Positions 1 through 7,989 of a DNA stretch of 7,989 nucleotides are shown here, piece after piece. How positions within the stretch are numbered: the first letter of the stretch is position 1; each line of letters opens with the position of its first letter. The notes under the pieces are model-generated. The model was given only the letters and a program-made list of their open reading frames with translations. It had not been told where the DNA came from and searched no databases. The stretch is from positions 1-7,989 of the IMG/VR virus record IMGVR_UViG_2630968500_000011; one strand, given 5' to 3'. The translations under genes were made by a program, and so were the position numbers. Source of the stretch: a virus. Lineage: Duplodnaviria; Heunggongvirae; Uroviricota; Caudoviricetes.

Positions 1-26
1 GGTGAAGTCGTTTGGTCATACGACAT
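1..26 (-). CDS. 5' end (8 codons, MSYDQTTS...) of a minus-strand gene that runs off the window start; product unknown
   Basis: ATG at 26..24 on the minus strand, preceded by AGGAG (complement of 32-36) with a 5-nt spacer. Frame is open to position 1. Too short to classify. Confidence 0.25.
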
Positions 27-166
27 AGCCGCTCCTGTAGATCAGAGCGGCGATAGCTGGACCAATGGGAAACATCAGATTATGGCTGGAGTTGTATTCT
101 CTTTACGCCGTGCTTTGGAACAGGCTGAAGTCTTTCCATCAGACCCTGAATGGAAATGGCCTTTTT

Positions 167-412
167 CTATTTGTCCAAATTCGGAGAGTACATTTCAGAA
201 AGTTGGTCAGAAAGTCGCACTCGAAGAGCATCAGCCAACTGTTTTCTGATTTTTTCAGGTAACTCGTCGGCATCGCAGAAACAACAACGCTCGATCATGT
301 TGAAAGCCGATTCGTAGAACTGTTTCTGCTGAGTGTCGCTGAGACAGGAAAAGAGCGACGTTACGATGATTTTATTAATTGCATTATCAAGTTCTTTTTC
401 ATCAAAAGTCAT
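167..412 (-). CDS. hypothetical small protein (81 aa), acidic, with a CCFC motif
   Basis: ORF 167..412 on minus strand. ATG at 412..410 is preceded by AAGGA about 7 nt upstream (complement of ~420-424). Composition looks like a soluble protein. Overlapping plus ORF 65..262 lacks an RBS. No family recognised. Confidence 0.55.
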   Translation of the reverse strand: MTFDEKELDNAINKIIVTSLFSCLSDTQQKQFYESAFNMIERCCFCDADELPEKIRKQLADALRVRLSDQLSEMYSPNLDK

Positions 413-665
413 TTGATTTTCCTTTTATGTATACGGACTTAAAAGGATACCACCGAGCCTGAAGTGGTGAAAAGACAGGCACATAACAGCTAAGTATTTT
501 CAACCAGAGAGAATCCTTAGCGTTGTGGTGAATGCGGCTCAGCGCACGCGGGTTAAGGTTGAGGCTGACAGTCGACCTTCTGTGGATACCCACCCGCCTG
601 GTGTGCAACCTTCGCCAGGCACCGGGAGGCACCCGGCACCACAACTTTATGCTGTGTGTAGTCTT

Positions 666-713
666 GGCGGTACCAGCTTGTACCCTTGCTTCCGGCTGGT
701 ACCGTCCTTTTTA
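666..713 (+). terminator. candidate intrinsic terminator / leader hairpin upstream of the operon
   Basis: 12-bp stem 666-677 / 695-706 (one G-U pair), 17-nt loop, followed by CTTTTTA (T-run 708-712). Loop is longer than in typical terminators. Confidence 0.4.
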
Positions 714-801
714 CAAAACAGAGAAGAGCATCACCGGACGACGGGCTCATAACCCAATCCATCCGGGCGGCAGTCACCGCAGGTGTTCTTCTCTGTTTTG
801 T
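713..801 (+). promoter_or_regulatory. leader structure: 15-bp perfect inverted repeat (713-727 ACAAAACAGAGAAGA / 787-801 TCTTCTCTGTTTTGT) enclosing 59 nt, ending 24 nt before the RBS of the first operon gene
   Basis: Arms are exact reverse complements, extendable to about 20 bp with wobble pairs (to 732 / 782). Enclosed segment is GC-rich with internal CCGGA/TCCGG pairing. Function as RNA stem or DNA operator pair is inferred. Confidence 0.45.
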
Positions 802-835
802 GGAGAAACTAATATCTTGTGCAGAGGAAAATAGA

Positions 836-1753
836 ATGAAATTACCAAAATTTCGTAACGCAATTGTGTACCGAGCAACATTACCTAGTATACAGGCTAT
901 TGAAGGGCATCTTCTCGAACTCCCTTATTCTGAAATCGGGGAAACAGAATTTTCACGGTCCTCTTTTGTAGAGAATCCTGTCACTGGTGAACTGGTAACT
1001 CCGATATCTGGTGGGTACGCAATGGTAATCCGTCATGATCAGAAAATAATTCCCCGACATGTCGTCATGAAAGAAGCTAATTCTCGAATCCAAACAATCG
1101 AAAATATGTCCGGGAATAAATTAAAGCGTGCCGAACGACTGGCCATTATTGATAACGTACGAGTAGATCTATGCAAACAGGCATTTGTTAAGTCTACGCT
1201 GATTCTTGCATTGTACAGCACTGATGAGAAATTATTGGTAATCAACACAACCAATAAAATAATAGCCGGTATGGTATGCGCAATGCTGATTAAGGTTGTC
1301 GGTTCAGTGAAAACAGAAACAATCAACATCAGTGATATCAAGAATGGACTGACTACACGCCTGAAGAACTACATCAATGGTGCAGCCAATGCATTTGAAG
1401 GATTCACTGTCGGGAATTATATTCAGCTATCACGCTACGCAGATCAAAAGGAAATTATTCGCTACTCAGCTGAGCATGAGTCAATTCAAAGCGAACTGGC
1501 CGATAGCCTTAGTAGTAGTTTCACTGCTGATAAAATGGAGTTATCCGGTTGCGGTGTGACCTTCATTCTTACCGAAAATTTCCATTTTTCGCGCATCAAT
1601 ACTCAATCTCAGACATTTAATGATGAAGATGATAAAGCATTCCAGTGGCGTCATCAGACTGGCACTGACCTTTTCCAATTCAGCAAGGTAGTTAATTTGA
1701 TGTGTGACCTTCTTTCTTACAAAGAAGATAAAAGCCAAAATCCAACAACTTAA
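836..1753 (+). CDS. RdgC-like recombination-associated protein (305 aa)
   Basis: ATG at 836 with GAGGAAA RBS at 825-831; the track ORF 686..1753 begins upstream without an RBS. N-terminus KFRNAIVYR and the segment AMVIRHDQKIIPRHVVMK resemble the RdgC family (FKNLMVYR and ICARKEEKILPSPVIKQ in E. coli RdgC, recalled from memory). Length matches the family (~303 aa). Confidence 0.75.
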   Translation: MKLPKFRNAIVYRATLPSIQAIEGHLLELPYSEIGETEFSRSSFVENPVTGELVTPISGGYAMVIRHDQKIIPRHVVMKEANSRIQTIENMSGNKLKRAERLAIIDNVRVDLCKQAFVKSTLILALYSTDEKLLVINTTNKIIAGMVCAMLIKVVGSVKTETINISDIKNGLTTRLKNYINGAANAFEGFTVGNYIQLSRYADQKEIIRYSAEHESIQSELADSLSSSFTADKMELSGCGVTFILTENFHFSRINTQSQTFNDEDDKAFQWRHQTGTDLFQFSKVVNLMCDLLSYKEDKSQNPTT

Positions 1754-1757
1754 AAAA

Positions 1758-1801
1758 ATTGCAGCAATCATCCCATGTCAAATGGGCTGGATTGCTGCAA
1801 T
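1758..1801. repeat. 11-bp perfect inverted repeat (ATTGCAGCAAT ... ATTGCTGCAAT) with nested 5-bp inner hairpin (CCCAT/ATGGG), intergenic
   Basis: Arms at 1758-1768 and 1791-1801. Preceded by an A7 run on the plus strand, so on the minus strand the hairpin is followed by a T7 run and looks like an intrinsic terminator facing antisense transcription. Could also be a protein-binding palindrome. Confidence 0.5.
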
Positions 1802-1842
1802 CAAAATTCAGCGCGGTGCAGCGCATATACGTGGAGAACAAA

Positions 1843-2379
1843 ATGTCATTTATTAAAACTTTTTCCGGGAAGCATTTTTATTATGACAGGATAAATAAAG
1901 ACAACATCGATATTAACGATATCGCGGTTTCCCTTTCAAATATCTGTCGCTTTGCCGGCCATCTTTCACACTTCTACAGCGTCGCCCAACATGCGGTGCT
2001 TTGCAGCCAGCTGGTACCGCAGGAATTTGCTTTTGAAGCGTTAATGCATGATGCAACAGAAGCGTATTGCCAGGACATTCCCTCACCACTGAAACGCCTT
2101 CTTCCTGACTATAAACGGATGGAAGAAAAAATAGACGCCGTAATCCGTGAGAAATACGGGTTACCCCCGGTTATGAGTACGCCCGTGAAATATGCCGATC
2201 TCATCATGCTGGCAACCGAACGCCGCGATCTCGGGCTTGATGATGGCTCTTTCTGGCCTGTACTGGAAGGTATCCCGGCAACAGAGATGTTCAAAGTTAT
2301 TCCACTGTCGCCAGGCCATGCCTATGGGATGTTTATGGAACGTTTTAACGAGTTATCGGAGTTACGCAAATGCGCATGA
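1843..2379 (+). CDS. yfdR: HD-domain 5'-deoxynucleotidase, YfdR/YfbR family (178 aa)
   Basis: ATG at 1843 with GGAGAA RBS at 1833-1838; the track start at 1759 would cover the palindrome and has no RBS. HD-superfamily motifs present: H in VAQHAVL, HD in LMHDATEAY, downstream Asp residues. Length and MSFIKTFSGKHFYYD N-terminus match my recollection of E. coli CPS-53 YfdR. Confidence 0.8.
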   Translation: MSFIKTFSGKHFYYDRINKDNIDINDIAVSLSNICRFAGHLSHFYSVAQHAVLCSQLVPQEFAFEALMHDATEAYCQDIPSPLKRLLPDYKRMEEKIDAVIREKYGLPPVMSTPVKYADLIMLATERRDLGLDDGSFWPVLEGIPATEMFKVIPLSPGHAYGMFMERFNELSELRKCA

Positions 2380-3017
2380 ATGTTTTCGAAATGGAAGGGT
2401 TTCTTCGCGGGAAATGTGTACCGCGAGATCTGAAAGTGAACGAAACAAACGCTGAATATCTGGTGCGTAAATTTGCTGAAGCGGAGGCCAAGATTTCGGC
2501 TCTGTCCGAAGACCACCAGAAAGCGATTGAGTCAATTAAGCAGGCTGATTCGGCTGTTAAGTTGGCACACGAGAAGTTTTCAGCGCTGGCGGCGGAGAAT
2601 GCGGGGCTGAAGTCATTTGGCGACAAGCTTAATGAGATGCATAACGACTTAAACGGCGAAGGCACGGGCATTCAGGGGCGCGCAGAGGTAGCGTGCCAGC
2701 AGGTGGCTCTTGAAGCGGCAATGGAAGAATTTGACGCTATCAAAACTCCAGCCACCGACGCCTTCCTGGATGAAGTGCGGGCGGATGCTCGCAACGAGGG
2801 GATTAACTATACCGCCAGCCGCCTCGCTGCCGCATTCAATCATGGTTTCGTTGATAAGCCGCTGGCTGAAGTCTGCGACGTGGTGCGCATGATTCTGGAC
2901 ACCAAAGAAGAACTGGCAAACTCCACGCTCCCATCGGCTGATGGGATTTCTGGCGAGTACGCAGAGAAGTTTCTCGCAGAGTTCGCCGCCCAACTTCGCC
3001 AGGAGCCAGCCCAATGA
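2370..3017 (+). CDS. hypothetical phage protein, Ala/Glu-rich and probably helical (215 aa)
   Basis: ATG at 2370 with GGAG at 2358-2361 (8-nt spacer); an alternative ATG at 2376 forms an ATGA overlap with the yfdR stop (2377-2379). Stop overlaps the next start (ATGA at 3014-3017). No family recognised. Confidence 0.65.
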   Translation: MRMNVFEMEGFLRGKCVPRDLKVNETNAEYLVRKFAEAEAKISALSEDHQKAIESIKQADSAVKLAHEKFSALAAENAGLKSFGDKLNEMHNDLNGEGTGIQGRAEVACQQVALEAAMEEFDAIKTPATDAFLDEVRADARNEGINYTASRLAAAFNHGFVDKPLAEVCDVVRMILDTKEELANSTLPSADGISGEYAEKFLAEFAAQLRQEPAQ

Positions 3018-3547
3018 GTATCGACAAACAGGCGCTGCGTGAAATCGCAGCGGCAGCAGTTGGCGCACATGAGCGCCTTAGTGTTATGCCGCCTGATGAC
3101 ATTTTCGATATCTCACTGGCAGAAGGAACTCAGCTTGATGCAGATATCACTGCCTTGAACGCGCTGAACTCCGCAGCAAACCCCACTACCGTGCTGGCGA
3201 TGCTGGATGAGTTGGAAGCCGCAAAAAAGCGCATAGCAGAACTGGAGGGGGGCGCATTCAATCCCGCAATTCTTGATGTGGTAGCAGAACGCCAGCGGCA
3301 ACAGTCGGTTGAAGGATGGACTCCTGAACATGACAACGCATATCAAAATAGCGAATTAGCAGATGCAGCGGCTTGTTACGCAATTCATGCGCACAACCAA
3401 GGTTTCTCCACTCCAGCACATTGGCCGTGGTCTCCTGACTGGTGGAAGCAATCAGGAGCACGCCGCGACTTAGTAAAAGCTGGCGCTCTTATTCTGGCAG
3501 AAATTGAACGTATTGACCGCGCCGCTGGCATTGGTAAGGGGGAGTGA
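3014..3547 (+). CDS. Ea22-like (ead) phage protein with a DUF550-like C-terminal region (177 aa)
   Basis: N-terminus MSIDKQALREIAAAA and the segment NPTTVLAMLDELEAAKKRIAELE resemble ead/Ea22-like proteins of lambdoid phages. C-terminal WTPEHDN...HWPWSPDWWKQSGARRDLVKAGALILAEIERIDRA resembles DUF550. Both recalled from memory. ATGA overlap with the upstream gene. Confidence 0.7.
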   Translation: MSIDKQALREIAAAAVGAHERLSVMPPDDIFDISLAEGTQLDADITALNALNSAANPTTVLAMLDELEAAKKRIAELEGGAFNPAILDVVAERQRQQSVEGWTPEHDNAYQNSELADAAACYAIHAHNQGFSTPAHWPWSPDWWKQSGARRDLVKAGALILAEIERIDRAAGIGKGE

Positions 3548-3978
3548 TGCTTCAACATCAAATGCAGCCAACATTTAACACCTGCATGGCTACCTGCGTT
3601 GCAATGGTTGCCGGTCAACCTGTCGATGAGGTAGTGGAACGCTGGCATCAGAAATTCCACGACAAAACAGACTGGCTCGACGACGCGCTGGATTATTACA
3701 AAATCCCGTATTTTTACGGAAGCCAGCGCAAGGCCGAATTGCTTTACGGGTTTATTTACTTCCTGACCGTTCCGTCACTGAACATCAAAGGCGGCCTGCA
3801 TCAGATTCTGATGTCGTTAACGGCAGAACGCGGCATAGAAGTATTTGACCCGGCAATGGGTCGGCCAGGATCAAAATATTACGTTTGGGGTGAAGCGCAG
3901 AACGATGATCAATTCGGCGTTATCTCCTGGTGCGTCGATTTATCGGTTCCGGTAGTGCAACAGAAAGGTGAGGACTAA
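3547..3978 (+). CDS. putative papain-fold cysteine peptidase, C39-like (143 aa)
   Basis: ATG at 3547 overlaps the upstream stop (TGATG at 3545-3549); the track start at 3544 is GTG. Motif order Q(7)...C(13) in QPTFNTCMATCVAMVAG, then His in GGLHQILMSL, then FDPAMG, matches the C39 peptidase Gln/Cys...His...Asp-Pro arrangement. Functional call is an inference. Confidence 0.5.
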   Translation: MLQHQMQPTFNTCMATCVAMVAGQPVDEVVERWHQKFHDKTDWLDDALDYYKIPYFYGSQRKAELLYGFIYFLTVPSLNIKGGLHQILMSLTAERGIEVFDPAMGRPGSKYYVWGEAQNDDQFGVISWCVDLSVPVVQQKGED

Positions 3979-3981
3979 CCC

Positions 3982-4827
3982 ATGAGCACTATTACCAAAG
4001 AACTGGCAAAGCTGTTCAGAAAAATTACGAATTCTGAAATTGATGCGGAGGGAAACGCTCATGTTGTTTTATCTCCTGCTGATAGCCTCCTGATTAATAA
4101 TGCGCGTATCGCGCTGGCATCGCTCGAAGCGGAGCCTGTGGCGTGGGCGCACAGATTAATCAACAAGCGTAACGGAGTCGTTCACCCTTGGGTTTACGGT
4201 AGCGCAGAGGCGTGTCCAAGCGAGGGGGATATCTTCAATATTGAGGTAATGCCGCTCTACACCGTCCCTCCAGCGCCGGTATCTGTGCCCGCTGCGATGG
4301 AAATGGATGATGACTTTGACAGCGCGTTTGAACACGGAAAAGCTGTCGGCTGGAACGCCTATCGCGCCGCCATGCTTCAGGCCGAACCTGTAAGTAATAG
4401 TGATGAGTTACCGCTGGACTATCTGCAAGGACACAAAGACGGCCTGGAGTGGGCTGCACAATTGGCAGAAGCCAATCATCCGCAAACAGGTGACTGGTTG
4501 TACGATGACCCAATCGATCTTGCCAGGGCGATTCGCAAAGGTCCGGATATGCCTACTGTTCAGGGTGGCAATTCTCCGGTAACTCCGGATGCTTGGATAA
4601 GCTGTAGTGAGCGAATGCCAGAAATGGGAGAGCGACAATGCTATGTGTTAGCAGCTGACTTTAAAAACAACTACCCACCAAACATCCCCAACACTCAGGT
4701 CGGCGTATATGGCGACTGGTTTAATGATGGCAATCCCACTTGGGATGACGGTGATGGCGAAGACCTGTATCTCAAAGAGGTAACCCACTGGATGCCTCTA
4801 CCAGAACCGCCGCAGGAGGTAAAGTGA
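3982..4827 (+). CDS. DUF551-domain phage protein (281 aa)
   Basis: ATG at 3982 with AGGTGAGGA RBS at 3966-3974. C-terminal WISCSERMPE...CYVLAA...VTHWMPLPEPP is the characteristic DUF551 signature. N-terminal two thirds have no recognised family. Confidence 0.75.
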   Translation: MSTITKELAKLFRKITNSEIDAEGNAHVVLSPADSLLINNARIALASLEAEPVAWAHRLINKRNGVVHPWVYGSAEACPSEGDIFNIEVMPLYTVPPAPVSVPAAMEMDDDFDSAFEHGKAVGWNAYRAAMLQAEPVSNSDELPLDYLQGHKDGLEWAAQLAEANHPQTGDWLYDDPIDLARAIRKGPDMPTVQGGNSPVTPDAWISCSERMPEMGERQCYVLAADFKNNYPPNIPNTQVGVYGDWFNDGNPTWDDGDGEDLYLKEVTHWMPLPEPPQEVK

Positions 4828-5399
4828 TGAACAACTTAATGATCGACCTTGAGACGATGGGGAAAAATAAGGATGCGCCGATCGTTTCTATTGGCGCAGT
4901 GTTCTTCACCCCAGAAACCGGAGACATCGGACAAGAATTCTATGCGGCTGTCAGCTTGGACAGTGCTATGGAGCAAGGGGCCACACCTGACGGCGACACC
5001 ATCCTGTGGTGGTTGAAACAAAGCCCTGAAGCACGAGCTGCAATCTGTATTGATGATACTTTGTCGATCAGCGATGCACTCTCTGAACTGAGCCATTTCA
5101 TTAATCGGCACGCAGACAATACGAAATATTTAAAAGTCTGGGGTAACGGAGCCAACTTCGACAACGTAATTTTACGCGGAGCTTATGAGCGAGCAGGACA
5201 AATCTGCCCATGGGCGTACTGGAATGATCACGATGCGCGCACGATCGTTACGCTTGGGCGTTCCATCGGATTCGACCCAAAAATGGACATGCCTTTCGAT
5301 GGCGAACGGCACAACGCCCTGGCTGATGCTCGTCATCAGGCAAAATATGTTTCCGCTATCTGGCAGAAATTAATTCCTGCCACCAGCACAGAATTATGA
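4827..5399 (+). CDS. DEDDh-family 3'-5' exonuclease, Rv2179c-like phage exonuclease (190 aa)
   Basis: ATG at 4827 overlaps the upstream stop (TGATG), with AGGAGG RBS at 4814-4819; track start 4824 is GTG. Exo motifs: MIDLETMG (D, E), WGNGANFD (D), HNALADARH (H...D). TILWWLKQ matches the phage Rv2179c-like subfamily. Confidence 0.8.
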   Translation: MNNLMIDLETMGKNKDAPIVSIGAVFFTPETGDIGQEFYAAVSLDSAMEQGATPDGDTILWWLKQSPEARAAICIDDTLSISDALSELSHFINRHADNTKYLKVWGNGANFDNVILRGAYERAGQICPWAYWNDHDARTIVTLGRSIGFDPKMDMPFDGERHNALADARHQAKYVSAIWQKLIPATSTEL

Positions 5400-5435
5400 T
5401 TTTCCCGGGTGCAGCCGGTTTTGATGGAGAAAATT

Positions 5436-5717
5436 ATGAACACCTTGTTTTTACTGATGGCTGAATTCAATACCCCTAACATTGAACTCTCAGCAGTTAG
5501 CCAAAAGTACTTTGGCATGAGTCCAGCCACGGCAGAAGCAAAAGCAAACGCTTGTAAGTTGCCCGTTCCAACATATCGCATCGGCACATCACAAAAAGCA
5601 AAACGTTGCATCAATATTCAGGATCTTGCGGAATACATAGACAAAAGACGAGAAGAAGGACGTATCGAGTGGGAACAGGTCAGAACAAGCAAACAGAAGG
5701 GCAAAGAACATCACTAA
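5436..5717 (+). CDS. PrtN-family (pyocin-activator-like) DNA-binding protein; probable excisionase/recombination directionality factor or regulator (93 aa)
   Basis: ATG at 5436 with GGAGA at 5426-5430 (5-nt spacer); alternative starts at ATG 5424 and GTG 5409. MNTLFLLMAEF...YFGMSPATAEAKANACKLPVPTYRIG...IQDLAEYIDKRR resembles the PrtN family. Terminal position before a terminator fits an Xis-like role (inference). Confidence 0.7.
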   Translation: MNTLFLLMAEFNTPNIELSAVSQKYFGMSPATAEAKANACKLPVPTYRIGTSQKAKRCINIQDLAEYIDKRREEGRIEWEQVRTSKQKGKEHH

Positions 5718-5720
5718 AGA

Positions 5721-5748
5721 AAAAACCCGCCTAAAGGCGGGTTTTCAA
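5721..5748. terminator. bidirectional rho-independent terminator shared by convergent genes
   Basis: AAAAAACCCGCC-TAAA-GGCGGGTTTTC: GC-rich stem (5725-5731 / 5736-5742), 4-nt loop, T-run on the plus strand and T6 on the minus strand. Lies 4 nt after the plus-strand stop (5715-5717) and 17 nt after the minus-strand stop (5765-5767). Confidence 0.8.
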
Positions 5749-5764
5749 AAAGCACCAGCTATGA

Positions 5765-5938
5765 TCATGCTGCTTTGCGACGACGAAGCTTACCCTGCTG
5801 CTCTTTACCAGAGACAGTAGCGTGAGTGAACGCATTAGGAGCAGCCTTCATCAGAACTTCAACAGCAGCACCCATACCTGCGAATGCTTTCATTGTGTCG
5901 AACTTAACCTGTGGCTTGGTTGCTTTTTGATCTTTCAT
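5765..5938 (-). CDS. small basic protein, 57 aa (MKDQKATKPQVKFDTMKAFAGMGAAVEVLMKAAPNAFTHATVSGKEQQGKLRRRKAA); function unknown
   Basis: Not in the ORF track. Hand translation of the minus strand: ATG at 5938..5936 preceded by GGGAG (complement of 5945-5949) with a 6-nt spacer, stop at 5767..5765, then the strong terminator. No family recognised. Confidence 0.6.
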   Translation of the reverse strand: MKDQKATKPQVKFDTMKAFAGMGAAVEVLMKAAPNAFTHATVSGKEQQGKLRRRKAA

Positions 5939-6008
5939 AGAAAACTCCCGAGACAGTAAAGGCGTCTCTAACCCTCTCTTTAAAGCTAGCTTGTTTCGCT
6001 AACTTATG

Positions 6009-6029
6009 CCAATCGATCATGTCGATTGG
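6009..6029. repeat. 21-bp palindrome CCAATCGA-tcatg-TCGATTGG, candidate operator
   Basis: Perfect 8-bp arms with a 5-nt spacer, about 70-90 bp upstream of the small-ORF start. No adjacent T-run, so not a terminator. Confidence 0.4.
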
Positions 6030-6104
6030 TGACATCGTTTCTTAGTAGTTTAAGCACAAAACGACTGCCATAGATGTACCTTTAAGGTAATCTGGACGGG
6101 TATC

Positions 6105-6117
6105 CTACAATTTGTAG
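6105..6117. repeat. 13-bp palindrome CTACAA-t-TTGTAG
   Basis: 6-bp perfect arms around a single central base, 18 bp downstream of the stop of the minus-strand 177-aa gene. Could be a binding site or a weak hairpin. Confidence 0.3.
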
Positions 6118-6134
6118 ACCCTTCTCGTCTATAC

Positions 6135-6668
6135 CTACTGAGCAAATTTAAGAAAGATATCCTGCAGCTCATCAATGACTGCAGACATCACATAACCGCA
6201 CTGTTCCATGCGGAAACCAAAAGACTCGTAATACTGCACCAGTTCTGGTACTGGCTCTACAATGTGGACAACTTTACATTCAACAGCTTTACAAAATATA
6301 AAAGCACTCATAAGAGTGAGTAAAACCATGCGCCCTTTCAATGGGTGAGATTCATCTTCTCTAGAAAACCTTTCGATCATATGGATACGAAAGATGTTTT
6401 CTTCAACCCCATAAACACAAATTGCTGCTCCTGATGGTATTCCCTGAACCCGACCTTGCTGAACAAGTTTTATGCAGAACTCATACTTTTCTCTGGAGTT
6501 GCCATAGGTACTTAACGCATAGTCCCATTCAAGCTCACCATAGCCACCACACAGAATCTTGTAATCATCATCACTGAGCGGACCAACAGCAAGAGGTAAG
6601 CCGACATGATCAATAATCAACTGGATATTGTTACGTACTGATTGACCTATCTCGTCCAGGGTAAGCAT
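6135..6668 (-). CDS. hypothetical protein (177 aa), AT-rich gene; tentative GNAT-related / acyltransferase-like fold
   Basis: ORF 6135..6671 minus; the second ATG (6668..6666) is better placed behind GAGAGG. The ELEWDY and IERFSRE segments and a C-terminal beta-alpha pattern (KVVHIVEPVPELVQYYESFGF) loosely resemble GNAT-fold or LuxI-type acyltransferases. Weak, memory-based. Confidence 0.6.
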   Translation of the reverse strand: MLTLDEIGQSVRNNIQLIIDHVGLPLAVGPLSDDDYKILCGGYGELEWDYALSTYGNSREKYEFCIKLVQQGRVQGIPSGAAICVYGVEENIFRIHMIERFSREDESHPLKGRMVLLTLMSAFIFCKAVECKVVHIVEPVPELVQYYESFGFRMEQCGYVMSAVIDELQDIFLKFAQ

Positions 6669-6700
6669 CATGGCCTCTCAAGCGGAACACTAAAAGTCGC

Positions 6701-6706
6701 ATTATA
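6701..6706 (-). promoter_or_regulatory. candidate -10 hexamer (TATAAT on minus strand) for the 177-aa gene
   Basis: Perfect TATAAT on the minus strand, 29 nt upstream of the start codon. No convincing -35 element. Confidence 0.25.
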
Positions 6707-7218
6707 TCTCATTCTTAAGCCGCGTATGGATTACACCTTGAAATGAAAACGCCGGGTTCCCAATAGGCTCCCACAGAGTGTATAACTACTTGTTTTTCAA
6801 CAACGGTACATCCTATCGAGCATTGGTGCAACGCTAAACCGACCACTCCAGTGAACGTCAGTTTTTTCAGGCATTGCGCTGGTTTGGTTGATTTTTTGCA
6901 TTTCAGAATTACCGTGCATTTTCAAATGTAGAGATTATTTTATCGATATATCATGGGGTTATGTTATTCAGCATCACTGTTCAGGAGGCTCAATAGCGGG
7001 GTACTATACCATAACAACAGGAAGCGCCTGTCTCATTGCAAAAGAAAATTGAGATCCTCTCAAGGCATGAAGCTCTCACGAAGTGATGGAAATAATCTTA
7101 TTAGCCGTTAACTTTGTTAAGGCCAATGATAAACAATCCAGGTTCGACGATAAATAAAAAATCACACATTAAACTCTGGTAATATATCTCCCTGCTAATA
7201 GCATTGATAGAGAAAAAA

Positions 7219-7245
7219 GAACCCAATAAATATTGGGTCCTTTTA
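7219..7245. terminator. candidate intrinsic terminator downstream of the truncated minus-strand gene (bidirectional-looking)
   Basis: Stem ACCCAA / TTGGGT (7221-7226 / 7233-7238) with 6-nt loop. Flanked by TCTTTTTTCT on the minus strand and CCTTTT on the plus strand. Lies 37 nt downstream of the stop at 7282-7284. Confidence 0.5.
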
Positions 7246-7281
7246 TATAATGCCTTCCATACTATCGAAGAACTTCACATA

Positions 7282-7989
7282 TTATTTCTCCGATTTAACC
7301 CCGAACAAATCATAAATTAATTTAGAAGTGTCTGTAAGTATTTTAATCTCTTCCTTTGAGGTTGGGTCAAACGACTTCGCGAAGCTAATTAATTGTGGTG
7401 CAGCATCTCGCATTTTGCTTAAAATATCAGGATCGAGCGTTCCTTCATTCACCAGATGTGACATCTTATCCAGATAGCCATCAAAATTCATTTCTCCCCC
7501 ATCAGCCAGACGCTTCATCTCTCCCAGGTACTTCTTCATATCACGTTGAGATAATTTTTCAAACTGAGCTTTCAGGTAGCTCTCATTATTTTCATTAATA
7601 TACACTGTTTCTGATAAATCTGCGTAGGCACTAGAATATGAAAGTGAAATTAACAGCGAAGCAAATAATTTTAAGCTGTTGTCATCATGTTCCTGGCAGG
7701 CATTAACAAACGTTAAAAAACCAGAACCTATTGCTTGAAAATGTATATTCGCTAAAGGTTCATTATCCTTAGATTCCTCATAAAATAGCTGAACCGTGGA
7801 GGGAAGGTCATTCTTAGTTTCTACATCAAAAGTACATTGTTCAATGGGCATTGCATCTTTATTATCCCCAAGATTACATATACTATTAATCGCGAAATGA
7901 AAAATAGCCCGGTCAACAACTGATGCAATAAAGTCACGATCGTTTAAATCCTCATCAGTGCAATCGTCAATATACTTATTGACCCACAT
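7282..7989 (-). CDS. C-terminal part (at least 235 aa) of a hypothetical protein on AT-rich DNA; gene continues beyond the window end
   Basis: Minus-strand frame open from the window edge to TAA at 7284..7282. Coding-like composition. The Met at the edge may be internal. No family recognised. Confidence 0.6.
   Translation of the reverse strand: MWVNKYIDDCTDEDLNDRDFIASVVDRAIFHFAINSICNLGDNKDAMPIEQCTFDVETKNDLPSTVQLFYEESKDNEPLANIHFQAIGSGFLTFVNACQEHDDNSLKLFASLLISLSYSSAYADLSETVYINENNESYLKAQFEKLSQRDMKKYLGEMKRLADGGEMNFDGYLDKMSHLVNEGTLDPDILSKMRDAAPQLISFAKSFDPTSKEEIKILTDTSKLIYDLFGVKSEK

Follow-up and report, generated by a model that had tools for sequence, protein, structure and literature searches.

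The stretch of viral DNA analysed here (the window, 7,989 nucleotides) is 100% identical to a prophage of E. coli G5. In this prophage cI lies upstream on the same strand, and a series of genes running from rdgC to PrtN/xis-like genes lies downstream. The rdgC gene, assigned by matches to Pfam PF04381 (1.4e-30) and PHROG 724, begins with an ATG at 836 preceded by the Shine-Dalgarno sequence GAGG (824-827). The 423 bases in front of it (413-835) make up a conserved cassette of non-coding RNA within the early operon of this lambda-like E. coli prophage. The cassette is a mosaic that belongs to the early-left operon of a lambdoid prophage of the SfV/ST64B type, and on the plus strand comprises three structural parts: a multi-helix domain (490-645), a single-stranded stretch (646-665) with the terminator that follows it, and a long stem. 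An AT-rich spacer (413-489) precedes these parts, and a linker (807-835) containing the conserved cassette tail GGAGAAAC, a mosaic junction at about 812/813 and the Shine-Dalgarno sequence connects them to rdgC. Likeness to SfV and to most E. coli and phage relatives ends at this junction, at window position 812-813 or thereabouts.

The initial annotation of this DNA described a long, structured, untranslated leader before the first gene of an operon. Its structure and lack of translation are borne out: positions 480-840 fold with -150.3 kcal/mol (z = -6.6), and the gap holds no conserved open reading frame. The cassette is, however, neither a simple 5' untranslated region nor the promoter-proximal leader of two divergent genes. 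The gene order cI, leader, first early gene is common to SfV, ST64B, sal3, phiES15, phiNP and cdtI, and some part of the cassette is present in 2786 of 5426 complete E. coli genomes, the full cassette in about 1800. The gap between yfdO and yfdP in CPS-53 of E. coli K-12, considered as a further carrier, lacks the cassette; yfdP is the counterpart of SfV orf32, which lies downstream of the cassette, rather than of the leader ORF.

Transcriptional setting and coding potential

A consensus scan of the plus strand from 250 to 1000 returned no sigma-70-like promoter. The pL region with its operators is located immediately behind cI, some 1.5 kb upstream and beyond the window, and operator-like repeats of the cI-cro region recur right after the cI terminator in G5, ST64B, sal3 and phiNP. 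Two minus-strand genes stand between pL and the cassette in the G5-type prophage, and in several of the related phages pL is directly followed by a conserved 67-nt element.

A program-made list of open reading frames places in the gap a frame of 100 aa (532-834), a second frame at 525-752 and two on the minus strand, none of which matches a Pfam or PHROG family. The initial annotation had seen no credible ORF in these 423 bp; mechanical frames do exist, but none is conserved or assigned to a family. One coding explanation of the gap would be a small protein, either the product of 532-834, whose stop codon lies one base before the rdgC start, or an RdgC extended at its N-terminus from a TTG at 686. 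Both of these frames are open in the window, one frame remains open through the hairpin in several relatives, and the only PGAP annotation in the gap is a frameshifted pseudo 'hypothetical protein' fragment. The lack of stop codons is accounted for, however, because the arms of the stem are purine-rich and pyrimidine-rich and its core is GC-rich. Moreover, interruptions or shifts affect the 100-aa frame in ST64B, sal3, Kp4866 and phiNP, the insertions and deletions in the terminator loop and the hairpin tip are not multiples of three, and substitutions in the stems are compensatory. The broken frames and the lack of a Pfam or PHROG family led us to reject the coding reading of 532-834, 525-752 and the TTG-686 extension, and we regard a small protein as very improbable.

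The multi-helix domain and the terminator

The first structured part of the cassette begins with a hairpin (490-521, CUAAGUAUUUUC...GAGAAUCCUUAG) that is present in both the minimum free energy and centroid folds and can be aligned with the 5' portion of the Rfam STnc100 model. It is followed by a closed multi-helix domain of the STnc100 family (522-645), bounded by the helix 522-530/637-645, which encloses inner hairpins at 534-549, 555-579, 582-593 and 596-620 and a hairpin with an invariant loop (622-636, CCGGG-AGGCA-CCCGG). The Rfam scan proposed in the initial annotation gave no match anywhere in the whole window at gathering thresholds, but a permissive scan aligned the entire STnc100 model (RF02076, positions 1-206 of 206) to 492-715 with 43.4 bits (E = 3.3e-8), 3.6 bits short of the gathering threshold of 47 bits. 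The window sequence and STnc100 have in common GGUGAAU, CACCGGGAGGCACCCGGCACCA, the closing helix and the terminal hairpin with its U-run, whereas they diverge in sequence in the first inner hairpin, in the central part of the domain and in the 3' seed. Among 18 diverse relatives, canonical Stx-phage copies included, 97% of the positions concerned were paired and 10 of 19 pairs had changed on both sides; none of 500 shuffles did as well, and slid controls reached 24-49%. The covarying helices shared with canonical STnc100 are the closing helix, the first inner hairpin and the hairpin with the AGGCA loop.

Like other members of the STnc100 family, the domain is located in lambdoid prophage or phage DNA. 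Qin carries it between dicF and dicB and phiES15 upstream of kil, and it is also present in P1-like phage-plasmids. The copy in the window lies in an early-left leader, whereas STnc100, to which the PasD sRNAs of lambdoid prophages are related, is found downstream of stx or Q in the late region; STnc100 copies are also present in antiterminated late operons, downstream of stx2B. Two other identities were considered and rejected. A C4/CI-type RNase P substrate, an idea raised by the closing helix and hairpin with their resemblance to acceptor and T arms, found no C4 match in the permissive Rfam scan, and PasB, as a published name for the RNA, is located among phage structural genes.

The hairpin and T-run that had been assigned to 666-713 from the sequence were recovered at exactly these positions in a fold of 646-713. 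A 13-bp stem (666-678/694-706) carries a 15-nt loop and is followed by CUUUUUA (707-713), in which the U5 run occupies 708-712; the centroid energy is about -22 kcal/mol. A GC-rich hairpin directly before a U-run is the form of an intrinsic terminator, the loop being atypically long. A consensus terminator scan missed the hairpin only because its loop exceeds 8 nt, and the large loop makes the efficiency of termination uncertain. Of 109 unique relatives, 104 have at this position a stable hairpin that abuts a T-run, and the stems vary widely in sequence. Because the stem varies freely by compensation in more than 100 phage contexts, we read the hairpin and U-run as a genuine terminator, which would also form the 3' hairpin of a small RNA. 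In phage cdtI the same terminator hairpin follows a domain of the type found upstream of dicF in Qin.

An RprA-like stretch and the position of DicF

The 20 nt between the domain and the terminator (646-665, UUUAUGCUGUGUGUAGUCUU) are unpaired in the fold of 646-713 and represent a predicted single-stranded seed; in the longest fold, part of the stretch (651-660) pairs with 480-490. The last 16 nt of the stretch (650-665, the 16-mer) match nt 62-77 of E. coli RprA exactly, as that sequence is printed in PMC5606850 and PMC7311995, and in some phage variants the identity extends to as many as 20 nt. These nucleotides lie in the single-stranded part of the RprA 3' domain, within the 47-nt processed form that comprises the last 47 nt of RprA (PMC9262595). 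Processed RprA and the window share the arrangement of a single-stranded stretch directly before a terminator hairpin and U-run. Homology does not extend to RprA as a whole, with its two 5' stem-loops, rpoS-pairing region and terminator: the window RNA has neither the 5' stem-loops nor the rpoS-pairing region at nt 42, its terminator hairpin is a different one, and the Rfam RprA model (RF00034) found no match in the window up to E = 10. The window copy also differs in being prophage-borne, away from the rprA locus, and regulation by Rcs/Cpx is not expected.

The 16-mer precedes highly varied terminator hairpins in 113 unique phage contexts, none of which contains the 5' half of RprA. When RprA was compared with these contexts by BLAST, alignments were obtained only from RprA position 41 on, and in 112 of them only beyond position 55. 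It is also found, again never with the RprA 5' half, at 20 genome loci in at least 12 genera of Enterobacterales. Since the search patterns demanded either the 16-mer or the motif of the stem tip, the conservation of those motifs is partly circular, and only the independently found sets correct for it. In Qin-like loci the 16-mer replaces the DicF seed between the same flanks. A second allele at this site (GCCACUGCUUU), found in sister phages such as cdtI and the Stx2c phages, carries the first 11 nt of RybB, which is consistent with functional seeds that can be swapped. When the other seed alleles were compared with a panel of 15 known sRNAs, only RprA, RybB and DicF stood out, the remaining matches being at background (9 nt or fewer). 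Within the window and the 19-kb prophage region, the search for cis targets of the seed yielded only its trivial antisense match to itself.

The best-known pairing of RprA with rpoS involves RprA nt 42. Because this falls upstream of the shared 16-mer, activation of rpoS is not predicted. The RprA targets that use nt 62-77 are reportedly those described by Papenfort and colleagues in 2015.

The candidate small RNA occupies the position of DicF in prophage Qin. Both loci belong to early lambdoid prophage operons under repressor control, and in both a structured domain is followed by a single-stranded seed of 15-20 nt, a GGCGG...CCGCC hairpin, a U-run, a closed long-stem domain and the first ORF, so that a small RNA module stands between closed structured domains. 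A direct link between the two is phage cdtI, where the domain in front of the module has 89% identity to that preceding dicF. The Rfam DicF model (RF00039) aligns to 653-707 with 19.4 bits (E = 0.094), below its gathering threshold of 48; genuine DicF scores 76.7 bits. DicF is produced by termination, RNase III cleavage (190 nt) and RNase E cleavage (53 nt) (bioRxiv 10.1101/2023.04.14.536235), and the equivalent of its 190-nt precursor in the window, 522-713, measures 192 nt. The two loci differ in the seed, which is RprA-like in the window and targets ftsZ in DicF; in the order of parts, the STnc100-like domain lying upstream of the small RNA in the window and downstream in Qin; and in the following gene, rdgC in one case and dicB in the other.

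By analogy with DicF and processed RprA, and given the sub-threshold but full-length STnc100 match, a small RNA ending at the terminator 666-713 is the best reading of this part of the cassette. The initial annotation had offered such an RNA as an option beside a processed leader of the lambdoid type; both ideas fit, but they gave an incomplete account that missed the STnc100-family domain, the RprA identity, the equivalence to DicF and a tip resembling tRNA-fMet. Within the cassette there is likely a small RNA in which the stretch used by the host regulator RprA for target recognition is copied, and through it the phage may tap a host stress network. Searches of the open-access literature found no paper on STnc100 function, on a phage RprA-like RNA or copies of the RprA seed, or on the literal phage sequences.

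Other phage-encoded, terminator-defined RNAs of the Hfq type enter host small RNA networks, as is predicted for the window RNA. StxS of Stx phages uses the same rpoS site as RprA, DsrA and ArcZ (PMC7547250); it derives from pR'-tR' and has its function, not its sequence, in common with RprA. AgvB and AsxR mimic mRNA targets and thereby sponge host sRNAs (PMC4104026), whereas the window carries the seed of the host sRNA itself, in the sense orientation.

Alternatively, the cassette could control transcription in cis. The terminator would then be a tL-type barrier, the upstream RNA would act on RNA polymerase in the manner of the HK022 put RNAs or recruit an antiterminator, read-through would occur only during lytic growth, and the small RNA would be a by-product. 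A strong hairpin and U-run do stand in the middle of an operon whose distal xis-like genes are needed after induction, the interval from pL to the cassette shows no evident N-like gene, and both the 67-nt element after pL and the presence of STnc100 copies in antiterminated late operons are compatible with such control. On the other hand, the ST64B and G5 leaders have no BLAST similarity to HK022 positions 19000-37000 (18 kb), a comparison at the level of sequence that assumes pL/pR and the put sites, unannotated in the record, to lie inside this interval; on these terms the put RNA hypothesis was rejected. The domain is upstream of the terminator in the window and downstream in Qin, and control in cis leaves unexplained why a strictly conserved 16-nt seed, identical to that of a trans-acting host sRNA, precedes freely varying hairpins. 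We consider cis control unlikely.

The long stem, its forked tip and a possible processing pathway

The initial annotation drew attention to a 15-nt perfect inverted repeat at 713-727/787-801 and judged it unlikely to arise by chance. The repeat has exactly these coordinates, is the longest perfect inverted repeat in the window, and was matched in none of 300 dinucleotide-preserving shuffles of the whole window, none of which reached 14 nt (maximum 13). It extends to 25 nt at 84% complementarity and forms part of a 25-bp stem (708-732/782-806) that takes in the U-run of the terminator and ends in a forked tip; the complete structure (708-806) has a folding energy of -50.2 kcal/mol (z = -8.4). 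The stem ends at 801/806, about 20 nt upstream of the rdgC Shine-Dalgarno sequence. A nearly perfect duplex of 25 bp is the classic size of an RNase III substrate, for which about two helical turns (at least 20 bp) of nearly perfect double-stranded RNA are needed. The long stem is thus a conserved RNA stem of RNase III-substrate size, the cleavage itself being putative.

The compensatory changes that the initial annotation had suggested looking for in relatives are present. Across 27 variants of the long-stem structure about 94.5% of positions were paired and 11 of 33 pairs carried changes on both sides, including 6 of the 20 in the long stem itself; none of 500 shuffles equalled this, and slid controls gave 39-49%. 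Of 104 unique relatives, 78 have a helix of at least 15 pairs that starts no more than 12 nt from the T-run, the 5' arms comprising 37 different sequences, and other phages carry unrelated stem sequences at the same place. These data bear on the idea that the inverted repeat acts as DNA, in the form of an operator, a recombination site or a cruciform. Its perfect 15-bp palindromic arms and the situation of the region at a mosaic junction between phage modules would suit such a role. The arms, however, are separated by 59 nt (39 nt in the extended repeat), the stem stays paired by means of G.U pairs, which would become C.A mismatches on the opposite strand and are mismatches in DNA, the stem sequence is wholly different between lineages while its position and length are kept, and the repressor operators differ in sequence and are located elsewhere. 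A role at the DNA level is accordingly most implausible.

The first arm of the forked tip (734-766) is closed by CCGGA/UCCGG and presents the hairpin GGG-CUCAUAA-CCC (743-755), which resembles the anticodon arm of initiator tRNA-fMet; over 14 nt the tip is identical to what we take to be the E. coli tRNA-fMet anticodon arm. A 17-nt pattern derived from this arm also matched genuine phage tRNA-Met(CAT) genes. ARAGORN found no tRNA or tmRNA in the window, and the likeness is to an anticodon arm without a cloverleaf. In independently found loci the loop is mostly YYCAUAA, with other loops such as UUAAUAA and CCAACCCU also present, and further stem classes at the same position (the L137, L198 and L220 types) have no anticodon-like arm. 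The second arm (767-780) is a small variable hairpin, GCGG-CAGUCA-CCGC, in which compensatory changes are seen (helix 3 of alignment A3) and in place of which relatives have longer inserts.

Rather than an RNase III site, the structure at 708-806 could be a 5' stabiliser or an element of translational control, or its tip could be an anticodon-arm mimic that binds a factor recognising tRNA-fMet, such as the 30S P site/IF3, MetRS or an anticodon nuclease. The stem always precedes the first ORF by a few tens of nt, whether this is rdgC, a yfdP/sb37-like gene or another; the tip hairpin is more conserved than the stem; and both its 14-nt identity to the initiator arm and the pattern it has in common with real tRNA-Met genes would fit a mimic. 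Against this stand the stem types that have no such arm, the loops that have no CAU, our failure to find a bacterial precedent for such a mimic and the near-perfect 25-bp duplex, of a size generally associated with RNase III. The two roles are compatible with each other, and we assign to stabilisation or mimicry in place of RNase III processing a modest chance, well short of even.

Processed leaders of comparable layout include the lambda N leader, sib and the E. coli metY-nusA-infB operon, in which a tRNA-fMet gene, terminators, RNase III hairpins and ORFs follow one another. By general description, these have in common with the window a long, near-perfect duplex of RNase III-substrate length between a stable RNA or terminator and the first ORF; the window differs from metY-nusA-infB in that its tip is an anticodon-arm look-alike and no tRNA.

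Taken together, we think it somewhat probable that 413-835 is the distal non-coding part of a pL-type transcript in an SfV/ST64B/CPS-53-like lambdoid prophage and a modular, dicBF-like RNA cassette that yields a small RNA with the RprA seed. Transcription would start outside the window, some 1.5 kb upstream, at the repressor-controlled promoter that immediately follows cI. The first product would be a structured RNA of about 190-200 nt, consisting of the domain 490-645, the 20-nt single-stranded stretch and the terminator 666-713, at which a fraction of transcripts would stop, by analogy with DicF. RNase III may cut at the closing helix and RNase E right after the domain (ACAAC/UUUAU), which would generate an Hfq-type sRNA of about 65 nt. 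The free 5' stretch of this sRNA would carry UGCUGUGUGUAGUCUU, the 16 nt of the single-stranded 5' stretch of processed RprA. Because the seed equals these 16 nt, the sRNA may act in trans on mRNAs recognised by the RprA 3' domain, as a prophage copy of the seed of a host envelope-stress sRNA. Read-through transcripts, in turn, would fold the 25-bp stem (708-806), whose length and conservation fit either an RNase III processing site or a 5' stabiliser; in either role the stem would separate the sRNA cassette from the mRNA running from rdgC to xis and set the 5' end of that mRNA.

A broader reading, which we hold tentatively and think less likely than otherwise, is that lambdoid prophages of Enterobacterales maintain at the DicF position an sRNA cassette with a swappable seed copied from host envelope-stress sRNAs (here the RprA 3' domain; in cdtI and the Stx2c phages the first 11 nt of RybB). 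Such cassettes would drive the RprA or RybB target sets from a repressor-controlled promoter, next to a hairpin showing a mimic of the initiator-tRNA anticodon arm.

Provided that the RNA is produced and functional, the cassette would offer a direct example in which a phage has copied the recognition sequence of a core bacterial sRNA instead of sponging that sRNA or converging on one target. Prophage induction or leaky early transcription would then be linked to RprA's part of the network for envelope stress, biofilm and conjugation, and the sister alleles would tie the prophage to the RybB outer-membrane-protein regulon. STnc100 RNAs would acquire a functional frame as precursors of about 190-200 nt with a 3' seed-terminator module and DicF-like processing, and SfV and ST64B would offer an experimentally simple system for the movement of sRNA seeds between chromosomes and phages. 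Should the cassette be only a scaffold for processing or termination, it would still define a clear family of conserved RNA structures, supported by good covariation, that is not yet in Rfam.

The AT-rich spacer upstream of these elements (413-489) contains hairpins at 420-430/437-447 and 449-468, the second of which resembles a minus-strand terminator in inverted-repeat and terminator scans. Positions 444-489 recur at about 95% identity in Klebsiella phages and Rac-SA53, and 446-536 is duplicated in the source genome, with a 100% identical second copy at L002 9001-9091.

A structured RNA cassette ahead of rdgC

The gap at 413-835 is a prophage-borne RNA cassette, conserved and related to DicF and STnc100, which carries a copy of an RprA seed and a conserved hairpin of RNase III-substrate size. 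The features reported by the initial annotation are confirmed: a hairpin and T-run lie at the claimed place (terminator stem 666-678/694-706, then CUUUUUA), and no perfect inverted repeat in the window is longer than the 15-nt one at 713-727/787-801, which exceeds chance expectation, as none of 300 dinucleotide shuffles gave even 14 nt. As RNA, this repeat forms a 25-bp stem (708-732/782-806; -50.2 kcal/mol, z = -8.4) that takes in the terminator U-run. The leader, described as structured, is unusually so over its whole fold (z = -6.6), and its GC content is about 0.6 versus 0.3-0.45 in the surroundings. The accompanying interpretation, an operon leader or small RNA, stands in part: the structured RNA cassette is conserved, but the operon promoter probably lies outside the gap.

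The gap had also been said to lack a credible ORF, and this holds. Mechanical ORFs are present, and the PGAP annotation is a frameshifted pseudo-CDS; the frame of a 100-aa ORF, considered as a gene, is not retained in ST64B, sal3, Kp4866 or phiNP, and Pfam and PHROG searches of the gap ORFs returned no match. Loop lengths change among relatives by steps that are not multiples of three, and frames stay open across the long hairpin because its arms are purine-rich and pyrimidine-rich. The frame of rdgC (836-1753, + strand), the first gene after the gap, is open upstream to TTG 686, a mechanical ORF of 355 aa; this extension (686-835), rejected as coding, crosses the terminator and long hairpin and is not conserved in relatives with other first genes.

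The STnc100-like domain and the seed-terminator module

In a permissive Rfam scan, the full STnc100 model (1-206) aligned to 492-715 with 43.4 bits (E = 3.3e-8), below the gathering score of 47. The domain (490-645) has a + strand closing helix (522-530/637-645; GUUGUGGUG/CACCACAAC) that encloses five hairpins, the last being CCGGG-AGGCA-CCCGG. The three helices that could be aligned were 97% paired across 18 diverse relatives (canonical Stx-phage STnc100, Qin, P1-like and Klebsiella types among them), with 10 of 19 pairs changed on both sides; 0 of 500 shuffles equalled this pairing, and slid controls reached 24-49%. STnc100 is a prophage sRNA family without known function, lately linked to PasD (bioRxiv 10.64898/2026.05.13.724894; PMC12370729). 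An unannotated STnc100-like domain (34 bits) also lies between dicF and dicB in K-12 Qin (L005 2947-3087), where a closing helix of about 20 bp begins directly after the DicF terminator.

The adjoining module (646-713) folds as 20 unpaired nt, a 13-bp hairpin and U5, an architecture common to DicF and processed RprA. Its 16-mer UGCUGUGUGUAGUCUU (650-665) exactly reproduces nt 62-77 of E. coli RprA (sequence printed in PMC5606850 and PMC7311995), which fall within the last 47 nt that constitute RNase E-processed RprA (PMC9262595; PMC6202311). RprA-rpoS pairing involves nt 42, a region missing from the phage RNA. Papenfort et al. (2015) reportedly described two seed domains in RprA, with ricI regulated through the 3' domain, a study that bears on which RprA targets use nt 62-77.

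A scan of viral contigs placed the 16-mer in at least 113 unique contexts, and a search of one genome per species, with the 16-mer fused to a phage-type hairpin start as the pattern, gave 20 loci in at least 12 Enterobacterales genera; conservation of the 16-mer, as of the long stem's tip motif, is partly built into such patterns. The hairpin 3' of the 16-mer is highly varied, and a stable hairpin abuts the T-run in 104 of 109 contexts among the matches listed. Since none of the 113 listed contexts has the RprA 5' half, these phage loci are not host rprA genes. At Qin-like loci the flanks are the same but the 16-mer stands in for the DicF seed, and in cdtI the module is preceded by a domain 89% identical to that just upstream of dicF. 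From the shared layout, the common flanks and the cdtI domain, the module is, judged by sequence, a positional homologue of DicF carrying a different seed. It falls outside the Rfam DicF and RprA families in the permissive scan, and we found no phage RprA-like RNA, nor these sequences, in the open-access papers searched.

Among loci retrieved through the tip motif, a set chosen independently of the seed, the sequence that immediately precedes the terminator exists in alternative versions. The commonest alternative, ACAACAGCCACUGCUUU, occupies the RprA-like seed site before the same terminator hairpin in cdtI (L014, about 2480-2500), Stx2c phages and many viral contigs (L019-L092). Its GCCACUGCUUU segment exactly matches nt 1-11, the seed, of the host sRNA RybB; background matches of the alleles to a panel of 15 sRNAs were at most 9 nt. 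Together with DicF, the RybB-like allele suggests a locus with swappable seeds, some of which would copy those of host sRNAs, and the alternative alleles support 646-665 as the probable functional seed. Rarer seed alleles are also present, and Qin has the DicF seed.

DicF is produced from the dicBF transcript by termination, RNase III and RNase E, with RNase III setting the 5' terminus of a 190-nt species and RNase E yielding 53 nt (bioRxiv 10.1101/2023.04.14.536235). Counting 190 nt back from the annotated DicF 3' end leads to the base of the upstream domain's closing helix (GGUUGUGGC), and in the window the closing-helix base (522) and the terminator end (713) span 192 nt. By analogy, STnc100-sized RNAs would be precursors and the short seed-terminator RNA the active product, a picture that these distances fit. 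RNase E prefers to cut ahead of a U-rich stretch, and the putative site ACAAC/UUUAU after the domain resembles this preference.

In one class of viral contigs (L154, L163-L166, L174, L176, L177, L212 and L213), several copies of GGAAAGACC, set in short hairpins, come after the RprA-like seed and terminator; they may represent another kind of RNA element, one in which GGA motifs recur. Many relatives (L009 (ST64B), about 2685-2700; L013; L234-L251) carry a terminator-loop insert that the window lacks; it contains a conserved Shine-Dalgarno sequence and start, GGAGG-N7-9-AUAAUGUUCUGCC, and its ORF (MFCRGTALFT...) varies from 10 to more than 60 codons and extends into the long hairpin's 5' arm.

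The long stem and its tip

Compensatory changes, which the initial annotation had proposed as a check on the stem, are seen in the long stem (708-806) across 27 variants: the structure is 94.5% paired and 11 of 33 pairs are changed on both sides, the long stem proper contributing six of its 20. No shuffle of 500 equalled this pairing, and slid controls gave 39-49%. Read from the other strand, several pairs that are G.U in the + strand RNA would become C.A, which argues that the + strand RNA is the functional form. Position 723/791, G-C in the window, is mismatched in most variants. In a seed-only search, a helix of at least 15 pairs begins no more than 12 nt from the T-run in 78 of 104 contexts among the matches listed, with 37 different 5'-arm sequences among them, some wholly unrelated (e.g. 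CACAACUGAAAGCGCGUUC/GAACGCGCUCUCAAUUGUG). In Qin, the closing helix of the STnc100-like domain, about 20 bp, occupies the place of the long stem. The general order is a closed domain, the seed-terminator, a closed long-stem domain and the first ORF.

The stem is not a second terminator, because no U-run follows it, nor an anti-terminator, because its partner arm is transcribed only after the termination decision. Most economically, it would serve as an RNase III cleavage site or stabilise the downstream mRNA at the 5' end.

The tip hairpin, GGG-CUCAUAA-CCC (743-755, + strand), sits on a CCGGA/UCCGG stem. In loci found without the tip motif the loop is mostly YYCAUAA, with UUAAUAA and CCAACCCU also occurring, and the anticodon-like arm is missing from other stem classes. 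The tip matches 14 nt of the anticodon arm of E. coli initiator tRNA-fMet, and the 17-nt tip pattern also matched true phage tRNA-Met(CAT) genes (L099 10292-10366; L054 9856-9935). We regard this likeness as a resemblance without explanation, not a finding.

Genomic setting and distribution

The window matches a prophage of E. coli strain G5 (NZ_CP060065) with 100% identity, its position 1 corresponding to about 9211 of that source record (L002). Its + strand genes, which beyond RdgC encode a YfdR-like 5'-deoxynucleotidase, Ead/Ea22, DUF551, a 3'-5' exonuclease and a PrtN/excisionase-like protein, are the early-left arm of a lambdoid prophage, heading to the attachment site. A cI-type repressor lies about 2 kb upstream in G5 on the same strand, and the order cI, leader, first early gene is common to SfV, ST64B, 118970_sal3, phiES15, phiNP and cdtI. 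Directly past the cI terminator, operator-like sequences akin to the ones in the cI-cro interval occur again; the G5 copies, TTGCACATCTCGCAA and ACTTGCGTATATCGCA (L002, about 8095-8170), have counterparts in ST64B, sal3 and phiNP. Because of these sequences, and because no sigma-70-like + strand promoter was found in window 250-1000, pL is probably located just after the cI terminator, outside the window. An element of roughly 60-67 nt, about 85% conserved (consensus CAGGACGNCCACGAAGUAGCCGCCGGUGGCRUAYGAAUGACCGGAUGAUUCG), lies directly 3' of the putative pL/operator in L002 (8262-8320), ST64B (L009 2170-2225), SfV, phiNP and Kp4866-6; it may serve as a nut/put-like site or represent a further small RNA.

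Between the putative pL and the cassette, G5 has two minus-strand genes. A 91-bp cassette piece (446-536), which takes in the spacer and 5' hairpin and reaches 15 nt into the STnc100-like domain, has a 100% identical copy about 600 bp upstream (L002 9001-9091), and the two copies flank a minus-strand gene (167-412; PHROG 3311, function not known). This duplication and the intervening genes suggest a moron inserted into a cassette. The RBS/start regions of the two divergent genes, at 409-423 and 825-839 (AGGAAAAUCAAAUGA vs AGGAAAAUAGAAUGA), are near-identical and inverted, 13 of 15 positions being complementary.

BLAST against phages and E. coli genomes resolved the gap into separable pieces: 444-489 recurs in Klebsiella phages and Rac-SA53, about 506-670 in ST64B (88%), phiES15 (77%) and P1-like phage-plasmids (70%), and 664-812 in many lambdoid and Stx2c phages (about 95%). 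For most relatives the similarity ends near 812. Of 5426 complete E. coli genomes, 2786 contain part of the region and 1813 contain 80% or more of it; K-12 CPS-53 is without the cassette. Cassette modules can adjoin tRNA genes: in L202 (about 7380-7533) tRNA-Arg(UCU) begins right after the RprA-like terminator, and in a P1-like phage-plasmid (L003 1772-1925 and 3730-3805) tRNA-Asn/Thr and tRNA-Met genes flank an STnc100-like domain. A typical enterobacterial cassette also occurs in an assembly labelled Chryseobacterium sp. 18061 (L237); its near identity to a Scandinavium copy (L235) suggests contamination or mislabelling of that contig.

Follow-up and report, generated by a model that had tools for sequence, protein, structure and literature searches.

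The window analysed here, a stretch of phage DNA of 7,989 nucleotides, matches E. coli G5 (NZ_CP060065.1) at 100% identity. The element on this host replicon is a dusA-integrated lambdoid prophage. In G5, a run of + strand genes starts beside or downstream of a cI-like XRE repressor gene and continues in the order rdgC, yfdR, a hypothetical gene, an ea22-like gene, the gene studied here, a DUF551 gene, a 3'-5' exonuclease gene, and a gene for a PrtN-like excisionase. The product of yfdR is a 5'-deoxynucleotidase. The operon terminates at a truncated dusA, which marks the end of the prophage. The gene of interest, which the original prediction had described as a free C39-like cysteine peptidase encoded in a phage accessory operon, lies in the distal part of an early-left, pL-type accessory operon, and the location assigned to it is borne out by this run from the cI-like repressor to the dusA fragment. 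The features of the locus, all on the + strand, are as follows.

3014 to 3547, + strand: upstream Ead/Ea22-like gene, 177 aa (PF13935, E 4.6e-17)
3536 to 3549, + strand: coupling junction with the SD-like AAGGGGGAG (3536-3544), the upstream TGA, and the ATG, read from the sequence
3547 to 3978, + strand: coding sequence of the predicted 143-aa stand-alone C39-like cysteine peptidase (phrog_4049; RefSeq WP_000939115.1)
3565 to 3567, + strand: Gln7 codon, predicted oxyanion-hole residue; invariant, aligns with CvaB Gln26
3583 to 3585, + strand: Cys13 codon, predicted catalytic nucleophile; invariant, aligns with CvaB Cys32
3799 to 3801, + strand: His85 codon (GGLHQ), predicted general base; invariant, aligns with CvaB His105
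3847 to 3852, + strand: Asp101-Pro102 codons, predicted third triad residue and obligatory Pro; aligns with CvaB Asp121-Pro122
3982 to 4827, + strand: downstream DUF551 gene, 281 aa (PF04448, E 4.8e-20)

The ORF begins with the ATG at 3547, ends with the TAA at 3976-3978, and encodes a product of 143 aa. Its extent (3547-3978) and the numbering of Q7, C13, H85 (GGLHQ), and D101-P102 are correct as first reported. The identical coding sequence is present in RefSeq as WP_000939115.1 under the label "hypothetical protein". The start codon (3547-3549) and the TGA of the Ea22-like gene (3545-3547) overlap by one base, and the purine-rich AAGGGGGAG lies at 3536-3544, ahead of the start codon. Since the stop and start codons overlap and this purine-rich stretch is present, the arrangement fits translational coupling of the two genes, as had been proposed. 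The N-terminus of the protein is just six residues ahead of the putative oxyanion Gln. No hydrophobic segment is present in the 143 residues (Kyte-Doolittle maximum of 1.12 with a 19-aa window), and searches of the protein for a signal peptide, a transmembrane segment, or a domain that binds the cell wall found none of them.

Another lambdoid prophage carries a second copy of the gene, also 100% identical, in its nin region, in the context P, ren, ea22, ea22, the gene itself, DUF551, ninE, and ninG. Since an identical copy occurs in the nin region of another prophage, the block formed by Ea22, this gene, and DUF551 is a mobile cassette. The exact gene is rare, and a full-length copy is found in 8 of 5426 complete E. 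coli genomes.

The window protein belongs to phrog_4049, a PHROG phage family of unknown function. It matches the profile with an E value of 6.9e-52 (176 bits), residues 1-140 aligning with positions 2-144 of 145, and the same phrog number was given to a homologue by an independent phage annotation. A word-indexed search recovered just 27 enterobacterial relatives. An exhaustive profile search recovered 712 clusters (50%-identity representatives) at E<=1e-3 and 359 at E<=1e-10, and in nearly all of the 150 clusters listed out of the 712 the length is 130-160 aa. The cluster-member sequences of the family are metagenomic. By tblastn, 195 sequenced phages carry the family, with hosts in Vibrio, Escherichia, Salmonella, Pseudomonas, Erwinia, Klebsiella, and other genera, and in these genomes its members are all labelled hypothetical. 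The virulent carriers include Kuttervirus, Vequintavirinae, Seuratvirus, Samunavirus, and Enhodamvirus. The genes of the relatives lie in early regions or in those for DNA metabolism, in many phages of Gammaproteobacteria, temperate as well as virulent, that are unrelated to one another; Kuttervirus, Seuratvirus, Vequintavirinae, lambdoid, and Vibrio podophage carriers have little else in common. The only domain fusions seen among the relatives are weak zinc-ribbon tails. The window protein and most members of the family bear the label "hypothetical", and a literature search found no functional study of phrog_4049.

The active-site signature is the most conserved part of the family. In an alignment of 114 sequences with a mean column identity of 24%, the sole invariant columns are Q7, C13, H85, D101, and P102. 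In an independent MAFFT alignment of 143 sequences, H85, D101, and P102 are present in 143 of 143, and Q7 and C13 are present in every sequence without a gap at these positions. Gln7 is located six residues ahead of Cys13, which opens a C-x3-C-x-A-M motif common to the C39 domains of transporters. D101-P102 lies within D-P-x-x-G, 16 residues past His85. The order and spacing, Q-x5-C ... H-x15-D-P, are those of C39 peptidases. The motif order Gln...Cys, His, and Asp-Pro, on which the original prediction was built, is thus formed by the only invariant columns of two alignments. As judged from these alignments, the predicted catalytic motif is far beyond chance.

Family-level comparison was necessary to see the relationship with C39 peptidases. 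The window protein itself has no peptidase match in Pfam, NCBIfam, or PADLOC, and direct searches with it returned noise only (RhaT at E 0.16 and 0.003, far below the cutoffs). It does not match PF03412 or PF13529 at E<=1 and stays under the 22-bit gathering cutoff of PF03412. Searches of PDB sequences with the single sequence, a shallow profile, and a deep profile gave nothing meaningful. When every member of the alignment was scanned with Pfam, 41 of the 114 relatives matched PF03412 (Peptidase_C39) at E<=1, and fewer matched other papain-clan families, namely C39_2, C58/YopT, DUF3335, and phytochelatin synthase. Two relatives, P0140 (27.9 bits) and P0134 (26.2 bits), exceed the 22-bit cutoff, and P0134 is co-linear with positions 3-113 of the 133 in the PF03412 profile. 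The proposed HMM check against PF03412 and PF13529 therefore gives no match for the window protein taken alone but does give matches for some of its relatives.

A profile of CvaB homologues supports the same assignment. The N-terminus of CvaB, checked against annotated plasmids (100% identity), served as the C39 reference. With hhalign, the phage family matched the CvaB C39 profile with a probability of 95.5% (E 1.6e-8), against 0.1-0.2% for reversed-profile controls. Q7, C13, C17, A19, M20, H85, D101, P102, and G105 of the phage protein are paired with Q26, C32, C36, A38, M39, H105, D121, P122, and G125 of CvaB, and all nine of these CvaB positions are conserved in the C39 profile. Mutagenesis of CvaB has identified Cys32, His105, and Asp121 as the catalytic triad and Pro122 as essential; Gln26, the equivalent of papain Gln19, was functionally important (PMC3335142).

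Structure prediction agrees with the profile comparison. AlphaFold2 (AF2) with an alignment of 19 sequences gave an unusable model (pLDDT 56), and this alignment was replaced by that of 114 sequences, with which the pLDDT was 95.4 and the pTM 0.89. In this model, C13 is the first residue, or N-terminal cap, of the helix 13-22, H85 is at the start of the beta-strand 84-92, and D101 follows the next strand. This modelled placement of C13, H85, and D101 is the papain arrangement, and the predicted fold is the papain-like alpha+beta fold of C39 domains. The structural matches and their scores are as follows.

ComA peptidase domain: 9.6
LahT150: 9.4
PCAT1: 9.4
PeiR: 9.0
"C39-like peptidase" 3erv: 8.9
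C39 toxin StbD-CT: 8.1
Staphopain, phytochelatin-synthase-like Alr0975, Josephins, UFM1 proteases, and viral PLpro: lower

Foldseek ranked PCAT1 at the top. In a viral structure library, the best matches, with TM values up to 0.89, were to phage members of this family that are themselves uncharacterised, and a Bacillus phage contributed a 143-aa "Peptidase C39 domain-containing protein". A papain fold is thus present in a high-confidence model, with C39 domains as the best matches.

The surroundings of the gene offer neither a transporter nor a leader peptide. The absence of a transporter domain, noted in the original prediction, is confirmed by the short length of the protein and its lack of a hydrophobic segment, and the neighbouring genes encode Ea22-like, DUF551, exonuclease, and RdgC proteins. 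No double-glycine leader was recognized at any of the 120 small-ORF starts in the window, even with a relaxed pattern, in agreement with the earlier remark that no leader-peptide substrate is obvious nearby. The neighbourhood was also surveyed across the family. ORFs were called in 90 loci (+/-3 genes), and 76 of these contained the peptidase ORF. Grouped at 60% identity, the peptidases fall into 17 lineages, and their neighbours form 241 clusters. No neighbour family occurred in more than 3 of the 17 lineages in these 76 loci, and no conserved partner, substrate, or immunity gene was therefore found within +/-3 genes. Ea22-like neighbours are seen in only 2 of the 17 lineages and are not a conserved partner. 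DUF551 lies directly downstream in 16 loci, again in only 2 of the 17 lineages, and only in enterobacterial prophages. In Seuratvirus-type phages, a gene for an HslV-like peptidase follows the family member, and a helicase, a VRR-NUC-like nuclease, and NinG are encoded next to the members of lineage 7. Since no neighbour is conserved, the enzyme seems to need no partner and to act on a target available in every host.

We consider the window protein most likely to be a catalytically active cysteine endopeptidase, soluble and stand-alone, from the C39 branch of the papain clan that would act in the cytosol on a protein supplied by the host (probability of roughly 0.6). The parts of this reading differ in strength. 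It is very probable that the protein is a papain-fold enzyme of the C39 type and that its active site is intact. It is probably a peptidase, and this peptidase is plausibly directed at a host protein. The peptidase would be produced in the cytoplasm at an early time after induction or infection. Cys13 would attack a peptide bond, with His85 as the activating residue, Asp101 orienting it, and Gln7 forming the oxyanion hole. The attacked bond would be in a protein supplied by the host cell. By extrapolation from other C39 enzymes, the cut may be likeliest beside small residues, such as Gly-Gly, Gly-Ala, or Gly-Ser. The outcome would be the disabling of a host function or of a defence protein. 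More tentatively, phrog_4049 may be the first phage-encoded family of C39-type proteases for host takeover or counter-defence, made early and cutting a conserved protein of the gammaproteobacterial host specifically at a Gly-Gly-type site. The candidate targets would then be a Ubl or CD-NTase defence conjugate, another immune protein, or an essential enzyme such as GyrB/ParE. On this reading, an ability to work alone would explain the horizontal spread of the family among unrelated temperate and virulent phages.

GyrB/ParE would be a specific form of the preferred explanation, in which the phage enzyme would kill the host type II topoisomerases by cutting at the Gly-Gly of the ATP lid (LHAGG|KF) and so stop the control of host DNA topology during takeover. 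The T6SS effector Cpe1 is a free C39 peptidase that cuts LHAGG|KF of GyrB and ParE (PMC12136450), and the CdiA-type toxin StbD-CT cleaves the same ATP lid (bioRxiv 10.64898/2026.05.07.723447). In the Kuttervirus Maynard, the homologue of the window protein is located exactly between the genes for the phage's own topoisomerase II subunits, and the ATPase subunit of Maynard has LYAGSNF at the equivalent site. However, this adjacency is limited to one lineage, Kuttervirus. With the Cpe1 sequence taken from E. coli ATCC 11775, hhalign aligned the phage family with Cpe1tox over the full length and in register, but only at 34.6% (E 4e-4), compared with 90.9% for the phage family and CvaB and 91.7% for transporter C39 and Cpe1tox. 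These three-way scores suggest that the phage family and the toxins are separate C39 offshoots, and they show no special kinship with the GyrB/ParE toxins. Furthermore, the regions seen in most carriers (lambdoid prophages, Seuratvirus of ~59 kb, and Vibrio podophages of ~40 kb) do not encode a phage type II topoisomerase. Replication of the lambda type requires the gyrase of the host, and destruction of GyrB would therefore be self-defeating for most carriers. An immunity-like neighbour is also not conserved across the 17 lineages. GyrB/ParE is thus unlikely as a general target, and we regard this specific form of the explanation as very unlikely. The Gly-Gly logic could also lead to an anti-defence deconjugase or clippase acting at the C-terminal Gly-Gly of a bacterial Ubl or a conjugated CD-NTase (type II CBASS Cap2, Bil/Bub-type). 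Such an enzyme would remove or clip conjugates and disarm conjugation-dependent immunity. The Josephin and clippase structural matches and the host range are consistent with it, but the model is closer to transporter C39 domains than to any deubiquitinase, there is neither a PADLOC match nor a link to a defence locus, and no phage-encoded C39-type deconjugase was found in the literature. The odds of this activity are low.

Other alternatives place the substrate or the chemistry elsewhere. The enzyme could be a maturation protease for phage proteins, removing a leader or separating domains, for example in the adjacent Ea22-like protein at RIAELEGG|AFNP. In that protein, an amphipathic helix ends in Gly-Gly at the boundary of the Ead/Ea22 domain (residues 3-78), the C-terminal domain is also found with many other N-termini, and the two genes are translationally coupled. 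However, apart from the window-type neighbour, just one other has the ELEGG junction. Most of the proteins encoded upstream lack it, even when a single peptidase lineage is considered, and we rejected the adjacent Ea22-like protein as the substrate. The restriction of Ea22-like neighbours to 2 of 17 lineages, the lack of any neighbour family spanning more than three, the little that the carrier phages otherwise share, and the absence of a double-glycine leader ORF in the window also argue against maturation in general, which retains a small share of the probability. It is quite unlikely that the protein is not a peptidase at all and uses its Cys-His-Asp set for acyl transfer, deamidation, transglutamination, gamma-glutamyl transfer, or glycoside hydrolysis. 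C39-like folds do support other chemistries, as in acyl transfer by BtrH and in phytochelatin synthase (PMC10318531), and a glycosidase-like C39-like protein has been reported (PMC13642728). However, an archaeal C39-like protein carries Asn at the position of the triad Asp, whereas the full Q/C/H/D-P set is invariant in the phage family. The top matches, by sequence and by structure alike, are without exception C39 domains with proteolytic activity. A cell-wall hydrolase for lysis or entry, either a PeiR/PeiW-like endoisopeptidase or an NlpC/P60- or CHAP-like amidase, is scarcely credible. The protein lacks a signal peptide, a transmembrane segment, and a cell-wall-binding domain, its gene is found in early operons far from holin/endolysin cassettes, and its motifs fit C39 rather than C71, CHAP, or NlpC/P60. 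A host-supplied protein therefore remains our preferred substrate for the predicted peptidase.

In textbooks, C39 peptidases appear as accessories of the exporters for bacteriocins and quorum peptides. Free cytosolic C39 enzymes that act as toxins by cutting GyrB/ParE were shown only in 2025-2026. The present analysis places a large and mostly "hypothetical" phage family in the C39 enzyme class, with an invariant active site and no co-encoded substrate seen. If a host protein is cleaved, the family would add a new class to the factors that phages use for takeover or anti-defence and could supply proteases with sequence specificity, and a gene found in many phage genomes would receive a functional annotation. 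In kind, such a family is not a surprise, but it is widespread, cleanly defined, and experimentally tractable.

Among known systems, the transporter-associated domains of CvaB, ComA, LahT, and PCAT1 (AMS/PCAT; MEROPS C39, PF03412) share the predicted fold and the Q/C/H/D-P set with the window protein. In contrast to them, the window protein has no fused or nearby ABC transporter, and its gene is part of an early operon with no double-glycine leader gene nearby. The phage family also has its own V-P-S-L-N ahead of the His and Y112, both absent from the transporters. Josephin deubiquitinases and clippases (BpJOS, PaJOS, and PcJOS) are less similar to the phage protein than C39 domains are and give no sequence-level signal, and no ubiquitin-like substrate was seen in this setting. 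The cell-wall-binding repeats and C71 catalytic domain of the PeiR/PeiW type are not found in it.

Several phage ORFs have been automatically annotated as "C39 family peptidase", including ORF66 of Pantoea phage Nufs112 and S0112_034 of a Shewanella phage. A0A3G3BVL7 of Bacillus phage vB_BcoS-136 (143 aa) is a Foldseek match (E 8e-5). Like the window protein, the proteins of Nufs112, S0112_034, and vB_BcoS-136 are small, single-domain, C39-like, and without a transporter. By the Pfam cutoff, P0140 and P0134 of the present family would receive the same "C39" label. The two phage-genome papers that list such ORFs contain no functional work on them.

The toxins Cpe1 and StbD-CT are a precedent for a free C39 enzyme in the cytosol. 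Cpe1 itself has 479 aa, including a PAAR domain, and its immunity gene lies next to it. The phage enzyme, in contrast, has no PAAR, Rhs, CdiA delivery, or cytoplasm-entry domain, and no cognate immunity gene is evident, since no small downstream gene is conserved. The word "phage" does not occur in the main text on Cpe1 (PMC12136450) and occurs once in the StbD preprint (bioRxiv 10.64898/2026.05.07.723447), and neither connects these toxins with phrog_4049. Whereas the toxins are injected by a competitor, the phage enzyme would be made inside the cell. The C39 enzyme class is known, and the literature search found no functional account of its stand-alone deployment as a phage early gene.

The peptidase gene is also found outside the context of the window. 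In E. coli O19:H7 730V1, another lambdoid prophage has a 100% identical copy within its nin region (locus L001, 7944-10374). As in the window, the neighbors on either side are Ea22-like and DUF551 genes. The Ea22-like/peptidase/DUF551 trio thus behaves as a mobile cassette that is able to occupy either early operon. The 432-nt peptidase gene, when used as a query, matched seven sites in the single chromosome of E. coli ABWA45 (NZ_CP022154.1), compared with a median of one per genome. Several prophages in this chromosome could each contain the gene; alternatively, the matches may be incomplete.

Upstream of the peptidase gene, two neighboring ORFs are joined by an ATGA overlap and match separate halves of one phage family of 378 aa, phrog_14548.

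2370-3017 (+), ORF matching positions 1-195 of phrog_14548 (N-terminal half)
3014-3547 (+), ORF matching positions 202-376 of phrog_14548 (C-terminal half)

From these matches, the two ORFs look like a split form of a longer Ea22-like gene, or the longer gene may be their fusion.

Further features of the window are located upstream of rdgC and toward the prophage end.

525-811 (+), RefSeq "hypothetical protein" pseudogene, frameshifted and incomplete (9735-10021 in L010, the RefSeq-annotated counterpart)
5765-5938 (-), cargo gene
6135-6671 (-), cargo gene
6797-6925 (-), 5' fragment of dusA, RefSeq "tRNA-dihydrouridine synthase, incomplete"

The pseudogene is positioned directly upstream of rdgC, and several overlapping ORFs were called within it. 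The dusA fragment marks the prophage end and the attachment site, and the two cargo genes separate it from the PrtN-like excisionase. The 178-aa product of one of them matches phrog_4350 (E 2.3e-103), a family annotated without a function, and searches of this protein against Pfam, NCBIfam, and PADLOC gave no match.

Some relatives of the peptidase are extended. P0080 (229 aa) and P0052 (188 aa) are among the few with C-terminal CxxC zinc-ribbon tails, which gave only weak Pfam matches (Zn_ribbon_8, E 6.5e-4; Lar restriction-alleviation-like, E 0.035). P0160, P0078, and P0125 carry N-terminal extensions of approximately 80-115 aa without family assignment.

In other phages, the most widely shared neighbor among those found in the neighbor-gene comparison is an HslV-family peptidase gene, which follows the homologue as the first or second gene downstream.

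4150-4614 of L003 (Escherichia phage CAjan), HslV-family peptidase gene

This arrangement is seen at eight loci (CAjan and seven others) of Seuratvirus-type phages, spanning three peptidase lineages. In Salmonella phage Maynard (L002, 1571-5257), the homologue Maynard_191 is located between the genes for the large (gp39-like) and medium (gp52-like) subunits of topoisomerase II. The ATPase subunit of the Maynard topoisomerase contains LYAGSNF, the counterpart of LHAGGKF, the motif of bacterial GyrB that is cleaved by Cpe1 and StbD.

Follow-up and report, generated by a model that had tools for sequence, protein, structure and literature searches.

Two adjoining genes on the plus strand of a 7,989-nt stretch of prophage DNA (the window, meaning the whole stretch analysed) overlap by a single base, one encoding a protein with a DUF551 domain (3982-4827) and the other a putative 3′-5′ exonuclease (4827-5399). 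Such an arrangement raises the question of whether the two proteins operate as a unit and, if they do not, what each is for. The original prediction favoured co-expression in a fixed ratio, and speculated that the nuclease might degrade host RNA or nucleotide second messengers. Both open reading frames are real, and RefSeq annotates the same two. Our analysis leads us to an explanation that we consider probable, in which each is an accessory gene independent of the other, both situated towards the end of the early-left (pL-type) operon in a dusA-integrated mEp460-like prophage, the second belonging to the DexA family and the first being a patchwork.

The prophage and the end of its early-left operon

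By sequence comparison, the window is a 100% match to the chromosome of E. coli G5; an apparent 210-bp indel between the two arose from the joining of BLAST pieces, and the match is exact. Around it lie phage genes (repressor, antiterminator, lysis and terminase) and a fragment of dusA, and the host element is an mEp460-like lambdoid prophage with dusA as its integration site. The Rec module is absent from mEp460, LLS and ST64B-type lambdoid phages (PMC12315714), and the prophage belongs to this class without a recognisable recombination module.

The pair occupies the distal part of the early-left operon, directly 5′ of a gene for a PrtN-like excisionase (5436-5717, plus strand; Pfam PF11112, annotated as excisionase in mEp460 gp25). 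No promoter-like sites were found in the region 3400-6200, and a terminator hairpin occurs only after the excisionase gene, with none earlier along the pair. From the gene order and the absence of consensus promoters we infer that the two genes are co-transcribed from the early-left promoter, and the exonuclease would then be made early after induction or infection, along with the excisionase. The GC-rich hairpin (5721-5746, called on the minus strand; 11 pairs, six of them G-C) sits between the excisionase gene and a convergent gene for a protein of 57 amino acids, and is likely to mark the end of the operon; the A and T runs on its flanks suggest that it acts in both directions. It is the downstream excisionase that is the stable partner of the exonuclease, starting 36 nt past the exonuclease stop codon in every one of 62 close loci. 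The same operon also encodes a YfdR-type HD-domain 5′-deoxynucleotidase (1843-2379, plus strand; Pfam and RefSeq), and a YfdR motif is found no more than 4 kb 5′ of the exonuclease in 58 of the 62. An RdgC homologue shares the operon as well.

A predicted DexA-family exonuclease and a modular neighbour

The second gene encodes 190 amino acids (4827-5399, with 4824 and 4827 as possible starts in the ORF list) and carries the RefSeq annotation '3′-5′ exonuclease' (WP_023157251.1). The Pfam family PF16473, named 'Rv2179c-like', covers the whole protein (250.9 bits against a cut-off of 27, profile positions 1-177 of 177), and the protein falls within phrog_255 (E 1.9e-92), the PHROG that also contains T4 DexA. 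Searching the PDB by sequence returned only DexA (8KEL; phmmer E 8.7e-10), and a family profile aligned residues 1-167 with DexA 1-191 (E 1.1e-15). An AlphaFold2 model of good quality (pLDDT 90.3) gave the same answer: the best Foldseek match was again 8KEL (TM 0.77, E 6e-11), ahead of RNase T and Orn. There were 132 PDB matches at E≤0.001, and each of the best 50 is either a DEDD exonuclease or an exonuclease domain (among them DexA, RNase T, Orn, REXO2, the PolC exonuclease domain and DinG). The prediction of a complete DEDDh motif set is borne out in full. Residues D7, E9, D112, H162 and D167 (codons 4845-4847, 4851-4853, 5160-5162, 5310-5312 and 5325-5327) align with the catalytic D7, E9, D119, H186 and D191 of T4 DexA. 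Across 109 homologues they are near-universal: the Exo I motif D-x-E (IDLET) is conserved in 107, the Exo II aspartate (NFD) in 109, and the histidine and aspartate of the Exo III motif H-x4-D (HNALAD) in 107 and 108, respectively. Sequence and modelled structure together thus identify the protein as a predicted small DEDDh (DnaQ-fold) exonuclease of the T4 DexA family.

What such an enzyme would act upon is a separate matter. Both of its nearest characterised relatives, T4 DexA and E. coli EcD, behave in vitro as DNA exonucleases (PMC12153337), and on the strength of their biochemistry the substrate is most likely DNA. The enzyme would remove nucleotides singly from free 3′-OH ends by two-metal-ion catalysis involving the five residues above. 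Preference between DNA and RNA, or among single-stranded, double-stranded and oligonucleotide substrates, cannot be read from sequence at 28% (DexA) or 37% (EcD) identity. Should the analogy hold, a 3′-5′ DNA exonuclease in the company of an RdgC homologue and YfdR, in a prophage lacking a Rec module, offers a lead on the handling of host recombination or DNA turnover.

The first gene encodes an Eaa/Ea22-type modular early protein of 281 amino acids that starts at ATG and is annotated in RefSeq as 'DUF551 domain-containing protein' (WP_047602067.1). It matches phrog_60, phrog_924, phrog_660 and phrog_5117, all four of unknown function, and the exact protein occurs in a single cluster from two contigs. 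Its one Pfam match is the DUF551 domain itself (PF04448) at residues 204-278 (4591-4815, plus strand; 72.6 bits against a cut-off of 22, E 4.8e-20, profile positions 1-68 of 68). The N-terminal 200 or so residues (3982-4581) were correctly described as uncharacterised, having no match in relaxed Pfam and NCBIfam scans or in the PDB; a profile of the whole protein likewise found nothing in the PDB, and PADLOC returned no match. The AlphaFold2 model, built from 52 close homologues, is unusable for fold searching (pLDDT 43). What this region does reveal is its portability. The N-terminal module recurs at 93-100% identity on other C-termini, including DUF550 (PF04447) in 465-residue 'Eaa' proteins; its joints are marked by the motifs ALASLEAEPVAW, GWNAYRAAMLQ and GNSPVTPD(A/G)W, and mosaic breakpoints are visible at the DNA level near nucleotides 121-130, 400-413 and 581-652 of the query. 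DUF551 is one of several interchangeable C-terminal domains carried by an Eaa/Ea22-type patchwork protein. By analogy with YfdS and Ea22 (see below), the protein probably acts on host physiology or on the choice between lysis and lysogeny, and not in the service of the nuclease.

The junction and the rival readings

Direct reading of the sequence confirms the overlap of the DUF551 stop with the exonuclease start at TGATG (4825-4829, plus strand; TGA 4825-4827, ATG 4827-4829), within the context ...CAGGAGGTAAAGTGATGAAC... and amounting to one base. The exonuclease gene has its own Shine-Dalgarno sequence, AGGAGG (4814-4819, plus strand), read directly and placed with a 7-nt spacer before the ATG. 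We aligned 450-nt pieces of related loci as DNA and then parsed the junctions: AGGAGG travels with the exonuclease in all loci of at least 95% identity, regardless of the upstream gene, and the one-base overlap, the Shine-Dalgarno sequence and the last four upstream codons (QEVK) all persist when that gene is unrelated. The sequence CAGGAGGTGAAGT(G/A)ATG is common to all close loci; some relatives have TAATG, and a group at 81-86% identity has TAAC-GTG with a 1-nt gap. The overlap would thus belong to the 5′ boundary of the exonuclease module, comprising the ribosome-binding site and the QEVK codons, at which lambdoid recombination would swap upstream genes; its product would be tight operon packing rather than a dedicated stoichiometric pair. 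A stop/start overlap is in any case unremarkable here because four of the seven junctions in the operon overlap (by -10, -4, -1 and -1), and the identical GTGATG also joins ea22 to its following gene.

The company kept by the exonuclease tells a similar story. Upstream of it in 63 close loci we found DUF551 in 36, a zinc-ribbon domain in 12 and other genes in 15, so that DUF551 is the commonest neighbour, at about 57%. The 80 IMG/VR loci are close kin rather than phylogenetically independent observations, and such percentages should be read as a description of this sample, not as rates. With DUF551 so frequent, carrying both genes together may confer some selective advantage. On the question of whether the two genes co-occur in related phages, the answer divides: they are adjacent in that majority of close relatives but in none of 18 more distant loci. 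Near-identical copies come apart in both directions. In loci L002-L004, an exonuclease of 99-100% identity stands behind a non-DUF551 gene; in Stx2_EH2246, a DUF551 domain of 98.8% identity is followed by a 480-nt gap, xis and int, with no exonuclease. Of 1083 E. coli genomes with a match, just 16 have this particular DUF551 domain joined to the exonuclease, and among phage records 55 have close relatives of the exonuclease as against 277 with the DUF551 domain, mostly Stx phages (tblastn). The DUF551 and exonuclease genes are most likely independent mosaic accessory genes rather than a fixed pair.

How, then, do the other readings fare? The proposal closest to the original prediction is that of a dedicated unit, either a complex or a targeting subunit with its nuclease, whose ratio is fixed by termination and reinitiation at TGATG. 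In its favour are the one-base overlap, the side-by-side placement of the two genes in 36 of 63 close loci, in mEp460 and in phiSTEC1575, and a weak possible pairing of the Shine-Dalgarno sequence with exonuclease codons 7-9. However, RNA folding that would occlude the Shine-Dalgarno sequence is no better than in shuffled sequence (z -1.27; 24 of 200 shuffles equally stable), the exonuclease has its own AGGAGG, and the same junction follows zinc-ribbon, membrane-like and other genes. Near-identical copies separate, in more distant relatives DUF551 is missing and the junction has a 1-nt gap, and the 120 top-ranking relatives of each protein include no DUF551-exonuclease fusion. We therefore regard a dedicated unit as very unlikely: co-transcription stands, given the lack of an internal promoter-like site, whereas the fixed ratio and the functional pair are not supported. 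More improbable still, to our minds, is a programmable early nuclease for which the Eaa-type protein translated immediately beforehand selects the target by means of its exchangeable C-terminal domain (DUF551, zinc ribbon or other), the joint of QEVK, Shine-Dalgarno sequence and overlap acting as a plug-in socket for adaptor genes. Were it so, the targets might include the DNA of competitor phages, the cDNA product of retrons or DRTs, or a host recombination intermediate.

Two further readings concern the nuclease itself. Temperate-phage early-left accessory regions are a plausible home for counter-defence genes, and a 3′-5′ exoribonuclease or oligonucleotidase might degrade host RNA or the messengers of CBASS, Thoeris or type III CRISPR. 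PF16473 takes its name from the M. tuberculosis exoribonuclease Rv2179c, and RNase T, oligoribonuclease and REXO2 match the modelled structure significantly (TM about 0.7, slightly below DexA). Against this, Rv2179c was undetected by sequence, whether with the exonuclease or the family profile as query against the PDB (E≤1), and is absent from the best 50 structural matches; the nearest characterised relatives act on DNA. DEDDh enzymes require a free 3′-OH terminus, and cyclic messengers would therefore have to be linearised beforehand. In the literature on DEDDh enzymes in anti-defence and on Rv2179c, we found nothing linking PF16473 or this phage family to counter-defence. Nothing points to RNA or cyclic-nucleotide substrates, and there is in our judgement only a slim chance that the reading is right. 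An exclusion nuclease of the type called HREX, selectively degrading the hydroxymethylcytosine DNA of superinfecting T-even phages and so protecting the lysogen or the induced cell, is unlikely. It draws on EcD, which degrades T4 DNA and, from a plasmid, protects against T4 (PMC12153337); EcD-like genes belong to the same Pfam family, are 37% identical and also lie in a temperate-phage early region, and the DexA tryptophan W152 is kept as W132. The acidic residue that reportedly reads 5hmC, however, is not kept in the window exonuclease (R145-S146), and the S87/D90 pair of DexA, the loss of which reportedly accounts for the modification specificity of EcD (D90 being tetramer-forming), is retained as S80/D83. 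The gene's position, well inside a repressed early operon and without a nearby promoter-like site, makes expression in the lysogen doubtful, and PADLOC gives the enzyme only a weak, generic match (a Cas-associated DEDDh model, E 4e-5). We accordingly retain the reading of two independent accessory genes in comparing the locus with systems already described.

Relation to known systems

Rv2179c, the namesake of PF16473, is a chromosomal exoribonuclease, and it shares with the window exonuclease the Pfam family and the DEDDh fold class. Since it gave no direct match, its RNA specificity should not be transferred. 'Rv2179c-like' is a Pfam label only, and as 'Rv2179c-like exoribonuclease' it misleads on hundreds of enterobacterial prophage genes whose nearest characterised relatives are DexA and EcD.

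T4 DexA (PDB 8KEL and 8KEN) is the closest solved structure by both sequence and fold, with the Pfam family, phrog_255 and the five DEDDh residues in common. Nevertheless, the two are only 28% identical, the window protein is shorter (190 against 227 residues) and lacks several DexA loops and helices, and no equivalent of DexA D169 is present; across the family this column holds Q 38, A 26, E 9 and S 8 times. The settings also differ, the window exonuclease lying beside xis in a temperate lambdoid phage while DexA serves a virulent phage whose DNA carries hmC.

Among E. coli homologues, only EcD ('HREX', HAK9828821.1; Kang et al., NAR 2025, PMC12153337) has been tested; it is of the same family and of similar size (189 amino acids) and keeps the catalytic residues and the tryptophan. 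We recovered EcD-like genes through the 17-mer at the EcD 5′ end; their terminus (PFLNI, then stop) and A78 fit the published description (PMC12153337), and we take them as EcD-like rather than as HAK9828821.1 itself. The single match of the 20-mer from the EcD 3′ primer was due to chance. The position of DexA D90 is A78 or a gap in EcD and D83 in the window exonuclease, and the 5hmC-reading site is R-D169 in DexA, E-S (acidic) in the EcD-like proteins and R145-S146 here, in a loop whose alignment is not very secure. The recovered copies are temperate-phage early genes too, lying next to a Dam methylase gene in a P2-like early region, as opposed to the lambdoid backbone and excisionase neighbour of the window exonuclease. 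The DexA homologues described as 'bacterial' in E. coli, recently put forward as a defence against T4, appear to be early genes of temperate phages, a point relevant to the timing of their expression and to whether phage or host benefits.

For the DUF551 protein, the parallels are YfdS of the CPS-53 prophage and Ea22 V2 of Stx phages, both with a C-terminal DUF551 domain and a variable N-terminus and both encoded between recombination or yfdQR genes and xis (PMC4776307, PMC10834534). Deletion of yfdS reportedly confers sensitivity to H2O2 and its overexpression helps DnaA inhibition, and Ea22 is described as pro-lysogenic (PMC4776307, PMC10834534). The N-terminal modules of YfdS and of Stx Ea22/EaA differ from those of the window protein, and no exonuclease follows either YfdS (yfdS-yfdT-torI in K-12) or Stx Ea22/EaA (Stx2_EH2246).

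The nearest precedent for the locus as a whole is mEp460, in which the order is as in the window: YfdR, further along Ea22, a hypothetical protein, the DUF551 protein (gp27), the exonuclease (gp26), the excisionase (gp25), two reverse genes and int, with gp27 and gp26 overlapping just as the window pair does. Both genes being already in RefSeq and the same pair in mEp460, the finding is largely an ordinary one. The gp26 gene is 94.3% identical in DNA to the window exonuclease gene, and the related record mEp460_4F5 is 97.4% identical in protein. By comparison, gp27 has 250 amino acids, other N-terminal modules and another DUF551 allele, and the DNA similarity between mEp460 and the window begins just 45 nt 5′ of the exonuclease start.

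A DexA-like exonuclease with a complete active site

Both genes of the pair, encoding a 281-aa DUF551 protein (3982-4827, + strand) and a 190-aa exonuclease (4827-5399, + strand), are real and were correctly described in the original prediction, whose coordinates match our ORF list and the RefSeq annotation alike. The same pair was already annotated in phage mEp460 and RefSeq, and the exonuclease family has characterised members. Most likely, the two are accessory genes of a lambdoid prophage, each exchangeable without the other; the exonuclease would go with the operon's excisionase end and would probably trim 3′ ends of DNA at an early stage of lytic growth.

The Pfam family PF16473 spans the whole exonuclease. 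A PDB search with the single sequence matched T4 DexA alone (8KEL/8KEN; E 9e-10), the match reaching E 1e-15 when a 50-homologue profile was used, and Rv2179c, which gives PF16473 its name, went undetected by sequence or profile even at E≤1. The AlphaFold model built on the 50-homologue alignment was confident (pLDDT 90.3); its best structural matches were DexA chains (E 6e-11, TM 0.77), RNase T and oligoribonucleases came next, and Rv2179c was absent from the best 50. The protein also falls in phrog_255, which contains T4 DexA. The label 'Rv2179c-like' therefore stands as far as the PF16473 match goes, but the enzyme is better described as DexA-like.

In a MAFFT alignment of the window exonuclease, DexA and 107 homologues (109 sequences), which was confirmed separately, DexA residues D7, E9, D119, H186 and D191 align with window residues D7, E9, D112, H162 and D167, and these five columns are conserved in 107-109 of the 109 sequences. 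The predicted DEDDh set is thus complete and falls on the catalytic positions of DexA. A published figure legend gives the DexA residues as D7, E12, D119, D191 and H186 (PMC12153337); we used E9 in place of E12 because residue 12 of the translated DexA sequence is glycine and residue 9 is glutamate.

The family is large, with 1796 relatives at E≤0.001 in Enterobacterales and beyond, mostly named '3′-5′ exonuclease' or 'exoribonuclease'. In two related database proteins (P0061 and P0006) an Eaa-type gene from upstream is joined in frame to the exonuclease, and P0061 lacks the D-x-E motif; such joins look as if deletion or frameshift, not natural domain fusion, produced them, and DUF551 is part of none of them. 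In the O157:H7 and related genomes sampled (matches H141-H145; e.g. NZ_CP017434.1 5057893-5058245), a probe of DUF551 domain plus exonuclease matched solely in the 3′-terminal 353 nt of the exonuclease gene (probe nt 466-818, window 5047-5399), which suggests a truncated or recombined copy without the Exo I motif.

Junction and upstream neighbours

The TGATG overlap can be read directly (TGA 4825-4827, ATG 4827-4829) in the junction sequence CAGGAGGTAAAGTGATGAAC, with AGGAGG at 4814-4819. We place the exonuclease start at ATG 4827 and not GTG 4824 because relatives with GTAATG keep the ATG and lose the GTG. The one-base overlap permits termination-reinitiation but does not imply the fixed expression ratio that had been proposed for the pair. 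Co-transcription is borne out, as no sigma-70-like promoter was found within 3400-6200 and a strong hairpin occurs only 3′ of the excisionase (5721-5746); long co-transcribed operons are normal for phage early regions. The fixed ratio is not, since the exonuclease has its own perfect Shine-Dalgarno sequence 7 nt upstream, and the best RNA fold pairing it was no better than shuffled sequence (z -1.27). The remaining operon junctions are -10, -4, -1 (an identical GTGATG), +3, +36 and +89.

We compared the 420 nt upstream of the exonuclease in 80 IMG/VR loci with relatives 81-100% identical; because the loci are closely related, neighbour counts here describe the sample and not independent events. 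The group of at least 95% identity (63 loci, the window included) comprised 36 DUF551-type ends (..HWMPLPEPPQEVK), 12 zinc-ribbon ends (..CxxC..CxxCxGSG..QEVK) and 15 others, a small membrane-like protein among them, while the 81-86% group (18 loci) held 0, 6 and 12, respectively. Three loci (L002-L004) have an exonuclease 99-100% identical to the window's, yet a non-DUF551 gene upstream. Common to every locus of at least 95% identity is CAGGAGGTGAAGT(G/A)ATG, which comprises the last four codons (QEVK), the Shine-Dalgarno sequence and the one-base overlap; loci in the 81-86% range carry a Shine-Dalgarno sequence of their own, start with GTG or ATG, and have one base between the genes. Conversely, in Stx phages a DUF551 domain 98.8% identical to the window's has no exonuclease behind it; after a gap of 480 nt come xis and int. 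Phage records hold the DUF551 domain in 277 cases versus 55 for close exonuclease relatives (at least 60% identity), and of 5426 complete E. coli genomes 1083 match the two-part probe, only 16 covering both parts. Near-identical copies dissociate in both directions and the upstream gene varies, so functional coupling of the two genes, as originally envisaged, finds no support. Exactly 36 nt separate the exonuclease from the start of the PrtN-like excisionase downstream (window 5436-5717) in 62/62 close loci and in mEp460, a fixed spacing that ties the exonuclease to the xis/att end and not to the gene before it. In 58/62 loci a YfdR motif is present no more than 4 kb upstream.

A patchwork DUF551 protein

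The DUF551 match is confined to residues 204-278 (Pfam), and the N-terminal 200 aa, predicted to be uncharacterised, indeed have no match in Pfam, NCBIfam or PDB; structure prediction for the protein gave pLDDT 43. The protein is a patchwork, with different phages matching nt 1-641, 130-615, 265-652, 1-400 or 581-850 of the two-gene DNA query. Its N-terminal ~200 residues reappear at 93-100% identity on other C-termini, including 465-aa 'Eaa' proteins with DUF550/PF04447, and the exact 281-aa combination has so far been seen in a single cluster. The joints are marked by short conserved linkers, ALASLEAEPVAW, GWNA(C/Y)RAAMLQ and GNSPVTPDGW, which are also present in the zinc-ribbon proteins that replace the DUF551 protein 5′ of the exonuclease.

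Near-invariant DNA encodes GNSPVTPDGW ahead of the C-terminal domain (window 4552-4581 and the equivalent in L005-L081), be it DUF551 or a CxxC..CxxCxGSG zinc ribbon, and GWNACRAAMLQ and ALASLEAEPVAW reappear likewise. All three have the look of joints at which Eaa/Ea22-type proteins swap domains by recombination. In the literature DUF551 is treated as portable, occurring both in the YfdS protein of prophage CPS-53 and in one of the Ea22 variants of Stx phages; deletion of yfdS confers sensitivity to H2O2, and yfdQR in multicopy requires yfdS or yfdT as well to inhibit DnaA-dependent initiation (PMC10834534, PMC4776307).

Prophage setting and comparison with known systems

All 7989 bases match the E. 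coli G5 chromosome (NZ_CP060065.1) at 100%, within a lambdoid prophage in which terminase, lysis genes, antiterminator and repressors precede the window genes. The + strand genes, which make up the distal part of the early-left operon, are in order an RdgC homologue (836-1753), a YfdR-type HD nucleotidase (1843-2379), an unknown 215-aa protein, an Ead/Ea22-like protein (3014-3547), an unknown 143-aa protein, the DUF551 protein, the exonuclease and a PrtN-like protein (5436-5717). Just 5′ of rdgC, RefSeq has a frameshifted, incomplete hypothetical gene (525-811, +) in a region of several long overlapping ORFs on both strands. A displaced 105-nt dusA fragment (6815-6919, − strand) marks the prophage end, adjoining yjbL/DUF2713 and zur; dusA is a known integration hotspot. 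In G5 the DUF2713 (yjbL-like) gene (7282-7989, − strand) carries a frameshift annotation.

Gene order is the same in phage mEp460, whose PrtN-like gene is annotated as excisionase and whose integrase lies past two reverse genes (gp24/gp23). The counterparts of that conserved pair are convergent genes of 57 aa (5765-5938, − strand; phrog_2741) and 178 aa (6135-6671, − strand; phrog_4350) between excisionase and attachment site; neither has a match in Pfam, NCBIfam, PADLOC or PDB, and they are placed and oriented as lysogen-expressed 'moron' genes typically are. The RdgC homologue holds the slot of YfdQ/DUF2303 in mEp460 and CPS-53, with YfdR next (window 836-2379). A 2025 survey found that 22% of lambdoid phages, mEp460, LLS and ST64B-type among them, are without a recognisable recombination module (PMC12315714). 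One operon unites RdgC, an HD 5′-deoxynucleotidase and a 3′-5′ exonuclease in a phage class without a Rec module, a grouping that may hint at manipulation of host recombination or DNA turnover. For the exonuclease itself, candidate roles are to act with YfdR in DNA turnover, to modulate host recombination for a phage that has no Rec module, or to exclude other phages.

The last of these has a published parallel. EcD, an E. coli DexA homologue, digests 5hmC-containing T4 DNA and, when produced from a plasmid, shields cells against T4, and EcD-type homologues were published as the bacterial anti-T4 defence 'HREX' (Kang et al., PMC12153337), a paper in which the word 'prophage' does not occur. 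Using its supplementary EcD forward primer, we retrieved EcD-like genes from IMG/VR (189 aa, MIDTETLG...PFLNI, with A78 in line with PMC12153337) whose products are 37% identical to the window exonuclease and 25% to DexA. They lie in a P2-like temperate-phage early region (L103:4152-4742; also L093, L106 and L109), in the order HTH repressor, Cox-like protein, DUF4754, exonuclease, Dam methylase and DUF4406. Ahead of the published start, an in-frame extension reads MNHL, much as the window exonuclease begins with MNNL. The window enzyme keeps the HREX-diagnostic tryptophan (W132) but has R145-S146 and no acidic residue near DexA D169, and it retains the DexA S87/D90 pair as S80/D83, loss of which is said to make EcD modification-specific (PMC12153337). 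Given these last two differences, transfer of the HREX function to the window exonuclease would be weakly supported at best, and it is safer to infer a 3′-5′ exonuclease acting on DNA ends.

Follow-up and report, generated by a model that had tools for sequence, protein, structure and literature searches.

Does a frame of 57 codons, too short to appear in the list of open reading frames of its own sequence, encode a protein, and if so, what might that protein do? The question is raised by positions 5765 to 5938 of the 7,989-nucleotide stretch analysed here (IMG/VR record IMGVR_UViG_2630968500_000011; hereafter the window). A sequence-only reading had presented this frame, without stating the strand, as a gene missing from the ORF track and had proposed that its Lys/Arg-rich C-terminus binds nucleic acid or the ribosome. 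The frame, termed orf57 below, lies on the minus strand and is absent from the track solely because of the 60-aa cut-off. It is not new to databases, in which it is already catalogued as hypothetical: RefSeq/PGAP lists it as WP_000654815.1 ('hypothetical protein'), and it equals gp24 of phage mEp460 and PHROG 2741, function being assigned in none of these entries.

Genomic context of orf57

The window is identical to a sequence of Escherichia coli strain G5 and represents an mEp460-like lambdoid prophage in the host gene dusA, beside yjbM (DUF2713) and zur. In the free phage mEp460 the genes are ordered int, attP, gp23 (178 aa), gp24 (57 aa) and xis. The features of the window that bear on orf57 are the following.

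5409 to 5717, plus strand: xis, PrtN-family excisionase gene, convergent to orf57 (Pfam PF11112, E = 4e-23; PHROG 1300, excisionase)
5716 to 5746, minus strand: intrinsic terminator, GAAAACCCGCC-TTTA-GGCGGGTTTTT followed by a T-run, stem at 5746-5721
5765 to 5938, minus strand: orf57, ATG-to-TGA frame of 57 codons for a basic 57-aa protein of pI 10.5, MKDQKATKPQVKFDTMKAFAGMGAAVEVLMKAAPNAFTHATVSGKEQQGKLRRRKAA
5949 to 5945, minus strand: Shine-Dalgarno sequence GGGAG, located 6 nt ahead of the ATG (5938-5936) and not paired in the predicted fold
5983 to 6029, minus strand: two neighbouring palindromes or hairpins between orf178 and orf57, CCAATCGA-N5-TCGATTGG (6029-6009) and AAGTTAGC-N7-GCTAGCTT (6005-5983)
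6135 to 6671, minus strand: orf178, the upstream partner gene (WP_000956557.1, mEp460 gp23, PHROG 4350)
6701 to 6706, minus strand: candidate cassette promoter, a perfect TATAAT without a good -35 element, about 30 nt ahead of the start of orf178
6797 to 6925, minus strand: ORF, orphan dusA 5' fragment at the prophage attachment junction; PGAP partial 'tRNA-dihydrouridine synthase, missing C-terminus' at 6815-6919

The xis gene is the last of the early-left operon of the prophage. The prophage itself runs on through orf178 to the dusA fragment (about 6815-6919), and orf57 is therefore located inside it and not, as previously suggested, at a junction between the prophage and an AT-rich cassette. 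On the host side, yjbM (7282-7989, minus strand) runs off the end of the window and is annotated by PGAP as a frameshifted pseudogene in strain G5.

Coding evidence and expression signals

orf57 is a genuine conserved prophage gene, which is coding and under purifying selection. Across 11 loci compared, the pairwise dN/dS ranges from 0.07 to 0.33 and the frame is kept; third codon positions vary in 51/60 cases and first and second positions in 26-27. A search of 5.8 billion proteins returned 48 relatives, most of them exactly 57 aa long, from Escherichia, Salmonella, Enterobacter, Atlantibacter, Franconibacter, Cronobacter and Hafnia. Profile searches widen the family to Serratia, Photorhabdus, Edwardsiella, Plesiomonas, Brenneria, Shewanella and metagenomic sequences, with identities down to about 25-30% and lengths of 53-62 aa in all but one of the relatives found in this way, and the 26 family representatives at 50% identity are all 53-79 aa long. 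The HMM of PHROG 2741 covers orf57 over its full length (E = 8.1e-36; residues 1-57 on profile positions 1-57 of 57). Homology searches and dN/dS across homologous loci, both of which had been proposed as checks on the gene, thus speak in its favour.

The translation and termination signals noticed in the sequence-only reading were confirmed as well. The start codon is ATG in all 11 loci, with a purine-rich Shine-Dalgarno sequence ahead of it (GGAG, GAGG or GGGG at this position in 11/11). The terminator, found about 18 nt after the stop codon where 17 nt had been given, has a predicted RNA folding energy of -19.3 kcal/mol (z = -3.84; 0/200 shuffles as stable), is bidirectional and is common to orf57 and the convergent xis gene. 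Ten of the 11 loci have a GC hairpin and a T-run downstream of orf57; none is obvious in the Photorhabdus locus. The codon adaptation index (CAI) of orf57, computed with Sharp and Li weights, is 0.56 compared to 0.22-0.37 in other ORFs of the window and exceeds that of all 1446 same-size windows from the other ten ORFs; in enterobacteria, orthologues of orf57 differ from the neighbour gene in the same way. A good Shine-Dalgarno sequence together with a high CAI suggests that orf57 is efficiently translated.

Two candidate sources of transcription can be named. One is the TATAAT at 6701-6706, which a consensus promoter scan did not report. The other is read-through from the host dusA promoter: the dusA fragment, which reads MKMHGNSEMQKINQTSAMPEKTDVHWSGRFSVAPMLD and then five further codons to the stop, runs in the direction of orf178 and orf57, so that the host promoter points into the cassette and, in lysogens only, would transcribe into both genes. 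As an internal promoter of orf57, the sequence offers a conserved TAGGAT-like hexamer, and the consensus scan reported none.

The spacer between the two genes carries perfect 8-bp stems at 5983-6029, which as RNA reach -19.3 kcal/mol (z = -4.05; 0/200 shuffles). A search for related loci with a closer alignment gave six loci. The palindromes are kept in six loci, mostly by sequence, and loci of Enterobacter, Pseudescherichia and Franconibacter are among those that have them. RNAalifold recovers the conserved palindromes with little compensatory change, which makes RNA and DNA roles indistinguishable, and the palindromes could be an operator or an RNA element. Sequestration of the Shine-Dalgarno sequence by a neighbouring GAGAC/GTCTC hairpin was considered and rejected, as this hairpin has little stability (-6.1 kcal/mol, z = +1.3) and does not pair with the Shine-Dalgarno sequence. 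A permissive Rfam search of 5600-7300 returned nothing beyond sub-threshold terminator look-alikes.

A 43-aa ORF (5904-6035, minus strand) overlaps the start of orf57 in another frame. It is not conserved and is probably not coding, because the spacer has indels in relatives. In two rare database variants (P0009 and P0014) this ORF is joined to orf57 by a frameshift.

An acidic GNAT-fold protein as probable partner

The orf178 protein is acidic (pI 4.8) and gave no Pfam, NCBIfam, PADLOC or PDB sequence match, and the anti-phage defence HMMs of PADLOC-DB v2 yielded 0 families for orf57 and 0 for orf178. Its AlphaFold2 model (pLDDT 94) adopts a GNAT fold. Foldseek with this model returned 287 PDB matches below 1e-3, and all 50 among the matches listed are acetyltransferases; the structural neighbours include TacT3, TacT2, AtaT, the GNAT toxin 7byy and NatD-like proteins.

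orf57 is evolutionarily tied to this gene across Enterobacterales, Shewanella and metagenomic relatives. A GNAT homologue of about 178 aa lies directly upstream of orf57 and on the same strand in the sampled lineages bar one, the Panacea-type lineage of E. coli described below. The reverse search gave the same picture: in all loci found from orf178 homologues, the homologue is followed by an ORF of 56-59 aa that can be aligned to orf57, and these loci include Photorhabdus, Edwardsiella, Serratia, a 43%-identical Shewanella, a 46%-identical Edwardsiella and a non-phage chromosomal copy. Two remote metagenomic members of the orf57 family are located downstream of the C-terminal half of an orf178 homologue (hhalign probabilities 98% and 96%). 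The copy in a non-phage chromosomal setting (Enterobacteriaceae bacterium 4M9; locus L048, 3296-3469) is an intact orf57 homologue about 260 nt downstream of a GNAT homologue, and the source annotation does not include it as a gene. orf57 is a clean example of a protein of fewer than 60 aa that is hidden by length cut-offs, and gene callers miss it in at least one genome. The gap between the two genes is 196 nt in the window, 5-196 nt across the loci measured and 93-196 nt in enterics.

The two families differ sharply in charge, with a pI of 4.2-4.9 for the GNAT proteins (n = 43) and a median of 10.1 for the small proteins (n = 66). A small basic protein tied to an acidic partner argues for protein-protein docking. 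The small protein is also the more conserved of the two (91% vs 70%, and 79% vs 66%). Its synonymous divergence is 0.33-0.55, that of orf178 being saturated, and at silent and non-coding sites the block formed by orf57 and its terminator is far more conserved than orf178. This could be due to codon bias or to a separate history of recombination.

Features of the small protein

In the AlphaFold2 model of orf57 (pLDDT 63), residues 15-32 form a single predicted helix, and the basic N- and C-terminal tails are of low confidence and probably disordered. Lysine and arginine account for 12 of the 57 residues. Residues M1, K2, G23, L29, P34, E46 and G49 are invariant in the family; K2 is the sole invariant lysine, and the position of K50 is occupied by K, R, P or E. 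What stands out most among the conserved features is the C-terminal end, which is AA (50) or VA (10) in 60/66 full-length members and one or the other, with K/R-rich residues ahead, in 27/27 diverse members. Examples are RRRKAA in the window and SRKVAA, SKKAVA, RKAKAA and KRKVA elsewhere.

Such ends resemble two classes of C-terminal motif recognised by ClpXP: xAA, as in ssrA (LAA), RplJ (EAA) and LldD (NAA), and a basic-K-V/A-A type, as in YbaQ (RAKKVA), PaaA (HARKVA) and MuA (RRKKAI) (PMC9775585, Table 2). RRRKAA of orf57 and the termini of the 60/66 members fall within this definition (xAA, or basic residues followed by V/A-A). The likeness is one of motif, with FtsH or Lon equally possible as the protease, and it suggests that the basic tail serves as a docking and degradation signal rather than as the nucleic-acid-binding segment originally envisaged.

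A probable mobile cassette and its exchange in E. coli

orf178 and orf57 probably form a mobile two-gene cassette, consisting of the GNAT gene, the gene for a basic protein of 53-62 aa and usually a terminator, which resides in accessory slots of temperate phages. Three such slots were found: the attP-xis junction in the dusA phages of E. coli and Salmonella; in Franconibacter, Serratia, Enterobacter, Edwardsiella and Hafnia, the space that separates the Q antiterminator from the holin/lysis genes; and a position within the myovirus tail/baseplate cluster of Photorhabdus. The occurrence of the pair in differing slots points to the behaviour of a self-contained, moron-type cassette. The GC content of the cassette is lower than that of adjacent phage genes. 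orf57 is present in 562 of 5426 complete E. coli genomes (~10%), including O157:H7 and O111:H8, and the cassette also occurs in Salmonella, Enterobacter, Serratia, Hafnia, Edwardsiella, Photorhabdus and Shewanella.

Other accessory genes were seen close to some of these copies. In Hafnia (loci L003-L006), the gene just upstream of the cassette in the Q-to-holin slot (about 4050-5109 in L004) codes for a toxSAS/CapRel-like protein of 319-352 aa with a RelA_SpoT domain. A cassette-bearing prophage of Serratia (L015, 6488-6769) carries a gene of the Acb2/Tad1-hairpin family (anti-CBASS/Thoeris sponge-like) directly after the lysis genes.

In E. coli the upstream context of orf57 is of two kinds, the GNAT gene in 358 and a Panacea pair in 205 of about 563 genomes. 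In the Panacea genomes the GNAT gene and the spacer are replaced by a gene for a Panacea (SocA)-domain antitoxin (190 aa) and an overlapping 139-aa ORF, and the junction of the cargo swap lies exactly at the Shine-Dalgarno sequence of orf57.

L025, 1473 to 2461 (phage Lys8385Vzw; also L026 and L039-L041): Panacea pair, between attP/dusA' and orf57

The putative toxin of this pair is unclassified, with no Pfam or PADLOC match. The pair is likely a PanAT-like toxin-antitoxin system, and the replacement of the GNAT gene by it indicates that the slot is used for cargo of the toxin-antitoxin type.

K2 is replaced by glutamate (K2E) in 5/5 orphaned, Panacea-context copies inspected and is invariant elsewhere in the family. 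Beyond K2E, every difference seen in the orphaned copies is non-synonymous: one haplotype has A20V and R54L, a second has K50E and A57V. Frameshifted, truncated or read-through variants number at least 14 in the 'ME'/Panacea-context lineage vs about 3 in the 'MK' lineage, as counted among database cluster representatives that were assigned by an 'ME' start or by Panacea-context upstream sequence and may include assembly errors. By comparison, the orf57 and orf178 proteins are identical in five diverse GNAT-context E. coli (G5, O157:H7, O111:H8, ST95 and a urinary isolate), and Salmonella copies show one non-synonymous and three synonymous changes. K2E, the non-synonymous changes and the frameshifts in partnerless copies indicate, for few genomes and uneven assemblies, that orf57 is constrained only when the GNAT partner is present. 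Frameshifts in homologous loci, which the sequence-only reading had named as evidence against the gene, count against it in the partnerless lineage only.

Possible functions of the pair

The explanation that accounts best for these observations, offered tentatively and with somewhat less than even confidence, is that orf57 is a short-lived binding partner or neutraliser, or else a regulator, of the acidic GNAT enzyme. It would dock on the enzyme through its helix and basic tails, and a ClpXP-type C-terminal tag would keep it short-lived; from docking and short life together we infer that it would neutralise or regulate the acetyltransferase as a labile, antitoxin-like protein, and that the cassette would behave as a toxin-antitoxin, abortive-infection or addiction module. 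The high CAI and strong Shine-Dalgarno sequence of orf57 fit a partner that is needed in excess. The Panacea swap and the RelA_SpoT neighbour in Hafnia are counted in favour of this explanation, as they point to a slot that holds toxin-antitoxin cargo.

The closest known counterparts are the type II GNAT/RHH systems (TacAT, AtaRT, KacAT, ItaRT). Like them, the cassette is a prophage-borne, mobile two-gene module in which a GNAT-fold enzyme (about 175 aa) is paired with a small partner that has a predicted disordered basic C-terminal segment; in the known systems a segment of this kind plugs the toxin (PDB 7ak9, 6gtr). Several features stand against a neutraliser. The antitoxin gene of GNAT/RHH pairs is located upstream, adjacent or overlapping, whereas orf57 follows the enzyme gene, often after a structured spacer of 93-196 nt in enterics. 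orf57 has no DNA-binding domain; in particular the RHH/DUF1778 domain is absent (no Pfam or NCBIfam match; a single helix in the AlphaFold2 model), and neither it nor orf178 matches PADLOC, Pfam or NCBIfam. Of the two proteins it is the better conserved, opposite to what is usual for toxins and antitoxins. The tRNA-acetylating GNAT toxins known so far rely on a basic surface, but the orf178 protein is acidic.

Several of the same observations can be accommodated by an enzyme-substrate pair, the main alternative, though one that we regard as rather unlikely. The GNAT enzyme would acetylate orf57, at its N-terminal Met-Lys or at tail lysines in the manner of a histone tail, and the modified or unmodified protein would be an effector on a conserved host target; if the unmodified form were harmful, the system would be type VII-like, with the enzyme as neutraliser. 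The pairing of an acidic enzyme with a basic small protein and the NatD-like structural neighbours of orf178 agree with such a relationship, as do the invariance of M1-K2 in the family and the fixation of K2E where the enzyme has been lost, and the stronger conservation of orf57 is what would be expected of the component that contacts the host target. However, no lysine other than K2 is invariant, with K50 replaced by R, P or E, and many bacterial genes begin with Met-Lys for reasons of translation, which makes K2 weak evidence; strong expression signals and a degradation-tag-like end would also be odd for a toxin. Two further explanations fit less well than either the neutraliser or the enzyme-substrate pair. 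That orf57 acts independently of its neighbour, binding nucleic acid or the ribosome through its Lys/Arg-rich C-terminus as the sequence-only reading had it, is improbable. Its pI, its 12 basic residues, a codon adaptation like that of abundant proteins and the persistence of the open frame in many genomes without the GNAT gene are compatible with such a role. However, Pfam, NCBIfam and PDB searches showed no similarity to a known ribosomal, nucleoid or RNA-binding family (for orf57 the best PDB sequence match, at E = 0.45, is not credible), and the strict GNAT synteny over deep divergence would be left unexplained. What is conserved in the tail is the terminal AA/VA and not a fixed basic pattern, the acidic partner favours protein docking, and partnerless copies gain K2E, other non-synonymous changes and frameshifts.

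It is very improbable that the main conserved unit is an RNA or DNA element, with the orf57-terminator block serving as a 3'-end, stabiliser, sRNA-like segment or recombination anchor for cargo exchange and the peptide being secondary. The low dS of orf57 relative to the saturated orf178, a 21-nt 3' UTR that is identical in five taxa, the cargo-swap junction at the Shine-Dalgarno sequence and the structured palindromes upstream would all suit an element of this kind. Against this, amino acids are conserved down to about 25-30% identity, where the nucleotides are unrelated and length and motifs are kept; dN/dS is well below 1, Rfam matches do not go beyond terminator look-alikes, and a low dS is expected of a gene with high CAI.

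The cassette shares with phage morons and defence hotspots, such as the Q-to-lysis slot that holds stx, a self-contained organisation, usually with its own terminator, a lower GC content and varied slots; as a promoter it offers the candidate TATAAT without a -35 element. With PanAT/Panacea toxin-antitoxin cassettes it shares exchangeability, as the Panacea pair occupies the same slot in E. coli. The CIII protein of phage lambda (54 aa, protease-inhibiting and protease-sensitive) is like orf57 in size, in its central helix with disordered flanks, in being phage-encoded and in the plausible lability to proteases of orf57, but it shows no sequence similarity or Pfam match to orf57, has no dedicated enzyme partner and is encoded in the pL operon.

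The near-obligate pairing with a GNAT gene, the degron-like C-terminus and the decay of partnerless copies, added here to what is catalogued, together describe an apparently undescribed variant of acetyltransferase two-gene phage modules. It is conceivable, though doubtful, that an acidic GNAT effector and a degron-tagged, histone-tail-like mini-protein encoded downstream of it, a non-RHH partner with ClpXP turnover, constitute an undescribed phage toxin-antitoxin, abortive-infection or addiction family. If so, this would be an acetyltransferase module with a control logic unlike that of known GNAT/RHH pairs, and if the pair is functional, a widespread and unstudied two-gene system would join the accessory repertoire of temperate phages. 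For the window itself the result is modest, since the gene was already annotated as hypothetical and the function first guessed for it is unsupported; literature searches on the accession and on GNAT prophage toxin-antitoxin systems returned nothing specific.

Further observations in the same prophage

A published small RNA, sRNA-17, was considered as a possible transcript of orf57. It is an ArcA-repressed RNA from mEp460-like prophages of E. coli K1 RS218, the deletion of which leads to higher yfdP and yfdR transcripts (PMC7719688). Its sequence maps to 685-705 of the window, about 5 kb away from orf57, and this assignment was therefore rejected. The matching region (about 450-760, with the match on the minus strand) is GC-rich, has no convincing ORF and corresponds to the sRNA-17 locus, and yfdR lies just downstream in the window. 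The early region of the same prophage (L001, 2835-3038) encodes a 67-aa 'ClpX C4-type zinc finger protein', which may matter if orf57 is a ClpXP substrate.

Follow-up and report, generated by a model that had tools for sequence, protein, structure and literature searches.

Do two AT-rich genes that lie next to each other at the end of a prophage belong to one acquired cassette, or does the end of the prophage fall between them? A sequence-only reading of the window, by which we mean the whole stretch of 7,989 nt that was analysed, had proposed the former for two minus-strand genes, both of which exist as open reading frames (6135–6671 and 7282–7989, the latter of 235 codons). The entire window is an exact substring of the genome of E. 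coli G5, where it forms the right end of a 42.6-kb mEp460-like lambdoid prophage inserted in dusA. The explanation that we lean towards as a whole is that the region is the attR of this prophage in the 5' end of dusA, at which two unrelated AT-rich genes have been juxtaposed, the phage gene being acetyltransferase-like cargo that acts with a small downstream gene, orf57, in a toxin-antitoxin-like or exclusion role. Features are located on the minus strand unless another strand is given.

The junction between prophage and chromosome

The prophage/chromosome junction is located at the att core ATGCTCGA (6816–6823), between the phage gene, ORF178, and the 235-codon gene, which is yjbM. The core was identified as the attR junction by a four-way comparison of attP (mEp460), attB (K-12), attL (the integrase side in G5) and attR (the window): it is common to all four, and the arms are swapped in the manner expected of site-specific recombination. 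Phage DNA extends as far as 6815; the host DNA, 6816–7989, carries yjbM with its terminator, the region upstream of native dusA and 105 nt from the dusA 5' end. When the reverse complement of the window is compared with the K-12 sequence from yjbM to dusA, 5 mismatches are present in 1174 nt as far as 6816, beyond which the sequences diverge. On its phage side the core is flanked by about 110 bp of dusA-like sequence that is similar but non-identical. The phage-side arm of attR (6741–6815), including CCTATTGGGAACC at 6755–6767, is common to the mEp460 attP, the window, a Salmonella prophage and a prophage variant carrying a PanAT pair, described below. The displaced native dusA 5' fragment (6797–6919) was recognised as a RefSeq pseudogene, by its identity to the 5' end of K-12 dusA and by translation; its 35 native codons (6815–6919) run on into phage DNA, forming a 40-codon stub.

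The dusA-specific integrases are a described family (PMC4482086, Farrugia et al. 2015), and the G5 prophage has the features of the DAI elements: an insertion in the 5' end of dusA, the native 5' fragment at the distal end, imperfect direct repeats and a tyrosine integrase gene adjoining the restored dusA. The integrase gene (WP_001514812, G5 positions 4424244–4425341) and the restored dusA (4423118–4424155) are situated 42.6 kb away, outside the window. The same arrangement is seen in DAI prophages and islands (PMC4482086) and in mEp460 (NC_019716), with the insertion in the dusA 5' end, a replacement 5' end supplied by the phage, the displaced native fragment at the far end and the tyrosine integrase beside the restored gene. 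There is nothing unusual in the junction itself, which is already known. mEp460 has the genes for gp23, gp24 and the excisionase in this same order, and its gp23 is 100% identical in amino-acid sequence. The structural modules are different, mEp460 having a lambda-like tail-fibre gene and the G5 prophage an HK97-type head and a contractile tail, a difference that has no bearing on the finding.

Because the att junction lies between the two genes, which thus belong to different replicons, a joint cassette of ORF178 and yjbM is rejected. A single horizontally acquired accessory or defence cassette is scarcely credible, in spite of the AT-richness, common strand and lack of a named function of both genes, and in spite of the variable presence, high polymorphism and species restriction of yjbM itself: the att core and the dusA remnant stand between the genes, so that the four-way comparison already refutes it, and yjbM occupies the same place in prophage-free K-12. 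Moreover, the phage gene is found without yjbM in Salmonella, mEp460 and eight other genera, and yjbM without the phage gene in about 4,000 genomes. A prophage junction can bring AT-rich orphan genes side by side as an artefact, and the att site must be placed before a cassette is called.

The host gene yjbM and base composition

The gene at 7282–7989 is host yjbM (DUF2713) and represents the C-terminal 235 codons of a frameshifted yjbL-yjbM. Its product matches PF10897 over the full length (profile positions 1–235 of 235, E=4e-166, 550.6 bits against a cut-off of 27). In K-12, yjbM is present with more than 99% nucleotide identity at the same position, in the order zur-yjbL-yjbM-dusA; the gene in the window has the flanks of the K-12 gene and is likewise split from yjbL, with no feature setting the two apart. 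The sequence-only reading had considered this gene to be cut off, but the window ends exactly at the annotated yjbM ATG; the ancestral gene, of which intact yjbL-yjbM homologues have 328–340 amino acids, is frameshifted just upstream, and the frameshift has been mapped in G5. That reading had also accepted that it would fall if both proteins were conserved genes of this locus in phage-free relatives, which is the case for one of the two, yjbM, in K-12.

The intergenic region between yjbM and dusA (6920–7281) is the native dusA upstream region, near-identical to K-12, and a terminator scan places a terminator-like hairpin of yjbM at 7215–7244. Each gene had been said to possess its own terminator or promoter-like signals; the yjbM hairpin bears this out, but ORF178 has no terminator of its own, the true one being located after orf57 (5721–5746). 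The host gene next to the phage module is a different one in Salmonella, and an O2:H6 strain has no yjbLM at all. yjbM is an E. coli-specific DUF2713 gene, for which no PADLOC family was matched at E≤1; the AF2 model of the full-length YjbL-M protein is unusable, with a pLDDT of 41. The species restriction, strong polymorphism and frequent frameshifts of yjbLM suggest a fast-evolving host gene.

Computed base composition confirms that there is a shift, from 50.9% GC in the operon (2370–5717) to 38.9% in 6135–7989. The drop had been described as sharp after about position 5750; it is real, but gradual, with 45% at 5401–5800, 40–44% over 6001–6800 and 35–37% over 7001–7800. It is also not uniform (41.7% for ORF178, 36.4% for yjbM), nor unique in the window, the rdgC-yfdR region (836–2379) having 42.6%.

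The phage genes and the spacer between them

The prophage end had correctly been recognised as Xis-like. The last gene of the early-left operon of the prophage, on the plus strand at 5409–5717, encodes a PrtN-family excisionase (PF11112, E=4e-23; phrog_1300 "excisionase", E=8e-40; mEp460 gp25 is annotated as an excisionase). Next to it, the terminator scan reveals a G+C-rich hairpin followed by a T run (5721–5746, not assigned to one strand), which is kept in Atlantibacter and in the PanAT-variant prophage. On the minus strand this terminator closes the ORF178-orf57 unit; on the plus strand it probably also ends the xis operon. An Rfam scan of 5600–7989 yielded terminator hairpins only, all under gathering scores. 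A hairpin at 6305–6318 was rejected as an ORF178 terminator; it is located inside the open reading frame and is weak, with five pairs only.

ORF178 encodes 178 amino acids (6135–6671), or 177 from the second ATG (6135–6668), which is the RefSeq start and is used by homologues too. The protein, mEp460 gp23, is acidic, with a pI of 4.81 and a net charge of -10 (pI 4.3–5.5 in ten homologues). Neither gene had been nameable from the sequence, which for ORF178 remains so at the level of sequence families: a Pfam search identifies yjbM as DUF2713 (E=4e-166) and returns nothing for ORF178, which also lacks significant matches to curated Pfam and NCBIfam acetyltransferase models. For all four proteins, the only names obtained from Pfam, NCBIfam, PADLOC and PHROGs were DUF2713 and the PrtN excisionase, and ORF178, orf57 and the excisionase match no family of PADLOC-DB 2.0 at E≤1. 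None of 40 family members (30 of alignment A3, including the query, and 10 remote relatives) matches a Pfam GNAT model even at E≤10.

The structure prediction and Foldseek search that had been suggested for ORF178 do point to a fold. The AF2 model of gp23 (pLDDT 88.7, pTM 0.87) has the mixed alpha/beta fold of the GNAT family, and a search of the PDB with this model gives 273 matches at E≤1e-3, of which the best 50 are all GNAT-family proteins; TacT3, TacT2, AtaT and KacT are among the structural neighbours. In the BFVD set of viral structures, only generic GNATs are found, with TM-scores up to 0.59. Compared to protein N-terminal acetyltransferases (NatD/Naa40, Ard1/Naa10, RimI), which are among its closest known systems, gp23 has 10–14% identity, and the ranking among GNATs is nearly flat. 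When sequence profiles are compared to the PDB, the close-family profile gives chance matches only, while the broad family profile gives four matches, all GNATs and all marginal (E 0.04–1), with the loop and the YxxxGF motif in register; these weak matches are nourseothricin and aminoglycoside acetyltransferases. The predicted structure thus indicates that gp23 carries a divergent GNAT fold. In motif B (YxxxGF, alpha4), Tyr148 is invariant and Phe153 nearly so, in relatives down to 17% identity. The motif A loop, H109-P-L-K-G113-R-M as compared to the canonical Q/R-x-x-G-x-G/A between beta4 and alpha3, has one of the two glycines only; His109, Pro110, Leu111 and Gly113 are invariant in close homologues, and the loop aligns with HR-GHGVG of nourseothricin acetyltransferase. 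gp23 may be an active acetyl-CoA-dependent acetyltransferase, in which the HPLKG loop would substitute for the pyrophosphate-binding loop and the invariant Tyr148 would serve as general acid, with Glu100 on putative strand beta4.

The true partner of ORF178 is orf57 ("small57", mEp460 gp24; 5765–5938; phrog_2741, E=8e-36), which lies outside the stretch that had been proposed as the cassette. It encodes a basic 57-residue protein (pI 10.5) and is the constant downstream neighbour of the GNAT gene. Its dN/dS is about 0.08–0.1, and the GNAT gene is also under purifying selection. The orf57 profile gave nothing significant against Pfam and the PDB.

Between the two genes, a conserved spacer (5939–6134) contains four candidate RNA hairpins (for instance CCAATCG...CGATTGG, 6029–6009), proposed from pairing and covariation; it has no Rfam match. 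In the 16 distinct sequences, from which the structure was also derived, 85% of cells are paired, against 24–45% when the partners are slid. Covariation, scored on these same sequences, reaches 0.25 against at most 0.12, and none of 500 shuffles attains this value. Compensatory and G-U changes occur in helices 2 and 3; a local GAGAC/GUCUC hairpin is the weakest helix, with 72% paired. RNAalifold also paired the stop-codon region with the GUCUC box over a long range, but this was not adopted, and the local hairpin was tested instead. The spacer could function as a regulatory RNA.

Upstream of the GNAT gene, a TATAAT -10 element (6701–6706), about 33 nt from the start, is the candidate module promoter. 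It is conserved: a TAnAAT sequence occurs equally far from the start in Salmonella, Atlantibacter, Pseudescherichia, Franconibacter and other contexts. A consensus scan does not call it, there being no good -35. Judged from these signals, the module's own promoter would drive the GNAT gene in the lysogen, and transcription from the native dusA promoter probably reads through as well, since there is no intervening terminator.

Distribution and possible function of the module

The GNAT family is small, with only 94 representatives (at 50% identity) at E≤1e-3 among 1.84 billion proteins. About 6.6% of complete E. coli genomes carry a member, O157:H7, O111 and O145 strains among them, as do Salmonella and Enterobacter prophages. 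At every one of 115 loci, the GNAT gene has a homologue of the small open reading frame as its downstream neighbour, after a gap of 77–248 nt, which in the window is taken up by the structured spacer (about 190 nt). Among the genera with such loci are Salmonella, Enterobacter, Atlantibacter, Edwardsiella, Photorhabdus, Xenorhabdus, Brenneria and Shewanella. The position of the module varies: it lies near the att site, in the Q-holin region or in the tail module, it follows cI directly in Brenneria, and in a P2-like prophage of Edwardsiella it occupies the hotspot between gpA and gpQ that is defined in PMC9122126.

A comparison of two prophage variants locates an exchangeable cargo slot of dusA-integrating prophages at 5952–6740, between the att arm and orf57 and taken up here by the GNAT gene and the spacer: homology stops at about 6740 and restarts exactly at the ribosome-binding site of orf57. 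In about 200 genomes, the slot contains instead a Panacea-domain antitoxin gene (PF13274, E=2e-19) and a gene of 128 amino acids. PanA-type toxin-antitoxin pairs have been described (PMC8832971), and this one occupies exactly the same slot in sister prophages. The GNAT protein, however, has no sequence or fold relation to PanAT, which is alternative cargo and not a homologue. ORF178 is thus variably present at the locus, a point that the sequence-only reading had proposed to check, and the idea in that reading of accessory cargo beside the excisionase end holds for ORF178, in a slot that hosts a toxin-antitoxin pair in other strains, but not for the 235-residue host protein. In the PanAT variant, orf57 is retained without the GNAT gene. 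Between E. coli and Salmonella, synonymous divergence amounts to 1.5 in the GNAT gene but to 0.08 in orf57, which indicates that the two recombine apart and may not be strictly interdependent.

The GNAT gene, spacer and orf57 are a self-contained unit that moves between temperate phages, with a conserved -10 element before it and a terminator after it. It shows the properties of a moron: a candidate promoter, the terminator at 5721–5746, slot exchange, multiple contexts and a GC content for ORF178 of 41.7% against 50.9%. Like the cargo of known moron sites and hotspots (lambda rexAB after cI; P2 old/tin between gpA and gpQ, PMC9122126), it is autonomous, with a promoter-like element and a terminator, differs in composition from its neighbours and is polymorphic in presence; unlike known hotspot defence genes, it has no PADLOC match. 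A literature search found no paper on these genes, and the P2/P4 hotspot papers, including PMC9122126, do not mention an acetyltransferase. The module recurs where exclusion and defence genes are known to sit. It is undescribed cargo with a probably defence- or toxin-antitoxin-like function, which we infer. In such a role, gp23 would act with the 57-residue protein as partner, regulator or antitoxin, to the benefit of the lysogen. More tentatively, GNAT gene, spacer and 57-residue protein could together be an undescribed three-part temperate-phage module of Enterobacterales and Shewanella and a new acetylation-based toxin-antitoxin-like or exclusion family. If this is correct, the effector/partner architecture would be new for phage-borne immunity.

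Membership of the GNAT-RHH toxin-antitoxin family (TacAT, AtaRT, KacAT) is ruled out by gene order, partner type and charge. No upstream RHH/DUF1778 antitoxin gene is present, only the promoter region, att arm and dusA stub being found upstream of the GNAT gene; the partner is located downstream, after the spacer, has 57 residues, is basic and has no known fold. GNAT-RHH toxins have a basic tRNA-binding surface, which gp23, with its acidic pI and negative charge, does not share, nor does it match a Pfam acetyltransferase model. It is possible, if doubtful, that the pair is a toxin-antitoxin or abortive-infection module of another kind, in which the GNAT effector acetylates a translation-related or other essential target and orf57 or the spacer RNA neutralises it. 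The GNAT toxins among the structural neighbours, the autonomous two-gene architecture, the alternation with a PanAT pair and the rex-like, old/tin-like and stx-like positions are consistent with this, and a leftover orf57 would be harmless if it were an antitoxin. Against it, apart from the departure from the GNAT-RHH systems, stand the charges, acidic for the GNAT protein and basic for its partner, which are the reverse of the usual toxin and antitoxin, the missing PADLOC match and the distance between the genes, which excludes translational coupling.

Two further readings are improbable. In one, gp23 acetylates the 57-residue protein at its N-terminus or a lysine, in which case the functional product would be the small basic protein in acetylated form, binding to nucleic acid or the ribosome. 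In the other, for which there is little expectation either, the GNAT protein is a counter-defence or lysogenic-conversion enzyme directed at a host or foreign molecule, for example a host immune protein, an antibiotic or a small molecule, with orf57 as an unrelated neighbour. AcrVA5, which inactivates a host immune protein, offers a parallel; the profile matches to nourseothricin and aminoglycoside acetyltransferases would fit, although their E-values are marginal, the Q-holin contexts would mean late lytic expression, and orf57 can occur without the GNAT gene. Unrelated neighbours would, however, hardly be expected to stay together in all 115 loci, as these genes do even where identity falls to about 40%, in Shewanella and a P2-like phage.

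The prophage end in dusA and its host neighbour

The entire 7989-base window is contained as an exact substring in the chromosome of E. coli G5 (NZ_CP060065), for which RefSeq annotates a 42.6-kb lambdoid prophage at this region. At the first end of the prophage, dusA is adjoined by a tyrosine integrase. This is followed by genes for structure, lysis, antitermination and replication, by the repressor, and then by the early-left operon (window 1–5717), in which RefSeq annotates rdgC, yfdR, Ea22-like and DUF551 genes, a 3'-5' exonuclease and, last, a PrtN-family excisionase. Past the excisionase, RefSeq lists two small minus-strand "hypothetical" genes and a 105-nt pseudogene ("tRNA-dihydrouridine synthase, incomplete"), beyond which lie a DUF2713 gene with a frameshift and, further on, zur, yjbJ, dinF and lexA. 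Immediately upstream of rdgC, a frameshifted, incomplete hypothetical gene is annotated (window 525–811, or 6826–7112 of the G5 locus L001); window 525–834 contains several overlapping ORFs on both strands, in a local GC-rich stretch (51.7% over 401–800).

When the reverse complement of window 6550–7989 is compared with the yjbM-dusA region of K-12, 1174 nucleotides align with 5 mismatches; the match spans the yjbM ATG to 105 nucleotides into dusA, and the sequence beyond is unrelated. A four-way alignment of attP (the integrase-gp23 intergenic region of mEp460), attB (K-12), attL (the integrase side in G5) and attR (the window) reveals an 8-bp core, ATGCTCGA, at window 6816–6823, around which the arms are exchanged in the classic pattern. 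Given this exchange and the K-12 match, window 6816–7989 is host DNA and everything up to 6815 is phage DNA. The displaced start of dusA consists of 35 native codons followed by RMYRC and a stop, forming a 40-codon stub. The mEp460 attP contains its own version of the dusA 5' end, which shares about 85% identity with the native sequence and takes its place on integration, a behaviour reported for dusA-associated integrases (PMC4482086). Host dusA acquires this phage-derived 5' end, a possible promoter swap. The anatomy of the junction is established, and is that of an ordinary, textbook dusA-integrase prophage end.

The sequence-only reading had described an AT-rich cargo cassette of two minus-strand genes, of 177 amino acids (window 6135–6668, here ORF178) and of at least 235 amino acids (window 7282–7989). 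Both are present in an ORF scan of the window, the former starting at its second ATG according to RefSeq and its homologues, which gives 177 residues. The estimate of base composition by eye was correct (50.9% GC at 2370–5717 versus 38.9% at 6135–7989). The drop is real but not sharp: the fall is gradual and uneven (41.7% in ORF178, 35.7% in the yjbM-dusA intergenic region and 36.4% in yjbM), and low GC also occurs inside the phage operon, with 42.6% for rdgC-yfdR.

Uncharacterised cargo is indeed present beside the prophage end, but the 235-residue ORF is not part of it. Along its full length this ORF matches Pfam DUF2713 (E=4e-166), and it is yjbM of K-12, which shares the zur-yjbL-yjbM-dusA synteny while its dusA carries no prophage; yjbM is thus a host gene, already known and ordinary. 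The junction and the resulting reassignment of the cassette are as good as certain. In G5 as in K-12, yjbL and yjbM are split by a frameshift near codon 81–84, and the pair is also frameshifted in APEC37. The observations on it come from window 7282–7989 and beyond, L001 13583–14568, L026 5427–6431 and L031. The window ends at an ATG internal to yjbL-yjbM, a codon that is GTG (Val) in intact alleles. Homologues are nearly all from E. coli, with an intact length of 328–340 residues, and intact yjbL-yjbM of many strains contains a variable amino-terminal decapeptide repeat of the KDKLDN type. The gene is highly polymorphic: in comparison with a second allele, 32% of the non-synonymous sites and 51% of the synonymous ones are changed (dN/dS about 0.49, for this one allele pair). 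In at least one O2:H6 strain it is missing and zur abuts the prophage. Its restricted range, frameshifts and polymorphism suggest that it is evolving fast or decaying, and is not a housekeeping gene. The AF2 model of intact YjbL-M is unusable (pLDDT 41).

The GNAT-fold protein and its small partner

The product of ORF178 is 100% identical to gp23 of mEp460, located between attP and the excisionase, and belongs to phrog_4350, to which PHROGs assigns no function. It has no match in Pfam, NCBIfam or PADLOC; Pfam likewise returns nothing for the other 29 members of its alignment (A3) or for 10 remote relatives. The family is small, with just 94 cluster representatives at E<=1e-3 among 1.84 billion proteins. 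The AF2 model, built from the 30-sequence alignment, is confident (pLDDT 88.7, pTM 0.87), and the protein has a GNAT fold: Foldseek gives 273 PDB matches at E<=1e-3, the neighbours listed being GNAT-family proteins, and the neighbours in BFVD are chiefly viral acetyltransferases of the GNAT type. A profile including the remote relatives matches only GNATs in the PDB, with weak E-values (0.04–1) and alignments in register: HPLKG lies opposite the R-G-x-G loop, and YYESFGF opposite motif B. Residues W49 and Y148 are invariant among relatives down to 17% identity, and Y148 is located at the site of the GNAT general-acid tyrosine. As tyrosine and loop are conserved, the protein is somewhat likely to be an active acetyltransferase. 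It is acidic (pI 4.8, net charge -10), as are its homologues (pI 4.3–5.5).

An ORF of 53–59 residues, homologous to window 5765–5938 (minus strand; orf57, gp24 of mEp460, phrog_2741, pI 10.5), is always located downstream of the GNAT gene on the same strand, at 77–248 nucleotides in 115 of 115 loci, a count to which GTDB genomes and IMG/VR also contributed. The dusA prophages of E. coli and Salmonella carry the pair beside attR, the Salmonella host neighbour being a TraF_2-family gene rather than yjbM. Elsewhere, it is found between the Q antiterminator and holin (Atlantibacter, phage Eeyore), late in the early region just upstream of the lysis genes, the Q-holin equivalent (Enterobacter, Edwardsiella), within a myovirus tail module (Photorhabdus), immediately after a cI-type repressor (Brenneria), in Shewanella at about 40% identity, and, in a P2-like prophage of Edwardsiella, in the interval from gpA to the portal gene, published as the old/tin defence hotspot (PMC9122126). 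In the Edwardsiella tarda prophage (L023 1982–3448), this gpA-gpQ hotspot holds the pair and two more genes (243 and 235 residues), neither with a Pfam match. In Eeyore (PP925821; L028 4298–4459), the 53-residue orf57 homologue downstream of the GNAT homologue is unannotated, and the deposited annotation has several overlapping ORFs of 30–38 residues in its place.

Both genes are under purifying selection (dN/dS about 0.04–0.1 in closer comparisons). A TAnAAT -10 element is kept across contexts about 33–38 nucleotides upstream of the GNAT start (TATAAT at window 6701–6706), and the terminator scan places a hairpin terminator downstream of orf57. Taken together, promoter element, terminator, mobility and selection fit the definition of a moron; the strict linkage of the pair and its multiple moron sites are established.

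The spacer and the exchangeable slot

The conserved spacer between the two genes (window 5939–6134, minus strand) is 156–197 nucleotides long in 16 distinct Enterobacteriaceae copies, and four hairpins are kept. In the derived structure 85% of cells are paired, versus 24–45% with the partners slid, and the covariation score of 0.25, versus at most 0.12, is reached by none of 500 shuffles; structure and test use the same 16 related sequences, and helix 4 is weak. Two helices each contain several compensatory and G-U changes. No Rfam family matches the spacer. It is probably a structured RNA, which may be regulatory or processed.

The cargo is variably present: 358 of 5426 complete E. coli genomes carry the GNAT-orf57 pair, and about 200 other genomes match at the orf57 end only. 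In all five of the latter inspected, the content from the att arm to the ribosome-binding site of orf57 is different: each contains a Panacea-domain protein (PF13274, E=2e-19), adjoined in four by a 128-residue gene and in the fifth by an IS903B transposase in its place. These dusA prophages retain orf57 (L026 3506–4707, L027, L029, L030 and L031). Homology between the variants is lost at about window 6740 and regained exactly at GGAGTTTTCTATG. In PanAT toxin-antitoxin systems, Panacea is the domain of the antitoxin, PanA (PMC8832971). From these breaks and this content, the slot (5952–6740) alternates between GNAT gene plus spacer and a putative toxin-antitoxin pair; the alternative cargo itself is established, and in these variants orf57 persists without the GNAT gene. 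Salmonella dusA prophages (L013–L017) share the GNAT-orf57-excisionase end, with an orf57 almost identical to that of E. coli; the synonymous divergence between the two hosts (dS 1.5 for the GNAT gene, 0.08 for orf57) reveals the same mosaicism and indicates recombination between the genes. The 128-residue gene is weakly membrane-protein-like, and in one sister prophage a CoiA-like gene is inserted between orf57 and the excisionase.

Expression and possible role of the pair

In lysogens, the GNAT gene would be transcribed from a promoter of its own. Since the scan finds no terminator between 6920 and 6668, transcripts that start at the native dusA promoter are also likely to run through the 40-codon stub into gp23. 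In the free phage, the dusA-like mimic of attP lies upstream of the GNAT gene. This mimic (mEp460 locus L004 3665–4003; window side 6797–6919) has the same orientation as gp23, so a dusA-type 5' region precedes gp23 in both free phage and lysogen.

The pair is GNAT-based accessory cargo of prophages, found in no curated family, in no defence catalogue and in no paper that literature searches brought up. GNAT protein and orf57 together might benefit the lysogen as a toxin-antitoxin or exclusion module, which we propose only tentatively. The alternation of the slot supports a role of the toxin-antitoxin or defence kind, and GNAT toxin-antitoxin systems share its fold and mobility; however, these are defined by an RHH antitoxin encoded upstream and a toxin that is basic, and the pair has neither. 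It is rather improbable that the orf57 protein is the substrate of the enzyme. A role of the enzyme in counter-defence or lysogenic conversion is rated just as low.

Follow-up and report, generated by a model that had tools for sequence, protein, structure and literature searches.

A divergent GNAT-fold enzyme and its small partner form a cargo cassette of Enterobacterales prophages

The last cargo gene of a dusA-integrated lambdoid prophage encodes a 177-residue protein that is, judged by its predicted structure, a real GNAT-fold enzyme, very divergent and without a clear nearest subfamily. In all loci examined (11 or more genera, two phages and at least five kinds of genomic position) a co-oriented gene for a small protein of 52–92 residues lies 3′ of it. 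Our tentative reading, which may well hold without yet counting as probable, is that the small protein keeps the acetyltransferase in check, the two forming a toxin–antitoxin-like or exclusion cassette expressed in the lysogen. The fold itself is ordinary; the family appears to be undescribed, as do its hotspot behaviour and the mini-protein that obligately accompanies it, and a literature search on the phage name, the protein accessions and GNAT, prophage and defence topics found no characterisation of either protein.

The prophage end and its GNAT-fold protein

The DNA analysed (7,989 nucleotides, hereafter the window) is a segment of E. coli chromosome, 100% identical to strain G5, that covers the right end of the prophage (Table 1). 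Prophage genes on the plus strand run in the order rdgC, yfdR (HD phosphatase), Ead/Ea22, DUF551, 3′–5′ exonuclease and PrtN-type excisionase; after the excisionase come two minus-strand genes annotated 'hypothetical', a 5′ fragment of dusA and yjbM (DUF2713). Comparison with a sister prophage and with the attP of phage mEp460, which has its own copy of the dusA 5′ end (roughly 85–90% similar; mEp460 locus 4700–4950), places the attR crossover at ~6804–6823, within the dusA fragment; the RefSeq annotation has a dusA pseudogene at 6815–6919. The 610 bp 5′ of the GNAT gene (6672–7281) had been called an upstream spacer in the earlier note, to be searched in homologues, with its flanks, for a small antitoxin-like ORF. 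This region holds the attR junction, the dusA fragment, a promoter-like site and the yjbM terminator; it contains no such ORF, but a conserved small one, termed orf57 here, lies downstream of the GNAT gene.

Table 1 Coordinates of the GNAT cassette and its surroundings in the window
Feature	Position	Strand	Remarks
PrtN-type excisionase gene	5409..5717	+	last gene of the early-left operon; convergent with the cassette
Bidirectional intrinsic terminator	5721..5746		strong, 11-bp stem; closes the cassette on the side of the convergent excisionase gene
orf57, 57-aa partner CDS	5765..5938	-	mEp460 gp24; PHROG 2741; ends ...KEQQGKLRRRKAA
Hairpin GAGAC-N9-GTCTC (5950-5968) and orf57 Shine-Dalgarno GGGAG (5945-5949)	5945..5968	-	abutting
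Intercistronic spacer, 196 nt	5939..6134	-	conserved hairpins
Exchangeable unit	~5952..6754	-	promoter region, GNAT gene and spacer replaced; orf57 left in place
Conserved palindrome CCAATCGA-N5-TCGATTGG	6009..6029		within the spacer
Divergent GNAT-fold acyltransferase CDS, 177 aa	6135..6668	-	identical to mEp460 gp23 and RefSeq WP_000956557.1; PHROG 4350
Putative -10-like box TATAAT	6701..6706	-	conserved; ~33 nt 5′ of the GNAT start codon
Orphaned host dusA 5′ fragment	6797..6925	-	42-codon ORF: MKMHGNSEMQKINQTSAMPEKTDVHWSGRFSVAPMLD, then residues of phage origin
Sigma-70 promoter-like site TTAACA-17-GATTAT	7092..7120	-	upstream of the dusA fragment; consensus match only

Several further features of the window lie outside the cassette. 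The gene yjbM is present only as a 235-aa C-terminal ORF (7282–7989, with a full-length PF10897 match); it is frameshifted according to the strain G5 annotation (G5 locus 13883–14868). Two early-operon ORFs (2370–3017, 215 aa, annotated hypothetical; 3544–3978, 144 aa, with a Pfam match at chance level only) are without family assignment. On the plus strand, 492–715 gives a sub-threshold Rfam match to STnc100 (43.4 bits, E 5e-7; the gathering score is 47). E. coli K1 has an ArcA-regulated 193-nt sRNA, sRNA-17, on an mEp460-like prophage (PMC7719688), and the initial 21 nt of this sRNA match 685–705 on the minus strand with one mismatch; the 3′-RACE primer of the same study is absent from the window, and the STnc100 and sRNA-17 annotations are on opposite strands. 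The 685–705 stretch, which lies upstream of rdgC, has the look of a 'degenerate sRNA-17' copy. Equating sRNA-17 with the 196-bp spacer between the GNAT gene and orf57 was rejected, as the sequence maps to ~685–705. In the methods of PMC7719688, 'intergenic regions' were defined once all genes annotated hypothetical had been deleted; prophage regions with real, unnamed genes were therefore screened as non-coding, and its sRNA calls should be used with that definition in mind.

The ORF singled out by the earlier note is a real gene under purifying selection (dN/dS against homologues 0.04–0.14 where dS is measurable and not saturated), although its strand, which the note had left unstated, is minus. 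An adjacent upstream in-frame ATG at 6671 would give a product of 178 residues. Its setting, described earlier as an 'AT-rich island', is only mildly so (GC 0.40–0.44 against 0.50–0.56 in the adjoining early genes). Main-clade copies of the protein are all strongly acidic (pI 4.5–4.9, net charge -8 to -15), and the protein matches phrog_4350, a family of unknown function, across the full-length profile (2.3e-103 over 2–178). A word-indexed search gave 48 homologue clusters at ≥58% identity, and a profile search run exhaustively over 1.84 billion representatives found no more than 79. This small family is confined to Enterobacterales, their phages and prophages, and its named members are all 'hypothetical'. 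Neither Pfam nor NCBIfam yields a match to the protein at E ≤ 1, including the three profiles proposed for checking (PF00765, PF13444 and PF00583); one relative of 58 reaches PF00583, at E 0.0058. PADLOC-DB v2.0 has no match at E ≤ 1 for the GNAT protein, orf57 or the neighbouring gene. With a profile of 58 distant members, nourseothricin acetyltransferase is matched weakly and in register (E 0.0077). PDB sequence matches of the single protein and of a close profile (engineered gp41 and armadillo constructs) were rejected as chance.

Structure prediction with 34 homologues (pLDDT 78.7, pTM 0.80, above 85 in the C-terminal two-thirds) gives elements in the order α0, β1, α1, α2, β2–4, α3, β5, α4, β6 and a C-terminal helix, which contains the superfamily topology β1-α1-α2-β2-β3-β4-α3-β5-α4-β6. 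Foldseek places KacT as the top PDB match (E 7e-6, TM ~0.55), with Gcn5, SpeG, NatD, AtaT and RimJ inside a tenfold E-value range of it; TacT2/3 and 7byy also score, and the viral structures of BFVD return generic GNAT matches only. Identity to the NatD (Naa40), Gcn5 and RimI/RimJ class is 8–14%, and the present family differs from that class in a degenerate acetyl-CoA loop, an extra N-terminal helix and a restriction to Enterobacterales phages and prophages. The most conserved residues among 58 members are W48 (58/58), Y147 (56/58) and E99 (48/58, Gln in nine), with G112 (43/58), L110, P139 and G151–F152 as further conserved positions. E99 lies in β4, G112 in the β4–α3 loop and Y147 in α4; a β4 Glu and an α4 Tyr occupy the usual general-base and general-acid positions of the GNAT superfamily. 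At the position of the acetyl-CoA loop, Q/RxxGxG/A, the protein reads H-P-L-K-G-R-M, with Pro for Q/R, Met for G/A and the central Gly, G112, as sole survivor. We take the protein to be, probably, a catalytically competent acyl-CoA N-acyltransferase.

The earlier note had seen a LuxI/GNAT resemblance in two segments, GGYGELEWDY and HMIERFSRE, which are indeed present (residues 41–50 and 96–104). Structure prediction and Foldseek bear out the GNAT part. The LuxI part, and with it the idea of a signal synthase, finds no such counterpart: PF00765 is not matched by the protein at E ≤ 1 or by any of 58 relatives at E ≤ 0.1, LasI, matched in structure, is 4% identical, and no LuxR-type gene occurs among annotated or Pfam-labelled neighbours in the loci whose gene tables were inspected. 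LuxI-type membership is effectively refuted.

A small partner in changing genomic contexts

Window proteins were compared by tblastn with every collected locus, spanning E. coli, Salmonella, Pseudescherichia, Franconibacter, Enterobacter, Hafnia, Edwardsiella, Brenneria, Serratia, Photorhabdus and Xenorhabdus together with phages mEp460 and Eeyore. An orf57 homologue lies immediately downstream of the GNAT gene, in the same orientation, in every main-clade locus; integrase, excisionase and exonuclease genes show no such constant association with the GNAT gene. The cassette is integrase-proximal in dusA prophages, and elsewhere sits 40 bp beyond a cI-type repressor gene (Brenneria), between the Q antiterminator and genes for methylase or lysis functions, within a tail/baseplate gene cluster (Photorhabdus), in an island adjoining smpB or next to cas3 (Xenorhabdus). 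Because these positions differ between loci, we regard the pair as an autonomous mobile cassette. Enzyme and partner co-diverge, down to 38–42% identity.

Some of the host prophages carry other genes of note. In Hafnia-type prophages and metagenomes (L038–L045, ~995–3111) a RelA_SpoT-domain gene of 319–352 aa, possibly toxSAS/CapRel-like, lies directly upstream of the cassette, and a Serratia prophage (L056, 5488–5769) has an Acb2/Tad1-hairpin family gene in its lysis region. Slots of this late region appear to be hotspots rich in cargo.

Distant GNAT branches keep a small downstream gene drawn from other sequence families. A basic 57-aa partner of 'DFW.SLDG' type is found on an E. kobei plasmid and in Salmonella, and a 67-aa 'APKGEAAGK' type on a Citrobacter plasmid; the Pantoea partner (52 aa) is acidic (pI 4.05) beside a near-neutral enzyme (pI 6.65), and that of Proteus (92 aa) is acidic also. 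In Providencia alcalifaciens a chromosomal gene (L060, 2501–3241) joins the two in a single 246-aa chain: residues 1–180 resemble the Citrobacter GNAT (36% identity, 1e-43) and residues 198–240 the Citrobacter 67-aa partner (37% identity, 2e-9). Of the sequence evidence presented here, this Rosetta-stone fusion argues most strongly that the two are directly linked in function. The cross-context pairing and the fusion led us to reject, as the main reading, the view of orf57 as a mere neighbour, which is retained among the alternatives below. The fusion gene sits between a PTS gene and TauE/glnS, and since no phage genes are called among its neighbours within 2.5 kb, it may be a domesticated cassette.

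The window's orf57 product is basic (pI 10.5, nine Lys and three Arg) and matches phrog_2741, also of unknown function, across its full-length profile (8.1e-36 over 1–57). Main-clade partners have a pI of 9.4–10.8, and most copies have 8–12 Lys. A single helix, at about residues 23–37, is predicted in an otherwise mostly disordered protein (pLDDT 61), which has neither a Pfam domain nor a recognisable DNA-binding domain. Its core, FDT...GAAVEVL.KAAP...QGK, follows the main-clade pattern (F/V)DT...G.A(V/I)(D/E).L.(K/R)AAP...E.QG(K/R), and the C terminus of main-clade partners is always a basic run followed by AA, AAA or AVA. The orf57 tail, ...EQQGKLRRRKAA, resembles in sequence both the MuA C-motif-2 ClpX degron, CILEQNRRKKAI, and the ssrA ending, ...ALAA (quoted in PMC12723719); because of this MuA/ssrA-like tail, turnover of the protein by ClpXP is suggested. 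Within Enterobacteriaceae the partner is 88–98% identical, against 65–89% for the enzyme. Its dS is low (0.08–0.55) next to a GNAT gene whose synonymous sites are saturated, and orf57 forms an island of 80–100% nucleotide identity even between unrelated flanks. RNA-level constraint, codon bias and a role as recombination anchor are possible reasons for the low dS.

The exchangeable slot and its control regions

The whole cassette occurs in 358 of 5,426 complete E. coli genomes (~7%), many of them O157:H7, and ~200 complete E. coli genomes have the orf57 part only, without the GNAT gene. Four such loci were inspected (L034–L037; E. coli SLK172, O25b:H4 and others). In each, the GNAT slot is filled by a Panacea-domain gene (190 aa, PF13274 match 1.8e-18) and a gene for a 128-aa protein, a presumed toxin with no Pfam or PADLOC match (pair at locus positions 1486–2687); orf57 follows 39 nt beyond the pair. 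The proteins are unrelated to those of the GNAT cassette, the intergenic gaps are short, and the structured spacer is absent. This candidate PanA-type pair appears to be undescribed. Panacea proteins are known antitoxins (PMC8832971; PMC9177977), and the GNAT gene therefore alternates with a toxin–antitoxin pair as cargo; the sharing of exactly the same slot, from attR to orf57, implies a functionally interchangeable cargo class. The Panacea-type arrangement, at 97–99% identity, may go back to a single recombination event, so the swap weighs little against the partnership of orf57 with the enzyme.

Loss of one gene or the other is asymmetric. Wherever an intact GNAT gene occurs in the loci examined, a small partner gene lies downstream. 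Photorhabdus temperata (L019) keeps an intact small gene beside a GNAT gene that is truncated and twice frameshifted. Disruption is more frequent among orphan orf57 copies, recognised by K2E, than among those linked to a GNAT gene (16/203 versus 2/139 distinct sequences, Fisher p = 0.012, a comparison to which sampling caveats apply). The linked pair moves together, and the partner is dispensable only where the effector is missing, as toxin–antitoxin modules in general would have it; this one-way asymmetry is the pattern expected if the GNAT protein is harmful and orf57 protective.

The spacer between the two genes is highly structured when folded (MFE -60.3 kcal/mol, z -3.2, with 0 of 200 shuffles as stable), and three hairpins in it are conserved. 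Ten aligned spacers contain no double-compensatory pairs, only one-sided, wobble-compatible changes. On this modelling the spacer is probably a structured RNA or a regulatory region for orf57 expression and may include a processing site; the palindrome inside it would be an operator or form an RNA hairpin. Inspection by eye shows hairpins like the GAGAC/GTCTC element that abuts the orf57 Shine–Dalgarno sequence in the copies of Hafnia, Photorhabdus and Xenorhabdus.

Upstream of the GNAT gene, the putative -10-like box reads GGTACAAT or GGTAAACT in other genera; in the window it has no convincing -35 and is not called by a promoter scan. The sigma-70-like site further upstream is, from its sequence and position, presumably the host dusA promoter; in the lysogen this site and the dusA 5′ fragment are directed into the cassette. 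No terminator is predicted between this site and the one that closes the cassette, and such a layout would make expression of the cargo dependent on integration.

Proposed function and its alternatives

We propose that temperate phages of Enterobacterales carry an autonomous cargo ('moron') cassette of two genes, with the GNAT gene first. In this scheme, the small, basic and largely disordered protein would bind and restrain the acidic enzyme, and the pair, expressed from the prophage, would act like a toxin–antitoxin or abortive-infection/exclusion module. Continuous orf57 synthesis would hold the acetyltransferase inactive; once synthesis stopped, or orf57 were removed, the enzyme would acetylate a cationic cellular or phage target other than tRNA. 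The scheme builds on the fold, the conserved Glu, Tyr and Gly positions, the fusion, the obligate synteny, the charge complementarity, the Panacea swap and the location in hotspots; binding, inhibition, lability, toxicity, the kind of target and any anti-phage phenotype are inferred. Several observations pull against this reading. There is no PADLOC match, and the enzyme-first order and long structured spacer are unlike GNAT/DUF1778 systems. The partner is without a recognisable DNA-binding domain and is more conserved than the enzyme, with low synonymous divergence, which is atypical of antitoxins. In some genomes it also follows the Panacea pair, which should already have its own antitoxin. 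A protease-labile antitoxin does not sit easily with covalent fusion, the canonical loop is reduced to P-L-K-G-R-M, and the charge complementarity seen in the main clade is not universal (Pantoea, Proteus). The acidic enzyme, moreover, is an unlikely tRNA binder, unlike known GNAT toxins. A fuller version of the scheme we regard as rather doubtful: a new prophage two-component class, widespread among E. coli O157:H7, Salmonella and further Enterobacterales, in which an acidic GNAT effector would be silenced by a rapidly exchangeable, disordered basic mini-protein (cis-fused in one lineage). Synthesis of the mini-protein would be gated by the structured intercistronic RNA and its level controlled through ClpXP; were it lost, with the prophage or under phage attack, a non-tRNA cationic target would be acetylated.

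The same two genes can be read with their roles altered. The GNAT protein may acetylate the small basic protein, on lysines or at its N terminus, and so switch its activity; were the small protein harmful, the GNAT protein would be a type VII-like enzymatic antitoxin. We think this unlikely. The small gene is intact beside the GNAT pseudogene of P. temperata and in ~200 E. coli genomes that are GNAT-less, and as this reading needs the GNAT protein for neutralisation or activation, an intact orphan orf57 would either kill the cell or serve no purpose; other branches, besides, have partners unrelated in sequence, and acidic ones in Pantoea and Proteus. It is likewise improbable, in our judgement, that the enzyme stands alone, as a conversion or counter-defence GNAT that acetylates a cationic small molecule (polyamine, aminoglycoside or peptide-nucleotide antibiotic) or a host or phage protein to the advantage of lysogen or phage, with orf57 only a conserved neighbour or recombination anchor with a function of its own. 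SpeG and the aminoglycoside and streptothricin acetyltransferases do appear among the fold and profile matches, an acidic enzyme suits cationic substrates, and orf57 is kept when the GNAT gene is swapped out, its nucleotide-identity island being one that could anchor recombination. Against this stand the pairing in all loci examined, across at least five unrelated contexts and with co-divergence of both proteins, the presence of a small partner in every branch of the family, covalently fused in one, and the more frequent decay of orphan orf57 copies.

A narrower form of our favoured toxin–antitoxin-like reading would make the enzyme a TacT/AtaT/KacT-type toxin acetylating aminoacyl-tRNA. The present family shares with the GNAT/DUF1778 type II systems (TacAT, AtaRT, KacAT and ItaRT; PMC9177977) a GNAT-fold enzyme of ~160–180 aa, a conserved α4 Tyr and a two-gene organisation with a small partner on mobile elements, and KacT is its best Foldseek match in the PDB. 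There is nonetheless no detectable sequence relationship. GNAT toxins of this family are defined by an adjacent antitoxin gene of DUF1778 (RHH) or DUF4065 type (PMC9177977), whereas upstream of the window's GNAT gene lies the attR/dusA fragment and the downstream partner, beyond a structured spacer of 90–240 nt, has no Pfam domain, is of neither type and is without a DNA-binding fold. Scores do not separate toxins (AtaT, TacT2/3 and 7byy among them) from Gcn5, NatD, SpeG or RimJ, and any Pfam GNAT match is confined to the single relative noted above. The position of Y147 in α4 is, we presume, the catalytic one of the TacT/AtaT/KacT toxins. Because the enzyme is so strongly acidic, with a pI of 4.3–4.9 unsuited to tRNA binding, aminoacyl-tRNA is an unlikely substrate, and we hold this narrower form to be highly unlikely. 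Least probable by far is a LuxI-type acyl-homoserine-lactone synthase, given the profile, identity and neighbourhood results above, with a gene that occupies phage cargo slots beside a small basic partner.

Other known systems share the architecture rather than the parts. Like lambda rexAB and other lysogen-expressed exclusion morons, the cassette occupies cargo positions (after cI in Brenneria, which is the rexAB slot in lambda; integrase-proximal; between Q and lysis genes), has its own terminator and is exchanged as a module; proteins and mechanism are unrelated, RexA/RexB being a membrane system and ours a predicted acetyltransferase. With its single chain, the Providencia relative recalls CapRel-type fused toxin–antitoxins, in which an effector has a cis-acting regulatory tail, and the Hafnia cassette adjoins a RelA_SpoT-domain gene. 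The effector chemistry is different, and the Providencia tail is not known to sense a phage protein.

Every annotation of the GNAT family reads 'hypothetical', and Pfam, NCBIfam and PADLOC lack a model for it, yet it is carried by ~7% of complete E. coli genomes, by many Salmonella and Enterobacter prophages and by the sequenced phage mEp460. The Panacea swap defines a compact, searchable hotspot in dusA-integrating phages, attR-[cargo]-orf57-terminator-xis, which could be mined for more systems. If the pair is a toxin–antitoxin-like or exclusion module, it would extend the defence and toxin–antitoxin repertoire by a GNAT effector whose target is not tRNA and by a small neutraliser of a new kind, and two PHROG families would gain a function.
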